From positions 1,696,001 through 1,760,000 of the forward strand of contig OZ244732.1 in assembly GCA_965219345.1 (NCBI GenBank): a stretch of DNA of 64,000 nucleotides. The letters run 5' to 3'. A model generated the notes under the pieces. It had not been told where the DNA came from and ran no database searches. It saw only the letters and a program-made list of their open reading frames with translations. Source of the stretch: Nitrosopumilus sp. (GTDB lineage: Archaea > Thermoproteota > Nitrososphaeria > Nitrososphaerales > Nitrosopumilaceae). Numbering within the stretch: position 1 is the first letter of the stretch; the number at the start of each line of letters is the position of its first letter. The position numbers were made by a program, and so were the translations under genes. Positions 1 to 64,000 of the stretch are shown piece after piece.

Positions 1-7
1 TGCCTCA

Positions 8-196
8 ATGCCAACAGTTCAAGTAGGAATGAGTGAAGAAAAGGTATTTGATTTGCTGATAGCACAACAAGAAATCCAAGATTACAATACACTATCCGGA
101 ATCCTAATCGGAGTTGGATTCTTGTTAGTACTAATTAGTTTTGGCGCTAGAAGAAGAAAGGGAAGTGTAAAAGAAGAAAAAAAGTCTGCAGAATGA
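8..196 (+). CDS. Membrane protein, C-terminal part (probably starts before the window)
   Basis: Hydrophobic segment LSGILIGVGFLLVLISFG followed by a basic tail; ORF at the window edge. Confidence 0.6.
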   Translation: MPTVQVGMSEEKVFDLLIAQQEIQDYNTLSGILIGVGFLLVLISFGARRRKGSVKEEKKSAE

Positions 197-234
197 TTCA
201 AACCTTTTAATCTTAATTTGCTCAAACTACACTA

Positions 235-543
235 TTGATTCAGACTGAAATTAGTGTCTACCCCATGGCAACAAGAACTACTAGTGCAAGTTTTTACATT
301 GCAAAGACAATAGAATCAATCCAAAACATAAAGAATCTCAGATATGAAATAAATTCAATGGGAACAGTTTTAGAATCAGACAGTATTGACATAATCTACG
401 AAGCATCAAAGAAGATGATGCAAACAGTTCACAATCCAGGAATTGATAGGGTTGAAGTTGTGATCAAGATTGATTCAAGAAGAGACAAACATGTTAAGAT
501 GGAAGAAAAGGTAGAGTCTATCAAAAAACATTTGAGTGGATAA
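235..543 (+). CDS. MTH1187/YkoF-like thiamine-binding protein
   Basis: EISVYPM...INSMGTVLES...IKIDSRRDK pattern, ~100 aa. Confidence 0.8.
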   Translation: MIQTEISVYPMATRTTSASFYIAKTIESIQNIKNLRYEINSMGTVLESDSIDIIYEASKKMMQTVHNPGIDRVEVVIKIDSRRDKHVKMEEKVESIKKHLSG

Positions 544-1000
544 ATAATCTAGAAATATAAAAAATAATGTATGTTAAATTTTTTAGAAAAAGGATTTCAA
601 AAAAAAGATATAGCCCCATGTTGGAATTAACCCAATTGACTATAGTCACAATATTTTGAACGTTACCAAACTCTTCACCTTCAAGACTCACAAACAAAAG
701 ATGATCATTTGGGAGAGGTATCGTAATTCTCTTTATTTTGTCATAAGCAACAATTGCGTATTTTCCATTTCCAATCTTTGCTGAGAATTTATCACGTTCT
801 TGCCAAGATTCAATAGATCTCTTCAATGATTCCTTGGTTTCATCCATAGTAAGATAGCTAGCTGTGTTATCACGAATACTATTCCAAAGAATATTTCCAT
901 CATGATCACAAATTATTGCGACCCTTGAACTAGGAATTTCACCTAAGATCATGTTAAGGAGTTTTTCTTCATGTTCGTGGACAGCTTCTGATATAGACAT
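521..1000 (-). CDS. Thaumarchaeal hypothetical protein (roadblock/profilin-like); 3' end may be read-through
   Basis: RVAIICDHDG...IGNGKYAIVAYDKIKRITIP motif typical of a common thaumarchaeal family. Confidence 0.6.
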   Translation of the reverse strand: MSISEAVHEHEEKLLNMILGEIPSSRVAIICDHDGNILWNSIRDNTASYLTMDETKESLKRSIESWQERDKFSAKIGNGKYAIVAYDKIKRITIPLPNDHLLFVSLEGEEFGNVQNIVTIVNWVNSNMGLYLFFEILFLKNLTYIIFYISRLFIHSNVF

Positions 1001-1108
1001 TACTACAAAGTATTATTAAATAAACATAATCTTGATGTTTGACTTTCTTTAGAATTGTTTAAAAATTTTAAATATTTTTAACAAATTTTAGGAAGGAAGT
1101 TTACAAAA

Positions 1109-2206
1109 CTAGAACTGTTTTAGAATTTTAAAGTGGGTGCTTCTCTGAGCTGGAATTCGTCCAATCTCTTTTACCATTGTTGCAAGTTCTTCAACAGACG
1201 ACGCAGTTGGCTTTCCTGCAGCACGATAAATCTCTTCAGAAAATGCGGTTCCTACCAAATCACTTCCACCATTTGATAGTGCAACTTGTGCTAATTTTTT
1301 TCCGTACGCTACCCAGTAAACTGAGATGTTGTTTAGTACATTTGCAAGCATTAATCTAGATAACTCAATTATTCGTAAATCATACACAGATGAGCACTCG
1401 CTATTTACTAGATGTTCTTGTTCAAGTTCAGTATTATCTAAACTAAACTTTAATGGAATCAATGTGATGAAGCCGTTAGTCTTTTTTTGTAGTTCACGAA
1501 TTTTTATGAGATGATCAATGATGTGTTCTGGTTTTTCTATATGTCCATAAAGCATTGTAACATTACTTGTAATTCCCATGTTGTGTGCCTCTTCAATCAC
1601 ATCAAGCCATTCTTGTCCTGAACATTTTCCACGAACGATCTTATTTCGGATTTCTGGATGAAATAATTCTGCACCACCACCGGGCATAGAATCAAGCCCA
1701 GCATCTTTTAGACGAGATAAAATTTCTTTTGTAGAATTTTTTGTTAGTTTTGATAAATAAAAAATCTCAGCTGCAGTCAATGCTTTGATGTTGAGTTGTG
1801 GATGATTCTTTTTGATAACTTTCATCATATTCTCATAATATTCTAGTGGAAGTTTTGGGTGAAATCCACCAACGATATGAACTTCAGTTGCACCCATCTG
1901 TTTAGCAATTCCAACTCTTTGCTCAATTTCTTGTGGAGACAATGTGTATGCATCATCTGATCCTTCTTTTCGATAAAATGCGCACATCTGGCAGCTAGCA
2001 GCACAGACATTTGTGTAATTCATGTAGTATGATGCCGCAAAAGTGACTGTATCACCAACCAGTTTTTTTCTTGTAGCATCTGCAACTGCTCCAAGTAGAT
2101 GCAGATTATCGTAATCCATAAGCTCAAGACCATCTTTGTAGGATAGTTCTTCTCCTGCAATTGCTCGATCTAACGCCTGAGAATCTCTAACCAGTTGTTC
2201 TAGCAT
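1109..2206 (-). CDS. mqnE: CofH/MqnE-family radical SAM protein (probable aminofutalosine synthase)
   Basis: NYTNVCAASCQMCAF (CxxxCxxC), EVHIVGG, MPGGGAE, TMLYGHIE motifs. Confidence 0.75.
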   Translation of the reverse strand: MLEQLVRDSQALDRAIAGEELSYKDGLELMDYDNLHLLGAVADATRKKLVGDTVTFAASYYMNYTNVCAASCQMCAFYRKEGSDDAYTLSPQEIEQRVGIAKQMGATEVHIVGGFHPKLPLEYYENMMKVIKKNHPQLNIKALTAAEIFYLSKLTKNSTKEILSRLKDAGLDSMPGGGAELFHPEIRNKIVRGKCSGQEWLDVIEEAHNMGITSNVTMLYGHIEKPEHIIDHLIKIRELQKKTNGFITLIPLKFSLDNTELEQEHLVNSECSSVYDLRIIELSRLMLANVLNNISVYWVAYGKKLAQVALSNGGSDLVGTAFSEEIYRAAGKPTASSVEELATMVKEIGRIPAQRSTHFKILKQF

Positions 2207-2280
2207 GTTGTATTAATTTTTCATCGGGATATATTCCTTATAGGCTTAAGAAATAAGTAGCCAATATTGCTATTCCTATT

Positions 2281-2454
2281 ATGGTACTTCCTTTAGTTGA
2301 TGAACATAAACCAAAATGCTATCTGTGCCATGAGGGATTTGAGAACCTAGAGGATCTCAGGGATCATCAAAAGACTAAACATAAGGACTTTTTTGAATCA
2401 AATGAAAAACAGGTCAATCGAGAACCCGCACCTGGCGACGTTACTGTGTTTTAG
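2281..2454 (+). CDS. Small C2H2 zinc-finger protein (57 aa, not in ORF track)
   Basis: Manual translation MVLPLVDEHKPKCYLCHEGFENLEDLRDHQKTKH...; CxxC-x12-H-x4-H. Confidence 0.75.
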   Translation: MVLPLVDEHKPKCYLCHEGFENLEDLRDHQKTKHKDFFESNEKQVNREPAPGDVTVF

Positions 2455-2938
2455 TTTTCTTTTCTTTGATTGACTTTAATAGTTCTTGGGCAATTTCTTT
2501 TGAGATGTTTGCCAAGTCATAATGGTTGTCAATTGATAGTGATTTTTTGAAATGTTTTATTGCATTTGTTAGTTGTCCCATTTCACCTAATGAAAGTCCC
2601 TTGTATGCAAGTGCCATTGCACATTTTTTGTCAATCCTCAAAGCCACATCATAACACTCTATTGCTTTTTGATACTTTTGGTCTGAATGTAATGCTGCGC
2701 CCTTATTTAGCAACGCATCAAGATTATTTGGGGAGACCACAAGTGCTTTATCATATGAGCGAACAGCAAGTTTGAATCTTCCCATGTTTTGTAGAGTTGC
2801 TCCTTTGTCAACAAGTACATTAACGTTCTTAGGCTCTTTTTTGAGCATCAAGTCATAGAGTCTTAATGCATCAGAATAGTTTCCATCCTCTGCAAACTCA
2901 AACGCTTCTGATAACATCTTATCTATTTTATTACTCAC
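2441..2938 (-). CDS. TPR-repeat protein
   Basis: Repeated KG..L...G....A..YD.AL TPR units. Confidence 0.85.
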   Translation of the reverse strand: MSNKIDKMLSEAFEFAEDGNYSDALRLYDLMLKKEPKNVNVLVDKGATLQNMGRFKLAVRSYDKALVVSPNNLDALLNKGAALHSDQKYQKAIECYDVALRIDKKCAMALAYKGLSLGEMGQLTNAIKHFKKSLSIDNHYDLANISKEIAQELLKSIKEKKTKTQ

Positions 2939-3097
2939 AGTATCAAATAATATCTTGTTAATAATATAGGCTTACAATTAGTTAACTATATTTCCACATT
3001 ATCAATAAATTTTGGGCTAAAATTCGCTTACATTTATCGTGAAATGTTAACGAGAGGATTTGGTAACAATACAGATTCGCAATTGGTCTATGTGAAA

Positions 3098-3325
3098 TCA
3101 AGATGCATTTTTATCTCGAGGATCAATCTTTAACGACTTGTTAAAGCATTCCATTGCTTCCTCGTATCGTCCCATGCTTCGAAGTACTACACCCTTGTGA
3201 TTCCAAAGATCAGGATCCTCTTGATTCAAAAGGAGTGCTCGTTCAAAGAACCCAAGAGCATCATTAAATTTCCCATCTTTCAGAAATGATTGTCCCTTTT
3301 CTACAAGGTCTTGGATTTCATCCAT
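3098..3325 (-). CDS. TPR-repeat protein
   Basis: WNHKGVVLRSMGRYEEAMECFNKSLKIDP. Confidence 0.85.
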   Translation of the reverse strand: MDEIQDLVEKGQSFLKDGKFNDALGFFERALLLNQEDPDLWNHKGVVLRSMGRYEEAMECFNKSLKIDPRDKNAS

Positions 3326-3454
3326 GAACCATAAAATAAAACATTTGTATTAAATCTGAAAAACCAACACCAAAATTTATTCAATAAAACTGGACAGATT
3401 TTCACTTATTCACTGAAAATTTAAATAAATTTTTTGTTAATATGAACTAGGAAG

Positions 3455-3892
3455 ATGGATGAGACAGATGAGAGGATTCTCAAAAATTTAATGGTTGACG
3501 CAAGATTGTCAGCTAGACAACTTGCATTAAAACTTGGAATGTCAACCGTCACCGTACTATCTAGAATCAAAAAATTAGAAAAAGAGAAGATCATTCATGG
3601 ATATACTGCAATTATTGACCATGAAAAACTAGGATACGTACTTACTGCAATTATTGAAATTATAGCAAAAAACGACAAAATTGAAGATATTGAAAATGAG
3701 ATATCAAAATTTGAAAATGTGTGTGGGGTTTATGATATTACGGGTTCTACAGATACATTGATCATTGCAAAATTCAAGGAGCGAAGTGAATTAAGTAAGT
3801 TTGTAAAGGGTTTAGCGGCCATTCCTAATGTGGAAAACACTATCACTCATGTTGTTCTTAATACTGCAAAAGAAGATTTCAGATTATCGTAG
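3455..3892 (+). CDS. Lrp/AsnC family transcriptional regulator
   Basis: MDETDERIL...DARLS...RIKKLE...I.GY HTH plus ITGSTD RAM domain. Confidence 0.92.
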   Translation: MDETDERILKNLMVDARLSARQLALKLGMSTVTVLSRIKKLEKEKIIHGYTAIIDHEKLGYVLTAIIEIIAKNDKIEDIENEISKFENVCGVYDITGSTDTLIIAKFKERSELSKFVKGLAAIPNVENTITHVVLNTAKEDFRLS

Positions 3893-3902
3893 GTAAGAAA
3901 AA

Positions 3903-4457
3903 TTGAAACAACTAGATATTTTTATAGTTTCTATATTTATCATTGGAGGATTACAAATAGCATATGCGCAAACTGATGAATTAAACACGGAGCTTGAAGT
4001 TTCTGATGAAGAAAAGATAATACTTTTTGGCAGTTTTGCAATTGCAATAATTATGATCTTTTTATTTTTAGCAAGAGATACCGTACTTAGAAGAAAAACA
4101 TCATATGATAATGAGGAACATGAATCAAAAAAAGATAGGACATATGAAAAATATCACTCTGACTGGGGAGATGATTATGAAGACATAGGAAAGAGAGAAA
4201 ATACAAAAGAGGATGAAGAGTTTCGTGATGCTGCAAGAAAAAATGAGATCCCAAACTACTATGAGGTTCTAGGGGTTTCAAGAAATGCAACTCAAGAAGA
4301 AATTAAAAATAAATTTAGAGAGCTTGCAATGAAGACCCATCCAGACAAAACAAAAGAAAATTCTGAAGAAGCGATGGCAGAATTAAACAAAGCTTATGAA
4401 GTGCTTTCAGATGAGGAACGCAGAGAAAAGTATGATAAATATGTAAAAGTCAACTAG
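3903..4457 (+). CDS. Membrane protein with C-terminal DnaJ domain
   Basis: NYYEVLGV...HPD...LNKAYEVLSD; N-terminal hydrophobic segments. Confidence 0.9.
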   Translation: MKQLDIFIVSIFIIGGLQIAYAQTDELNTELEVSDEEKIILFGSFAIAIIMIFLFLARDTVLRRKTSYDNEEHESKKDRTYEKYHSDWGDDYEDIGKRENTKEDEEFRDAARKNEIPNYYEVLGVSRNATQEEIKNKFRELAMKTHPDKTKENSEEAMAELNKAYEVLSDEERREKYDKYVKVN

Positions 4458-4858
4458 ATAGATTCTAGTTTGACTATTATCATACTAAGTTCAATAGAAT
4501 TTGGGGTCTGTACGCTGTTTGTTAGATTAGTAAAGATTTCAAGATTCATCACTTTCCCATTAGATTCAATTTGAGTTGAGATTTTGAGTTCACTAAATTC
4601 AGTGTTAGGGCCAAGCATTTTTTTTGTTAGTAGTGGAATCACAGAAAGGTCTTCAATCACTCCTTTCATTTTGTAGGTAAATGTGTCTGAGAAATATACA
4701 CCTCCACGAATAGTGGGTTCATTAACAGGAGTAGGTGAATTCGATATCGATACGGATGTGACTGGAAAAGTATCATCATCTAGGTAAAGCAAATACTCTG
4801 AAGAGTTTTTTTCATTAAACTTCATCAAAATTTCAAGTAAATCCAGGTTCAATGACAT
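4454..4858 (-). CDS. Hypothetical protein
   Basis: 134-aa ORF, overlapping stop with neighbour, host-like codon use. Confidence 0.6.
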   Translation of the reverse strand: MSLNLDLLEILMKFNEKNSSEYLLYLDDDTFPVTSVSISNSPTPVNEPTIRGGVYFSDTFTYKMKGVIEDLSVIPLLTKKMLGPNTEFSELKISTQIESNGKVMNLEIFTNLTNSVQTPNSIELSMIIVKLESI

Positions 4859-4967
4859 CTAAAATTAGCCAGACCATAATTCTATTGAATCTTTCTAAGA
4901 AATCAATAAAAAATCAAACAGATTCCAGGCTGCTTATGTCATCTTTAAAAACAAGAATTATGATCGA

Positions 4968-6293
4968 GTGTTATTGCAACAATTTGCAAATACACATTCA
5001 ATGAGAAAGGAAATTCTCAATCTAATGGTACAAAATGGATTAGAGAATGATTGTTATGTTGAGATGTTAGATTTTACTATTGACTTATTTGAAAGTCAAG
5101 GTCTTGGAGTTGATTATTACGGGTATCATAACATCAATCATGAATTAGAAGTAACATATTTTTCACTTTTAGCTATAAAACAAGATAAGGTACAATTTAC
5201 GGATGAGGATATAAAATATCTGTATGTTGCCGCATTATTTCATGATTTTGATCCTGAAAAAAGTGTAGATAAGCCACATGAGAAAAATGTTATAAAATTT
5301 ATCTCAACTGATAAAAAACTCCGTCAATTAATTGACACTACAAATATAGATTTAGAAATTATTAAGGTGTTGATTTTAAGGACAACATATCCTTGGAGTG
5401 ATGAGCTCAGAAAAAATGCAGAAGAACAAATTAAACAGTGTTTTCAAAATTCGGATTTAACAAGAAGTAACCGACAATATCAACAACATATTATGGAAAT
5501 TGGCGAGTATCTATCAGTTGCAGATAGAATCAGCGGTTACGCATTAGGAGATTTTGCTAAAGCAATGGAGATGGCTAAGATGAATGCACACGCACTTGCA
5601 TGGAGACCATCATTGATCATTAGAAGTTCGGTTGCTTATTTTGAAGAATTATTAAACAAAGAACCAGACATGGTAAAAGGAATTCTCAAGGTTCTTCCAA
5701 AAGAGATAAGAAAGAACTTTTTCGATACTGTGTTGTCGTTTATGAAAATCAGACAGCAAGAGATTGCCATTCAAGCAGATTATGCTTATGAAAATCTCAA
5801 GCTTACTCCAACAATAGAATCTATGACAACTAGAAAAGATCCAAATTTCATCAAGGCACTATATCAGATCTTTTTGGAGCTTCCAAGACCACTGCAATTT
5901 GAAAAAGAGAATTTTGAGAAATCTATCAATGATCCGCAGATAATCATTAACACACTCAGACTAAATGATAAAAATGGAGAAATTATAGGATTTGTCAAAG
6001 GGGGAGCGCTCGAAAAATATAATCTGCGTGAAGAGGTTAGAGATGAGAATTATGGTCTAGGAAATACAATATTTCTAGAACCACTGGCATTGAAGATGGG
6101 GTATTGGGGACTAAAAGGTGGAAGCGAGATGCGTCATTTGTTCATTATGCAGGCTTTGTCTATGAAATACAAGTATCTAACAAGTTTTGCATTACGCGAT
6201 GTCATCAAAGCAAGAATTGGCAGAGGAGAACAAGCAGAGTTTGTAACTCAGCTTGATCCTGAAAGATGGGACTATTATAGAATTAAAATTTAG
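4968..6293 (+). CDS. HD-domain protein with GNAT-like C-terminal region
   Basis: YHNINH...AALFHDFD HD motif; C-terminal IFLEPLAL..GYWGLKGGS resembles GNAT motif A. Confidence 0.7.
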   Translation: MLLQQFANTHSMRKEILNLMVQNGLENDCYVEMLDFTIDLFESQGLGVDYYGYHNINHELEVTYFSLLAIKQDKVQFTDEDIKYLYVAALFHDFDPEKSVDKPHEKNVIKFISTDKKLRQLIDTTNIDLEIIKVLILRTTYPWSDELRKNAEEQIKQCFQNSDLTRSNRQYQQHIMEIGEYLSVADRISGYALGDFAKAMEMAKMNAHALAWRPSLIIRSSVAYFEELLNKEPDMVKGILKVLPKEIRKNFFDTVLSFMKIRQQEIAIQADYAYENLKLTPTIESMTTRKDPNFIKALYQIFLELPRPLQFEKENFEKSINDPQIIINTLRLNDKNGEIIGFVKGGALEKYNLREEVRDENYGLGNTIFLEPLALKMGYWGLKGGSEMRHLFIMQALSMKYKYLTSFALRDVIKARIGRGEQAEFVTQLDPERWDYYRIKI

Positions 6294-6302
6294 ATTCACC
6301 AC

Positions 6303-7754
6303 ATGAAAAAATCAATTCTAAAAACATTACATTCAACAATTCAGGGAGATGTATTTTCTCAAAAAGAATTTAGACAATTTTATTCAGTTGATACAAGTTC
6401 TTATCAAATTATTCCAAAGGTAATAGTAGTTCCTAAAAATGAAAAAGACGTAATCAATGCGGTAAAAATTGCAAAAAAATTCAAAATATCAGTTACTGTG
6501 CGTGGTGCAGGAACAGGTCTTGTTGGAAGTGCATTAAACAATGGGATAATACTTGAAATGAAAAATTTTGATTCAATCAGGCTCACTAAAGACCATGTTA
6601 CTGTAGGCCCAGGTACAATAAAAGGTAAACTGGACCAAAAACTTGAAAAACACAAAAAGTTCTTTCCACCAAATCCGTCAATTGGTTCTTTTTGTTCAAT
6701 TGGTGGAATGTTAGGAAATAATTCCAGTGGAAGTAGAAGTTTAAAGTATGGAAGCGTAATTGATAATGTAACAGAGATTACATTTATCGATGGAAATGGA
6801 AATAAAATTACTCTTCCAGAAAACAAAAGGATTGGAAAAAAGATTTTAGAATTCACAAAACAAATTGATAGAAAACATATTCCAAATGTGACAAAAAATT
6901 CTTCAGGATACAGAATTGATAAAGTAAACTCAATTAATGATTCCCATAAACTATTCATTGGTTCTGAAGGAACACTTGGAATTATTTTATCAGCAAAGCT
7001 TAAGATCAGATATAACCCAAGAAAAAGAATTCTTTTTGTAATAGAGTACAAATCAGTCAGAGATGCAATAAAAAATTGCATTAAAATCAATGAAAGTAAA
7101 CCATCAGCAATTGAATTTGTAGATAAAACAACACTTAATCAAATAAAGTTCAAGTTCGGTAAGAGAACTAAATGCCTGCTCTTCGTAGAATATGATGAAA
7201 ATATTAGTTCAAATGAAAATAAGATTAAATTGGTTATCACAGGGAAAATTATTAAAAAATTAAAGAGGGATTCAGATATTTTCAAATGGTGGAAATACCG
7301 AGATTCATCATTATATTATAGTTTAAAATCGATAAAAAAAGAAAAAAGAATCCCGCATGTCATTGAAGATGCAGTAGTACCTTTAGAAAATCTTCAAAAA
7401 TTATTTTTAGTTTTAAACAAGATTGACAAAAAATACAAAACAAGATCAATCGTATATGGACATGCTGGAAATGGAAACATTCATGTTCGTCTGATTGCAG
7501 ATCGAAAAAAAATTACAGTTATCAAAAATATTGCGATTCAGTACTTTGATCAAATAATCAAACTAGGGGGAGCTATAACTGCTGAGCATGGCGATGGCCT
7601 TGCACGCTCAGAATTTATCGAAAAGCAGTATGGATCTAAAAACTACAAAGTATTCAAGGAAATCAAAAAATTCTTTGACCCTAAAAATATACTCAATCCA
7701 GGTAAAATAATCACAAAGAAAAGTTCGATTATAGAAAACCTAGAAAATTTTTGA
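6303..7754 (+). CDS. FAD-linked oxidase (GlcD/D-lactate dehydrogenase family)
   Basis: RGAGTGL, GSEGTLG, GHAGNGNIH, AEHGDG, DPKNILNPGK. Confidence 0.9.
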   Translation: MKKSILKTLHSTIQGDVFSQKEFRQFYSVDTSSYQIIPKVIVVPKNEKDVINAVKIAKKFKISVTVRGAGTGLVGSALNNGIILEMKNFDSIRLTKDHVTVGPGTIKGKLDQKLEKHKKFFPPNPSIGSFCSIGGMLGNNSSGSRSLKYGSVIDNVTEITFIDGNGNKITLPENKRIGKKILEFTKQIDRKHIPNVTKNSSGYRIDKVNSINDSHKLFIGSEGTLGIILSAKLKIRYNPRKRILFVIEYKSVRDAIKNCIKINESKPSAIEFVDKTTLNQIKFKFGKRTKCLLFVEYDENISSNENKIKLVITGKIIKKLKRDSDIFKWWKYRDSSLYYSLKSIKKEKRIPHVIEDAVVPLENLQKLFLVLNKIDKKYKTRSIVYGHAGNGNIHVRLIADRKKITVIKNIAIQYFDQIIKLGGAITAEHGDGLARSEFIEKQYGSKNYKVFKEIKKFFDPKNILNPGKIITKKSSIIENLENF

Positions 7755-8082
7755 GAAATTTAATGGAAAGAAAAAACATACTTCAATTGAACTTGATTAA
7801 TTTACTGCAAAAATTTATGTTTGGAAAAGTGTGACAAATCATAAAGATTTAGATCAATATATCACGTTACAAATACACATCAGTTAAAATTTTGACTAAA
7901 TATTTTGGTCAATGATATGCATATTATTTAAGAAATTTGGATTATTTGTTCCTAAATTGATCAAAAAAACACCCTATACAAAAAAAATATCATGTTTCAC
8001 AATAATCAAGATCGTAGATTTGCTTTTTAGTTAAAAAAGTTCAACAAGTTCTTGCTAATAGAACATAGAGCCTACTGCAGTT

Positions 8083-8226
8083 ATGACAATAGGATATTGT
8101 GTAAAGTGCCGAGATAAACGTGAAATTCAAGACGCTGGACCTTACACCATGAAAAACGGTAAACCTGCAATTAAGGGCACTTGCCCAACATGCAGTACAG
8201 CCATTTTCAGAATCGGTAGAGGCTAA
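8083..8226 (+). CDS. Small zinc-ribbon protein, DUF5679-like (47 aa, not in ORF track)
   Basis: MTIGYCVKCRDKREIQDAGPYTMKNGKPAIKGTCPTCSTAIFRIGRG. Confidence 0.8.
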   Translation: MTIGYCVKCRDKREIQDAGPYTMKNGKPAIKGTCPTCSTAIFRIGRG

Positions 8227-8265
8227 AATTTTCAATAGAAAATTTTAACACTCTCACATACAGGG

Positions 8266-8303
8266 CCGTTCCATAGCGAATGTGTTGTGGATGGATCTTT
8301 TTC
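8266..8303 (+). terminator. Imperfect hairpin followed by T-rich tract downstream of the DUF5679-like gene
   Basis: CCGTTCCATAGC-loop-GTTGTGGATGG pairing with GU wobbles, then TCTTTTTC. Confidence 0.3.
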
Positions 8304-8431
8304 TATTTCTTGTGTATTTCTATTTTTTAAATTAGTTAATGATAAATCTGTTTAATTTTTTTCGATCATCTTTACAATAATTAAGAAATTCAAGAATCAA
8401 ATTTATTTTTAATATTGTACTTGTAATATTA

Positions 8432-8686
8432 ATGCAGAGTGATATTTCTCAAGAGATCAAAAATTTGGAAGAGGATATTTTGCAAACAGAGGATAGGATT
8501 ATAAAATTTTTGGGAATGAATTATGAGGAAGGAATTAAAAGATCAATTCATCAATTAGAATCTAATCTAAAATATCTCAGCATTCTTGCAAATGGAGCAC
8601 CAATTGATAAAAATGAAGATAGGAGAACTATGGATTTCTTGAGAACACACTATAACCATCTACGAAAACTATCTGTTCCTGCTTAG
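8432..8686 (+). CDS. Hypothetical protein
   Basis: 84-aa helical ORF with an AT-rich promoter-like region upstream. Confidence 0.6.
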   Translation: MQSDISQEIKNLEEDILQTEDRIIKFLGMNYEEGIKRSIHQLESNLKYLSILANGAPIDKNEDRRTMDFLRTHYNHLRKLSVPA

Positions 8687-8752
8687 TCCTTTAAACATTT
8701 GTTTAGTTTTTTTATAGTTAGTCTTATCTAAAATGTATTTCTTAGATGATTA

Positions 8753-9175
8753 ATGAACAAATCTTCAAAAGAGTCAAAAGATCTTTTTGGGGTATCTAAA
8801 AAAAATATTGAGCGATTTTTTAATGAGGTCGAAAAATCTACTCCCAAATATCATCAATCAGTCTCAAAACTTCAGAAAGACTACATAGATGCATGGAAAA
8901 CTGTGATTAATTCAGCAATTTCTTTGGAACAAGAATATGCAACTAAAGCAGGTTACAAAATGGATGTACCTGATTCTGTTCTGAGAACTATCCGTGACAT
9001 TACAGATGTCTCTCTTCAAGCATATGCACATCAAAATAAAATTGCTACAAATACATCTGAAGCAACAAAACAGGCGTTTAAAACATTTAATCAAAATACA
9101 AAATCATTTGCAACTCTGAACAAAGAGATAATGGGATATATCATGTCGGTATTTGAACAGAAACTAAATACCTAA
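8753..9175 (+). CDS. Hypothetical alpha-helical protein (possibly phasin-like)
   Basis: 140-aa amphipathic helical ORF followed by a T-rich terminator; phasin idea is inference only. Confidence 0.6.
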   Translation: MNKSSKESKDLFGVSKKNIERFFNEVEKSTPKYHQSVSKLQKDYIDAWKTVINSAISLEQEYATKAGYKMDVPDSVLRTIRDITDVSLQAYAHQNKIATNTSEATKQAFKTFNQNTKSFATLNKEIMGYIMSVFEQKLNT

Positions 9176-9233
9176 TTCCATTTTTTATTTTTGACTTAAT
9201 AGTAACCGATCTTTTGAATATAATATGGGAAAT

Positions 9234-9353
9234 ATGGCAGAGGGACAAACATATACTTGTTCAGAATGTGGTCTCGAACTTAAAGTTACAAAACCTTGTG
9301 ATGAAGAAGATTGTGACTTGATTTGTTGTTCTAAACAGATGAATCAATCATAA
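9234..9353 (+). CDS. Desulforedoxin-like miniprotein (39 aa, not in ORF track)
   Basis: MAEGQTYTCSECGLELKVTKPCDEEDCDLICCSKQMNQS; YxCxxCG...CCxxxM. Confidence 0.65.
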   Translation: MAEGQTYTCSECGLELKVTKPCDEEDCDLICCSKQMNQS

Positions 9354-9468
9354 CTAAAATTGTATCGAGTTAATCATCTTTTGATGATGCTGTCTTGTAC
9401 AAAACCAAAATTATTTTATTTAAAACTATAATTGAATTTATTTACTTAAATCAAAAATAAAAAAGAGA

Positions 9469-9843
9469 TTATTTTAGACGTTTGTAAAGCTCTTTAAATT
9501 CAATTGAAATGGTACATGATAAATTAAGCATGTGAGTAAGTTGGTTCATGGTTGTCTTGTCATGTGCCAACTGTCTTAACAGTGTCAAAGCTTTTTGTGG
9601 AGAAGTATCTGAAAGAGCGCTTTGGCCAGACCATGTCTTAAAAGCATGTTCAACATCCATGCAGAAATTCAAAACAAATTCTTTCCAGTGTGGCATTTTT
9701 TGTAGTGCCTTTTCATTAAGGAGTACTAGGGACAACTCACGAAATTCAATTACCCTATCCACATACAGCATGTCAAGGGCTTGTTTGATTTTTTCTGGTT
9801 TGTACTCGACTGTATTTAACATATACATTCCAGCAATACTCAT
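9469..9843 (-). CDS. Hypothetical protein
   Basis: 124-aa ORF. Confidence 0.6.
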   Translation of the reverse strand: MSIAGMYMLNTVEYKPEKIKQALDMLYVDRVIEFRELSLVLLNEKALQKMPHWKEFVLNFCMDVEHAFKTWSGQSALSDTSPQKALTLLRQLAHDKTTMNQLTHMLNLSCTISIEFKELYKRLK

Positions 9844-9963
9844 GTCACAATATTCTCATAATCAAAGATAAATCAGGTACTTAATTCTCTGAAAATTTGT
9901 TAGAATTTTTTAATTAAAATTAACAGTTGTAAAGGATTTAAAAAATAAAAAAGAGATTAGATC

Positions 9964-11265
9964 TTATTGAAATGGGTCAATAAATGGACAGTTAACAATG
10001 TGGTCACTATCCATTGGACGTGCAATACCAATACCGATCAAGCCAGCTTCTCTGTATGCGTTCATGTCATCTATGGTTTCTAATAATTGTGCTTCATCAG
10101 GATTATCCCATCCTATCATGAAGATTCTCCACATTGGAGAATAGTTAACATCACCAGGAGCTCCTGCAGCTATTCCTGCTTGGAATCCTAATGGACCAGA
10201 ACCAATCAGACCATTTTTGAACTGAAACAAGTCTACTGCTGCTGAATTTGTAATCAAGCTTGCAGATGTTGGTGCACTTACAACACCCATCATTCCTGCA
10301 GGGCCACTTGGAGTAGCATCTGTTACAATGTAATAGATAGTTCTACCATCTGGACCCCATCCACGATGAGCAATGAAAGTTACAGTCATCTCGTCTGTGT
10401 CGATATCAAGAACTTGACCACCACCATATGGTGTTTCATCAGTCAAAGTTTTATCTTCTTTAACCATCATCTGACCTTCAGGCCAAATAATTTGTGGCAT
10501 ATTCAAAACTACATCAAGTTCAGTTAATGTAATTTCTCCGTTGTTAGCTGCTTCCATAATCATTGCGTCTGAATCAAGCACTCTTGATGTTGCACTATCA
10601 TTCCATGTTACGTGAACATGTGAGGTCAATGCACTGTACGTATCTGCTTGTGCAGGAGTACTTGTAAAGACTTCACCTTGGTATCCATGAACACCATCGC
10701 CTTCAATGCCGTTGGTAAACATGTATGTTTTTGAAAGTGCTTCAACAGGAGCATTTGCCAATAAAGGAGCAAGTTCTACTTGCCATCCTTGATTCTCTGT
10801 AATAATTTCTGCATGAGTAGGATCACTAGAATCAGTGATGATGAAATAAACATCTCCACCGTTATAATGTCCTTGATGCAACGGAATATCTGTTGGAACG
10901 TTTGCTCTTGATAATCTAAGTACAGATCCCAAGTCTGCTTCAGTTATTTCTTCCATCATGGTTTCTTCTTCCATAGTCTCTTCCATCATGGTTTCTTCTT
11001 CCATAGTCTCTTCCATCATGGTTTCTTCTTCCATAACTGGTGCTACAGGGGTTGTTTGTCCTCGCTGTTCTTCCCATGCAGCTTTGCCGCCTGGAATTTC
11101 AGAACATAACTGCAATCCACAGACTTTAGTTCGTGAATCAAACTTTGGATTCGAAACGCCTTGACTTTTGTAAGCTTCAGCATCTGTAAAATAATCAGTT
11201 GTCAATCCTGCAGTAAACAAGGGAATGATTGCAAGAAATGCAATATATCTTAGACTCTTATTCAT
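9964..11265 (-). CDS. Secreted protein with duplicated YYIxTD...YSPxW domain and Met/Glu-rich linker
   Basis: Signal peptide, VCGLQLCSE motif, (M)MEEET repeats, two similar domains ending NMPQI / NCPFI. Confidence 0.75.
   Translation of the reverse strand: MNKSLRYIAFLAIIPLFTAGLTTDYFTDAEAYKSQGVSNPKFDSRTKVCGLQLCSEIPGGKAAWEEQRGQTTPVAPVMEEETMMEETMEEETMMEETMEEETMMEEITEADLGSVLRLSRANVPTDIPLHQGHYNGGDVYFIITDSSDPTHAEIITENQGWQVELAPLLANAPVEALSKTYMFTNGIEGDGVHGYQGEVFTSTPAQADTYSALTSHVHVTWNDSATSRVLDSDAMIMEAANNGEITLTELDVVLNMPQIIWPEGQMMVKEDKTLTDETPYGGGQVLDIDTDEMTVTFIAHRGWGPDGRTIYYIVTDATPSGPAGMMGVVSAPTSASLITNSAAVDLFQFKNGLIGSGPLGFQAGIAAGAPGDVNYSPMWRIFMIGWDNPDEAQLLETIDDMNAYREAGLIGIGIARPMDSDHIVNCPFIDPFQ
10951..11035. 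repeat. 30-bp tandem repeat (~2.8 copies) encoding MEEET/MEETM
   Basis: TTCCATCATGGTTTCTTCTTCCATAGTCTC repeated. Confidence 0.9.
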
Positions 11266-11316
11266 TAAATGAAAAATACGATTTTTCTTTAAAAGAATTT
11301 GTCCAAATTAAACAAT

Positions 11317-11940
11317 TTATGCAGAAATCTCTGAGAAACGATTTCCCACATAATCCCAGTTGACAACATTCCACCAGGCATCAATATAATCAGGTCTTTT
11401 GTTTTGGTATTTTAGATAGTATGCATGCTCCCAAACATCCAATCCCAACAAAGGTATTTTTTGAATGGTCCAAGGACTATCCTGATTTGGGGTTGTAATG
11501 ATTTCAATTTTATTAAAAGTTTGATTGAAAACCAACCAACACCAACCACTTCCTTGAATTGCAGTTGCTTTTTCTGAAAAAACTTTCTTAAAATTCTCAA
11601 AGTTATTAAAATAAACATCAATTGAATCTTCCAGTTTTCCACCAGGTTTACTATCATTTTTTGGAGTCATTGTTTCCCAAAATAGTCTATGATTCTCAAA
11701 ACCTCCACCAAAAAAATTGATTGCACTTCGTCCTGATTCAGGGATTGATTTTAAATCGGAGAGAACAGATGAGATATACTGAGGATGTAACGCACTTCCA
11801 ACTTGTTCAAGGGACTTGTTAAGCCCATCAACATATGTTTGATGATGTTTTTGATGATGAATCTTCATCGTTTCTGTATCAATAAATGGTTCTAGTTCAT
11901 TATAGCCATAAGGCAATTTTGGAAGTTGATAATTGACCAT
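11317..11940 (-). CDS. sod: Fe/Mn superoxide dismutase
   Basis: LPKLPY, HHQKHH, GSGWCWL, DVWEHAYY; start taken at MVNYQLP. Confidence 0.95.
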   Translation of the reverse strand: MVNYQLPKLPYGYNELEPFIDTETMKIHHQKHHQTYVDGLNKSLEQVGSALHPQYISSVLSDLKSIPESGRSAINFFGGGFENHRLFWETMTPKNDSKPGGKLEDSIDVYFNNFENFKKVFSEKATAIQGSGWCWLVFNQTFNKIEIITTPNQDSPWTIQKIPLLGLDVWEHAYYLKYQNKRPDYIDAWWNVVNWDYVGNRFSEISA

Positions 11941-12061
11941 AAATCTAACTATTGGAATCCACATATATTCTTCAAGAACAAAAGCCAAATCAAGTATTTA
12001 TTGAAAAAACATTTTTGACAATCATGAAAAAGCTGATAAATCCTAGAGGATAACACAGATC

Positions 12062-12676
12062 ATGAGAAAACTAGGTACTGTTGATTTAGAAGTTTTGAAC
12101 TTGGCAATTGAAAAGAATGGTACGTTTAATGAAAATAGTCTAGAGAATTCAGAGTTGAAGAGACTAGGAGTTGGAAGAATTCTCGATGCCCTTGCCTCAC
12201 TTAAAGACAGAAAACTGGTATCGTTGAATAGTGATGGTTCTTTTTCGATTACAGATCTTGCCAGAGAGATTCTTTGGAGCAATAATGTTCCAACATGGGC
12301 AAAAATATTACGTCTTCTTCAGATAAAGTCTTGCACCATAGAACAGATTGCAGTCATTCTTAGAACATCGGAAGATAAACTAACCAAAGATTTAGAGAAA
12401 TTAAGAAAAAATCAGTTTGTTCTAATGTCACCACAGAGACTAGAAGGCAAACTTGTCAAAGTTTACGAGATATTGCCTGAAGGAGTAGAGAAGATTGACA
12501 AAACAGAGGTGGATGGATTTGACAAGACCAATTTTGATGAACCCAAACAAAAAGTAGAGATTCTCAGTTTAGTTGATGAGATTGTAAAGGAGATTCAAAA
12601 CTTTCAGATGGATCAGTCAAAAAAAGATAGTATTACTGAAAAATTATCTAAATTAAAAGACAGGCTAAAGATTTAG
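12062..12676 (+). CDS. Winged-helix domain protein
   Basis: Two wHTH-like segments (…FSITDLAR…, …VYEILPEG…). Confidence 0.6.
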   Translation: MRKLGTVDLEVLNLAIEKNGTFNENSLENSELKRLGVGRILDALASLKDRKLVSLNSDGSFSITDLAREILWSNNVPTWAKILRLLQIKSCTIEQIAVILRTSEDKLTKDLEKLRKNQFVLMSPQRLEGKLVKVYEILPEGVEKIDKTEVDGFDKTNFDEPKQKVEILSLVDEIVKEIQNFQMDQSKKDSITEKLSKLKDRLKI

Positions 12677-14401
12677 TTATTTTGCTCGAATCTTGTCTTG
12701 TATTTGAGCTAAGATTAGCTCTGCCTTGTTCTTATTTTCAAAGTTGTCAACAGATTCATCCATAATTGTATCAATCTCAAAGCTCTTATCTACCAAGATA
12801 TCGGCAACATGATCATCGAGAGTTCCATTCCCGATCAAGTAGTATGCAAAGACAGTATTTTTCTGACCTATTCTGTGTAATCTATCTTCTGCTTGTCGAT
12901 GTATTGCAGGACTCCAATCAAGTTCTGCAAAGATAACATATTTTGCTCTTGTCAAGTTGATTCCAATATTTCCTGCACGAAGACCGGCAATCATTAGTTT
13001 TGATTCTCCTTTTTGGAATTTATCAATCTGATCTTGTCTAAATGAATCTGTTTGTCCACCAATTATAGAAACAGGGGAAAACTCCTGGAGACTTTCATGA
13101 AGTAGTTTATGAATTACCTTATGATGACAAAACACTACAACACTTTCTTCAATCTCCATAATATTTTTAACAAAATTAATTACATGAGGAAGCTTTGCAA
13201 CGCCTGCAATTTGTCTCTCGCTTTGAATTGCTCGTTGATAAGATGCAGATTTTGAGAATACAGTTTCTGCATCTTTTTGCTCTTCTTCAAGCTTCTTCCA
13301 AATTTTGTCAAGTTCTTCAAGATAGTAATCAGTATCAGATGCAATAACTTCTTTGTAACGAACCTTGTCTTTGAGTTCTTTTAATACATCAGATTTTTTT
13401 CTTCTAAGCATTACATGTTTTTGTAATTCATGTCTAAGCGAGGCTCGTTTGTTTTCTAAAACAATGGCTTTTCCCTTTTCATTTACATAACAAAAGTACT
13501 CACAAAATTCCTTAAAGTTACCAAGCAGTCCTGGCTTTAAGATGTCAATAATTGGCCATATTTCTGAACCACGATTGTAAATCGGAGTACCAGAAAGACC
13601 GATTCTGTACAATACTGATGGAAGTGCTGCAAGTTTTTTGACTGCCTTGTATTTCTGAGTAGTTTTTGACCTTAGATTCTGTACCTCATCACAAACTATT
13701 GTTCTTATTCCAAGTTTTGATAAATCAGAATTTCTCTTGAAAAGCAATTCATAGTTAATTACATAAATATCAGACTTTGGAAGTTGTTTAGATTTTCCAG
13801 TTCGAATAAGTGTAACGCTAGGTGATTCTGATTCTAATATTCGTCCATTTCCACTTTTTTTCTTTAGAAACTTTCCAATCTCTCTCTCCCAGTTAGTTAA
13901 TGTAACTAATGGTGCAACAACAAGTACAGGAAATGTTTGCTTTTCAGTAGCCACATAAGATAATGTCTCGACAGTTTTCCCAAGACCCATCTCATCAGCT
14001 AGTAACGCATTGCCAGAAGATTTTAGTAAAAAGTCTAGTCCTTCTTTTTGGAAATTCAAAAGCTTTCCTCGGAATTGTTTGCCAGCTTTTGCACGTTTTA
14101 GCTTATGTTTAATTGGAGGTAAAACAGGTTTTGGCGCATAAGTCTTAACAATTTTTCTTTGCCATACATATTTTGATAAAATTTCAAGAGGATATCTATC
14201 CATTATTAGTTTGATTTGTTTAATGTTTTCAGTGCTGTCAGGGACGATTACTTCGTTTACATTTTCACCATACCAAGATTCAGAAATTAGCCGTGAGATC
14301 ATACTTACTGCACGATCACCAGAAATTTTCCAACTCCAGATTTTGGAGTACTTGTCAAGAACGTATTCCAATGTACCAATTGTTTCGAGGGATGTTTCCA
14401 T
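12677..14401 (-). CDS. SNF2-family helicase
   Basis: LLADEMGLGKT, DEVQ, LSGTP, QAEDRLHRIGQ. Confidence 0.92.
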   Translation of the reverse strand: METSLETIGTLEYVLDKYSKIWSWKISGDRAVSMISRLISESWYGENVNEVIVPDSTENIKQIKLIMDRYPLEILSKYVWQRKIVKTYAPKPVLPPIKHKLKRAKAGKQFRGKLLNFQKEGLDFLLKSSGNALLADEMGLGKTVETLSYVATEKQTFPVLVVAPLVTLTNWEREIGKFLKKKSGNGRILESESPSVTLIRTGKSKQLPKSDIYVINYELLFKRNSDLSKLGIRTIVCDEVQNLRSKTTQKYKAVKKLAALPSVLYRIGLSGTPIYNRGSEIWPIIDILKPGLLGNFKEFCEYFCYVNEKGKAIVLENKRASLRHELQKHVMLRRKKSDVLKELKDKVRYKEVIASDTDYYLEELDKIWKKLEEEQKDAETVFSKSASYQRAIQSERQIAGVAKLPHVINFVKNIMEIEESVVVFCHHKVIHKLLHESLQEFSPVSIIGGQTDSFRQDQIDKFQKGESKLMIAGLRAGNIGINLTRAKYVIFAELDWSPAIHRQAEDRLHRIGQKNTVFAYYLIGNGTLDDHVADILVDKSFEIDTIMDESVDNFENKNKAELILAQIQDKIRAK

Positions 14402-14604
14402 AATTTGTCGATGTGTTATTTTTTTGCCTTATGAATCTTTCAGGTCATTTTAAATCATTAAAAAATAAATTAAATCTTCACAAGAGTTAAAATATGATAT
14501 GGTTCTATAATATAGGAAAAAATCCCGATGAAGAACGTAGGCTCAAATGATATCAATTCACTATACAAAATAACAAATAACGAATCAATAATGTCACTTT
14601 AGGC

Positions 14605-15027
14605 ATGACAGAACACGGTTTTATGTGGATTTATTTGATATTTTTTCTGATTCCACTGGCAAGAATAATTCCTCGTCTAGTGAGAAAATGGCAAAAAAAA
14701 GATGGAGCTTCATTTACTGAAAACCAGTTTAGTCGAGATAATCCAAGAATGGAACTAAAACAAGAATCATTTGAAACGCCACAAAAGCAAGAATCATCCC
14801 AAAGACCACAAAACATAGAGACGCAAGTTCTAGGAGAGCTAAACAAAGGTACCAAAGATTTCAATAATATTCAAAAAAATCTAGATATTGATAATCAAAA
14901 ATTAGAAAAGATTTTGAAGGATTTAGAGGAACAGGGGTTAATGAAAGTAATCAAGAAAAAAGGATTTACGGGAATTAAAGTTGAACTGTATCCAACAGAT
15001 AAGGGCTTTAAAAAATATTATACATAA
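14605..15027 (+). CDS. Membrane-anchored winged-helix protein
   Basis: N-terminal TM helix, C-terminal LEEQGL...TDKG wHTH. Confidence 0.65.
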   Translation: MTEHGFMWIYLIFFLIPLARIIPRLVRKWQKKDGASFTENQFSRDNPRMELKQESFETPQKQESSQRPQNIETQVLGELNKGTKDFNNIQKNLDIDNQKLEKILKDLEEQGLMKVIKKKGFTGIKVELYPTDKGFKKYYT

Positions 15028-15093
15028 AAAGAATTTCTTTGGATTTTTTTAATCTCAGTATAGGTTTAAAATTCATTACATTTCAGAAAAATT

Positions 15094-15774
15094 ATGGAAT
15101 TCACACAAGATGAAGAACCGAATGTGGAAAAACCGATTGTGATTGCAGCAATGCAAGATATGGGAAATGTTGGGAGTATTGTAGTAAATTTTATCAACGA
15201 TTCTTTAAGAACAGAATTATTCAGAATTGCAAAGACACCACATCCGTCATATGTAGTTGACAGAGGAGGATACATTGATCTTCCAAATGAGAGTTGGGAA
15301 TACAAGTATACAGACGACTTGATAATATTTGGTGGAGGCAAAGGACAACCTCAAGGAAATAGTGAGATAAACGCTTTGTGTCAGGATGTAATTGATGTTG
15401 CAAAAAAATATTCTGCGAAGTTCATCTATACGCTTGGAGGTTTTCACACCAACAGAGTTTTAGACAACAGTCCTAAGACATACATTACAACAACATCCAT
15501 AGAACTAACAAAACAGATGGAAGGACTCAATGTAGAGACAACCCCTCAAAAATCAATAATTACAGGATTCAATGGATTGATTCTAGGGTTTGCAAAAAAA
15601 AATGGGATTCACGGGATAGGCATGTATGGAGAACTAAATGAGCCAGATATTCCACAATATAGAGCGGCAATTAGTATCATCAAAACCCTTGAAAAGTTAA
15701 CCTACAGAAAGTTGGGAGACACAAGTCAGTTAGAAGCTATGGCACAAGAGATTGAAAGAAAATTCAAGAATTAA
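15094..15774 (+). CDS. PAC2-family proteasome assembly chaperone
   Basis: DMGNVG, YTLGG, ITGFNGLILG, GMYGE motifs. Confidence 0.85.
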   Translation: MEFTQDEEPNVEKPIVIAAMQDMGNVGSIVVNFINDSLRTELFRIAKTPHPSYVVDRGGYIDLPNESWEYKYTDDLIIFGGGKGQPQGNSEINALCQDVIDVAKKYSAKFIYTLGGFHTNRVLDNSPKTYITTTSIELTKQMEGLNVETTPQKSIITGFNGLILGFAKKNGIHGIGMYGELNEPDIPQYRAAISIIKTLEKLTYRKLGDTSQLEAMAQEIERKFKN

Positions 15775-15776
15775 GA

Positions 15777-15911
15777 TCAGTGAGATTTTCCAGTTTGGTG
15801 AGGTTCAGTGTTTTCATCATGACAATCACAGGCACATAGATGTGTTTTATGGTTATTCATGCAATCAATACATTCAAAATGTTTTCTTGTCTCACATGCA
15901 GCACAAATCAT
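15777..15911 (-). CDS. Cys/His-rich miniprotein (44 aa, not in ORF track)
   Basis: MICAACETRKHFECIDCMNNHKTHLCACDCHDENTEPHQTGKSH. Confidence 0.55.
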   Translation of the reverse strand: MICAACETRKHFECIDCMNNHKTHLCACDCHDENTEPHQTGKSH

Positions 15912-16056
15912 CTTACTAATAGATGAAAGTAGAAGAATTTGAATTTTTTCTTATTTAAAAAATAAAACTCTACCCAAAAATAAGGAAATTCAAAGCTCAT
16001 GAACGATTGATAAATTCTACGTGCGCCTTATATTCAAAACCACATAATATTATTTC

Positions 16057-16224
16057 ATGAAGATAGACATTCCATTATCCTGTCCATCTTGTGGCGGAAA
16101 AATGTATTCTATTAGTTATGATTCGGCATTTTCATTTCTAAAGAAAAGAAGTTGGCATTTATGCAAAGAATGTAATTTTGAAAGAAATTCTGAAGTTTTT
16201 AAAAAATCCATCTGCTGTGCATAA
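16057..16224 (+). CDS. CPxCG zinc-finger miniprotein (55 aa, not in ORF track)
   Basis: MKIDIPLSCPSCGGKM...LCKECNFER...ICCA, T-rich terminator after it. Confidence 0.65.
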   Translation: MKIDIPLSCPSCGGKMYSISYDSAFSFLKKRSWHLCKECNFERNSEVFKKSICCA

Positions 16225-16280
16225 CAGCATTTTTTATTTTTCTAAACAATTTTTAAGCCATTTTAGGCATTAAAAATGAA

Positions 16281-16616
16281 TTGAAGGTATACCACAAGTC
16301 TACATGCATCACATGTAAAAAAGCAATTACAGAAATGGAGAGAATGAACGCAGATATTGAGAAGCGTGATTTTTTCAAAGACCCACTTTCAGATACAGAA
16401 CTAAAAAAGATCATCAAAATGACAGGAAAAAAGCCATTAGAACTCCTCAGAAAGAGAGACAAAATGTACAAAGAACTAGATTTGGGGAATAACAAAAAGA
16501 CGGATGAACATCTAATCAAATTAATGGTTAAGTATCCAGGACTAATCTTACGTCCTATTGTGATTGTAAAAAACAAGGCGTTTGTTGGAAAGATTGATGT
16601 AAAGAGCCTGAAATGA
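16281..16616 (+). CDS. ArsC/Spx family protein
   Basis: CITCKKA and LILRPI motifs. Confidence 0.88.
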   Translation: MKVYHKSTCITCKKAITEMERMNADIEKRDFFKDPLSDTELKKIIKMTGKKPLELLRKRDKMYKELDLGNNKKTDEHLIKLMVKYPGLILRPIVIVKNKAFVGKIDVKSLK

Positions 16617-16650
16617 AGAAATTGAAATTATTATAAACTAATTTCAATAT

Positions 16651-17715
16651 TTGAGGTCATTGGGTCTAAAGAGATACGCCGCCACAAGAATGATTACAAT
16701 GTTTGGCGTTTTGATGATTACATTATTGATTACAATTGCCCTTGTTGGTTCCAATATGGATACAATACTAAAACAAGGAATTACCTTTCAGGTAAGAACT
16801 GAGATAACAGAGAACCCTGCAATAGCTGAAAGCTTTTCATCAGTTGGGGAATTTGAAGCCTTTGTTCAGAATCAGATAGACCAGAGGATCAAAGTTTTAG
16901 GGCTAGACGAACCGTGGTATTCTCCTCAAAGAATAGGCCTTACAATGTACAAGATAATGCTGCTTGATTTTGGACATGCAACATTTCTAATTAGTGACGC
17001 AGGTTCTTCCGATGTAAAGGACATCATTTTTGAAAAACTTCCAAGAACAATTCTTCTTTTTACAACAGCTACAATAATCATCTCAGTCATAGGAATATTT
17101 CTTGGAGCACTATCTAGCAATAAGGTGGGCTCTCTTATTGATAGAGTTACATCAAGTTTTGCAATAATTAGTTCTAGTTTTCCTGTATGGTGGATAGGAA
17201 TGTTAATGATATTCCTGTTTGCATTTACTTGGCAGATATTTCCAGCTAGGGCAACTCCAGATATCCCATCATCAGATCCAGGATACATTGGGGCACTGTT
17301 GTATCACATGACATTGCCGTTAATTACAATTGTAATGATTGGTTTTGGCTCATGGGCTTACTTGGTAAGAAATTTCATGGTTGGAATCATGCAAGAAGAC
17401 TTCATCATGGCAAAAAAGACCATTGGGATCAAGCAAAATAGGATAATCTATACTCATGCTTTAAAAAATGCAGCCCCCCCGATAATAACAATTTTGGCAC
17501 TTAGTTTATCAGGATCTCTTGGCGGTGCAATTATCACGGAAGCGGTATTTGACTGGCCAGGGATGGGAAGACTGTACTTTGAGGCAATCACAGTAATGGA
17601 CCTTCCAATAATTATTGGTGCAACATACATTCTAACAGTATTCTTCCTTGTCAGCATATTCATTGCAGACTTGCTTTATGGCTATTTTGATCCAAGAGTG
17701 AGGACAGGTCAATGA
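16651..17715 (+). CDS. Peptide/nickel ABC transporter permease (DppB-like)
   Basis: ITEAVFDWPGMG, DLLYGYFDPRVR. Confidence 0.9.
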   Translation: MRSLGLKRYAATRMITMFGVLMITLLITIALVGSNMDTILKQGITFQVRTEITENPAIAESFSSVGEFEAFVQNQIDQRIKVLGLDEPWYSPQRIGLTMYKIMLLDFGHATFLISDAGSSDVKDIIFEKLPRTILLFTTATIIISVIGIFLGALSSNKVGSLIDRVTSSFAIISSSFPVWWIGMLMIFLFAFTWQIFPARATPDIPSSDPGYIGALLYHMTLPLITIVMIGFGSWAYLVRNFMVGIMQEDFIMAKKTIGIKQNRIIYTHALKNAAPPIITILALSLSGSLGGAIITEAVFDWPGMGRLYFEAITVMDLPIIIGATYILTVFFLVSIFIADLLYGYFDPRVRTGQ

Positions 17716-19079
17716 GTAGCATATCGCCTCAAGAAATAAAACAAGAATTTCTTAAAAGCAGGATGGGCATTGCAGGCATCACAATTCTTGCAATTCTTGT
17801 TGCAACATCAATAATTTCCATTATTGCTATTCCAGTTGAGACTTTTCAAGAATGGAATAACCCCGGTAGTTGGATTTCATATCCAAAAGTTGCAATTCCA
17901 GTTTGGGTAAACCTCATAATAACAGAAAAAATTCCAGAGCATAAAATTTTAGAGACTCCAAACATTCAAACAAATTCAAGAGGAGAAATTTCACTCACAT
18001 CGCATCAGTTTGGAGTGAATTTTGATTATGACGATTTTCCAAATGATTTCATATACGAGTTTTCATCAGAATATTCCGGTTCTCCTTTACTGAAAATGAC
18101 AGTAATTAGACCTGATGGCATTAAACTTGAATTGTTATCAACATCTCTTCCATTCTCAAATTCAAAAACTAGTCACAGTGAGAGAATTTTTTCAACAGAT
18201 GGAGCTATAAAGAAAAACTTGTCATTGCAATCGGAACTATTTGCATTTACATTTGATAGACTATCAGCTGAAGATATTGTTTTTTCCAAAACACAAACAA
18301 ATGAACCTCTAAAAGGGAATTATATTTTTTCAGTAGATGTATATTCAGTAAATTCTGAAGCTCAGATTCCCGAATCAAAATTAATCATTGGAGGTAAAGC
18401 TTTTGGAATAATGGGTACTGATGAGTTAAGACGTGATTTAGCAGTAGGATTGTTGTGGGGAACACCACTTGCATTATTCATTGGCCTTGTTGTTGCAATT
18501 GCATCAGTGATTATGGGATTGCTCTATGGGATCTATGCAGGATTCAAGGGTAAGAAAACTGACGAGACAATGATGAGATTCAATGATGTAATCTATGCAT
18601 TGCCAGCACTTCCGTTTCTCATCATACTTTCAGTGACAATTAGCAATAGCATATTTGTATTGGTGGGATTTTTGATGATTTTTGGTTGGGTAGGAATTGC
18701 AAAAGTGGCAAGAAGTATGTCACTTCAAATCAAGACTCGAGGCTATGTAGATGCTGCAAACATGATGGGTCAAAAAGATTCCAAAATAATTCTCAGGCAT
18801 ATCTTGCCACAACTATTGCCTTATGCATTTGCAAGCATTGCAATATCTGTTCCAGCTGCAATCACCACCGAGGCGGGTCTTAGTTTTCTTGGACTTGGGG
18901 ATCCGTCATTTCCAACATGGGGACAGATCTTACATGACGCTAATATTTTTGGTGCAGCAGCAAGGGGATTATGGTGGTGGATAATGCCGCCAGGAGTAAT
19001 GATTGCGATAACAGGTCTTGCATTTGTCTTTATTGGGAATGCACTTGATGTAATAGTAAATCCAAAGTTAAAACGATAA
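17712..19079 (+). CDS. Peptide/nickel ABC transporter permease (DppC-like)
   Basis: GTDELRRD, RHILPQ, EAGLSFLGLG, WWWIMPPG. Confidence 0.9.
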   Translation: MSSISPQEIKQEFLKSRMGIAGITILAILVATSIISIIAIPVETFQEWNNPGSWISYPKVAIPVWVNLIITEKIPEHKILETPNIQTNSRGEISLTSHQFGVNFDYDDFPNDFIYEFSSEYSGSPLLKMTVIRPDGIKLELLSTSLPFSNSKTSHSERIFSTDGAIKKNLSLQSELFAFTFDRLSAEDIVFSKTQTNEPLKGNYIFSVDVYSVNSEAQIPESKLIIGGKAFGIMGTDELRRDLAVGLLWGTPLALFIGLVVAIASVIMGLLYGIYAGFKGKKTDETMMRFNDVIYALPALPFLIILSVTISNSIFVLVGFLMIFGWVGIAKVARSMSLQIKTRGYVDAANMMGQKDSKIILRHILPQLLPYAFASIAISVPAAITTEAGLSFLGLGDPSFPTWGQILHDANIFGAAARGLWWWIMPPGVMIAITGLAFVFIGNALDVIVNPKLKR

Positions 19080-19084
19080 TAAAA

Positions 19085-19402
19085 CTAGAGGTCAAATTTT
19101 CGAATTAATTCAATAGCACTATCATTCAATTTGATTGAATAACATGATGAATTTTCATCCTTTAATGCAGCCAAATTATTAGCAAATACTTTTTTGCTGT
19201 GACCGTCTTCAGATGCTTTGTCTGATTCATCAAAGCAAATGGACATTTGTTTCATATTTAGATCATTTTTTAGAAGAAAGGCAATGAATTTTTTATAATT
19301 TTCAGTATCAAACCAGTCTATGTTTTTTTCTTTACTTGCTCCAATCCATATCTCAATAGAGTTTTGGTATAGTACTTTTTTTCTTAATTCTTCTAATGCC
19401 AT
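19085..19402 (-). CDS. Hypothetical protein
   Basis: 105-aa ORF. Confidence 0.6.
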   Translation of the reverse strand: MALEELRKKVLYQNSIEIWIGASKEKNIDWFDTENYKKFIAFLLKNDLNMKQMSICFDESDKASEDGHSKKVFANNLAALKDENSSCYSIKLNDSAIELIRKFDL

Positions 19403-19414
19403 TTTCTTTCACAA

Positions 19415-19738
19415 TTAAAAATCAGCACGTTGCATTTTTGATCCACAACGTGGACAAGTACCGCCATTGTGTTTGCTGTTACAAACAAGGCAGACATATC
19501 TAACTTTACTTGAGCCTCTTGATGAACCAAGTCCAAAAAATCCACCACCTCTTGTTTCAGAATCACCGCCATAACCACGCATACGATTCATGTATCGTCT
19601 TCTTAGAATTAATGGAAATGCAATAAAGATTGCCAGTGCAGCAGCTAATCCAATTCCACCGGGAAGGGCATACTGCAACCCAATACTGATAGCAAGGGAT
19701 GCGCCTAGAAAAAGTAAATAGGTTTTGTAATTGAACAA
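19415..19738 (-). CDS. Membrane protein with C-terminal zinc ribbon
   Basis: Two TM helices, CLVC...CPRCGS. Confidence 0.7.
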   Translation of the reverse strand: MFNYKTYLLFLGASLAISIGLQYALPGGIGLAAALAIFIAFPLILRRRYMNRMRGYGGDSETRGGGFFGLGSSRGSSKVRYVCLVCNSKHNGGTCPRCGSKMQRADF

Positions 19739-19844
19739 TTCATTAAAAGTATCTTAAAAAAAGGTTATAAAGCTTACACCAAGAAACTGCCAAAGCCACA
19801 ATTCCTCGACAACTCATTAGTTACTGATTTTCCAAGGAGTTTCT

Positions 19845-20265
19845 ATGATGTCTAGAACACGAAACAATCTCAATGTTATCAAAGACGACAAAGACATTCA
19901 CGGGATTGAAAGAGACATAGAAAATGTTCTCAAAGCTCTAGAAAATGACCTGAATGCTGGAAATTGGGCACTAATTAATAGATATTTCAAGGTCCTAAAT
20001 GCTTCGGGACGGTAGAACAGCGATCAGAAAGACGCTAAGAGAGCTACACAAAGTTGATGAAATCATTAATCACGCAAATTTTGAGACAATGACAAAAGAT
20101 GATGTTGATGATTTCCTCTTTGAGGTTGGATGCAGATATCCAGCCAAAAAGAAAGACTGTTCCTATCACAATACTGTCCAAGACTTTTAGATTTTCATGA
20201 GATGGGTTATCTTAGGAGATAGAAGATTCAAGACAGTTGGGAGTCCTGACATTACAAAACACATT
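19845..20265 (+). pseudogene. N-terminal remnant of a thaumarchaeal tyrosine integrase (frameshifted, truncated by a MITE)
   Basis: Spliced frames give DIHGIERDIE...MTKDDVDDFLF...IFMRWVILGDRRFKTVGSPDITK, resembling archaeal integrase N-domains; no catalytic domain. Confidence 0.6.
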
Positions 20266-20570
20266 AGACTTTATGCGTAATCGCACTTGCAAATTTTTTT
20301 TTTTTTTGTGGCGCAGGCCGTGCCAAGCCTGTCTGTACCCGTTGCCCACAGGCCATCCTCAAGTTCCAGCCGCTCGCGGAGAGAGCTGACTGCCTTGCTG
20401 TGCTTGCTGACTTCCCTGTCCTTCTGCCTGATCGTCTTGGCATTCTCTTTGAGCTCCCTTTGCAGCCTTCGTATGGTCTGTTCGGGGGACTCCATTGCAT
20501 GTGGCGGCGATCAAGGCGGATCTAAATCTTTCGAAAAATTTGCAAGTGGCGATTACGCATAAAGTCTAAT
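20263..20570. mobile_element. ~308-bp non-autonomous IS derivative (MITE) with ~36-bp terminal inverted repeats
   Basis: ATTAGACTTTATGCGTAATCGC(C)ACTTGCAAATTTTT at both ends in inverted orientation; GC-rich interior with 74-aa coiled-coil ORF 20271-20495(-). Confidence 0.88.
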
Positions 20571-30194: not shown

Positions 30195-31226
30195 TCATAA
30201 TCTAAACAAAGCTATTTTGGCATTTTTCTTCCTCCTCTTTTTATCTAGGGTTTTGTAATTCCTGTTCCATTCCATTGTTCCAATTTTCTTCTCTTTAATT
30301 TCATCAATTATTTCATCCACAAAATTCATGTTTTGTTCTCGTCCAGTTACATAAAGAGAATTTATTTTTTCTGAGTATGCCTCTTCTGCACGTTTAATAT
30401 ATGGTGTGATGCCCTGAGAATATCTTTTGTAAGCTTTTGCAACAAGGATTATTTGTACACAAAAGACATCACTATGATAATCGAGTGGAACATCTTCATT
30501 TCCGATGTTTTTCAAGAATGCAAGAAAATTCTTTATTTCATTGGTTTTTTGATTAAGATCAAGTCCGTGTAATCTTTCGCCTACAAAAACAAATTCTGTA
30601 AGAAATATGTTATCAAAGTATCCAAATATGTCTAACTGTTTAAACTCCTCATAAAATGATTTGATTTTATCGTCATTATCTATTTGTTCTGGTAGCATTT
30701 CTTGTCTAAAAACATCCAATGCGTCAGGACGTTTTTCTTGTATTATTTTTTCTTGGATAGTTAACTCAGCCGCAGTTAAAATTTTAGATGGCAACTTATG
30801 TCTGACCATTGGAAGAAAAGCTTTTGACGTGTACTGGCGTATTGCATTAACAAAATTTCTAGCATTATTATTGTGATAATCCATGATTACAATAACATCT
30901 TCTTTTTCAATATACGAGCTAGAATCATCATCTTTGATCCAGCGGAATTTTAAGCCATACGGAAGTATTCTATCAGCATGATTGTTTTTTATGTAAGATG
31001 AGATTCTGCCTTGTATATCTGAGGCAACACTATGTCTAGCAGAACGTTTGCTCATCTTTTCAAACATAGATGCAATTAGACTACTCCAGATAGCAATCTT
31101 GTCAGGATGAGTAAAGAAATAAAATAGTAAATATGATAGAATTGCTATTGGAAGCGACCACCAAAAATCCACAAAATTTTGAAACATGCTAACAAACACA
31201 TCTTGTAAAATAATATCTTTTGTCAT
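30195..31226 (-). CDS. Hypothetical membrane-anchored protein
   Basis: 343 aa, N-terminal hydrophobic helix; no family recognised. Confidence 0.7.
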   Translation of the reverse strand: MTKDIILQDVFVSMFQNFVDFWWSLPIAILSYLLFYFFTHPDKIAIWSSLIASMFEKMSKRSARHSVASDIQGRISSYIKNNHADRILPYGLKFRWIKDDDSSSYIEKEDVIVIMDYHNNNARNFVNAIRQYTSKAFLPMVRHKLPSKILTAAELTIQEKIIQEKRPDALDVFRQEMLPEQIDNDDKIKSFYEEFKQLDIFGYFDNIFLTEFVFVGERLHGLDLNQKTNEIKNFLAFLKNIGNEDVPLDYHSDVFCVQIILVAKAYKRYSQGITPYIKRAEEAYSEKINSLYVTGREQNMNFVDEIIDEIKEKKIGTMEWNRNYKTLDKKRRKKNAKIALFRL

Positions 31227-31243
31227 GCTACACTAATTTATGA

Positions 31244-31492
31244 TTAGTGAATAGTTTTAACTATTTTATCATAACACGATATTTTGTTGCATGCAAACAC
31301 AAATTTTTCATTGACTAATTTTATGCTTCCAACATTTGTTGGCGATATCTCATTGGAGCATATATGACATTTTATATTACTGCTACGAAAATCCTGTAGT
31401 TGACCATATTTTTTCAATAGGTTATCTAGGTCTGCAATATGAACTGCCTTGATTTCCTTGCTTTGAGTAGACATCATGATACAATTATACAT
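31244..31492 (-). CDS. Small Cys-motif protein
   Basis: KCHIC...ACNKISC; directly upstream of the 343-aa gene. Confidence 0.6.
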   Translation of the reverse strand: MYNCIMMSTQSKEIKAVHIADLDNLLKKYGQLQDFRSSNIKCHICSNEISPTNVGSIKLVNEKFVFACNKISCYDKIVKTIH

Positions 31493-31606
31493 TTTTGGCC
31501 TAAATAACTTGTTCGCATTTTATTGGATTATTTTGTCAAACTTGTGATCATTAGGTTTGAAATATCGTCATGACTCTGAATACATAAGTTTTCATCTGAG
31601 GTTATC

Positions 31607-32678
31607 TGTGTCTATTGTACGGAAATTATGTCGCGCGCCAAGAGTCCGGCGTACTGCCCAAGAGTATTTTACACTACACAAGTCCAGGCACCCCATGCCA
31701 ATACGCCTGACCGACAAGGCCATCCGATACGCCGTCAGGCAGCTGGAGAAGGGCAAAGACACCAAGACGGTCGCAGAAGAGATCAACGTCACCCAGAGGC
31801 ATGTGCAGCGGCTGTGGGCCGAATTCAACAGGACCGGTTCGATCCACGTCCAGCAGCCTGCAGGACGGCCGGCAGATCTCCCACCGCCCGACGAGGAAAC
31901 CAATATGGTATTAGACGTTCACGGACGCAAGCCGGAGGGTGTGCTACGGACAGCCAAGAGGCTTCGGAAGGAGGGACACGATATAAGCTACTCCCGCGTA
32001 TACCAGATAATGAAGTCCAACGGCCTAGTCATCGACTCCCCGGCAAAGTCGAGGAAGCGCAAGTGGGTCAGGTACGAGCGCCTGTACTCGAATGCCATGT
32101 GGCATACTGACTGGCATGTGATGAAGGATCCGCGCATGAAGGATCTGAACCTGATCACGTATCTTGATGATGCCTCCAGGTGCGTTACGGGCGCGGCATT
32201 GTTCAAGGAGGCCACCTCAGAGAACGCGGTGGCGGTGCTCCGGCAGGCAGTCGGCAGGTTCGACGTGCCGGCGACCATCCTGTCCGACAACGGCTCGTGC
32301 TTCGTCGGCAGGGGCGGCCGCAAGAGGCAGACAGGCACCTGGACTCCGACCCTCTTTGAGAACGAGCTGCTGGACCACAACATAGGGCTGATCAATTCAA
32401 GACCGTATCACCCGCAGACCAACGGAAAACTGGAGAGGTTCCACAGGAGCATCGAGGAGGAAATATGGCACTATGACGGGCTGGACGACTATGTCGAGTA
32501 CTACAACACGGACAGGCTGCACTTTTCACTGGACATCGACAACTACGAGACGCCGCTGATGGCGTTCCGCAACAAGAGGGCTACCGACGAGATAAGACAG
32601 CAGAATTCCAGATGGATGGAGGCAGATATCAATGACTGACGACCCAGACAGGGGGCGACATGATTTTCATATATTACA
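31607..32678 (+). mobile_element. IS481-family insertion sequence (ends approximate)
   Basis: Abrupt high-GC block; imperfect inverted ends ..GAAATTATGTCGC / GCGACATGATTTTCATATATTACA. Confidence 0.75.
31695..32639 (+). CDS. IS481-family (rve) DDE transposase
   Basis: MWHTDW, YLDDASR, ILSDNG, HPQTNGKLERFH; start taken at MPIRLT. Confidence 0.9.
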   Translation: MPIRLTDKAIRYAVRQLEKGKDTKTVAEEINVTQRHVQRLWAEFNRTGSIHVQQPAGRPADLPPPDEETNMVLDVHGRKPEGVLRTAKRLRKEGHDISYSRVYQIMKSNGLVIDSPAKSRKRKWVRYERLYSNAMWHTDWHVMKDPRMKDLNLITYLDDASRCVTGAALFKEATSENAVAVLRQAVGRFDVPATILSDNGSCFVGRGGRKRQTGTWTPTLFENELLDHNIGLINSRPYHPQTNGKLERFHRSIEEEIWHYDGLDDYVEYYNTDRLHFSLDIDNYETPLMAFRNKRATDEIRQQNSRWMEADIND

Positions 32679-32886
32679 ATCCGTTAATTGCCTGAAAATA
32701 TGTGCAGTTTGGATTAGGACATATTCTTGCCGGTCATGATTTCTATATGAAAGAATACAACAGGTACACTGTTAGCGAATTACTTTGCATGTACAAACAA
32801 TTTGAAAACGATGTAACATTTCAAGGATTCAAACGATAACACTTTCATGTCTTTAAAGCACATTTAGCAGGGAGTAAACTGTCGAG

Positions 32887-33069
32887 TCACAGAGTGTTTT
32901 CCAAATCTTCTTTTGTTGTCTTTTTATCCTTGTCTGTGATTTTAATTGAGCCCTTTGGCTCAATCATGTAGGCCAGTGGATTTTCGTCACAATCATACAA
33001 TTCCAAAACATCTGAATCTTTGGACTCCATGTATTTTATATGGTTATTCTCCGTTAAATTGGTTTTCAT
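32887..33069 (-). CDS. Hypothetical protein or fragment
   Basis: 60-aa ORF only. Confidence 0.3.
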   Translation of the reverse strand: MKTNLTENNHIKYMESKDSDVLELYDCDENPLAYMIEPKGSIKITDKDKKTTKEDLENTL

Positions 33070-33154
33070 ATCAGGTTCTGCTAACTTGTCGAGACCCGGA
33101 ATGTGGATCTTCTCTGAAATGTTATGAGAATCAATGCCTAATGAGAGATATGAT

Positions 33155-33370
33155 TCAGACAGGCCAATTCAAGACATATTCGCTTATGTCTATGTCATTT
33201 TGCCTGCCGCATTTCAGGCGGTCTTTTTGGTCGTCAACATAGAGATCAACAGTGTTTTTTCCCTTGTTTTCTAGTATGAACTTGCGTAGAAAAGACGAGG
33301 GGATAATGTATGGCTTGGTTCTTTGTAGCAGGAGATACAGTTCATCATTTCCAGATTCGAACATTCTCAT
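33155..33370 (-). CDS. Hypothetical protein, possibly a truncated C-terminal fragment
   Basis: 71-aa ORF downstream of the MTase, beside a mini-element. Confidence 0.4.
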   Translation of the reverse strand: MRMFESGNDELYLLLQRTKPYIIPSSFLRKFILENKGKNTVDLYVDDQKDRLKCGRQNDIDISEYVLNWPV

Positions 33371-33399
33371 AAGATCGTCACGTGCCGTTATCTACCATC

Positions 33400-33479
33400 G
33401 GTACTGTTAACTTTTGAGGATCCGAGATGCCAAATTGAGCGTGTCATCTGGCAAAAGACTCTCTATTGTTAACAGTACC
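33400..33479. mobile_element. 80-bp mini-element bounded by IS6-type inverted repeats
   Basis: GGTACTGTTAAC...GTTAACAGTACC; no target duplication seen. Confidence 0.5.
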
Positions 33480-34269
33480 GCACCTGCTGCACAGAACTGA
33501 CTCTTTTTCTAGCTATCTTGGCATACTGGGATGACACATCGCATCCGATAAATTCTCTGCCGTGTATAGCAGCCATCTTGCATGTGGTTCCGGAACCACA
33601 CATGGGATCAAACACAAAATCTCCTTTATTACTCCATGACAAAATATGATCCTCTGCAAGTTTTTCTGGAAAAATGGCTGGATGCTCAAATGCATACCTG
33701 TCGTTTGTCGTTCCACTAACCCTACAGCATACTCCCAGATGTTGGTCTTTGTCTTGTATTCATTGAGCTTGGCCTTGACCTTGCGGTTTACTGCATCTGG
33801 CCCCTTGTTGTATACCACGCCTTCCACGCCATTCCTAACAGTTTTTTCCGTTAACGGGTTGAATGTCACCGGCTTTCCCTTTGCCAGAATAAACATGAAC
33901 TCGTAGCAGTTTGTGTATGCGTTGCTCCGCATGAACGGCGTGTTCTTCTTGCGGTAGATCATCACGTCGTGTATGGTGAACCCTATCTGTTTGAAATAAA
34001 GTGCCTGATCAAAGCTGGTGAGGCTACGACCGCCGTTAATCCTGTCGCCTACAACCCATATTACGATCCCCCCGAGTCACTTCATAGAGTGACTTGGCGG
34101 TATTCTCAAAATCAAAAACATAGCCTTCATAGTTTCTGAGATTGTCATACGGTGGAGATGTTACAGTAAGGTCAACAGAACCGGGCTTGATTCTGTCTCG
34201 CATGAACTTTACGCAGTCGGCAGTGTATATTTTGTTTTTTTCTGCATACTTAGTTTTTATGCGATTCAT
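33469..34269 (-). pseudogene. Beta-class N4/N6 DNA methyltransferase, two frameshifts
   Basis: VDLTVTSPPY, HPAIFPE, DPMCGSGTT across frames; shifts at G6 run (34068-34073) and ~33716. Confidence 0.88.
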
Positions 34270-34439
34270 TCCTTCTCGCCTGCGGTTACGAGTATCTTGT
34301 TCTTGGTTATAGTAAATTTCAGAGCAGAGGGCATCCCAAGTTTTTCTACTACTGGTTTTGGGATCTTGCAGCCATGCGTTCCGGCGGTGGGATTCAGCGA
34401 AACCACAAATTCTGTTGCGTCCTGTTTCCATTTTGGCAT
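34266..34439 (-). CDS. Small AbrB/MazE-like protein (57 aa, not in ORF track)
   Basis: MPKWKQDATEFVVSL...CKIPKPVVEKLGMPSALKFTITKNKILV; ATGA overlap with MTase start; paralog of 20740-20910. Confidence 0.75.
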   Translation of the reverse strand: MPKWKQDATEFVVSLNPTAGTHGCKIPKPVVEKLGMPSALKFTITKNKILVTAGEKE

Positions 34440-34473
34440 TAGTGGGGATAGTAAACAGCCGTTAAATAAGTAT

Positions 34474-34525
34474 TACTGTATCAGTCTGATAATAGAAAGC
34501 ATTATATTATCAGACTGATATAGTA
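34474..34525. promoter_or_regulatory. 21-bp inverted repeat (1 mismatch) overlapping BRE/TATA of the tRNA-like gene
   Basis: TACTGTATCAGTCTGATAATA ... TATTATCAGACTGATATAGTA around GAAAGCATTATA. Confidence 0.65.
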
Positions 34526-34532
34526 TATGTAT

Positions 34533-34618
34533 GGCAGGATTGCTTAGCAAGGTTAAAGCGACAGATTCAGAATCTGTGTCTCTCGCCGAGATCGTGGGTT
34601 CAAGTCCCACTCCTGCCG
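34533..34618 (+). tRNA. tRNA-like gene, anticodon CAG (Leu codon CUG) with G73 and long variable arm
   Basis: GGCAGGA/TCCTGCC, GCTT/AAGC, ACAGA-TTCAGAA-TCTGT, TCTC/GAGA variable stem, GTGGG-TTCAAGT-CCCAC, G73. Confidence 0.88.
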
Positions 34619-34667
34619 CACATGTCATTTCTTTTCATTCTATATTAATTTTCGAGGGGAATTACGC

Positions 34668-35789
34668 ATGAATCCCAGACAACAGCGTGCAAAGACCATG
34701 ATGGAAACACAAGGCTACTGCTCCCAAATCAACCACGATTCCTTCAAGGTACGTTCCCAGACAAACCCAGAGAATCACTATATCGTATCAAAAACAGACA
34801 ACGGCCTTGTCTGTGAGTGTCCAGACCACGAGACACGAAACGCAGACTGCAAGCACATCAAGATTGTGCTGGATGTTATCAGGCGTAATGGCTGTTATCG
34901 TAACAACACTTTCCGCATCATGGAACGTGCCAAGCTGAGACTCTGCAAGTATTGCGATTCAGGCAACATCACCAAAAAGGGAACCAGAAAGACCAAGAAA
35001 GGTGATGTCCAGATATTCAAGTGCAAGGACTGCACGAGAAGATTTACAGCAAACTTTGGATTCAAGAAGATACGGTTTGATGAGAATGTGATTACCGGAG
35101 CCATGCAAATGTATTATTCGGGAATGTCTACCCGTGACATCGCAAACCACTACGAAATGATGGGAATTGACGTGTCCGATGTTGCAGTTTTCAAGTGGAT
35201 TGACAAGTATTCCAAAATGACAGCAAAGTACCTTAATGGAATCGTACCCAGAGTCGGCGGCTGGTTCCGTGCAGATGAGGTATGGGTGAAGATCAACGGG
35301 AAGCAATGCTATCTTTTTGCAAACATGGACGATGATACGAGATATTGGTTGGCTTCCGACCTAGCAGACAACAAGTTCCAGCACAATGCCAACAATCTAT
35401 TGAGAATGACAAAACAGCAGTCCGGCAAGTCACCACGAAACTTCATCACTGACGGGCTTCCGGCCTATGCCAAATCATCAAAGAGGGTGTTTGGCAAGAA
35501 AACCAACCACGTAAAGCACATCCACCTGGCAGGCAAAAGAGACAAGGACAACAATAACAAAATGGAGAGGTTGAACGGTGAGATTAGAGACCGTGAGAAG
35601 GTGTTTCGTGGTCTAAAGAAGATGGACACCGGAATACTTGACGGAATGCGAGTCTATTACAACTACACGAAAAAACACGGTGCATTGAAGGGTCAGACTC
35701 CGGCAGAGGCTTCAATGATTGAGGTTGATGGCATAAACAAATGGAAAACCATCATTCAGAATGCAAGTCTGAGTAAGGACTCTGAATAG
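34668..35789 (+). CDS. IS6-like DDE transposase with SWIM and Zn-ribbon domains (intact)
   Basis: CECPD...CKH, CKYC/CKDC, RADEVW, FITDGL, NNKMERLNGE; IS6-like end ..TACAGTACC at 35803-35811. Confidence 0.92.
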   Translation: MNPRQQRAKTMMETQGYCSQINHDSFKVRSQTNPENHYIVSKTDNGLVCECPDHETRNADCKHIKIVLDVIRRNGCYRNNTFRIMERAKLRLCKYCDSGNITKKGTRKTKKGDVQIFKCKDCTRRFTANFGFKKIRFDENVITGAMQMYYSGMSTRDIANHYEMMGIDVSDVAVFKWIDKYSKMTAKYLNGIVPRVGGWFRADEVWVKINGKQCYLFANMDDDTRYWLASDLADNKFQHNANNLLRMTKQQSGKSPRNFITDGLPAYAKSSKRVFGKKTNHVKHIHLAGKRDKDNNNKMERLNGEIRDREKVFRGLKKMDTGILDGMRVYYNYTKKHGALKGQTPAEASMIEVDGINKWKTIIQNASLSKDSE

Positions 35790-35861
35790 GCATAGTGTAA
35801 TATACAGTACCATACAGTATCATATTTTTCTTTTGCAATGGTTTTTTAACAGGTTGATGCA

Positions 35862-36257
35862 GTGTTATGTCATGAAAATACAGACGGTAAAAAAAGGATT
35901 TGGGAGACGCCAAGAAGGCGAAGATGTGATTGTATGCACGTATCCAAATGCCGACATTGCCGTGAAGGCGCTTTTGAAATCACTGGAAGATTGACATACA
36001 AGATATCACTCTCCCGCCTTTACAAAGAACAGATAGCACATATCAAAGAATTTGATACCATATTGAACTCAAGAAAAGTAGCACAAAATATCAAGAAAAC
36101 CGTCAAGGATTTGGAAAAAATGCAAAGATCAAGAATTGATATTGAGACTACTAGGATCAGGTCTCAGGTTGAAGGCACTTCCTATGTCGTTGTCTACAAA
36201 GTACAAAACAGCCCCAATCAAAAGCTAATTGCAAAAAGAATCATCAAGTGTAAATAA
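35862..36257 (+). CDS. Hypothetical protein
   Basis: 131-aa ORF, start uncertain. Confidence 0.4.
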   Translation: MLCHENTDGKKRIWETPRRRRCDCMHVSKCRHCREGAFEITGRLTYKISLSRLYKEQIAHIKEFDTILNSRKVAQNIKKTVKDLEKMQRSRIDIETTRIRSQVEGTSYVVVYKVQNSPNQKLIAKRIIKCK

Positions 36258-36317
36258 AACTAATGCCTCTATTCCAGAGAAGATTCACATTCCTGGTCTC
36301 GACAAGTTAGCAGAACC

Positions 36318-37073
36318 TCATATCAGAATCAAGATTCCCATTACAACTGGTATCAGATATCTTATTACATAACGAGCGCGTATGGATTGGTTGCTGGTCA
36401 GCTGGGGTAGCAACAATGATCCGCCTATGATAAACAATCCCATCTCTATCTGTTTGGCAAATATGCCTGTATCAGGAGGATTGCCCAGGTATATTCCATA
36501 TTTGAATATTAGAATAAGCGATGATATTACAATGAGTGTGTAAAGACCAAACTTTGTAGGGGCGGCAGAGGTGGAAGCAGGCTTGAACGAATATGAAATT
36601 TCAAAACTATTTTCGTGGCCGGATGTTATTCTAAACAAAGTAGAGTTGTATGTTTTGAATTTCTGTACATAACTTGGCTGTTGATGACTCTGCTCTACTT
36701 CATTGCCTTCAATTGTGCCATATTTTGTTTGTGCAAAATCAAATTCATTGGGTGTAAATAAAGTGCAATACAAAGGATAGGGCTGCTTTTTTATTGTCAT
36801 TTTCAAAACAGATTTTGAGTGTTTTGTGTGATGTGGGGAATAATTCAAGGTAAATGTTCGAATCTCGTTTTTATTCAATGCTTTGTTTTTTGGGATTTTA
36901 ATCCATATCATGTGTAATTTCTCCAAATCTATCTTCGAATGTAGTGTTTCCAGCTTTTCTCGTATCTCTCCAGAATCTGTGTTAATGAAATGTAAAATTA
37001 ATTTTTTAGCATCTTTTGTTGCCATTACTGGCAAAATAGAACCTTCCTCATCTTGAACTAGTAGGTTTGGCAA
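36318..37073 (-). CDS. Hypothetical protein with C-terminal TM helices (5' end possibly degraded)
   Basis: 251-aa ORF with three hydrophobic C-terminal segments. Confidence 0.6.
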   Translation of the reverse strand: MPNLLVQDEEGSILPVMATKDAKKLILHFINTDSGEIREKLETLHSKIDLEKLHMIWIKIPKNKALNKNEIRTFTLNYSPHHTKHSKSVLKMTIKKQPYPLYCTLFTPNEFDFAQTKYGTIEGNEVEQSHQQPSYVQKFKTYNSTLFRITSGHENSFEISYSFKPASTSAAPTKFGLYTLIVISSLILIFKYGIYLGNPPDTGIFAKQIEMGLFIIGGSLLLPQLTSNQSIRARYVIRYLIPVVMGILILI

Positions 37074-37406
37074 GAAATCATCTGATAAAATGATGATGTT
37101 TGTCAGTTTCGCTCTCTTTGATCTTATCGTGTATTCGTTTGTTACACTTCTCTGTTCTTTATGTTAGTGTGAAATAAACAGCCTCTGCCGCAAGATTTCT
37201 ATCATGGAATCTACTTGCATCTCAAAGTAATCCATATGCAGATCATTTTATTCCCACGGTTTAGAGAAAATATGATTCTCGCTCAAAAATGTTGAGCTAT
37301 GGAAAGGCGATCATTGGGGTCAATAGATCGCTCAAATTTTGAAGAACATTTTGAATGAAATGACGAAATGTTGAAAATCTTAAGGCATTGCTTGTAAATT
37401 CAAATC

Positions 37407-38894
37407 TTGAATCTGTACAAATCAGCAGATTATGTCACAAAAATCGGCGAGAATAGCCTTGATTTTTATGCAGACGAGAGGTGGCAGAAGGTCAAGAAAG
37501 CTGTAGCAGGGCACTCGTTTTTCCACTGGGACCTGGAGTTTCCTGACATATTTTACGATGAAGATGGGAAGCGAAAGAAGAATCCTGGGTTTGACGGGGT
37601 TGTTGGGAATCCTCCTTATGTTAGACAAGAAACATTGAAAGCTAAAGCACAGATGTAATTGCCACAAAATTCTAATTTGAGAATATCTAAAAATTTTATA
37701 ATTAATAGTAAATCAGATTTGAGTTGTTATTTCCATGGTCATAGATTACATCTATTAAAAAATAAAAAAATCCTTGGATTTATTTCTAATGATTCTTGGT
37801 TACATATGAGATATGGCAAAAATATTCGTCTGTTGTTTTTAGATAATACTAGCGTATTAGAAATAATTAAACCAACTTATAATATTTTTAAAGATGCAGA
37901 TACACCAACTGCAATATTATTACTTCAAAAACAACAAACAGAAGATCATACTGTATTATTTAAAACTGTGAATAAGGAGGGCTTTGAGAGTGGTAAATTT
38001 ACTATTATTGCAAAACCACAAAAGGAGATACTAACTGATAATTGGAATAATTATTTTTCAAATACAGAATTTATACCAAAAATTAAGATGGTAAACATGT
38101 TTGATGTTGGAATTATCAAGGGAGGTCAGAAAACAGGATGTAATGATTTTTTTGTCTTAACTAAAGATATGATTAAAAAATATGAAATTGCCGAAGAGTA
38201 TAGAAAATCCATAATATCAAATGATATTCATGAAGGATTATTGACAGACTATGTTGTTTCTGAATATCTACTTGATGTTAATGATTCAAAAGGAGAATTA
38301 GTAAGAAGTAAAAATGGGAAAAAAGTCTTAAAATATATAGAATATGGTGAGGAAACAGAAATTATTCCTCAAAAAGGTAAAAATGTCAAACCTTGTTTAA
38401 TTTCAGAATTATCAAGTGTTACGAATCGCAATATGTGGTATTCTCTTGGATTGCAAAATCCCCCATCTATATTTCTTAGTCAAATTATAGATAAACGATT
38501 GAAAGTGTATGAGAATAATGATGAATTTTACTCATTAGATGTTTTCGCTTATTTTACACCAAATAATAAAAATCACATACATGCATTCTTAGCTTATCTT
38601 GCATCATCCTGGTTTTTACTATACATGGAACAAAACGGTCACTCTATGGGAGGAGGTGCCTTGAAATTTCAAATTTATGACTACAAAAATTCTCCTGTTC
38701 CAGATTTTAATGAAATGGGGGAGAAAAATATTCATCGAATGGAGATGGCATGGTTATTTTATAGAGAAAATTTTAATAGAAAAAAACTGGATAATATTGT
38801 ATTTCCGATATTAGGATTTAATGAAAATGAAAAAAATATTATTTTGGATAAATTAGAATCTAAAACTAATTCTAGAAAGAACAGGAAAAATTAA
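37407..38894 (+). pseudogene. Eco57I/Type IIG restriction-modification enzyme, C-terminal half with internal stop
   Basis: FFHWDLEFP...GFDGVVGNPPYVRQE, TAA at 37656, GQKTGCNDFF, MGGGALK; N-terminus missing. Confidence 0.85.
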
Positions 38895-38929
38895 TACACA
38901 TAAAAAAATACTATATTGCTGAAGAATTA

Positions 38930-40453
38930 ATGATTAAATGGGAATCCATGCCTACAAATTCGAAACAAGCTTTAGAGATGGAAGCCAAAACATACAAGTA
39001 TCCTACTCACATAACACTGATTCAAGAAATTATTGCAAATGCACAAGATGCGTTTAGAGAATACAATACACAAGATCCTACAATAAATATCTCTTTTCAG
39101 AAGCATAAAAACAAGAAATTTATTATATTTCACAATAACTCAAAACCTATTCCGGAAAGTTTTTTTAAAAAGAAATATTCAACTCTTTATCAATCTTCCA
39201 AGAATATTGGCGAAGCAATAGGATTTGTTGGTATTGGTGCCAAAATCTTTCTTCCATCACATAAAGATGCAGAAATAATTACAATAACAGGGAATATAAA
39301 GAAAATTGCATCCAAGTGGATATGTACTAACAAGGGACCACAATACATCACAAGCCTACAAAATTCTCTTTCGGATGTAGTAGACATGAATGAATTTTAT
39401 CATAAAAATGGAACTACGTTTATTTGTAGATTATCAGATGAACAGTATTTAGAATTAACATCAAAGATAAGCAAGATCATACATTTTTGGTGGAATCCTG
39501 CATTGATTGCAAACTTGTTTACTATTAAAATACATAGAAAGATAATAACATCTGAATTTCCAAGTAAAATAAAACAATCCATCAAATCATTTTCTATACG
39601 TGGAGAGAAACTAAACTGTAATTTTTTCATATCTGATGATGAATTAGATGATGATTATCAAAATATTATATACACAGTACATGGAAAAAGAATTGAAAAT
39701 GACAAATTAGAAACTGCATTGACAGTAAAAGAAAATTATGGAAAAAGAATTTTTTGTTATGTTGATGTATCAATGTTGGCAAAATATGTTCTTAAAAGCA
39801 AAGAAGGATTTGAAAAACACAAATATGTCACAAATATAAAAAATAAAATTCATCAAAGATTTTGGGATTTTGTTAAAGAAAAAGAACTATACAAAGATCG
39901 AACAAAAACTATTACTAAAAATGTGGAATTAGAAACTCTTGTGGATAAACTAAACCTGATGTTACAAAACCAAAAATTCAAAGATCTAAACCCATTTCTT
40001 ACAAAAAAACTACGTAAGACAATCATTCCTACAAATGGCGGAGATGAACCAATTACGGAGGTCGAAGGCACTCAACAAACAGATGAATCAGGAAATGGGG
40101 ACGATCCTAGTACCGCATATGGGGATAATGCTGGAATTGGTTTCGTATCAGATGATAAAGGAAAAAAATTAGGAGAAAGAAAAATGAAGCAGACTCGTGG
40201 GCTCAGTATAAGTGAGATTGAGCATGATGAAACAGAAAAAATGGAGGCGTATGTAAGTGAAAGCGATAATGCAGTAATAATAAACACAGGTCATCCATTT
40301 TATAAAAAGATCGAAGGTAGACTTATGAGTGAATATCACAAATACAAAATTGTGATAGAGGCATTAGTTCGATATAAGGCCGAATCCGAAGGATGGAATA
40401 CAGATATGTCTCTAGATAAAGCCCGAGATCTCTTACATTCAACATATGATTGA
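38930..40453 (+). CDS. GHKL (Hsp90/MORC-like) ATPase
   Basis: LIQEIIANAQDA (N box), IGFVGIGAK (G2), NGTTF; C-terminal IINTGHPFY. Confidence 0.8.
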   Translation: MIKWESMPTNSKQALEMEAKTYKYPTHITLIQEIIANAQDAFREYNTQDPTINISFQKHKNKKFIIFHNNSKPIPESFFKKKYSTLYQSSKNIGEAIGFVGIGAKIFLPSHKDAEIITITGNIKKIASKWICTNKGPQYITSLQNSLSDVVDMNEFYHKNGTTFICRLSDEQYLELTSKISKIIHFWWNPALIANLFTIKIHRKIITSEFPSKIKQSIKSFSIRGEKLNCNFFISDDELDDDYQNIIYTVHGKRIENDKLETALTVKENYGKRIFCYVDVSMLAKYVLKSKEGFEKHKYVTNIKNKIHQRFWDFVKEKELYKDRTKTITKNVELETLVDKLNLMLQNQKFKDLNPFLTKKLRKTIIPTNGGDEPITEVEGTQQTDESGNGDDPSTAYGDNAGIGFVSDDKGKKLGERKMKQTRGLSISEIEHDETEKMEAYVSESDNAVIINTGHPFYKKIEGRLMSEYHKYKIVIEALVRYKAESEGWNTDMSLDKARDLLHSTYD

Positions 40454-41039
40454 CATGAAAAAGATACCTGTTAGAATAATTAAGGTAACTTCGCCTAGTG
40501 GCGATACAAAGATTGGCATAATGTTAGATTCTAATCATTATTTTACAATGAAAGAAGATACGAGAACTACTATTAAAAATCTTGAAAAGGAATACTTTGA
40601 AGTAGTAAGAAAAGCAGAGAAATTATTTTACAAAGATGGCAACAAAAGTAAGCGTCAGAATTTACCAAGTACAATATTCTGGCAATTAGGCAATATGTTA
40701 CGTAGATTTTATAATAAAGCATCTCACAAATTTTTTATTACTAATTACGCTAGTGCGTTACAACGTGATTTTGGACTTACAGAACCTTATCTAAGAGAGA
40801 TAATCATATTTTCAAAAGAATTCAGTCTAAAAGATATTTCAGACGATATTTCAATGGCAGTATACCGAGCTCTTGTATGGAAAAGAAACCAGCTTGATAA
40901 TTTGGGGTTACTTGAGCAAGAAAAGCAGAAATTAATCAAACGTGGCACGACAAAGGAGTTCATTGGACGTGAGAATTACAAAAGAGAGTTAAAGGAATTA
41001 ATCGCACAGCGTTTACAAAGTAAAAATCCATCAAAGTAA
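40446..41039 (+). CDS. Hypothetical protein, weak resemblance to DUF1016 N-terminal domain
   Basis: FWQLGNML...LQRDFGLTEPYLREII; overlaps the ATPase stop. Confidence 0.6.
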   Translation: MIDMKKIPVRIIKVTSPSGDTKIGIMLDSNHYFTMKEDTRTTIKNLEKEYFEVVRKAEKLFYKDGNKSKRQNLPSTIFWQLGNMLRRFYNKASHKFFITNYASALQRDFGLTEPYLREIIIFSKEFSLKDISDDISMAVYRALVWKRNQLDNLGLLEQEKQKLIKRGTTKEFIGRENYKRELKELIAQRLQSKNPSK

Positions 41040-41048
41040 TATCTAATC

Positions 41049-41798
41049 TTAACTCTCTACTCTTGGTGCAAGATAATATTCGGCTTTGGCCTTTGATTCC
41101 ATCTCAAACAAAAGATGAATTGGTGTCTGTGTTCCATATTCCATGCTAACATTCTTGCTTGCCCGTCCTATATTGCGAATAATTCTTGCCATATACTCTA
41201 GACTGTACACAGAGGAGCTGTCCTCTTGCACATCAAAGCAAGATAGTTCAGAATCAGTATTCTTTATGTCCATCTGAACACTTCCGATAATTCCATCTCC
41301 TTCAAACTGGATCATCTCAGGTTTGGAAGATATTGTGATGTATTCAGATACCTTCTCAACATTGGATATTATCTTTGAGAGCATGCTGGGAGATAATGCA
41401 ATCTTGCTTTTAGAATGCACCTTTGGGACAGGTGAGTTGACCTCTGATCTCTCTATTAGATTCAGAGTATATCTCATTTCAAATGAGCCTGTAATGAATA
41501 TCTTCATCATATGGGGATCATCAATTTTGAGCTCTATTGTATCTGCACTTGATGCTACACTGAGAATGTTTCGCAGATCACTTACGTGTATTCCAAAGAA
41601 TGTCGCATTGCACTCAAATGATTCAAAGGAAGATTTTGGAAATGTGATATCCAACAGTGCAACATGTGAAGGATCCATTCCTCTAAATGTAATTCCATCC
41701 TGACTGCAAATGAACATTGCCTCTTCTGTGATATCTGATATTGCCTGCAGAATTGCCTTCCATTCATCTATGTTCGTAAATTTAGTTTCTAGCAACAT
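41049..41798 (-). CDS. pcn: PCNA sliding clamp (island-borne copy)
   Basis: GITFRGMDPSHVALLD, YSLEYM, YYLAPRVE; 249 aa. Confidence 0.92.
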   Translation of the reverse strand: MLLETKFTNIDEWKAILQAISDITEEAMFICSQDGITFRGMDPSHVALLDITFPKSSFESFECNATFFGIHVSDLRNILSVASSADTIELKIDDPHMMKIFITGSFEMRYTLNLIERSEVNSPVPKVHSKSKIALSPSMLSKIISNVEKVSEYITISSKPEMIQFEGDGIIGSVQMDIKNTDSELSCFDVQEDSSSVYSLEYMARIIRNIGRASKNVSMEYGTQTPIHLLFEMESKAKAEYYLAPRVES

Positions 41799-42204
41799 TA
41801 TATCATAACCATAATTGGGTGTTAAATGCTTTTTCGCCTATTAAAAATAATTCTGATCCAAGTTAGATTTGTCGATCTAGATACATTGATTAAATTTTAA
41901 TTAACAATGAATCATTGATAGTAAAATGACGAATTTACTTATATTGAATAAAATAAACAGCCAAATGATAATAGAATCAAGGAATTAGACAAGATATGGA
42001 AAGCGTTGAAGGCGCAACACGATCCAAAAAAACTAGATCGCTTGATGATTTTTTAGATACATCATATACTTCAACCAATCCCCGCAAATCATTACAAATA
42101 ATACCAATACTTCGGATCTTCCTAGCAAATGCACAAGGTGTGGGGCAAAGACAAAACGTGCAGGCCACAGAAAGCGCAAAAAGACTGCGGAGATCATATA
42201 TCGA

Positions 42205-42737
42205 GTGATATGTACAAACAAACAATGCAATGCCAGTTATTCCAATATACAAGACAAAACGAAGACAATTGGCACAGCATTTGATGAATTAGTAATAGGG
42301 TGTAGTTTAAGAGAGATTGCATCTATTTTGGATAAAAAATATTTCAGCAAATATTCTCATGTTGGAATCATAGGATGGTCGAAAAAATATCAAAAACTAG
42401 TCAAAATCCTGACTGATGATATTGCGTGTTCGCTCAAATTCGGGAACTCCTAGTGTGGAAATGCAAAACCACTTGGCTTCATACAGTTGCTCAAAGTAGA
42501 AACTCTACTGTAGGATTGCCTGCAAGATCCTTTGAGATATGCAAGAAATGTAATAAAATGGCAATATCCCTACAGGAAATACATAAACAGAACGGATTCA
42601 GGAAAATGGAAAACAGCACCATCAGAACTCAACCTCGATGCAGGACTTGCAGACATGGCAAGAAATCCAAAGATGATACAAAAAACATAATATTACATTC
42701 AATAATGCCAATTGACACAATTGCTAGTAAGGGCTAA
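42205..42737 (+). pseudogene. Internally deleted relative of the 44862-46472 transposase
   Basis: N-part GCSLREI...GWSKKY..ILTDDIACSLKFG and C-part FEICKKC...GFRK...TQPRCRTCR match the ends of that protein; DDE core absent. Confidence 0.7.
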
Positions 42738-42897
42738 TCAATTCTAACATATTTTCCAAAGCATCCTACTCCTGACACTACGTAGTTTAGGGCATGTATA
42801 ACCATAGACACATACAAAAAGAAATCATCTCTCCAACTTACAGTTCATAGAAGGATTCCTAGACAGGTACTTTTGACCAATTATTGTTAACAACTTG

Positions 42898-42977
42898 CCT
42901 CAAACCTCAAACCTCAAACCTCAAACCTCAAACCTCAAACCTCAAACCTCAAACCTCAAACCTCAAACCTCAAACCT
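42898..42977. repeat. Heptanucleotide microsatellite (CCTCAAA)x11 plus CCT
   Basis: Direct count in sequence. Confidence 0.97.
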
Positions 42978-43748
42978 AGCAATAATAGTTCCCTACAAGA
43001 TACAGGGCGAGTTCTCGGTGTTCATAACGGATATGATACCCGACCTAGAGGTGGTTCATCACGGTCAGGTGTTCCCGATGAGAGTGATGGAGAAATGATT
43101 GATAATATCACCGACTATGCCCTAAAGGAATACCGGGAGTATTACACTGATGACGAGATAACCAAGTAGGACATATTCTATTACGTCTACGACATCCTCC
43201 ACCACGACGGGTACAGAAAGAAATATGCAAACAACCTGACACGTGAGTTGCCACACATTCCCATGGCGCCTGATTTTTGGGCATTTTCAAAGATTGGAAA
43301 GGATCTGGCAGACCTGCATCTATCATGGGAGACATGTGAGAGATATGACCTTGGAAAGCCGAAAAATGAGTTTGGCAAGTACACAAAGATGACGTTTGCA
43401 AAAAAGAAGAAAAATGGCAAGCAGGTGACTGATACAACAACGCTGAAGATAAACGGAATCGAGGTGTTTGACAACATCCCGGACATCAAGTACAGAGTCA
43501 ACGGCAGGACGCCGCTGAAGTGGGCAATAGACCGCTACAAGATTCATACGGACAAGGAAAGTGGAATAGTAAACGACGCTACAGATGTGGACATAATACC
43601 GCTCATTGAGAGGCTAGTGTATGTGGGAGTAAAATCAGACGAGCTTGTATCCGGGCTCCCAGAAGCGTTTGAGCCTGATAACTGGGAACCCAAAAAGGCA
43701 GGCCTTGACACGTTCGTTGAAGGCCCGGCCCAAAGCAAGCTGGCATAA
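42975..43748 (+). pseudogene. C-terminal specificity region of a Type ISP (LlaBIII-like) RM enzyme with stops
   Basis: DNITDYAL...DIFYYVY.ILH...YRKKYANNL.RELPHIP...G..LADLH, YRVNGRTPLKWAIDRY. Confidence 0.82.
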
Positions 43749-43764
43749 TGTGCCCGTAATGGCC

Positions 43765-44712
43765 TCAATTCTCTGTTTTGTAGTCATATACTGTCCTGAT
43801 GTGGGGCAGGGCCTGTTTCATGTCCTCCATACTGCTGATCACAGACATGTAGTGACCCACCCCATGCCCGCCAATATTTGATACATCCTGGACGAATTCT
43901 GATGCGGATAAGATATTCTTGGAAACTGTTGTGGAGTATTTCAATTGTATTTTTGATTTTGTGATAACAAGGGTGCATACGCATGCGTCGTTTTGCTTAA
44001 GGTAAAACCCGACGTACAACTTTCTCTGGCGTGCCTCCAAGCCCTCAAAATTGCCCAAAATCATGCCTTTGATTTTAAAGTACAGTTCCCTTGTCTCTTT
44101 GCTTGGAGTTGCTGTGTACTTTCCATTCAGATAGTCTTCTTCACTGTATTCGTCCAGCCTGACATAATTCTTGGGGATTGTTTTCACATACGGTTCATCA
44201 CCTGTGCGTTTTTGAGCATCCCCAATCTGTTCCATGGTTATTATCCCGTCATCATGTTGAACGACCTGATGCAGCTGGATTGGCAACCCGATGCCACTTG
44301 CACCGATTTGGTATTTTGTAAACTCTGGCGAGAGAAAGATGACATGTGACTCGTCCCAGTTGAAGTAATCTGTTTTATGCTGCTGGTTTTTTAGGCGGTT
44401 GTATAGAAGCACAAAATCACCCATATGCTCTTTTAACAACCTGTAGTATGTGGCACCTTGGTCTAAAACCTGCTTGTTTTTGATGTTCTTGTATTCGATT
44501 ATTACAAAGCAGTTCTTTTCGCTGTCGTAAGCTACACTGTCTGGCCTCAAATCCCTGATTTGAAATTCCGATGTCAGGAATTCCAGTCCGTCAAAAACGA
44601 TGTCTAGGTTCTTCTCAATGAGTGTCTGTAGTGTCTTTTCATTCTCAAACTTTCGTTCTTTGATATGCTTGAATACGCCTGAACTGCTTCTGAAAACCCT
44701 CATGTGTGACAT
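43765..44712 (-). CDS. PD-(D/E)xK endonuclease-like protein with DUF5655-like C-terminus
   Basis: EKTLQ.LIE.NL, RPDSVAYD..VIIEYKN, DVSNIGGHGVG. Confidence 0.75.
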   Translation of the reverse strand: MSHMRVFRSSSGVFKHIKERKFENEKTLQTLIEKNLDIVFDGLEFLTSEFQIRDLRPDSVAYDSEKNCFVIIEYKNIKNKQVLDQGATYYRLLKEHMGDFVLLYNRLKNQQHKTDYFNWDESHVIFLSPEFTKYQIGASGIGLPIQLHQVVQHDDGIITMEQIGDAQKRTGDEPYVKTIPKNYVRLDEYSEEDYLNGKYTATPSKETRELYFKIKGMILGNFEGLEARQRKLYVGFYLKQNDACVCTLVITKSKIQLKYSTTVSKNILSASEFVQDVSNIGGHGVGHYMSVISSMEDMKQALPHIRTVYDYKTEN

Positions 44713-44861
44713 GGCATCGTAAACCAGTTTAATAAGTTCTAGCCAAAATGAGTACAAGGTTACCCCCTACCCAACGTGTAAACTAAATGACATCAACCTT
44801 GATTTTCACTCCACCCTCGGCGGCAAAAAGGTCTTAAACTTTCTGTGAACTGATCCAGTAA

Positions 44862-46472
44862 TTGAGCAAGACTATAACAAGGTACTATCCACAAAGCGCG
44901 GGCATAGAGTCCTCAAAGCCAAAGTCATGCTACTGCGGGCACGGTGACGACTTTAGGACGATATCCAAGACAGACAAGAACGACACGCGCTACATGTGCA
45001 ACAAGTGCAAGAAGAGTTACTTTGTCAGGAACCCCAAAGTGGACAGGCAGCATCTCAAAAAAATGGGTAGCATTCTAGACAACGTCATACTCGGGATGAG
45101 CTCAAGGCAGATATGCCTCAAGATGTTCGTAGACTGGGGCCACGTCATAAAGCATCCCACCATACTCAGATGGTCAAAGAACCATGTCCAGTACACAAAG
45201 ATGTTCACAGACGACATACTGTGCTGCCTGGAGTACGGGAGCGTGTGGGGAATAGACGAGACGGCAATGGACATACGAGGATGGTGGCACGAGGCAGACC
45301 CCAAGCTCCTCTCCCAGATGAGGACAATCGAGAATAAAGCTAGGGAGTACGGACTTCTCAAGGACCCCGAGTTTAAGAAGGAGTGGGAGGATCTGCGCGC
45401 AGGATCAGAAAGGTCAAAGAGGAGTGCAAAAAAGAAATGGCTTACGGCAGTAGTCGATCTGAAGACAAGGCGGGTCATACACTACATCATCACCGACAAG
45501 CGTCCAAACAACAAGGGCATCTACCGCCTCGTCAAGATGGCCACCGTCGTGGCAGGCATGCCGACAGACATCATAACTGATTGCTATCCGGCATACAAGC
45601 CAGCAATTCGAAGGCTTATCGGGGACATTGAAAAGCAGGGCGGGAAGCTAAACCACATCTTGGTGCGCGCAAAGAACCAGTCCGAGCTTCACTTTACGCC
45701 AAAAAAGCCAAAAAATGGCGCGTCATACCACAACAACAGCATCGAGAGCGCATGGTCAAAGATAAAGAGGAACATGAACATAATGTCCGGGTACGGGGAG
45801 TATCATTCTGACCATGTTATCAGCTACAATATCATAAACCACAATTTCATCAAGCCGCATTCCTCCCTGAGAAAGTTCAGGGCAGTCAGGCAGATGCAGG
45901 CAGACATGATAAACATGACTCCTGCCATGGAGGGCGGGTACCCAAAATGGTTTGCCAACTTTAACGAGCTGCTCACAGAATCGTGGGGGTATGACAAGTC
46001 GTTCATCTTCAAGCTGGGCCCGAAGATGCTGGACAGGCTCCGTGTTGGCATACAGGGCAAGAAGACGGTAGCCATAACCGTCAAGGAGCGGACTGCAAAA
46101 AGCGTGGTTGCAAAGATAGACAGGAAGCTTCAGACAGAGTGCAGCTTTGAATACGTACCGGAGAGAAGGGGGTGGAGGCGCGAGATACCGTCGATTATGA
46201 ACATGAACAGGAGGCGCGAGGACAATATGGGTGCGGTAATGCCGATGCAGACATTTGAGGTGTGCAACAGATGCGGATTGGCAGCACTCACTACGCAGAC
46301 CGTAGTTGAGCTCATCGGATACAGAAAATCCAACGGCAAGATGATCACGCAGCCAAACTGCCACAGGTGCAGAAGCAAACTCTCAAGGAATCCCAAATGC
46401 CGTACGGGGCAAAACCGCAAAAAAATGACTGAAAAGTCAGTCCTTTTGGTCATCCAGAAGAGGCTTGACTGA
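44862..46472 (+). CDS. Large IS6-like DDE transposase with N- and C-terminal Cys clusters
   Basis: WGIDET, AVVD..TR, IITDCY, NNSIES, HNFIKPH; elevated GC. Confidence 0.82.
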   Translation: MSKTITRYYPQSAGIESSKPKSCYCGHGDDFRTISKTDKNDTRYMCNKCKKSYFVRNPKVDRQHLKKMGSILDNVILGMSSRQICLKMFVDWGHVIKHPTILRWSKNHVQYTKMFTDDILCCLEYGSVWGIDETAMDIRGWWHEADPKLLSQMRTIENKAREYGLLKDPEFKKEWEDLRAGSERSKRSAKKKWLTAVVDLKTRRVIHYIITDKRPNNKGIYRLVKMATVVAGMPTDIITDCYPAYKPAIRRLIGDIEKQGGKLNHILVRAKNQSELHFTPKKPKNGASYHNNSIESAWSKIKRNMNIMSGYGEYHSDHVISYNIINHNFIKPHSSLRKFRAVRQMQADMINMTPAMEGGYPKWFANFNELLTESWGYDKSFIFKLGPKMLDRLRVGIQGKKTVAITVKERTAKSVVAKIDRKLQTECSFEYVPERRGWRREIPSIMNMNRRREDNMGAVMPMQTFEVCNRCGLAALTTQTVVELIGYRKSNGKMITQPNCHRCRSKLSRNPKCRTGQNRKKMTEKSVLLVIQKRLD

Positions 46473-46683
46473 TGAACGGAATTTTGAAGCAAGAGTGTTT
46501 TGAAAATAATTCACATAAACTTTACAGAAGTACGCCTGTTGCTACAAAACCTTTTTTTATTCCCAGAATTCTTATTATAATGATTTGTGTCTATTTGTTT
46601 CTTTGAATTTGTCAAGTATTTTTTCGCGATCTACAGTCTATTTTGACTCTGCAAACATATCTTTAAAAACCCAGTCCTGAGAT

Positions 46684-46962
46684 GTGATTAGCGTGACTGA
46701 ATCCGCCCAAGTTGTTCTTACCGGTTATGACAAACCAAAGATTAACGAATCGGTCAAAACATTAAGAGAGTATTCTAAAAAAATTAATGTAGAGATCGTT
46801 GAAGAACATGCAAAAATTAAAGCTAAATCAAAATTGTGGGGTTGTGAAAAAAACAATCTAAAACAAGAAATCTTGTTTCTGAGTGGAACGATGGATGATC
46901 TCCGTAAGATCCTCCATGTCAAAACCGAGGATGGGATATATTTGCAATTACTTTTAAAATAG
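46684..46962 (+). CDS. Hypothetical protein resembling a loop-shortened ribosomal uS10 fold
   Basis: AQVVLTGYD..KINESV..L.E......V.I and LRKILHVKTEDGIYLQL recall both ends of archaeal uS10. Confidence 0.5.
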   Translation: MISVTESAQVVLTGYDKPKINESVKTLREYSKKINVEIVEEHAKIKAKSKLWGCEKNNLKQEILFLSGTMDDLRKILHVKTEDGIYLQLLLK

Positions 46963-46980
46963 ATTACATACACCTGAGCC

Positions 46981-47577
46981 ATGGCAAGCACTGTAAATTC
47001 TTTTGATAAAAATTATCATAAGGAAGTAACCAATGCCAGAACGTTTGTCAAAAAATTAAACAGAGTTAGCGGCATTTACGCTGTTGCACATTTTGATTTA
47101 ACAGGATCGACAAAAAACATACAAAAAAATCAAGAAGCTACAATAACTCAAATGCTGACCCATAACAAAATTTGCAGTAACATAATTAAAAGAAATAGAG
47201 GCACTGTCATTAAAGAACTCGGAGATGCTGTGTTAGCTACATATCCCAATGCTCCAATGGCCTGTCAATGCGCATTAAATGTGATTTACAATTTTAAAAA
47301 ATATGGAAAAAGCATAGTTACAAAAGTAACAATTACTGCCGGTACTCTTGAAAAAGTAAAAACTTCGCAGGTACCTGATGTTTATGGAGTTCCTGTAAAT
47401 TTATGTGACAGAATGTCAAAACATACTTCGGAAAATTCCATAGTTATAGAAGAAAAAAGATATGAAGATATCAAATCATGGCTGCCTCACGATAAACGCA
47501 TCAAGTTTTGTCAACCAAGAAAAGTAAAACTAAATGATTTTAAACCCATAACCATACGTAAAATCACACTGAACTGA
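46981..47577 (+). CDS. Stand-alone class III adenylate/guanylate cyclase domain protein
   Basis: FDLTGST, VIKELGDAVL, DVYGVPVNLCDRM. Confidence 0.88.
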   Translation: MASTVNSFDKNYHKEVTNARTFVKKLNRVSGIYAVAHFDLTGSTKNIQKNQEATITQMLTHNKICSNIIKRNRGTVIKELGDAVLATYPNAPMACQCALNVIYNFKKYGKSIVTKVTITAGTLEKVKTSQVPDVYGVPVNLCDRMSKHTSENSIVIEEKRYEDIKSWLPHDKRIKFCQPRKVKLNDFKPITIRKITLN

Positions 47578-47826
47578 TGGTCTATTTTTAAAATTGAATG
47601 GAATTGATTAATGATTCATAAAATAAACAATAAAAATCTTAAAACTTGTTAATTTTCACAGGTATGATTTTTTTAACGTTAGTGTTTTGGCGCGGACCCA
47701 TCTAGAATGAGACCAGTTAAAATCGTATACTTTTTGGCACGGGGGCTAGGACAGGCATGAGCAAGAGACACACCCCCGGGAAAAGGCAGACACCACCAGC
47801 ATGTCTGCAATGCTACTAAAAACCAA

Positions 47827-48051
47827 TGATCACCCAAATTTAACAGCAGGGTATGAGTAGCGTTAAGATCACTTTTGAACGGAAGGTGAAAAGGCAGATC
47901 ACTTTTGAACGGCCAGCCTGCATTGGCCGGAATTGTGAAAGTCTGAATCAGAAGAAGATCTGAAAAGCTCACTTTTGACCAACAATAACCGTAGATCACC
48001 TAGATTTACCAGAGCCTAACATTTTGAGCAGATCACATAAATTTACCAGTG
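47827..48051. repeat. Cluster of two interleaved direct-repeat families
   Basis: AGATCACTTTTGAACGG x2 plus a variant; (A/T)GATCACnnAnATTTAnCAG x3. Confidence 0.7.
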
Positions 48052-48104
48052 CTAATTGAACAAGTATCTATGATTATTTAAATCTGGAGAATTTTAGGTA
48101 TATC

Positions 48105-48785
48105 TCACCAAGTTACATGAACTAGATCTTTGAGGTTTCGCCTTGGTTTTGGGAATTTTGTTTGTTCAGGATATCCAATACATAACACAGAAGATGGAAC
48201 AAGATCTGTTTCAATAATATCCATTACCTTTTGTTCATCAAACATGCCAATCCAAATTGAGCTTAATCCTAATGCTTGAGCTGCAAGCTGAGAATATCCA
48301 GCAGCCAAAGTTGCGTCTTGTATAGCAAATTTTTTAAGAATGTAATCAGGAAAATCGAATTTTACTCTAGAGGGGTTTTTGCAGAAAATTAATACAACTG
48401 GGGCATTAACATAAGGTTGTTTATTACATGCTTCAGCCAGAAGTTTTTTCTTTTCTGGATTTCTAACATAAAAGATTTCAAATCCTTGATAGTTTCCAGC
48501 GGTAGGTGCAGTATCAGCCGCCGCAATAATCTTGTCTACCTTTGTAGTTTCTACTGGCTTGTCTGAAAATTTTCTTGTTGAACGTCTCTTGGCCATCACA
48601 GCAAACAAGTCAGTATCTATTTCTTCAGAAGGTTCTAAAGGTACAGAAGGCCCAGAAGGTCCAGAATGTAAGATGAAATCAAGTAATTGATTTCTCACAT
48701 TGCTGTCAGTGGATTCTGGAGTTTTTTGGGGTTCATAGCCTTTAGGATAGATTTCATCTCCAATCTTTTTTGAATCCACAAACAA
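48105..48785 (-). CDS. Nitroreductase family protein
   Basis: KRRSTRKF, APTAGNYQ, GLSSIWIG, LCIGYP. Confidence 0.92.
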   Translation of the reverse strand: MFVDSKKIGDEIYPKGYEPQKTPESTDSNVRNQLLDFILHSGPSGPSVPLEPSEEIDTDLFAVMAKRRSTRKFSDKPVETTKVDKIIAAADTAPTAGNYQGFEIFYVRNPEKKKLLAEACNKQPYVNAPVVLIFCKNPSRVKFDFPDYILKKFAIQDATLAAGYSQLAAQALGLSSIWIGMFDEQKVMDIIETDLVPSSVLCIGYPEQTKFPKPRRNLKDLVHVTW

Positions 48786-48823
48786 TTTACTAGATTTATC
48801 GTATTAAAGAATTGTAAACTAAA

Positions 48824-49009
48824 TTATTCAGCTTCAAAACCATCACAACCAGAATTGCATGGCTTATTCATTACGCCCTCACATTTTCCTAATTCGTTGT
48901 GCATTATTCGGTGATGTCCACAAATTCTGCATTTTTCCCTAAAATGTGAAATCAATTCAGCAGTTGAAATTCTTGATTCTTGTATCTTTGATTCGGTTTC
49001 GTGAGTCAT
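48824..49009 (-). CDS. Small Cys/His protein
   Basis: CRICGHHRIMH...CEG...CNSGCDGF. Confidence 0.6.
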   Translation of the reverse strand: MTHETESKIQESRISTAELISHFREKCRICGHHRIMHNELGKCEGVMNKPCNSGCDGFEAE

Positions 49010-49048
49010 AGTCTCATATTATAGATTATTCTGATTTTTTTCTTTTTA

Positions 49049-49741
49049 TTATCTTAATGGTTTTATTTTTCCATGAGAGAAAATAGATTTTTCAGGTACA
49101 TTTGCTTTAACGACTTCGTTTGCTGCGATAACTGAATCTTTACCTATTTCTATGCCTCCAATTATGATTGCATTTGCACCAATTAACGCACCATCACGTA
49201 TCACAGGAGAAGGTTCTTCAGTTGAATCCCATCCACCTGAACGATCCCTTTGAGCATGAACCATTCTTCCAAAGCGTCTTACCCCGTTTCCTATGATAGA
49301 TCTATCTGGTGCATTTCCGCCAATTACTAGAATCAGCACAACTAACCATATCATCATCCATAAAAAAGTTAAATCAGATTTAAAAATAAAATTTAGAAAT
49401 AAACCAAGATTTCTGAGTCCAGATATGTCACGATGGCAAGATTTTTCAAAAATTATTTCATAATCTTGGTTTAATGTGTATTTAGAAATAATTTGAAAAA
49501 TTTCTAATTGTTTTGAATTAGTAATGTGAATTACATCCAATCCTGAACTTGCAAATTCTTTTAAGATATCTAAATTTTCTAATGCATTTTCTGTAACAGA
49601 ATCATCCATTACTATCCAACATGCATTAGATGCAGTTTTGCTGTGTTTTGTTGCAGTAGAGATACAACGCTTCAAAATTTTTGGGCGATTATGTGCCAAT
49701 AATACAATGAGGGAACTACTAGATATCATGCGATACCACAA
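49049..49741 (-). pseudogene. Chimeric remnant: GT2-like N-terminus joined to hexapeptide acyltransferase C-terminus
   Basis: HNRPKILKRC...IVMDDS...RNLGL then PVIRDGALIGANAIIIGGIEIGKDSVIAA. Confidence 0.55.
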
Positions 49742-49779
49742 TCCTATTCACATGTAGTGATTCTAAATTAAAAAGTCAA

Positions 49780-49861
49780 CGCCGGGAAAGGGATTCGAGC
49801 CCCTGCACGCTTGCGCGTAGCCGTTTTCGAGACGGCCGCCTTACCACTTGGCTACCCCGGC
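49780..49861 (-). tRNA. tRNA-Ser(CGA)
   Basis: GCCGGGG...GCCGT-CTCGAAA-ACGGC, long variable arm, ...TCCCGGC-G. Confidence 0.95.
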
Positions 49862-49944
49862 ATCTAATCTGAGATTTTCCCCATAATAAAACAAATCAAA
49901 TGAAAAGGGCAAACACAAAATAGCACAAAACTACAACAGATTCC

Positions 49945-50967
49945 ATGGGACTAAACCTAAAGGATTTGGTAGTAAGAGAGAAAACAAACCTAGAGGCGTT
50001 TTCGACTAAGATTATAGCAATTGATGCCTACAATGCGATCTACCAATTCCTAGCAAGCATTAGAGGTTCAGATGGATTACAGTTATCAGACTCTGAAGGA
50101 AGAATCACAAGTCATCTTAGCGGTCTACTTTACAGAAATGTCAACTTTCTGTCTTTAGGAATAAAGCCAGTTTATGTCTTCGATGGCAGGCCACCATCAC
50201 TAAAGACAGCAGAAATTGAACGGAGAAAACAGACCAAAAAAGATGCAACTGTCAAATATGAAAAAGCAATCACTGAAGGTAACATGGAGGATGCAAGAAA
50301 ATATGCACAACAAACAACCAGTATGAAAGATGGGATGGTAAAAGAATCAAAACAACTTTTAACATATTTTGGTATTCCATACATAGATGCGCTATCAGAA
50401 GGAGAAGCAACAGCTGCGCATCTAACAAACACTGGACAAGCATACGCATCTGCAAGTCAAGACTTTGATTCTATTTTATGTGGCGCAAAAAGATTGGTAA
50501 GAAATTTTACCAATAGTGGAAGAAGAAAATTACCAAGTAGAAATACTTACATCGATATTGTTCCAGAGATAATTGAAATACAGAAAACACTTGATGAATT
50601 AGGATTAACAAGGGAAGAACTTATTGACGTTGGAATTTTAATTGGAACTGATTTTAATCCAAATGGTTTTGATAGAATTGGTCCAAAAACCGCACTAAAA
50701 ATGATAAAACAACATTCAAGATTAGAGGATATTCCTCAAATTCAAGAACAGTTACAAGAGATAGATTTTCAACAGATCCGAAAAATCTTTTTGAAACCAG
50801 AAGTAACTGACGTGGATGAGATTGTTTTTGATAAAGTAGATTATGAGTCAATTACAAATTATCTAGTAAAAGAGAGAAGCTTCTCAGAAGACAGAATTCA
50901 AGCAACCTTAAACAGACTGAAAAAAGCACTAGAGAGAAAGAGTCAGAATCTAGACCAGTGGTTTTGA
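49945..50967 (+). CDS. fen: Flap endonuclease 1
   Basis: AIDAYN, PVYVFDG, SEGEA, SQDFD, GTDFNP, C-terminal PIP box QNLDQWF. Confidence 0.97.
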
Positions 50968-51008
50968 TAATATTTCAATTTAATAACTAGTCAATCTAAT
51001 TTTAAAAA

Positions 51009-51536
51009 ATGTATCAAACCGAAGCAAGAAAAACTCTCAAGGATGCACCTGTAATGTGGAGAAGAATAAATTCAATTGGCATAATTCTTGACTGCAATTC
51101 CACATATGCTGCAAACCTTGGATATGCAAAGTCAGAGATTTTAGGCAGGCCAATCTTTGAACATGTGCCTAAGGAGTCATGGGAAGCCATGAATGACTCT
51201 CTAAAAACATGGTTTGAGACAGGAAAGGTAACGGATAGAAAGATCACATTCAAAAGACAGGATGGAAGTACTTTCCCAGGATTATTGCAGGCAACAAGTC
51301 TTTATGATGAAAATAAAAATATGCTTGGAAGTAATACAGTGATTTTTGATTTAACACATATGACTAATGAAAAAATTATAGAGTATGAGGAATTTTTTAC
51401 AGAAGCAAACAATAGACTAGACGAAATCAAAGAAAAGGAATACGGTCAACTAGATAAGAATTCAAAATCAGAGTATGATGGACTCAAAAAGATGTTCGAT
51501 ATGCTTTCCACTGTTGGTCTAAGGGAATTAAAATGA
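51009..51536 (+). CDS. PAS-domain protein
   Basis: CNSTYAANLGYAKSEILGR...KRQDGSTFP. Confidence 0.85.
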   Translation: MYQTEARKTLKDAPVMWRRINSIGIILDCNSTYAANLGYAKSEILGRPIFEHVPKESWEAMNDSLKTWFETGKVTDRKITFKRQDGSTFPGLLQATSLYDENKNMLGSNTVIFDLTHMTNEKIIEYEEFFTEANNRLDEIKEKEYGQLDKNSKSEYDGLKKMFDMLSTVGLRELK

Positions 51537-51546
51537 ATGTAGTAAA

Positions 51547-53469
51547 TTATTTAGATTTTTCTTTAATTGATTTTTGAATCTGGTCAAATACACTTTGAAC
51601 TTCAGTTACTGCTGTACTATCTTCTAGTGTACTAACATCACCAATTTTTTCATTGTTTGCAATTGCTTTTAGTAATCTTCGCATAATTTTTCCACTACGA
51701 GTTTTTGGAAGTTTTGAAACGAAATAGATTTGTTTGGGGGTTGCAATTGCACCAATATCATTTCGTATTTTATTTGAAAGTTCTTTTTCTAAATCGCCAT
51801 GATTTTTTTCTACTCCTTGTTTTAGAACAACAAACGCAATTATCACTTCTCCTTTAACATCATCTGGAATTCCACATACTGCAGATTCTGCAACATGATT
51901 ATGAGATACAATACTACTTTCAAGTTCTGCGGTTCCAATTCTGTGTCCTGCTACTTTTAGAATATCATCTGCGCGTCCAAGTAACCAAAGATATCCATCT
52001 TCATCTTTTAGTGCATAGTCCCCTGGATAGTAATAGTTTTCATATTTTGACCAGTAAACAGTCTTGTATTTTTCATCATCACCCCACAACGTCAAAAGCA
52101 TTCCAGGCCAAGGATTCTTAATCACAAGGTATCCCTTTGTGTTTGGAGAAACATCAGCCCCATTTTCGTCAACCACTGCGATATTCACGCCTGGGATTGG
52201 GAGTGTTCCAGAACCGGGTTTTAGAGGAATTGTATCTAATCCAGGTAATGGGGAAATTAGCATCCCTCCAGTTTCAGTTTGCCACCAAGTATCAATGATT
52301 GGACACTTTTCTCTTCCAATAGTTTTGAAATACCATCTCCAGACTTTTGGATTTATTGGTTCTCCCACTGTTCCAAGCAATCGTAATGAAGAAAGATCAA
52401 AAGAGTTTGGAATGTCATCTCCAAATTTCATAAACATTCTAAGTGCAGTAGGCGTTGTATAGAAGGTTGTAACTTTGTATTTTTGTAAAATATCCCACAT
52501 TCTTGATGCATCAGGGTAATCAGGTGCACCTTCATACATTATTTCAGTGGCACCATGAAGTAATGGTGCATAGACAACGTAGCTATGGCCCGTTACCCAA
52601 CCAATATCAGCAGTGCAAAAAAACACATCAGAATCTTTAATGTCAAATGCCCATTTGAAAGTAGAATACAAATGTGTTAGATAGCCGCCAGTTCCATGCA
52701 AAACTCCTTTTGGTTTTCCAGTGGTTCCAGACGTGTATAATATGTAAAGAGGATGATTGCTATCTAATTTTTCTGCATCACAATCACCAGACACATCTTT
52801 CATTAAATCATTCCAAAGCTTATCTTTTAATGTCATCGAGATTTCATTTTTTGTTCTTTCAAGAACTATAACATGTTCTACAAAATCAAAATCTTTGACT
52901 GCTTCATCAACTACTTCTTTGAGTTTGACAATTTTCCCTCTCCTATATCCACCATCTGCAGTAATGACAACTTTAGATTTAGAATCATCAATTCTATCTC
53001 TAATTGATGTTGCACTAAAACCTGAAAAGACTACGGTGTGTGTAGCACCAATTCTTGCACATGCTAACATTGCCATTGGTAGTTCTGGCACCATTGGAAG
53101 ATAGATAGTAACTCTATCTCCTTTTTTGACACCCAATGACTTTAGAACATTTGAGAGTTTTTGGACTTGAACAAACATATCATGATATGTTATTTTTCTA
53201 GATTCACCATTTTCTCCTTCCCATAATATAGCAGGTTTGTCAGCCTTAGTATCTTGATGCACGTCAAGCGCATTATATGAGGCGTTAATTGTGCCTCCGA
53301 CAAACCATCTAGCAAAAGGAGGATGCCAATCAAGTGTCTTTTCCCAAGGTGAAAACCAGGAGAGGTTCTTGGCCTGATCATCCCAAAAAGATACAAAATC
53401 AGAGTTTGCATTTTTTCTTATTTTAGAGTCATCGTTTCCAAGGCCAATATTGTAAGTCTCAGACATCAA
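51547..53469 (-). CDS. acs: Acetyl-CoA synthetase (AMP-forming)
   Basis: YTSGTTGKPKG, DTWWQTETG, LPKTRSGKIMRR. Confidence 0.95.
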   Translation of the reverse strand: MMSETYNIGLGNDDSKIRKNANSDFVSFWDDQAKNLSWFSPWEKTLDWHPPFARWFVGGTINASYNALDVHQDTKADKPAILWEGENGESRKITYHDMFVQVQKLSNVLKSLGVKKGDRVTIYLPMVPELPMAMLACARIGATHTVVFSGFSATSIRDRIDDSKSKVVITADGGYRRGKIVKLKEVVDEAVKDFDFVEHVIVLERTKNEISMTLKDKLWNDLMKDVSGDCDAEKLDSNHPLYILYTSGTTGKPKGVLHGTGGYLTHLYSTFKWAFDIKDSDVFFCTADIGWVTGHSYVVYAPLLHGATEIMYEGAPDYPDASRMWDILQKYKVTTFYTTPTALRMFMKFGDDIPNSFDLSSLRLLGTVGEPINPKVWRWYFKTIGREKCPIIDTWWQTETGGMLISPLPGLDTIPLKPGSGTLPIPGVNIAVVDENGADVSPNTKGYLVIKNPWPGMLLTLWGDDEKYKTVYWSKYENYYYPGDYALKDEDGYLWLLGRADDILKVAGHRIGTAELESSIVSHNHVAESAVCGIPDDVKGEVIIAFVVLKQGVEKNHGDLEKELSNKIRNDIGAIATPKQIYFVSKLPKTRSGKIMRRLLKAIANNEKIGDVSTLEDSTAVTEVQSVFDQIQKSIKEKSK

Positions 53470-53520
53470 AAAGTGTATGAACGTAGATCTTTCTAAATGT
53501 TAAAAAAATAAATTAAAAAA

Positions 53521-54399
53521 TTATTGTACTTCCATTCTAGCGAGCCAATCATTATCGTTGTCTTCTTTTGGAGTTTCCGGGGTCACCTGTTTGGGTGGTT
53601 CTGGAAATTCAGCTGAAACTTCAGATTCAGTTGGAGATTCAGGTATTGGAAGAGTCTCTGTTCTGATTGGTTCTGAAGGTTGGGTTGTTGATACTGTTGG
53701 GACTTCTGGAAGTATTGTCTGAACTACTTGTTGTGGTTCAGGAGTCTCCAGATATGAAACGGCGGATTCTTGGATATTTACTTGTGGAGGAGCACTTACT
53801 GCTTGAACTTCCAATTCAAGATCTGCAATTCTACTCTTTACATTTGAGATTTCTGCTTTTTCGTGAGAAACACGCTCAATTACTTCAGTTGTGCATGATT
53901 TCACAGAATCAAATGTTATTTCAGAGATTTCATTGCTCTTGCATTGTACATTTGCATCAAACAATAGCATCCTTGCAGACTTCATCTCTTCGTCTAACTC
54001 AGTTATTCTTTCCTCTAGTTTGGCTTGGATTTCACTTTCTGTTTCATCCAATGCTACAAGTTTTGACTTGTATTTTTCATGAATCATTTCTGCATCTTCT
54101 TTCATGTGATCATTTTCAGAAGCAATGTCCATCAGTGCCTTTAGACGACGTAGAGTTAGTTGTTTTTCACGAATGAGTCTTTGAGAGTCAAGTCTCCATT
54201 TTGGAATGAAAATAACAGCTTCATTTTGGACTACTATTTGTTCAAACTGGATTTGCTGTAATCCTTGAGAACCGCAGTCAATACCAATGGATTGGATACT
54301 ACCATCAATGTCAGTTATTGTTCCTATGACTTTACCCATGAATGTTCCGTACATGTCTTTGACATTCTTGCCGATAATTTCGATATCATCGTTTGTCAT
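53521..54399 (-). CDS. cdvA: Cell division protein CdvA
   Basis: N-terminal PRC barrel (IGKNVKDMYG), coiled coil, Pro-rich tail. Confidence 0.85.
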   Translation of the reverse strand: MTNDDIEIIGKNVKDMYGTFMGKVIGTITDIDGSIQSIGIDCGSQGLQQIQFEQIVVQNEAVIFIPKWRLDSQRLIREKQLTLRRLKALMDIASENDHMKEDAEMIHEKYKSKLVALDETESEIQAKLEERITELDEEMKSARMLLFDANVQCKSNEISEITFDSVKSCTTEVIERVSHEKAEISNVKSRIADLELEVQAVSAPPQVNIQESAVSYLETPEPQQVVQTILPEVPTVSTTQPSEPIRTETLPIPESPTESEVSAEFPEPPKQVTPETPKEDNDNDWLARMEVQ

Positions 54400-54532
54400 G
54401 TGAGATAATTATGAGGTTTGTATAACCGACAAAGTGTAAGTAATGTTTTTAGTTTTAGTAAGATTATTTTCACTAACTCAAAATATCTCAATTTTCAGTA
54501 ATTTTAAAATTTAGAGGCATACTAGTAGGCAC

Positions 54533-54826
54533 ATGATTCAAAGAGAAGAATTAGAGCAAATTTTGAGTTTTGTCGCAAGTAGATGGGTAGAACTTACAAA
54601 AGATCCAGATAGTAAAAATCTCGATAATTTACCAAGTGATTTTTGGATGAATTCTGTAGGTGGAAAAACTGCAAAAAATGGATACTGGGTTACAACATTA
54701 ATGTATACAGAAAACGAAGCAGATGCAGCAGGCTTCAAAGAAGTACTGTTAAGATGGCAAGCAAAAGGAAATGACAAAAACAGAGACAAAGGTCCCGATC
54801 TAATTCAAATTGGAAAAAAGAAATAG
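54533..54826 (+). CDS. Hypothetical protein
   Basis: 97-aa ORF. Confidence 0.6.
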   Translation: MIQREELEQILSFVASRWVELTKDPDSKNLDNLPSDFWMNSVGGKTAKNGYWVTTLMYTENEADAAGFKEVLLRWQAKGNDKNRDKGPDLIQIGKKK

Positions 54827-54837
54827 ACTATTAATAA

Positions 54838-56478
54838 TTGAAAAACTGGACATTGGTATTGTCAGAGTTTTCAATTAAAGAAAAGAAGATCCTGTCAGAT
54901 CATTTTTCAAATACTGATAGAAGTGTCTTTGCAATAATTACTCCTAGACAAGTTGATCGTGGTGCACTGATGTCAAGATATAGTAGAACCAACAAAAGTA
55001 TGAGACGAATTTTTCTAGATGAGTTTTTAAAAAATAAAAACAGGGGTGAAGAATTTTACAATAGAGTTCTTTTAGAATATGGTGATGACTCTGTTGCAGA
55101 ATTAGGTGAAGCACAAATTGCAATTGAGGGTTTGTCAAACATTGCAGTAAAAAAAATTGAAGACAGAAGGATTGGACTGTCCTACTTGGAAAAATCGTCA
55201 AGATATGTTGCGTGGGATAAAAAAGAAAAAGGAAAATACCGATTTTACAGAGATCCTGAAATTATTAAATCAAGATTTGCAGATATGTATGAAGATACTT
55301 GTAATTTTTCATTTGATGTTTATTCAAAAAACATTGAACCGATGATAAACTATATCAGGAAAAAATATCCTATGGAAAAATATAGTTTTAAAGATTCAAC
55401 AGATGGAAAAGAAAAATCATTTTTCAAATTAAAAAATGAAGGAGACATAAAATCTGCCAATATGATTTACAGAGGTTCTACTAAAGCTAAAGCACTAGAT
55501 ATTCTTAGAGGATTATTACCGGCATCAACTTTGACAAATGTTGGAATTACGGGTAACGGCCGTGCGTTTGAATATCTTCTGACAGTTCTAGGCTCATCTG
55601 AACTAAGAGAAGAGAGGGATTTAGCCTCAAAAATCAAAAAAGAACTCGATACAACAATCAAATCATTTGTTGGGAGGGCAGATGACAAATACGGAAAAGC
55701 ATTTCAAAAATATCTCAAAGATATTAAAAATAAAACAAAATCAATTACTGCAAGACAGGTCAAACCAAAATCCACCATGGGAATGATAACAAAGCTTGTT
55801 GATTTTGAATCAGAGAAAATTGCGATGGATAAAATTATTACAAGTATAATTTATGAACAGTCACCAAGTACATCATATCAAAATATTTTACAGCAAGTAA
55901 AAAAATTTTCAAAGGAAAATAAAATTAAAATAATTAATGAATTTGCTAAACTTCGAACAAACAGACGCCATAGACCATCTAGGGCATTTGAAAGTGTCTA
56001 CTATACTTTTGATTTATGTAATAATTTTGGAATGTTCAGGGATTTTCATAGACATAGAGCTTTAACTCTAGAACGGCAATTGTTAACAACTGATCATGGA
56101 TTTAATATTCCAAATGAAATTAAGATTCTTGGAATTGAAAGAGACTTTAAGGATTGCATGAACAAAACCAAAGAAACATTTGAAAAAATTAGAAAAAAAT
56201 ATCCCGAACAGGGGCAATATGTAGTAAACTTTGCATACAACTATCCGTATTTCATGAAATTCAATCTAAGAGAAGCCTGTCACCTAATTGAATTAAGAAC
56301 AGTTCCACAAGGACATGTAGATTATAGACTAGTGGCACAACAAATGTTCAGACAGATTAACAAAATACATCCCAATTTGAGTAAAATTATGAAATTTGTG
56401 GATTTAAAGAGATATGATTTAGAAAGATTTGAATCAGAAAAGAGAACAGAAGAGAAGAGGAAGAAGTTAAAAAAATAG
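54838..56478 (+). CDS. thyX: Flavin-dependent thymidylate synthase (double-domain)
   Basis: [32 protein letters not shown]. Confidence 0.92.
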
Positions 56479-56514
56479 AAAAATATTCTAATATCAAAGG
56501 AAATTGAATAGATT

Positions 56515-56919
56515 ATGACGGAGAAAATTGTAAAAACACCCGAAGAATGGAGAGAGAAGCTAAACCCTGATCAATATGAAATTTGCATCAATCATGGAAC
56601 TGAACCGCCATTTTCCGGAAAATACAACAATAGTAAATTTGATGGAGCATACAAATGCGTATGCTGTGGAGAAGAACTTTTTTCATCTGATACAAAGTTT
56701 GATTCGGGTTCAGGTTGGCCAAGTTTTTGGAAACCAATCTCAGAAGACAGAATAGAATACATTTCAGATACAGCACACGGAATGGTTCGTACAGAAGTTA
56801 ATTGTAACAAATGTGGAGCACATCTAGGTCACGTATTTGATGATGGGCCAAAGCCCACAAATTCTAGATATTGCATAAATTCGATCTCATTGCAACATGA
56901 AAATGATAATGATGAGTGA
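56515..56919 (+). CDS. msrB: Peptide methionine-R-sulfoxide reductase
   Basis: [30 protein letters not shown]. Confidence 0.97.
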
Positions 56920-56994
56920 TTTTGTATTCATTGTTGAGAGAAATTATTTTACAATAGTTTAATTACAACACGATTTCACCAGTTTTAGAAAGAT

Positions 56995-57369
56995 ATGTCA
57001 TTTGATAGGGAAAGAGAAATGTTTACAGCAACTTGTGGTGACTGTGGAAATGAATGCCAAATACCATTCAAACCAAAAGAGGACAGACCTGTTTATTGTA
57101 ATGAATGTTTCCGAAATCATAAGCCAGAACCAAGAGGTGGTGGCGGTAGATTTGGAGGCAGATCCGGAGGTTATGGCGGAAACAGAGGTGGAAGATCCGG
57201 AGGTTATGGTGGAAACAGAGATTCCAGATTTGGTAGAAGAGATGACAGACCACGGGAAATGTTTGATGCAAAATGCGGAGATTGTGGAAATGATTGCCAA
57301 ATACCATTCAAACCAAAAGAGGACAGGCCTGTTTATTGTAATGAATGCTTCCGAAATCACAGACGTTAG
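56995..57369 (+). CDS. Tandem CxxC-x17-CxxC protein with RGG-rich linker
   Basis: Two near-identical CGDCG..CQIPFKP..RPVYCNECF domains. Confidence 0.9.
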   Translation: MSFDREREMFTATCGDCGNECQIPFKPKEDRPVYCNECFRNHKPEPRGGGGRFGGRSGGYGGNRGGRSGGYGGNRDSRFGRRDDRPREMFDAKCGDCGNDCQIPFKPKEDRPVYCNECFRNHRR

Positions 57370-57468
57370 TAAATTGTTTTGAATAAGCATTATACATAAT
57401 TAGTTATATGAAAATCAAAAGGGAGATAAAATGAACTATATTTGTATACCAAAAAGGAATGAGGAATT

Positions 57469-58479
57469 TTGAGAATAATACTATGTGGTTTCGGGGTTGT
57501 TGGTCAAAGTTTAGTTAAATTATTTGATTCAAGATCAGAGGATCTTTATGCAAAATATGGACTCAAGCCAAGAGTAGTAGGAGTAGTTGATAGTAAAGGA
57601 AGTGCGGTAGACCCATCAGGATTAGAGTTTAACAAACTTATCGAAATAAAGAAAAAATTTGGAACTGTAAAAAATTATGCAAACACAAGAAATGCTATGT
57701 CTGGAATTGATGTGTTGAAAAATATCGAGGCAGACGTGTTGATTGAGACTACTGCAAGTAACTACAAGGATGCAGAACCTGGAATGACTCACATTACAAC
57801 TGCCATGAAAAAAGGCTTGCATGTAATTTCTGTAAACAAAGGCCCACTGGCTTTAGCATTTCCATCACTCATGGAACTTGCCACATACAATCAAGTCATT
57901 TTAAAATTTAGTGGCACAGTAGGAGGAGGAACCCCAATTCTAGACTATGCTAAAAACAGCTTAAGTGGTGAAAGAATAACGGCATTTTCAGGAATCCTAA
58001 ATGGAACCACAAATTACATTTTATCAAATATGAGTACAGGATTATCTTTTAGTGAAGCACTCAAAGATGCCAAAGGCAAGGGATATGTTGAAGCTGATGA
58101 ATCCTTGGATTTGGATGGTTTGGATGCAGCTGCCAAACTAGTAATTCTTGCAAACTGGATAATGGGAATGAAAGTTACAATGCCAGATATTAATTGTACA
58201 GGAATACGAAAAGTTTCAACAGAAGATATCAAAAAAGCGGCCAAGAATAATTGTGTTATAAAATTAATTGCAACATGTAACAAAGAACTTGTTGTAGGGC
58301 CAAAAGAGGTGCCAAAAGATGACCCGCTTTGTGTTAATGGAACACTAAATGCAATTGCTTTTACTTCAGAGCACTCAGGTACACAAACAATAATTGGTAA
58401 AGGAGCTGGAGGAATGGAAACTGCCAGTTCTGTTCTAAGGGATTTGTTAGATATTAGACAAGAGATTGCAAAAACTTGA
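57469..58479 (+). CDS. hom: Homoserine dehydrogenase
   Basis: GFGVVG, NKGP, GILNGTTN, GAGGMETA. Confidence 0.95.
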   Translation: MRIILCGFGVVGQSLVKLFDSRSEDLYAKYGLKPRVVGVVDSKGSAVDPSGLEFNKLIEIKKKFGTVKNYANTRNAMSGIDVLKNIEADVLIETTASNYKDAEPGMTHITTAMKKGLHVISVNKGPLALAFPSLMELATYNQVILKFSGTVGGGTPILDYAKNSLSGERITAFSGILNGTTNYILSNMSTGLSFSEALKDAKGKGYVEADESLDLDGLDAAAKLVILANWIMGMKVTMPDINCTGIRKVSTEDIKKAAKNNCVIKLIATCNKELVVGPKEVPKDDPLCVNGTLNAIAFTSEHSGTQTIIGKGAGGMETASSVLRDLLDIRQEIAKT

Positions 58480-58952
58480 AATCCAATCTAATTTCAAAAA
58501 GTGAGACATCTGCACTACTAAAAACAGTTTCAGAGATATGGAGGATAGAGTGTCCGAAAATAAAAAATCTCAAAGTTTATCAAATTTCTAGCGAGGCACG
58601 AATCATCACAGGAAATGGAATAAAGATATTGAAAATTAATAATGATTATTTGCCATTTTTATCAGAAACTAAAACTCTGGAAAAATTCCCAAATGTCATG
58701 GTGGATATGGGTGCTGTTAAATTTATGTGCAAAGGAGCAAATGTTATGAGACCAGGAATTAAAAATTTTACGGAATTTGAGAAAGACAAGATTGTATGCA
58801 TCATAGAAGAATCTCAACACAAGTTTTTAGCAGTTGGAAAGGCAATGGTTTCTAGTTCAGAGTTAGAAAATATGGAAAAAGGAGAGGTTGTAAAAAATTT
58901 ACATTATATTTCTGATAAATTTTGGGAAACTGGGAAAACAATTTATGATTAA
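58476..58952 (+). CDS. PUA-domain RNA-binding protein (MCT-1/Tma20-like)
   Basis: VDMGAVKFMCKGANVMRPGI, HYISD. Confidence 0.9.
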   Translation: MKSNLISKSETSALLKTVSEIWRIECPKIKNLKVYQISSEARIITGNGIKILKINNDYLPFLSETKTLEKFPNVMVDMGAVKFMCKGANVMRPGIKNFTEFEKDKIVCIIEESQHKFLAVGKAMVSSSELENMEKGEVVKNLHYISDKFWETGKTIYD

Positions 58953-58981
58953 AGCAGTTTTTTCAAGATTAAGATTTGTGT

Positions 58982-59578
58982 TTATTTGATTTCTTCTGTA
59001 AATTCTTCAGTGCCTTGGTTAGTGATTACAAGAATGTCTAAACCATCACCACTTGCAGAATCTCTCAGAATTGCTGAATGAACTGCACGTTTAGCCAAAT
59101 CAATTGCGTCGTCTTTAGTCATGTTAGGTTTGAATTGAGGATCTAATACGCCTAATGCCATTTCAGCGCCAGTTCCAACTGCTGCATATTCATCGGGAAG
59201 AACTGAACCTAAGGGGTCAAGAGTATACATTACTGGTTTGTCAACAACACCTCCAACAATCACTTGAGTCAATAATGGGAAATATCTTCGCTCATACATC
59301 ATATTTGACATCATTTTTGCAACTGTGTTTGGAGGAACATCTCGTTTGATTTCCATTTTTCTAATTTTTGCAAGAGCCGCAATTTGCAAGGACAAAATTT
59401 GCATATCTGCCACAAGGCCAGCACAAGTTGCACCAACTTTGGAAGTTATGGGAAATGTTTTCTTGGTTGATTTACTCACAAGGAAATTTCCAAATGCGAT
59501 CCTTTTTTCACTAGCAAAAACGACACCGCCATCAAAAGTAATTCCAACAGCAGTTGCTCCTGGCATATACATGGACAT
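58982..59578 (-). CDS. psmB: Proteasome beta subunit
   Basis: GATAVG...ASEKR, AGLVAD, DPLGS, RDSASGDG. Confidence 0.93.
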   Translation of the reverse strand: MSMYMPGATAVGITFDGGVVFASEKRIAFGNFLVSKSTKKTFPITSKVGATCAGLVADMQILSLQIAALAKIRKMEIKRDVPPNTVAKMMSNMMYERRYFPLLTQVIVGGVVDKPVMYTLDPLGSVLPDEYAAVGTGAEMALGVLDPQFKPNMTKDDAIDLAKRAVHSAILRDSASGDGLDILVITNQGTEEFTEEIK

Positions 59579-59670
59579 AATTCAAATAATTTTGCAGCAT
59601 AATAAAGGGCTTTCTACATAGCAAGCATGATTCCGAGTAAAATAGCCACACTAAATTTCAGATGTCTTTA

Positions 59671-61023
59671 CTAGTTTTTTCCAAAGTTTTCCATAATCAA
59701 ACAAATACACTTGGTTGTTTTCTTTAACAAATCAACCCGGGCAAATTCGTTTGGAGAATGAATTCTAGAAAACATGTAGGTACTTCCTATCGATATGCAT
59801 GGAGCTTTCAAAATATCAACAAAGGGATACATTGGACCTGTTCCAGCATTTGAGACATTTAGGATAGATTTCCCATATGATTTATCAGCTGCCTCTTTAA
59901 CTTGGGTTACAAATGGTTCTGAAGAGCTAGTTCTGGCAGCTGCCTCGCCATGAAATACCTTGATTTTGATATCAGCAAATCCTTTGGATTTCAGATGTTT
60001 TTTTAATCTCATAACTTGTTTTTTTGGATTCATTTTAGGTACCAATCTAAAATCAATTTTGACTAGAGCTTCACCCGGAAGAACTGTTTTTGCGCCGTCA
60101 CCGGTATATCCAGAGACAAATCCAGCAATATTACAAGTAGTGCCTCCCGCCAAAGCCTTTTTTGCACTCATTCCTTTTTTGTCACCTACAAAAGATTTGA
60201 TTCCAAATTCTTTTTTGAAAACATTTTCATCAAAAGGTTCTTTCCGGATTAGTTCCAAGTCATTTTTTGAGAATGGTGTGACTTCTTTGTACCAATCTTT
60301 AATGAGGATTTTTCCGTTTGAATCCCTAAGGGTCTTAACAGCATCAATTAATCGCCATGCAGGATTTTTTATCAAAACTGCCAAACTGGAATGAGCATCA
60401 ATAATTGACTCCTTTATTGATAATTCAACAAACAATAATCCTTTCATTCCTAGGCCAACTATCGGCCTATTTTTTGCATCAACATATCCAAATTCCCAGA
60501 TAACCCCATCACAGGAAAATTTGTTTTTATATTTTTTTAGATATTTTTCAATATGAGCACTTCCAGTTTCTTCTTCGCCTTCAATTACAAATTTTATGTT
60601 GCAAGGAACATCGCTTGATGTTTTTAGACAGGCTTCAACTGCTTTGATTCTAGTAATTAATTCACCTTTGTCATCAGTTGCCCCCCTCCCAAAGATTTTA
60701 TTTCCTTTTCTTGTTCCGCTAAATGGAGGATCATCCCATAAATCAAATGGTTCAGCCGGTTGCACATCATAATGATTGTAAAACATCAAAGTCTTTGCTG
60801 AGTTTTGTTTTGATTTTATTTCTCCATAAACAATAGGTGCAACCCCTTTTTTCAATCGTAAGATTTCAGATTTTAGTCCAGATTTCTTCAATAATTTTTT
60901 TACAAGTTTTGCACATTCCTCAATTCCTTCGTTTTTTGCCGAGACGCTTGGCTGCCTAATCAAAGTTTGTAGGTCTGAAATTAGATTATTCATGTTAGAA
61001 TCTATGTGTTTTAATGCATTCAT
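59671..61023 (-). CDS. M20 family metallopeptidase
   Basis: HYDVQP, GRGATDDKG, EGEEE, HSPNE. Confidence 0.92.
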   Translation of the reverse strand: MNALKHIDSNMNNLISDLQTLIRQPSVSAKNEGIEECAKLVKKLLKKSGLKSEILRLKKGVAPIVYGEIKSKQNSAKTLMFYNHYDVQPAEPFDLWDDPPFSGTRKGNKIFGRGATDDKGELITRIKAVEACLKTSSDVPCNIKFVIEGEEETGSAHIEKYLKKYKNKFSCDGVIWEFGYVDAKNRPIVGLGMKGLLFVELSIKESIIDAHSSLAVLIKNPAWRLIDAVKTLRDSNGKILIKDWYKEVTPFSKNDLELIRKEPFDENVFKKEFGIKSFVGDKKGMSAKKALAGGTTCNIAGFVSGYTGDGAKTVLPGEALVKIDFRLVPKMNPKKQVMRLKKHLKSKGFADIKIKVFHGEAAARTSSSEPFVTQVKEAADKSYGKSILNVSNAGTGPMYPFVDILKAPCISIGSTYMFSRIHSPNEFARVDLLKKTTKCICLIMENFGKN

Positions 61024-61028
61024 GTTAT

Positions 61029-61892
61029 TCACACAATTTTATCAAAAGGCTTCATTACAGTTGGAATTTCATCTAAAAGATCCATAGAGGTCATATGTAA
61101 CCCCAATTTCTTTTGAACAGCCTTTCCTAGCAATCCGTTGATGAAGGTAGCTGCTGCTGCAGATTCTAAAGGATTTCGATTTTTAGAAAGCATTCCGGCT
61201 ACTAATCCTGAAAGAACATCACCAGTTCCACCAACTGTCATGGCAGGAATTTTTTTCTCGTAAAGATAAGTGGTTAAACCATTTGATATCACGTCTGTTG
61301 ATCCTTTTAGTAGAACTGTGATTCCATATTTCTTGGCATTTTTTTCTACCAATTTGATTCGTTCGTTTTTTGAGTTAGAAGGAGATTCTCCAAATAATCG
61401 CTTGAATTCTCCAGCATGAGGAGTTACTACAACATTTTTGTTTGCTAAAAGAGGTAAGACTTCAGGAATTAATGCGCTTGCATCTAATGATAATCTAACA
61501 TCTCTATCTAAAAGTGATTTAACCAGAATCAACAATGCATTTTTTTCTTGTATTGCAAGACCCATACCAATTGTTGCGGAATGTAAGTTTCTAGGTAATG
61601 CACCCACAAGTTTGTTTACAGCACCACGAGTTAATTTTTGATCAACTAAAGGAATCACAATAAGATTTGGGGAAATTGCACGTGTTGGTGTTACGTTGAT
61701 TTTCGGTACAGAGGTATAAACTAGATCAGTTCCACATCTAAGAGCCGCAATCGAGGATAAAATTGGAGCGCCGTGATAGATGTAGCTTCCACCAACCACA
61801 AGAACAATTCCATTATCACCTTTTCTAGATTTAGATTTTCGTGCAGGAATGAATTTCTTAACAATGGATGTTGAAAGATTCTTTCGTACCAT
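61029..61892 (-). CDS. nnrD: ADP-dependent NAD(P)H-hydrate dehydratase
   Basis: VVGGS..YHGAP, LDASAL, TPHAGEF, GGTGDVLSG. Confidence 0.93.
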   Translation of the reverse strand: MVRKNLSTSIVKKFIPARKSKSRKGDNGIVLVVGGSYIYHGAPILSSIAALRCGTDLVYTSVPKINVTPTRAISPNLIVIPLVDQKLTRGAVNKLVGALPRNLHSATIGMGLAIQEKNALLILVKSLLDRDVRLSLDASALIPEVLPLLANKNVVVTPHAGEFKRLFGESPSNSKNERIKLVEKNAKKYGITVLLKGSTDVISNGLTTYLYEKKIPAMTVGGTGDVLSGLVAGMLSKNRNPLESAAAATFINGLLGKAVQKKLGLHMTSMDLLDEIPTVMKPFDKIV

Positions 61893-61946
61893 TACAATAT
61901 ACTCTAAAAAATAGAGGAATAAATCTTGTTTTGATATAAATTGAGA

Positions 61947-62789
61947 CTAGTTTTTTGTGGTTTTTTTGGAAGTCTTTGTAGTCTTTGATTTAGAGACTTT
62001 TTTTGTATCTCTGCCAAAAAATGCCTTTCTAGCAAAGCAAAGATAGGCAGTATGACCTATTCCTTGAAAAGAGTGTCTGGTTTTTCCTTCTCTAGCTTCA
62101 ATAGTTCGGAGAATATGCTCAGTGGATTCTATATCAGTAAATTCATTTTCAACTAGAGACATAGTTAATTTTTCTAACTGATTCACAGTAGGACAAATAG
62201 CAAAAACTGAACCACTTCCTTTTAGCATCTTTCTCACTTGCGGAATTACTGTCCAAGGATCACCCAAGTCAACTAGAGCTACATCCATGTCTTTCAGTGG
62301 TAACTTTTTTGCAGTTTTTAGATCCAAATTATGGGGTGTTACATATTTAGAAACTCCAGCTTTTTTGATATTTTTTTCAGCTATTTTCATGAAATCTTCA
62401 TTAACATCAAAAGTGTATACATGACCACGTGGTTTTACGATATTAGCAATAAAAGAAGTGAGTGAACCGCTGCCAGTTCCAATTTCTAAAATTTTTTGTC
62501 CGCTTCCAATTCCAGCTCTTGCAACAATGTAACCAAGATCTTTTGGATAAACAATCTGCGTACCATGTTGAATTTTCATCACATAATCATACATTGTGGG
62601 TCTTAGAAGATAAACATACTTGTCCTTGTTTGTGATTACTTTAGAACCATACTCCTTTCCAATCGCATCAGAATGTTTGATTACTCCAATATGTGTATGA
62701 AGAGATTCTTTTTTTGAAATTTTCATTAACCATTTTTTGGAATGATTAAAGTAGAATAGTACTGGAGAGTTTTGTTTTATTTTATCCAT
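61947..62789 (-). CDS. trmI: tRNA (adenine-N1)-methyltransferase
   Basis: TQIVYPKD, EIGTGSGSLT, DLGDPW, GHTAYL. Confidence 0.93.
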   Translation of the reverse strand: MDKIKQNSPVLFYFNHSKKWLMKISKKESLHTHIGVIKHSDAIGKEYGSKVITNKDKYVYLLRPTMYDYVMKIQHGTQIVYPKDLGYIVARAGIGSGQKILEIGTGSGSLTSFIANIVKPRGHVYTFDVNEDFMKIAEKNIKKAGVSKYVTPHNLDLKTAKKLPLKDMDVALVDLGDPWTVIPQVRKMLKGSGSVFAICPTVNQLEKLTMSLVENEFTDIESTEHILRTIEAREGKTRHSFQGIGHTAYLCFARKAFFGRDTKKVSKSKTTKTSKKTTKN

Positions 62790-62909
62790 GGATTTTCCCT
62801 AAAAATTTTAGATAAGAATCTACTGATTCAGATTTAGACAATAAAGTCTGTAGAGGCACAGGTTCTAGTACAAATAGTATTTTAATGATAATAAAAATAT
62901 CAATGTGAA

Positions 62910-63260
62910 TTGGCAGAATTAAAAGTTGAAGGCTCTGGCGGATATGTCATAGCTGAATTAACCGAAGAACAGGCAAAAAAGGCAGATTTAGGAGTAGGAA
63001 AATTGTTTTTGGCTCCAATTGGGAAACTTGAAACCGAGAAAATGTTCAAACATTATTGTAAAAACTGTGAAACAGAATTTGACAATCCACCAAAAATTCA
63101 ATTGGAGGAAAGTACCAATGAAGAAGTGACAGACAATTTGATATTGATAGAAAGAGGACAATACACTTGTGAAAAATGTAGTTCAATAATTGGAGAATAT
63201 AGAGTATTCAAAAAGAAGGATGAATCAAATGAAGTTGGAAATGCAAACCAGTCTGGATAA
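62910..63260 (+). CDS. Zinc-ribbon hypothetical protein
   Basis: YCKNC...YTCEKC. Confidence 0.7.
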   Translation: MAELKVEGSGGYVIAELTEEQAKKADLGVGKLFLAPIGKLETEKMFKHYCKNCETEFDNPPKIQLEESTNEEVTDNLILIERGQYTCEKCSSIIGEYRVFKKKDESNEVGNANQSG

Positions 63261-63756
63261 AATAGTAGAAACAACATCTGATGATTTTCTAAAAGAGATT
63301 AGAGATACCTTTTCTAACATTGATTTTGAGATCATTAGAGAAAGACTAGAAGCAAAATACATGCAAGGTGATCATTCAGCAATGATTCTAGATGGGCGAA
63401 AAAGAATTCACATAATTGTTGATCATGGAATGAATAAACAACAATCAGGGATAAACTGCAAAACTGAAATCAAAATATTTGAAAAATATGGCATGACAGT
63501 TACTGATCATATAATTGGGGAAAAAGTATACAATTATGTTGTACAACCAGAAAAAGAATTCTATCAAGAGTTGGAGAAAATTCCTGAGAATGAATGGTCA
63601 GGCATGAGTGTAACTAGGACAATTTCACAAGACATACTAGGAGAAATTGAAAAAACTGCTTCAAGTATTGGATTTACACTCGATGAGATATCACAATTGA
63701 TGGCTGAAAATGCATACATAACAGAACTTCGATCAAAAACAAAAAAGAAGCTATAA
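63241..63756 (+). CDS. Hypothetical protein
   Basis: ORF 63190-63756; start moved to MQTSLDK to reduce overlap. Confidence 0.6.
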   Translation: MQTSLDKIVETTSDDFLKEIRDTFSNIDFEIIRERLEAKYMQGDHSAMILDGRKRIHIIVDHGMNKQQSGINCKTEIKIFEKYGMTVTDHIIGEKVYNYVVQPEKEFYQELEKIPENEWSGMSVTRTISQDILGEIEKTASSIGFTLDEISQLMAENAYITELRSKTKKKL

Positions 63757-63781
63757 TACTAACCTAAAATCAAATTTTTGT

Positions 63782-63919
63782 ATGGCAAATCAAAAATGCG
63801 TATCTTGTGGGATAGGATTTTTCTCACCAACAGGTTCAGACAAGTGTTCTAAATGTGCAGGTCAAGAATCTAAAGGACATGAAGGTCATGATTCCTGTGG
63901 TTGTGGACACAGCCACTAA
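63782..63919 (+). CDS. Cys/His-rich miniprotein (45 aa, not in ORF track)
   Basis: MANQKCVSCGIGFFSPTGSDKCSKCAGQESKGHEGHDSCGCGHSH. Confidence 0.65.
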   Translation: MANQKCVSCGIGFFSPTGSDKCSKCAGQESKGHEGHDSCGCGHSH

Positions 63920-64000
63920 CTCTATTTTTCTAATTTATTAGAATATTTTTTAGATTAATTTTCGACACATCCTTCCATACACGAAAAAAGAAAGTGCAGT

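Follow-up and report, generated by a model that had tools for sequence, protein, structure and literature searches.

Our analysis identifies an intact class II tRNA gene with the anticodon CAG and the discriminator base G73 as internal cargo of an IS6-family transposon in an archaeal genome. This tRNA, hereafter tRNA(CAG), is real, conserved and mobile, and it plausibly has both a serine-like identity and a regulated promoter of its own. The reading we favour, in which we place even confidence, holds that the intact G73 tRNA is a conserved passenger of the transposon which would more likely be charged by seryl-tRNA synthetase (SerRS) and would put some serine at CUG codons. The family of tRNAs to which it belongs could, judged from sequence, mistranslate if charged with serine.

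The window, i.e. the whole 64,000-nucleotide stretch of DNA analysed here (to which all positions without a contig name refer), comes from a genome of 1.91 Mb with 36% G+C that contains an archaeal amoA gene. The closest named relatives of the transposase described below are almost all found in Nitrosopumilus or Nitrosopumilaceae assemblies, and we take the host to be a Nitrosopumilus-like ammonia oxidiser. The transposon occupies positions 33074-36317 (3,244 bp), has inverted ends of about 50 bp and is flanked by a perfect 8-bp target duplication. That the tRNA is the internal cargo of a transposon bounded by inverted repeats was overlooked in the preliminary description of this DNA. Between the ends follow, in this order, a broken methylase gene, a 57-aa ORF, a palindrome with the candidate promoter, tRNA(CAG), the spacer that is conserved among copies, the transposase and a 131-aa ORF. 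In detail, the features are:

33066-33073, no strand: left copy of the 8-bp target-site duplication, TCATATCA (read directly)
33074-33124, forward strand: left terminal inverted repeat, starting with GGTTCTGCTAAC (repeat search, alignment and nhmmer end profile, E 3.6e-12)
33469-34431, reverse strand: DNA methyltransferase passenger gene in at least three ORF pieces (34036-34431, 33513-33965 and 33469-33642)
34266-34439, reverse strand: conserved small protein of 57 aa, divergent from the tRNA promoter and by its position a candidate regulator (ORF; eight homologues at the same place in other elements)
34474-34525, no strand: palindrome around the TATA box TTATATTA (34502-34509), which may serve the tRNA gene as operator and promoter (repeat search)
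34533-34618, forward strand: class II tRNA with anticodon CAG and discriminator G73 (ARAGORN, Rfam RF00005 and drawn cloverleaf)
34629-34636, forward strand: oligo-T run TTTCTTTT 3' of the tRNA, which may act as an archaeal terminator or attenuator (read from the sequence)
34640-34667, forward strand: conserved spacer TTCTATATTAATTTTCGAGGGG...ATG with a second TATA-like box (34643-34650) and a GAGG Shine-Dalgarno-like motif (sister copies)
34668-35789, forward strand: intact IS6-family DDE transposase of 373 aa with a Cys/His-rich N-terminal extension (DDE_Tnp_IS240, E 1.6e-14)
35862-36257, forward strand: putative passenger ORF of 131 aa (ORF list)
36267-36317, reverse strand: right terminal inverted repeat (repeat search, alignment and end profile, E 1.7e-11)
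36318-36325, no strand: right copy of the 8-bp target-site duplication, TCATATCA, the same octamer as on the left

The inverted-repeat pair that brackets this region (33059-33120 and 36271-36332) is 62 nt long and 89% complementary, and its aligned arms begin with GGTTCTGCTAAC at 33074 and, reversed, at 36317. Among the methyltransferase pieces, the one at 33469-33642 matches Pfam N6_N4_Mtase (E 3e-13) over profile positions 178-220 of 221; the pieces at 34036-34431 and 33513-33965 have no Pfam match, and an SPPY motif can be read by eye in the former. For the 131-aa ORF no Pfam match was obtained at E <= 0.01. Full or partial copies of the transposase account for 39 tblastn rows in the genome, and a nhmmer profile of the element ends yields 44 matches at E <= 1. 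Left ends sought within 600 nt upstream of six transposase copies were not found there; the true left ends lie 1.6-3.3 kb upstream, past the passenger genes. The six full sister elements measure 2.8-4.6 kb and carry mostly methylase or restriction-type genes as passengers; target duplications of 7-8 bp were present in four of the six sister elements examined.

An 8-bp target duplication is a mark of the IS6 family, whose typical members are given as 700-890 bp long with one gene, a single member with a passenger gene being listed (Varani et al. 2021, PMC7986276). An IS240-type DDE transposase, terminal inverted repeats and the 8-bp duplication are shared by our element with the IS6 family and with insertion sequences that carry passenger genes (tIS). 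The elements described here, however, reach 2.8-4.6 kb with several passengers and small-RNA genes and are thus atypical for the family, and the 3,244-bp unit lies outside its 0.7-0.9-kb, single-gene range. IS-like transposons of one or two genes are what a survey of the thaumarchaeal mobilome describes in the passages that bear on this point, which make no mention of tRNA cargo (PMC6563490).

ARAGORN places a tRNA with the anticodon CAG at 34533-34619 on the forward strand, one of three tRNAs called in the window, and Rfam model RF00005 matches 34533-34618 with 57.5 bits (E 8.5e-10), its gathering score being 29. The acceptor stem comprises 7 bp (GGCAGGA/UCCUGCC) and the D stem 4 bp; the anticodon stem of 5 bp (ACAGA/UCUGU) closes the loop UUCAGAA with U33 and A37. 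The variable arm consists of a 5-bp stem with the 5-nt loop UCGCC, followed by a single unpaired C ahead of the T stem, which has 5 bp (GUGGG/CCCAC) and the T loop UUCAAGU. Directly 3' of the acceptor stem stands G73, and the genomic sequence continues with CACA; CCA is not encoded. The universal positions for tertiary contacts (U8, A14, G18G19, G26, U33, R37, U54U55C56, A58, G53:C61 and R15:Y48) are all intact. A reading of the long arm as an intron was ruled out, the arm being a plain 5-bp hairpin without bulges. ARAGORN, RF00005 and the drawn fold thus bear out the cloverleaf with long variable arm, UUCAAGU T loop and G73 that the preliminary description had proposed. Two of its further statements also hold: the tRNA ends 49 nt before the transposase ATG at 34668, and the transposase downstream is intact (ORF 34668-35789, 373 aa, Pfam DDE_Tnp_IS240).

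A second copy of tRNA(CAG) resides in a sister transposon (C1:1220106-1220191). The two tRNAs are 99% identical and the adjoining DNA 77% over 1,280 bp; the second copy stands 49 nt ahead of a transposase that is 78% identical (C1:1218941-1220191). Three of 150 other species of the genus hold a tRNA(CAG), which is intact in G152 (98% identity) and G143 (96%) and decayed in G139 (82%). Upstream of the tRNA in both G152 and G143 lies a small-protein gene. The G143 cassette precedes an IS1595-family transposase (Pfam, E 5.3e-33), and no IS6-type transposase was found after the tRNA of G152. Contigs assembled from a sequencing run of another study contain positions 34540-34620 with 0 differences and different DNA on both flanks, which speaks to presence only. 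A metagenome scan with a D-arm pattern returned 14 loci, i.e. 13 chance matches and one unrelated tRNA-Ser(GCU), and no members of the family; neither the CAG anticodon arm nor the GAA/GAU body had any match when viral contigs were scanned for them.

Comparison of the four intact copies gives 93-99% identity for the tRNA, whereas the values are 57-70% for the 60 nt upstream and 61-94% for the 49 nt downstream. The copies differ by six substitutions: a compensatory change of G2:C71 to A2:U71, a variable-stem G.U pair turned into A-U, A37 replaced by G, and two purine exchanges within the T loop. No pair is broken by any of them, and G73 is kept in all four copies, as are U33 and a purine at position 37. 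Near-constancy of the tRNA amid diverging flanks is a sequence sign of purifying selection. For this reason we consider it very improbable that tRNA(CAG) is a functionless hitch-hiker, i.e. a captured tRNA-Ser copy whose anticodon has drifted and which is heading for decay. Decay does occur, as the copy in G139 and a 5'-truncated relative in G015 document, the neighbouring passenger methylase is already broken, and the tRNA is found in only the 3 of 150 other species named above. Drift of this kind is nevertheless at odds with a tRNA that outlasts its upstream flanks, with substitutions that are all structure-neutral and include one compensatory double change, and with universal tertiary positions that are all intact.

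The identity of tRNA(CAG) was compared with that of the canonical leucine and serine tRNAs of the genus. The canonical Ser tRNAs share G73 (12/12) and a 5-bp variable stem that adjoins the anticodon stem and is separated from the T stem by one unpaired base. In the canonical Leu tRNAs, which have A73 (12/12), the variable stem has 3 bp, its loop contains an AG that never varies (A53 and G54 of the Leu alignment), and three bases on the 3' side are unpaired. Each of the serine features is present in tRNA(CAG), namely G73, the 5-bp stem directly after the anticodon stem and the one unpaired base. Leucine features are lacking altogether: there is no A73, no 3-bp stem, no AG loop and no run of three unpaired bases. 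Archaeal leucine identity has been assigned to A73 plus the variable region, and the G73 of tRNA-Ser has been described as an antideterminant for the leucyl-tRNA synthetase (LeuRS) of H. volcanii and as a strong SerRS element (PMC9976931). The identity rules applied here come from archaea outside this phylum, H. volcanii among them. Since both archaeal leucine determinants are absent and the serine ones present, SerRS charging is more likely than LeuRS charging, as far as this can be read from determinants in the sequence.

For the genus, one covariance model was built from 12 canonical Leu tRNAs and another from 12 canonical Ser tRNAs, and both were controlled with held-out sequences. Two held-out canonical Leu tRNAs scored 110.4 bits with the Leu model and 63.5 bits with the Ser model (L124), and 104.2 and 47.0 bits, respectively (L053); a held-out canonical Ser tRNA (L129) scored 50.2 bits with the Leu model and 88.7 bits with the Ser model. 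The tRNA(CAG) at 34533 received 53.3 bits from the Leu model and 59.7 bits from the Ser model (margin +6.4), and its second copy 56.2 and 62.7 bits (margin +6.5). Its Ser and Leu scores thus lie far below those of the held-out canonical tRNAs, which makes it a clear member of neither class. Each of the 19 extra tRNAs scored (see below) prefers the Ser model; the margin is smallest for the two CAG copies and ranges over the whole set from +6.4 to +36 bits. Serine identity, as claimed in the preliminary description, is supported by G73 and the serine-type arm, which agree with 12/12 canonical Ser tRNAs; the covariance margin over leucine, at only 6.4 bits, is less decisive.

The genome encodes one SerRS, at C1:857621-858865, and one archaeal LeuRS, at C1:152313-155138, and neither a dedicated nor a spare paralogue was found. 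The preliminary description had recommended a search for a separate canonical tRNA-Leu(CAG). One with A73 is located at C1:491458-491544, apart from the transposon, so that tRNA(CAG) is not the only tRNA of the genome with this anticodon; it is an extra rather than the cell's CUG reader. The canonical tRNA-Leu(CAG) is likewise present in five of five relatives checked, at 93-99% identity.

Codon usage in the transposases themselves bears on a different explanation. In the two that adjoin the tRNA, CUG makes up 4/17 and 7/22 of the leucine codons (11/39 together), versus 6/74 in four other copies and about 10% genome-wide. An alignment of six transposases has 14 columns with CTG, in which the partners are Leu, Ile, Met, Phe and few others, serine occurring in one cell only. 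CUG at columns conserved for Leu, Ile, Met or Phe implies that the element itself does not read CUG as serine by design, and the pattern of the CUG clade, i.e. CUG at serine-conserved positions, was absent from the transposases checked. An alternative would hence be a leucine-accepting helper, the element's own tRNA-Leu(CAG) for its CUG- and GC-richer genes in an AT-rich host, in the manner of phage tRNAs. With this agree the frequency of CUG in the adjacent transposases and its restriction to Leu/Ile/Met/Phe columns, the Leu-model score of 53.3 bits (6 bits under the Ser score), a T arm identical to that of canonical Leu tRNAs and the one copy with G37, a base that is usual for tRNAs reading CUN codons. 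The enrichment in CUG is, however, confounded by the composition of the two CUG-rich transposases, whose GC3 is 55-57% as opposed to 36-44% in the others, and for this reason codon supply is kept here as a rival idea. We consider it unlikely: all four intact copies have G73 where canonical Leu tRNAs have A73 in 12/12 cases, the variable arm has neither the 3-bp stem of Leu tRNAs nor their invariant AG in the loop, and relatives with the same body, with G73 and with Phe and Ile anticodons are not accounted for by any cognate rule. The antideterminant role of G73 towards archaeal LeuRS (PMC9976931) points the same way.

These relatives form a larger family. The genome contains nine extra long-arm tRNAs with G73, whose anticodons are UCU, UAU (twice), GAU (twice), CAG (twice) and CCU (twice). 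Four of them lie inside elements bounded by inverted repeats: both CAG copies, the CCU tRNA at C1:1235416 and the CCU tRNA at position 22375 of the window, the right end of the latter's element having been read by eye. Of the remaining extras, one is immediately adjacent to a transposase fragment; for the others the distance to a transposase or to end remnants is 0.15-3 kb. At 79 transposase loci of other genomes, ARAGORN reported non-serine long-arm tRNAs near the transposase in four cases (GAA, UAU, ACG and UAA), of which the UAA tRNA carries A73. One further locus of the 79 has a canonical tRNA-Leu(CAG). When a covariance model was run over 41 genomes of the genus, the present one had the most tRNA-like matches, 46, versus 26-44 in the others. 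Seven extra candidates fetched from genus genomes comprise five GAA tRNAs, one GAU tRNA 40 nt ahead of a transposase and one ordinary Ser tRNA. Taken together, the genus holds at least 20 extra long-arm tRNAs with Leu, Phe, Ile or Arg anticodons, and G73 occurs in 20 of the 21 extras seen. The suggestion of the preliminary description that two unrelated anticodons on serine-like bodies in sister elements are a family trait is thus confirmed and extended.

The GAU tRNA at C1:969888 has a body in common with the GAA tRNAs, and the 5'-truncated relative in G015 combines a GAA anticodon with a body like that of tRNA(CAG); anticodons therefore change on conserved bodies. In an alignment of 13 extras and one host Ser tRNA the long-arm cloverleaf is 96.1% paired, and compensatory changes affect 24 of 26 pairs. 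Covariation extends to 5/5 pairs of the variable stem and 5/5 pairs of the anticodon stem, a result that 0 of 500 shuffles and no slid register came near.

Upstream of tRNA(CAG), the two arms of the palindrome (34474-34497 and 34502-34525) are 24 nt long, 92% complementary and 4 nt apart. The TATA-like sequence TTATATTA at 34502-34509 lies 24-31 nt ahead of the first base of the tRNA. The preliminary description had reported a TATA box overlapped by a 21-bp inverted repeat, which corresponds closely to the arms found here. Repeats around the same TATA box differ between sister copies, a pattern that operators would show if each evolved together with its own regulator. At the same position across elements a divergent small protein of 54-61 aa is conserved in alignment, and from the position of the divergent 57-aa protein it is reasonable to infer repressor control of the tRNA(CAG) promoter. 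In two sister elements the small proteins at this position match Pfam MazE_antitoxin (E 3.7e-6 and 6.1e-5).

The 57-aa protein of the present element resembled no family in the searches made. No Pfam match was obtained even at E 10, no PDB sequence match below E 0.89, and only three homologues in a large protein search. A Foldseek search with its AlphaFold model (pLDDT 75) gave a best E of 1.4; an AbrB N-domain came second (E 2.2), MazE came 46th, and no hit was significant. A comparison by hhalign against the MazE-like protein of a sister element returned a probability of 0.2. An AbrB-like assignment was dropped, there being no significant sequence or fold match.

The regions upstream of the transposases take three forms. 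In the first, a repeat-flanked TATA box stands directly before the ATG. In the second, a repeat-flanked TATA promoter is followed by a C/D-box-like RNA and then by the conserved spacer (TTCTATATTAATTTTCGAGG..ATG). The third is organised as the second, with a tRNA replacing the C/D-like RNA. The spacer before the ATG is conserved in copies bearing a tRNA or a C/D-like RNA, including one ahead of an IS1595-type transposase. A strict C/D pattern was matched in three of 12 upstream regions tested and at three places genome-wide, two of them in the slot upstream of a transposase; C/D-like calls beyond these strict matches were made by eye.

The preliminary description had found no matching C/D guide for tRNA(CAG) in the window, and nothing in our data contradicts this. 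Six guides were tested, from three canonical transposon-borne C/D modules (two of this genome and one of locus L043), and all had at least two mismatches to every rRNA and tRNA of the genome. As a control, a chromosomal C/D RNA matched the anticodon loop of tRNA-Leu(CAA) at 11 of 12 positions. The D guide of a sister element can be aligned by eye with the leader and start of tRNA(CCU) at 10 of 12 positions, which is no better than chance in the guide-target test.

This arrangement makes room for an explanation without translation, which we regard as possible though rather doubtful. Here tRNA(CAG) would be a tRNA-shaped RNA serving the mobile element as a processing or punctuation module, as a promoter or attenuator cassette, or as a decoy, and would contribute little or nothing to decoding; a single transcript from the regulated promoter would contain both the tRNA and the transposase message, and the tRNA would be released from it by RNase P and RNase Z. 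C/D-box-like small RNAs occupy exactly the same slot of sister elements, before the same spacer, so the role of the slot may not be decoding. The GAGG Shine-Dalgarno-like motif of the spacer, 9-15 nt before the ATG, suggests a leadered message that starts upstream, and in another species an IS1595-family transposase is likewise preceded by a cassette that comprises the small protein, the promoter, the tRNA and the spacer. Most allo-tRNAs with the anticodon UAU have moreover been suggested to be unused in translation (Mukai et al., PMC5389517). Several observations speak against such a role: RNase P and RNase Z need mainly the acceptor and T arms, yet all anticodon-stem and variable-stem pairs covary (5/5 each), U33 and a purine at position 37 are kept in all four CAG copies, and G73 recurs in nearly every extra of the genus, as counted above. 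The majority of the family's elements, furthermore, have no small RNA at all, which indicates that the small RNA is not needed for transposition.

In the reading we favour, tRNA(CAG) would be transcribed from its own TATA promoter within the copy-specific palindrome, which is probably the operator of the divergently encoded small protein. The transcript would be matured by RNase P and tRNase Z, and CCA would be added. The single SerRS, rather than LeuRS, would then charge the tRNA, and seryl-tRNA(CAG) would put some serine at CUG codons in competition with the canonical tRNA-Leu(CAG). A bolder version, which we advance tentatively and hold to be doubtful, extends this to the whole transposon family. 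Its elements would carry SerRS-type tRNAs behind repressor-guarded promoters, with anticodons switched to Leu, Phe, Ile or Arg, and de-repression would lead to deliberate misincorporation of serine. The tRNA slot would be interchangeable with orphan C/D-box guide RNAs and common to unrelated transposase families, and this would be the first such regulated mistranslation module in Archaea.

If the tRNA is charged with serine, this would mean that mobile elements can spread conditional miscoding between genomes, and one tRNA, one SerRS and one candidate regulator would form a tractable system for asking why such tRNAs persist. Even if it does not decode, cassettes with a tRNA or a C/D-like RNA before transposases from two IS families would be something new among archaeal insertion sequences. 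A full-text literature search of limited coverage retrieved neither mismatched-anticodon long-arm tRNAs in Archaea nor small-RNA cassettes in IS6 elements. A mismatch between tRNA body and anticodon is rare in nature and has so far been documented mainly in bacteria (allo-tRNAs), yeasts (the CUG clade) and nematodes. The present case is archaeal, comes from one of the ocean's most abundant microbial groups and is physically linked to a defined transposon whose cassette organisation is clear.

Phages and other mobile elements carry tRNA genes, normally with an identity that matches the anticodon, whereas body and anticodon disagree in tRNA(CAG). The nev-tRNAs of nematodes are reportedly extra long-arm tRNAs with Gly or Ile anticodons, predicted by Hamashima et al. 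to be charged by the synthetases for class II arms. They share with our family the combination of an extra long-arm tRNA and a mismatched anticodon but are eukaryotic, and to our knowledge they do not occur as transposon cargo. The yeast tRNA-Ser(CAG) is a chromosomal gene tied to genome-wide reassignment or ambiguity of CUG; it places CAG on a serine-type class II body with G73, beside or in competition with leucine decoding, and in this it resembles tRNA(CAG). In contrast to the situation in CUG-clade yeasts (PMC2246281, PMC6041473), the canonical tRNA-Leu(CAG) is retained here and CUG stands at leucine-conserved sites in the genes checked, and the archaeal tRNA is both rare (3/150 species) and mobile. 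The closest known relatives of tRNA(CAG) are the bacterial allo-tRNAs, serine-type long-arm tRNAs with many non-serine anticodons, UAU being among the commonest (Mukai et al. 2017, PMC5389517). Allo-tRNAs adjoin transposon-related and toxin-antitoxin genes, and some insert serine in E. coli while others are thought to be unused in translation (PMC5389517). A serine-type body, a non-serine anticodon and a neighbourhood of mobile genes are common to both, and it is the sister elements of our transposon that carry the small proteins matching MazE_antitoxin. Allo-tRNAs are, however, bacterial and defined by an 8/4 or 9/3 geometry of acceptor and T stem (PMC5389517), whereas tRNA(CAG) has the ordinary 7/5 geometry, is archaeal and travels as internal cargo of an IS6-type transposon.

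The studied transposon, an IS6-family element, appears to interrupt an ORF of the minus strand; the presumed pieces lie at window positions 36318-37073 (-) and 32887-33069 (-). The stop codon of the 251-aa ORF at 36318-37073 (-) falls within the right target duplication, and neither flanking ORF gave a Pfam match. About 440 bp to the left of the transposon lies an intact rve-type (integrase core) transposase (window 31557-32639), the G+C content of which is far higher than that of its surroundings. Methylase and restriction-type genes are abundant across the whole window.

A sister element of the studied transposon occupies window positions 20760-22510 and comprises, in order:

start near 20909, minus strand: small MTRWKKD-type protein gene
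between this gene and the C/D-box-like RNA: TATA box flanked by repeats
about 21007-21071: C/D-box-like RNA with C box AUAAUGA, two CUGA boxes and a 7-bp terminal stem
after this RNA and before the transposase: conserved spacer, the same as in the studied transposon
21119-22239: frameshifted transposase, 34-39% identical to the studied transposase
22375-22455: long-arm tRNA(CCU) with G73
22499-22510: GCTAACAGAATC, read by eye

The last feature, GCTAACAGAATC at 22499-22510, looks like the right end of the sister element.

In other transposon copies, too, the slot of the tRNA, i.e. the place between the repeat-flanked TATA promoter and the conserved spacer, is filled by small C/D-box-like RNAs whose terminal stems are long. 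Such RNAs were found in the source genome (G000, contig C1) at C1:1035451-1035500 and C1:212636-212685, and elsewhere, on the upstream side of position 2501 or 1546, in loci L043, L057, L064, L070, L051, L040 and L044. Six guides from three canonical modules (the two of the source genome and that of L043) were compared with all rRNAs and tRNAs of the source genome, and each of the six showed at least two mismatches. The chromosomal C/D-box sRNA at C1:447058-447104 served as a positive control: its D guide agrees with the tRNA-Leu(CAA) anticodon loop at 11 of 12 positions, and it is probably a regular guide for methylation at the wobble position.

ARAGORN also reported two short tRNA-like genes in the source genome (C1:787949-788026 and C1:1438222-1438294) with 8-nt anticodon loops (tcgt and tccg, respectively), both less than 150 nt from a 3' fragment of the studied transposase's family. 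The sole tRNA(CAC) call (C1:1280474-1280567; 94 nt, A73) scores about 33 bits with the genus covariance models for Ser and Leu alike and is surrounded by housekeeping genes; it is probably a normal tRNA-Val with an unusual intron, outside the family of extra long-arm tRNAs. Missing from the genome-wide ARAGORN calls, whether or not introns were allowed, are tRNAs for Arg(CCG), Glu(UUC), Leu(UAA), Pro(CGG) and Trp, as well as a short-arm Arg(CCU) tRNA; some of these may carry introns that ARAGORN cannot parse.

Anticodons are exchanged on one and the same tRNA body. The source genome has it with GAU (C1:969888-969976), and four further species have it with GAA: two such tRNAs come from G009 and one each from G051, G057 and G049 (L123, L124, L125, L127 and L128, at about position 1500 in each). 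Every one of these tRNAs has G73, and their length is 83-89 nt. The transposase that follows the cassette, which consists of the small-protein gene, the promoter, the tRNA(CAG) and the spacer, varies as well: in L153 (G143:C1:613542-616625, from another species of the genus) the tRNA(CAG) at 1499-1584 is followed by an IS1595-family transposase ORF at 1634-2632, which is not IS6-type. The cassette is therefore common to different transposase families.
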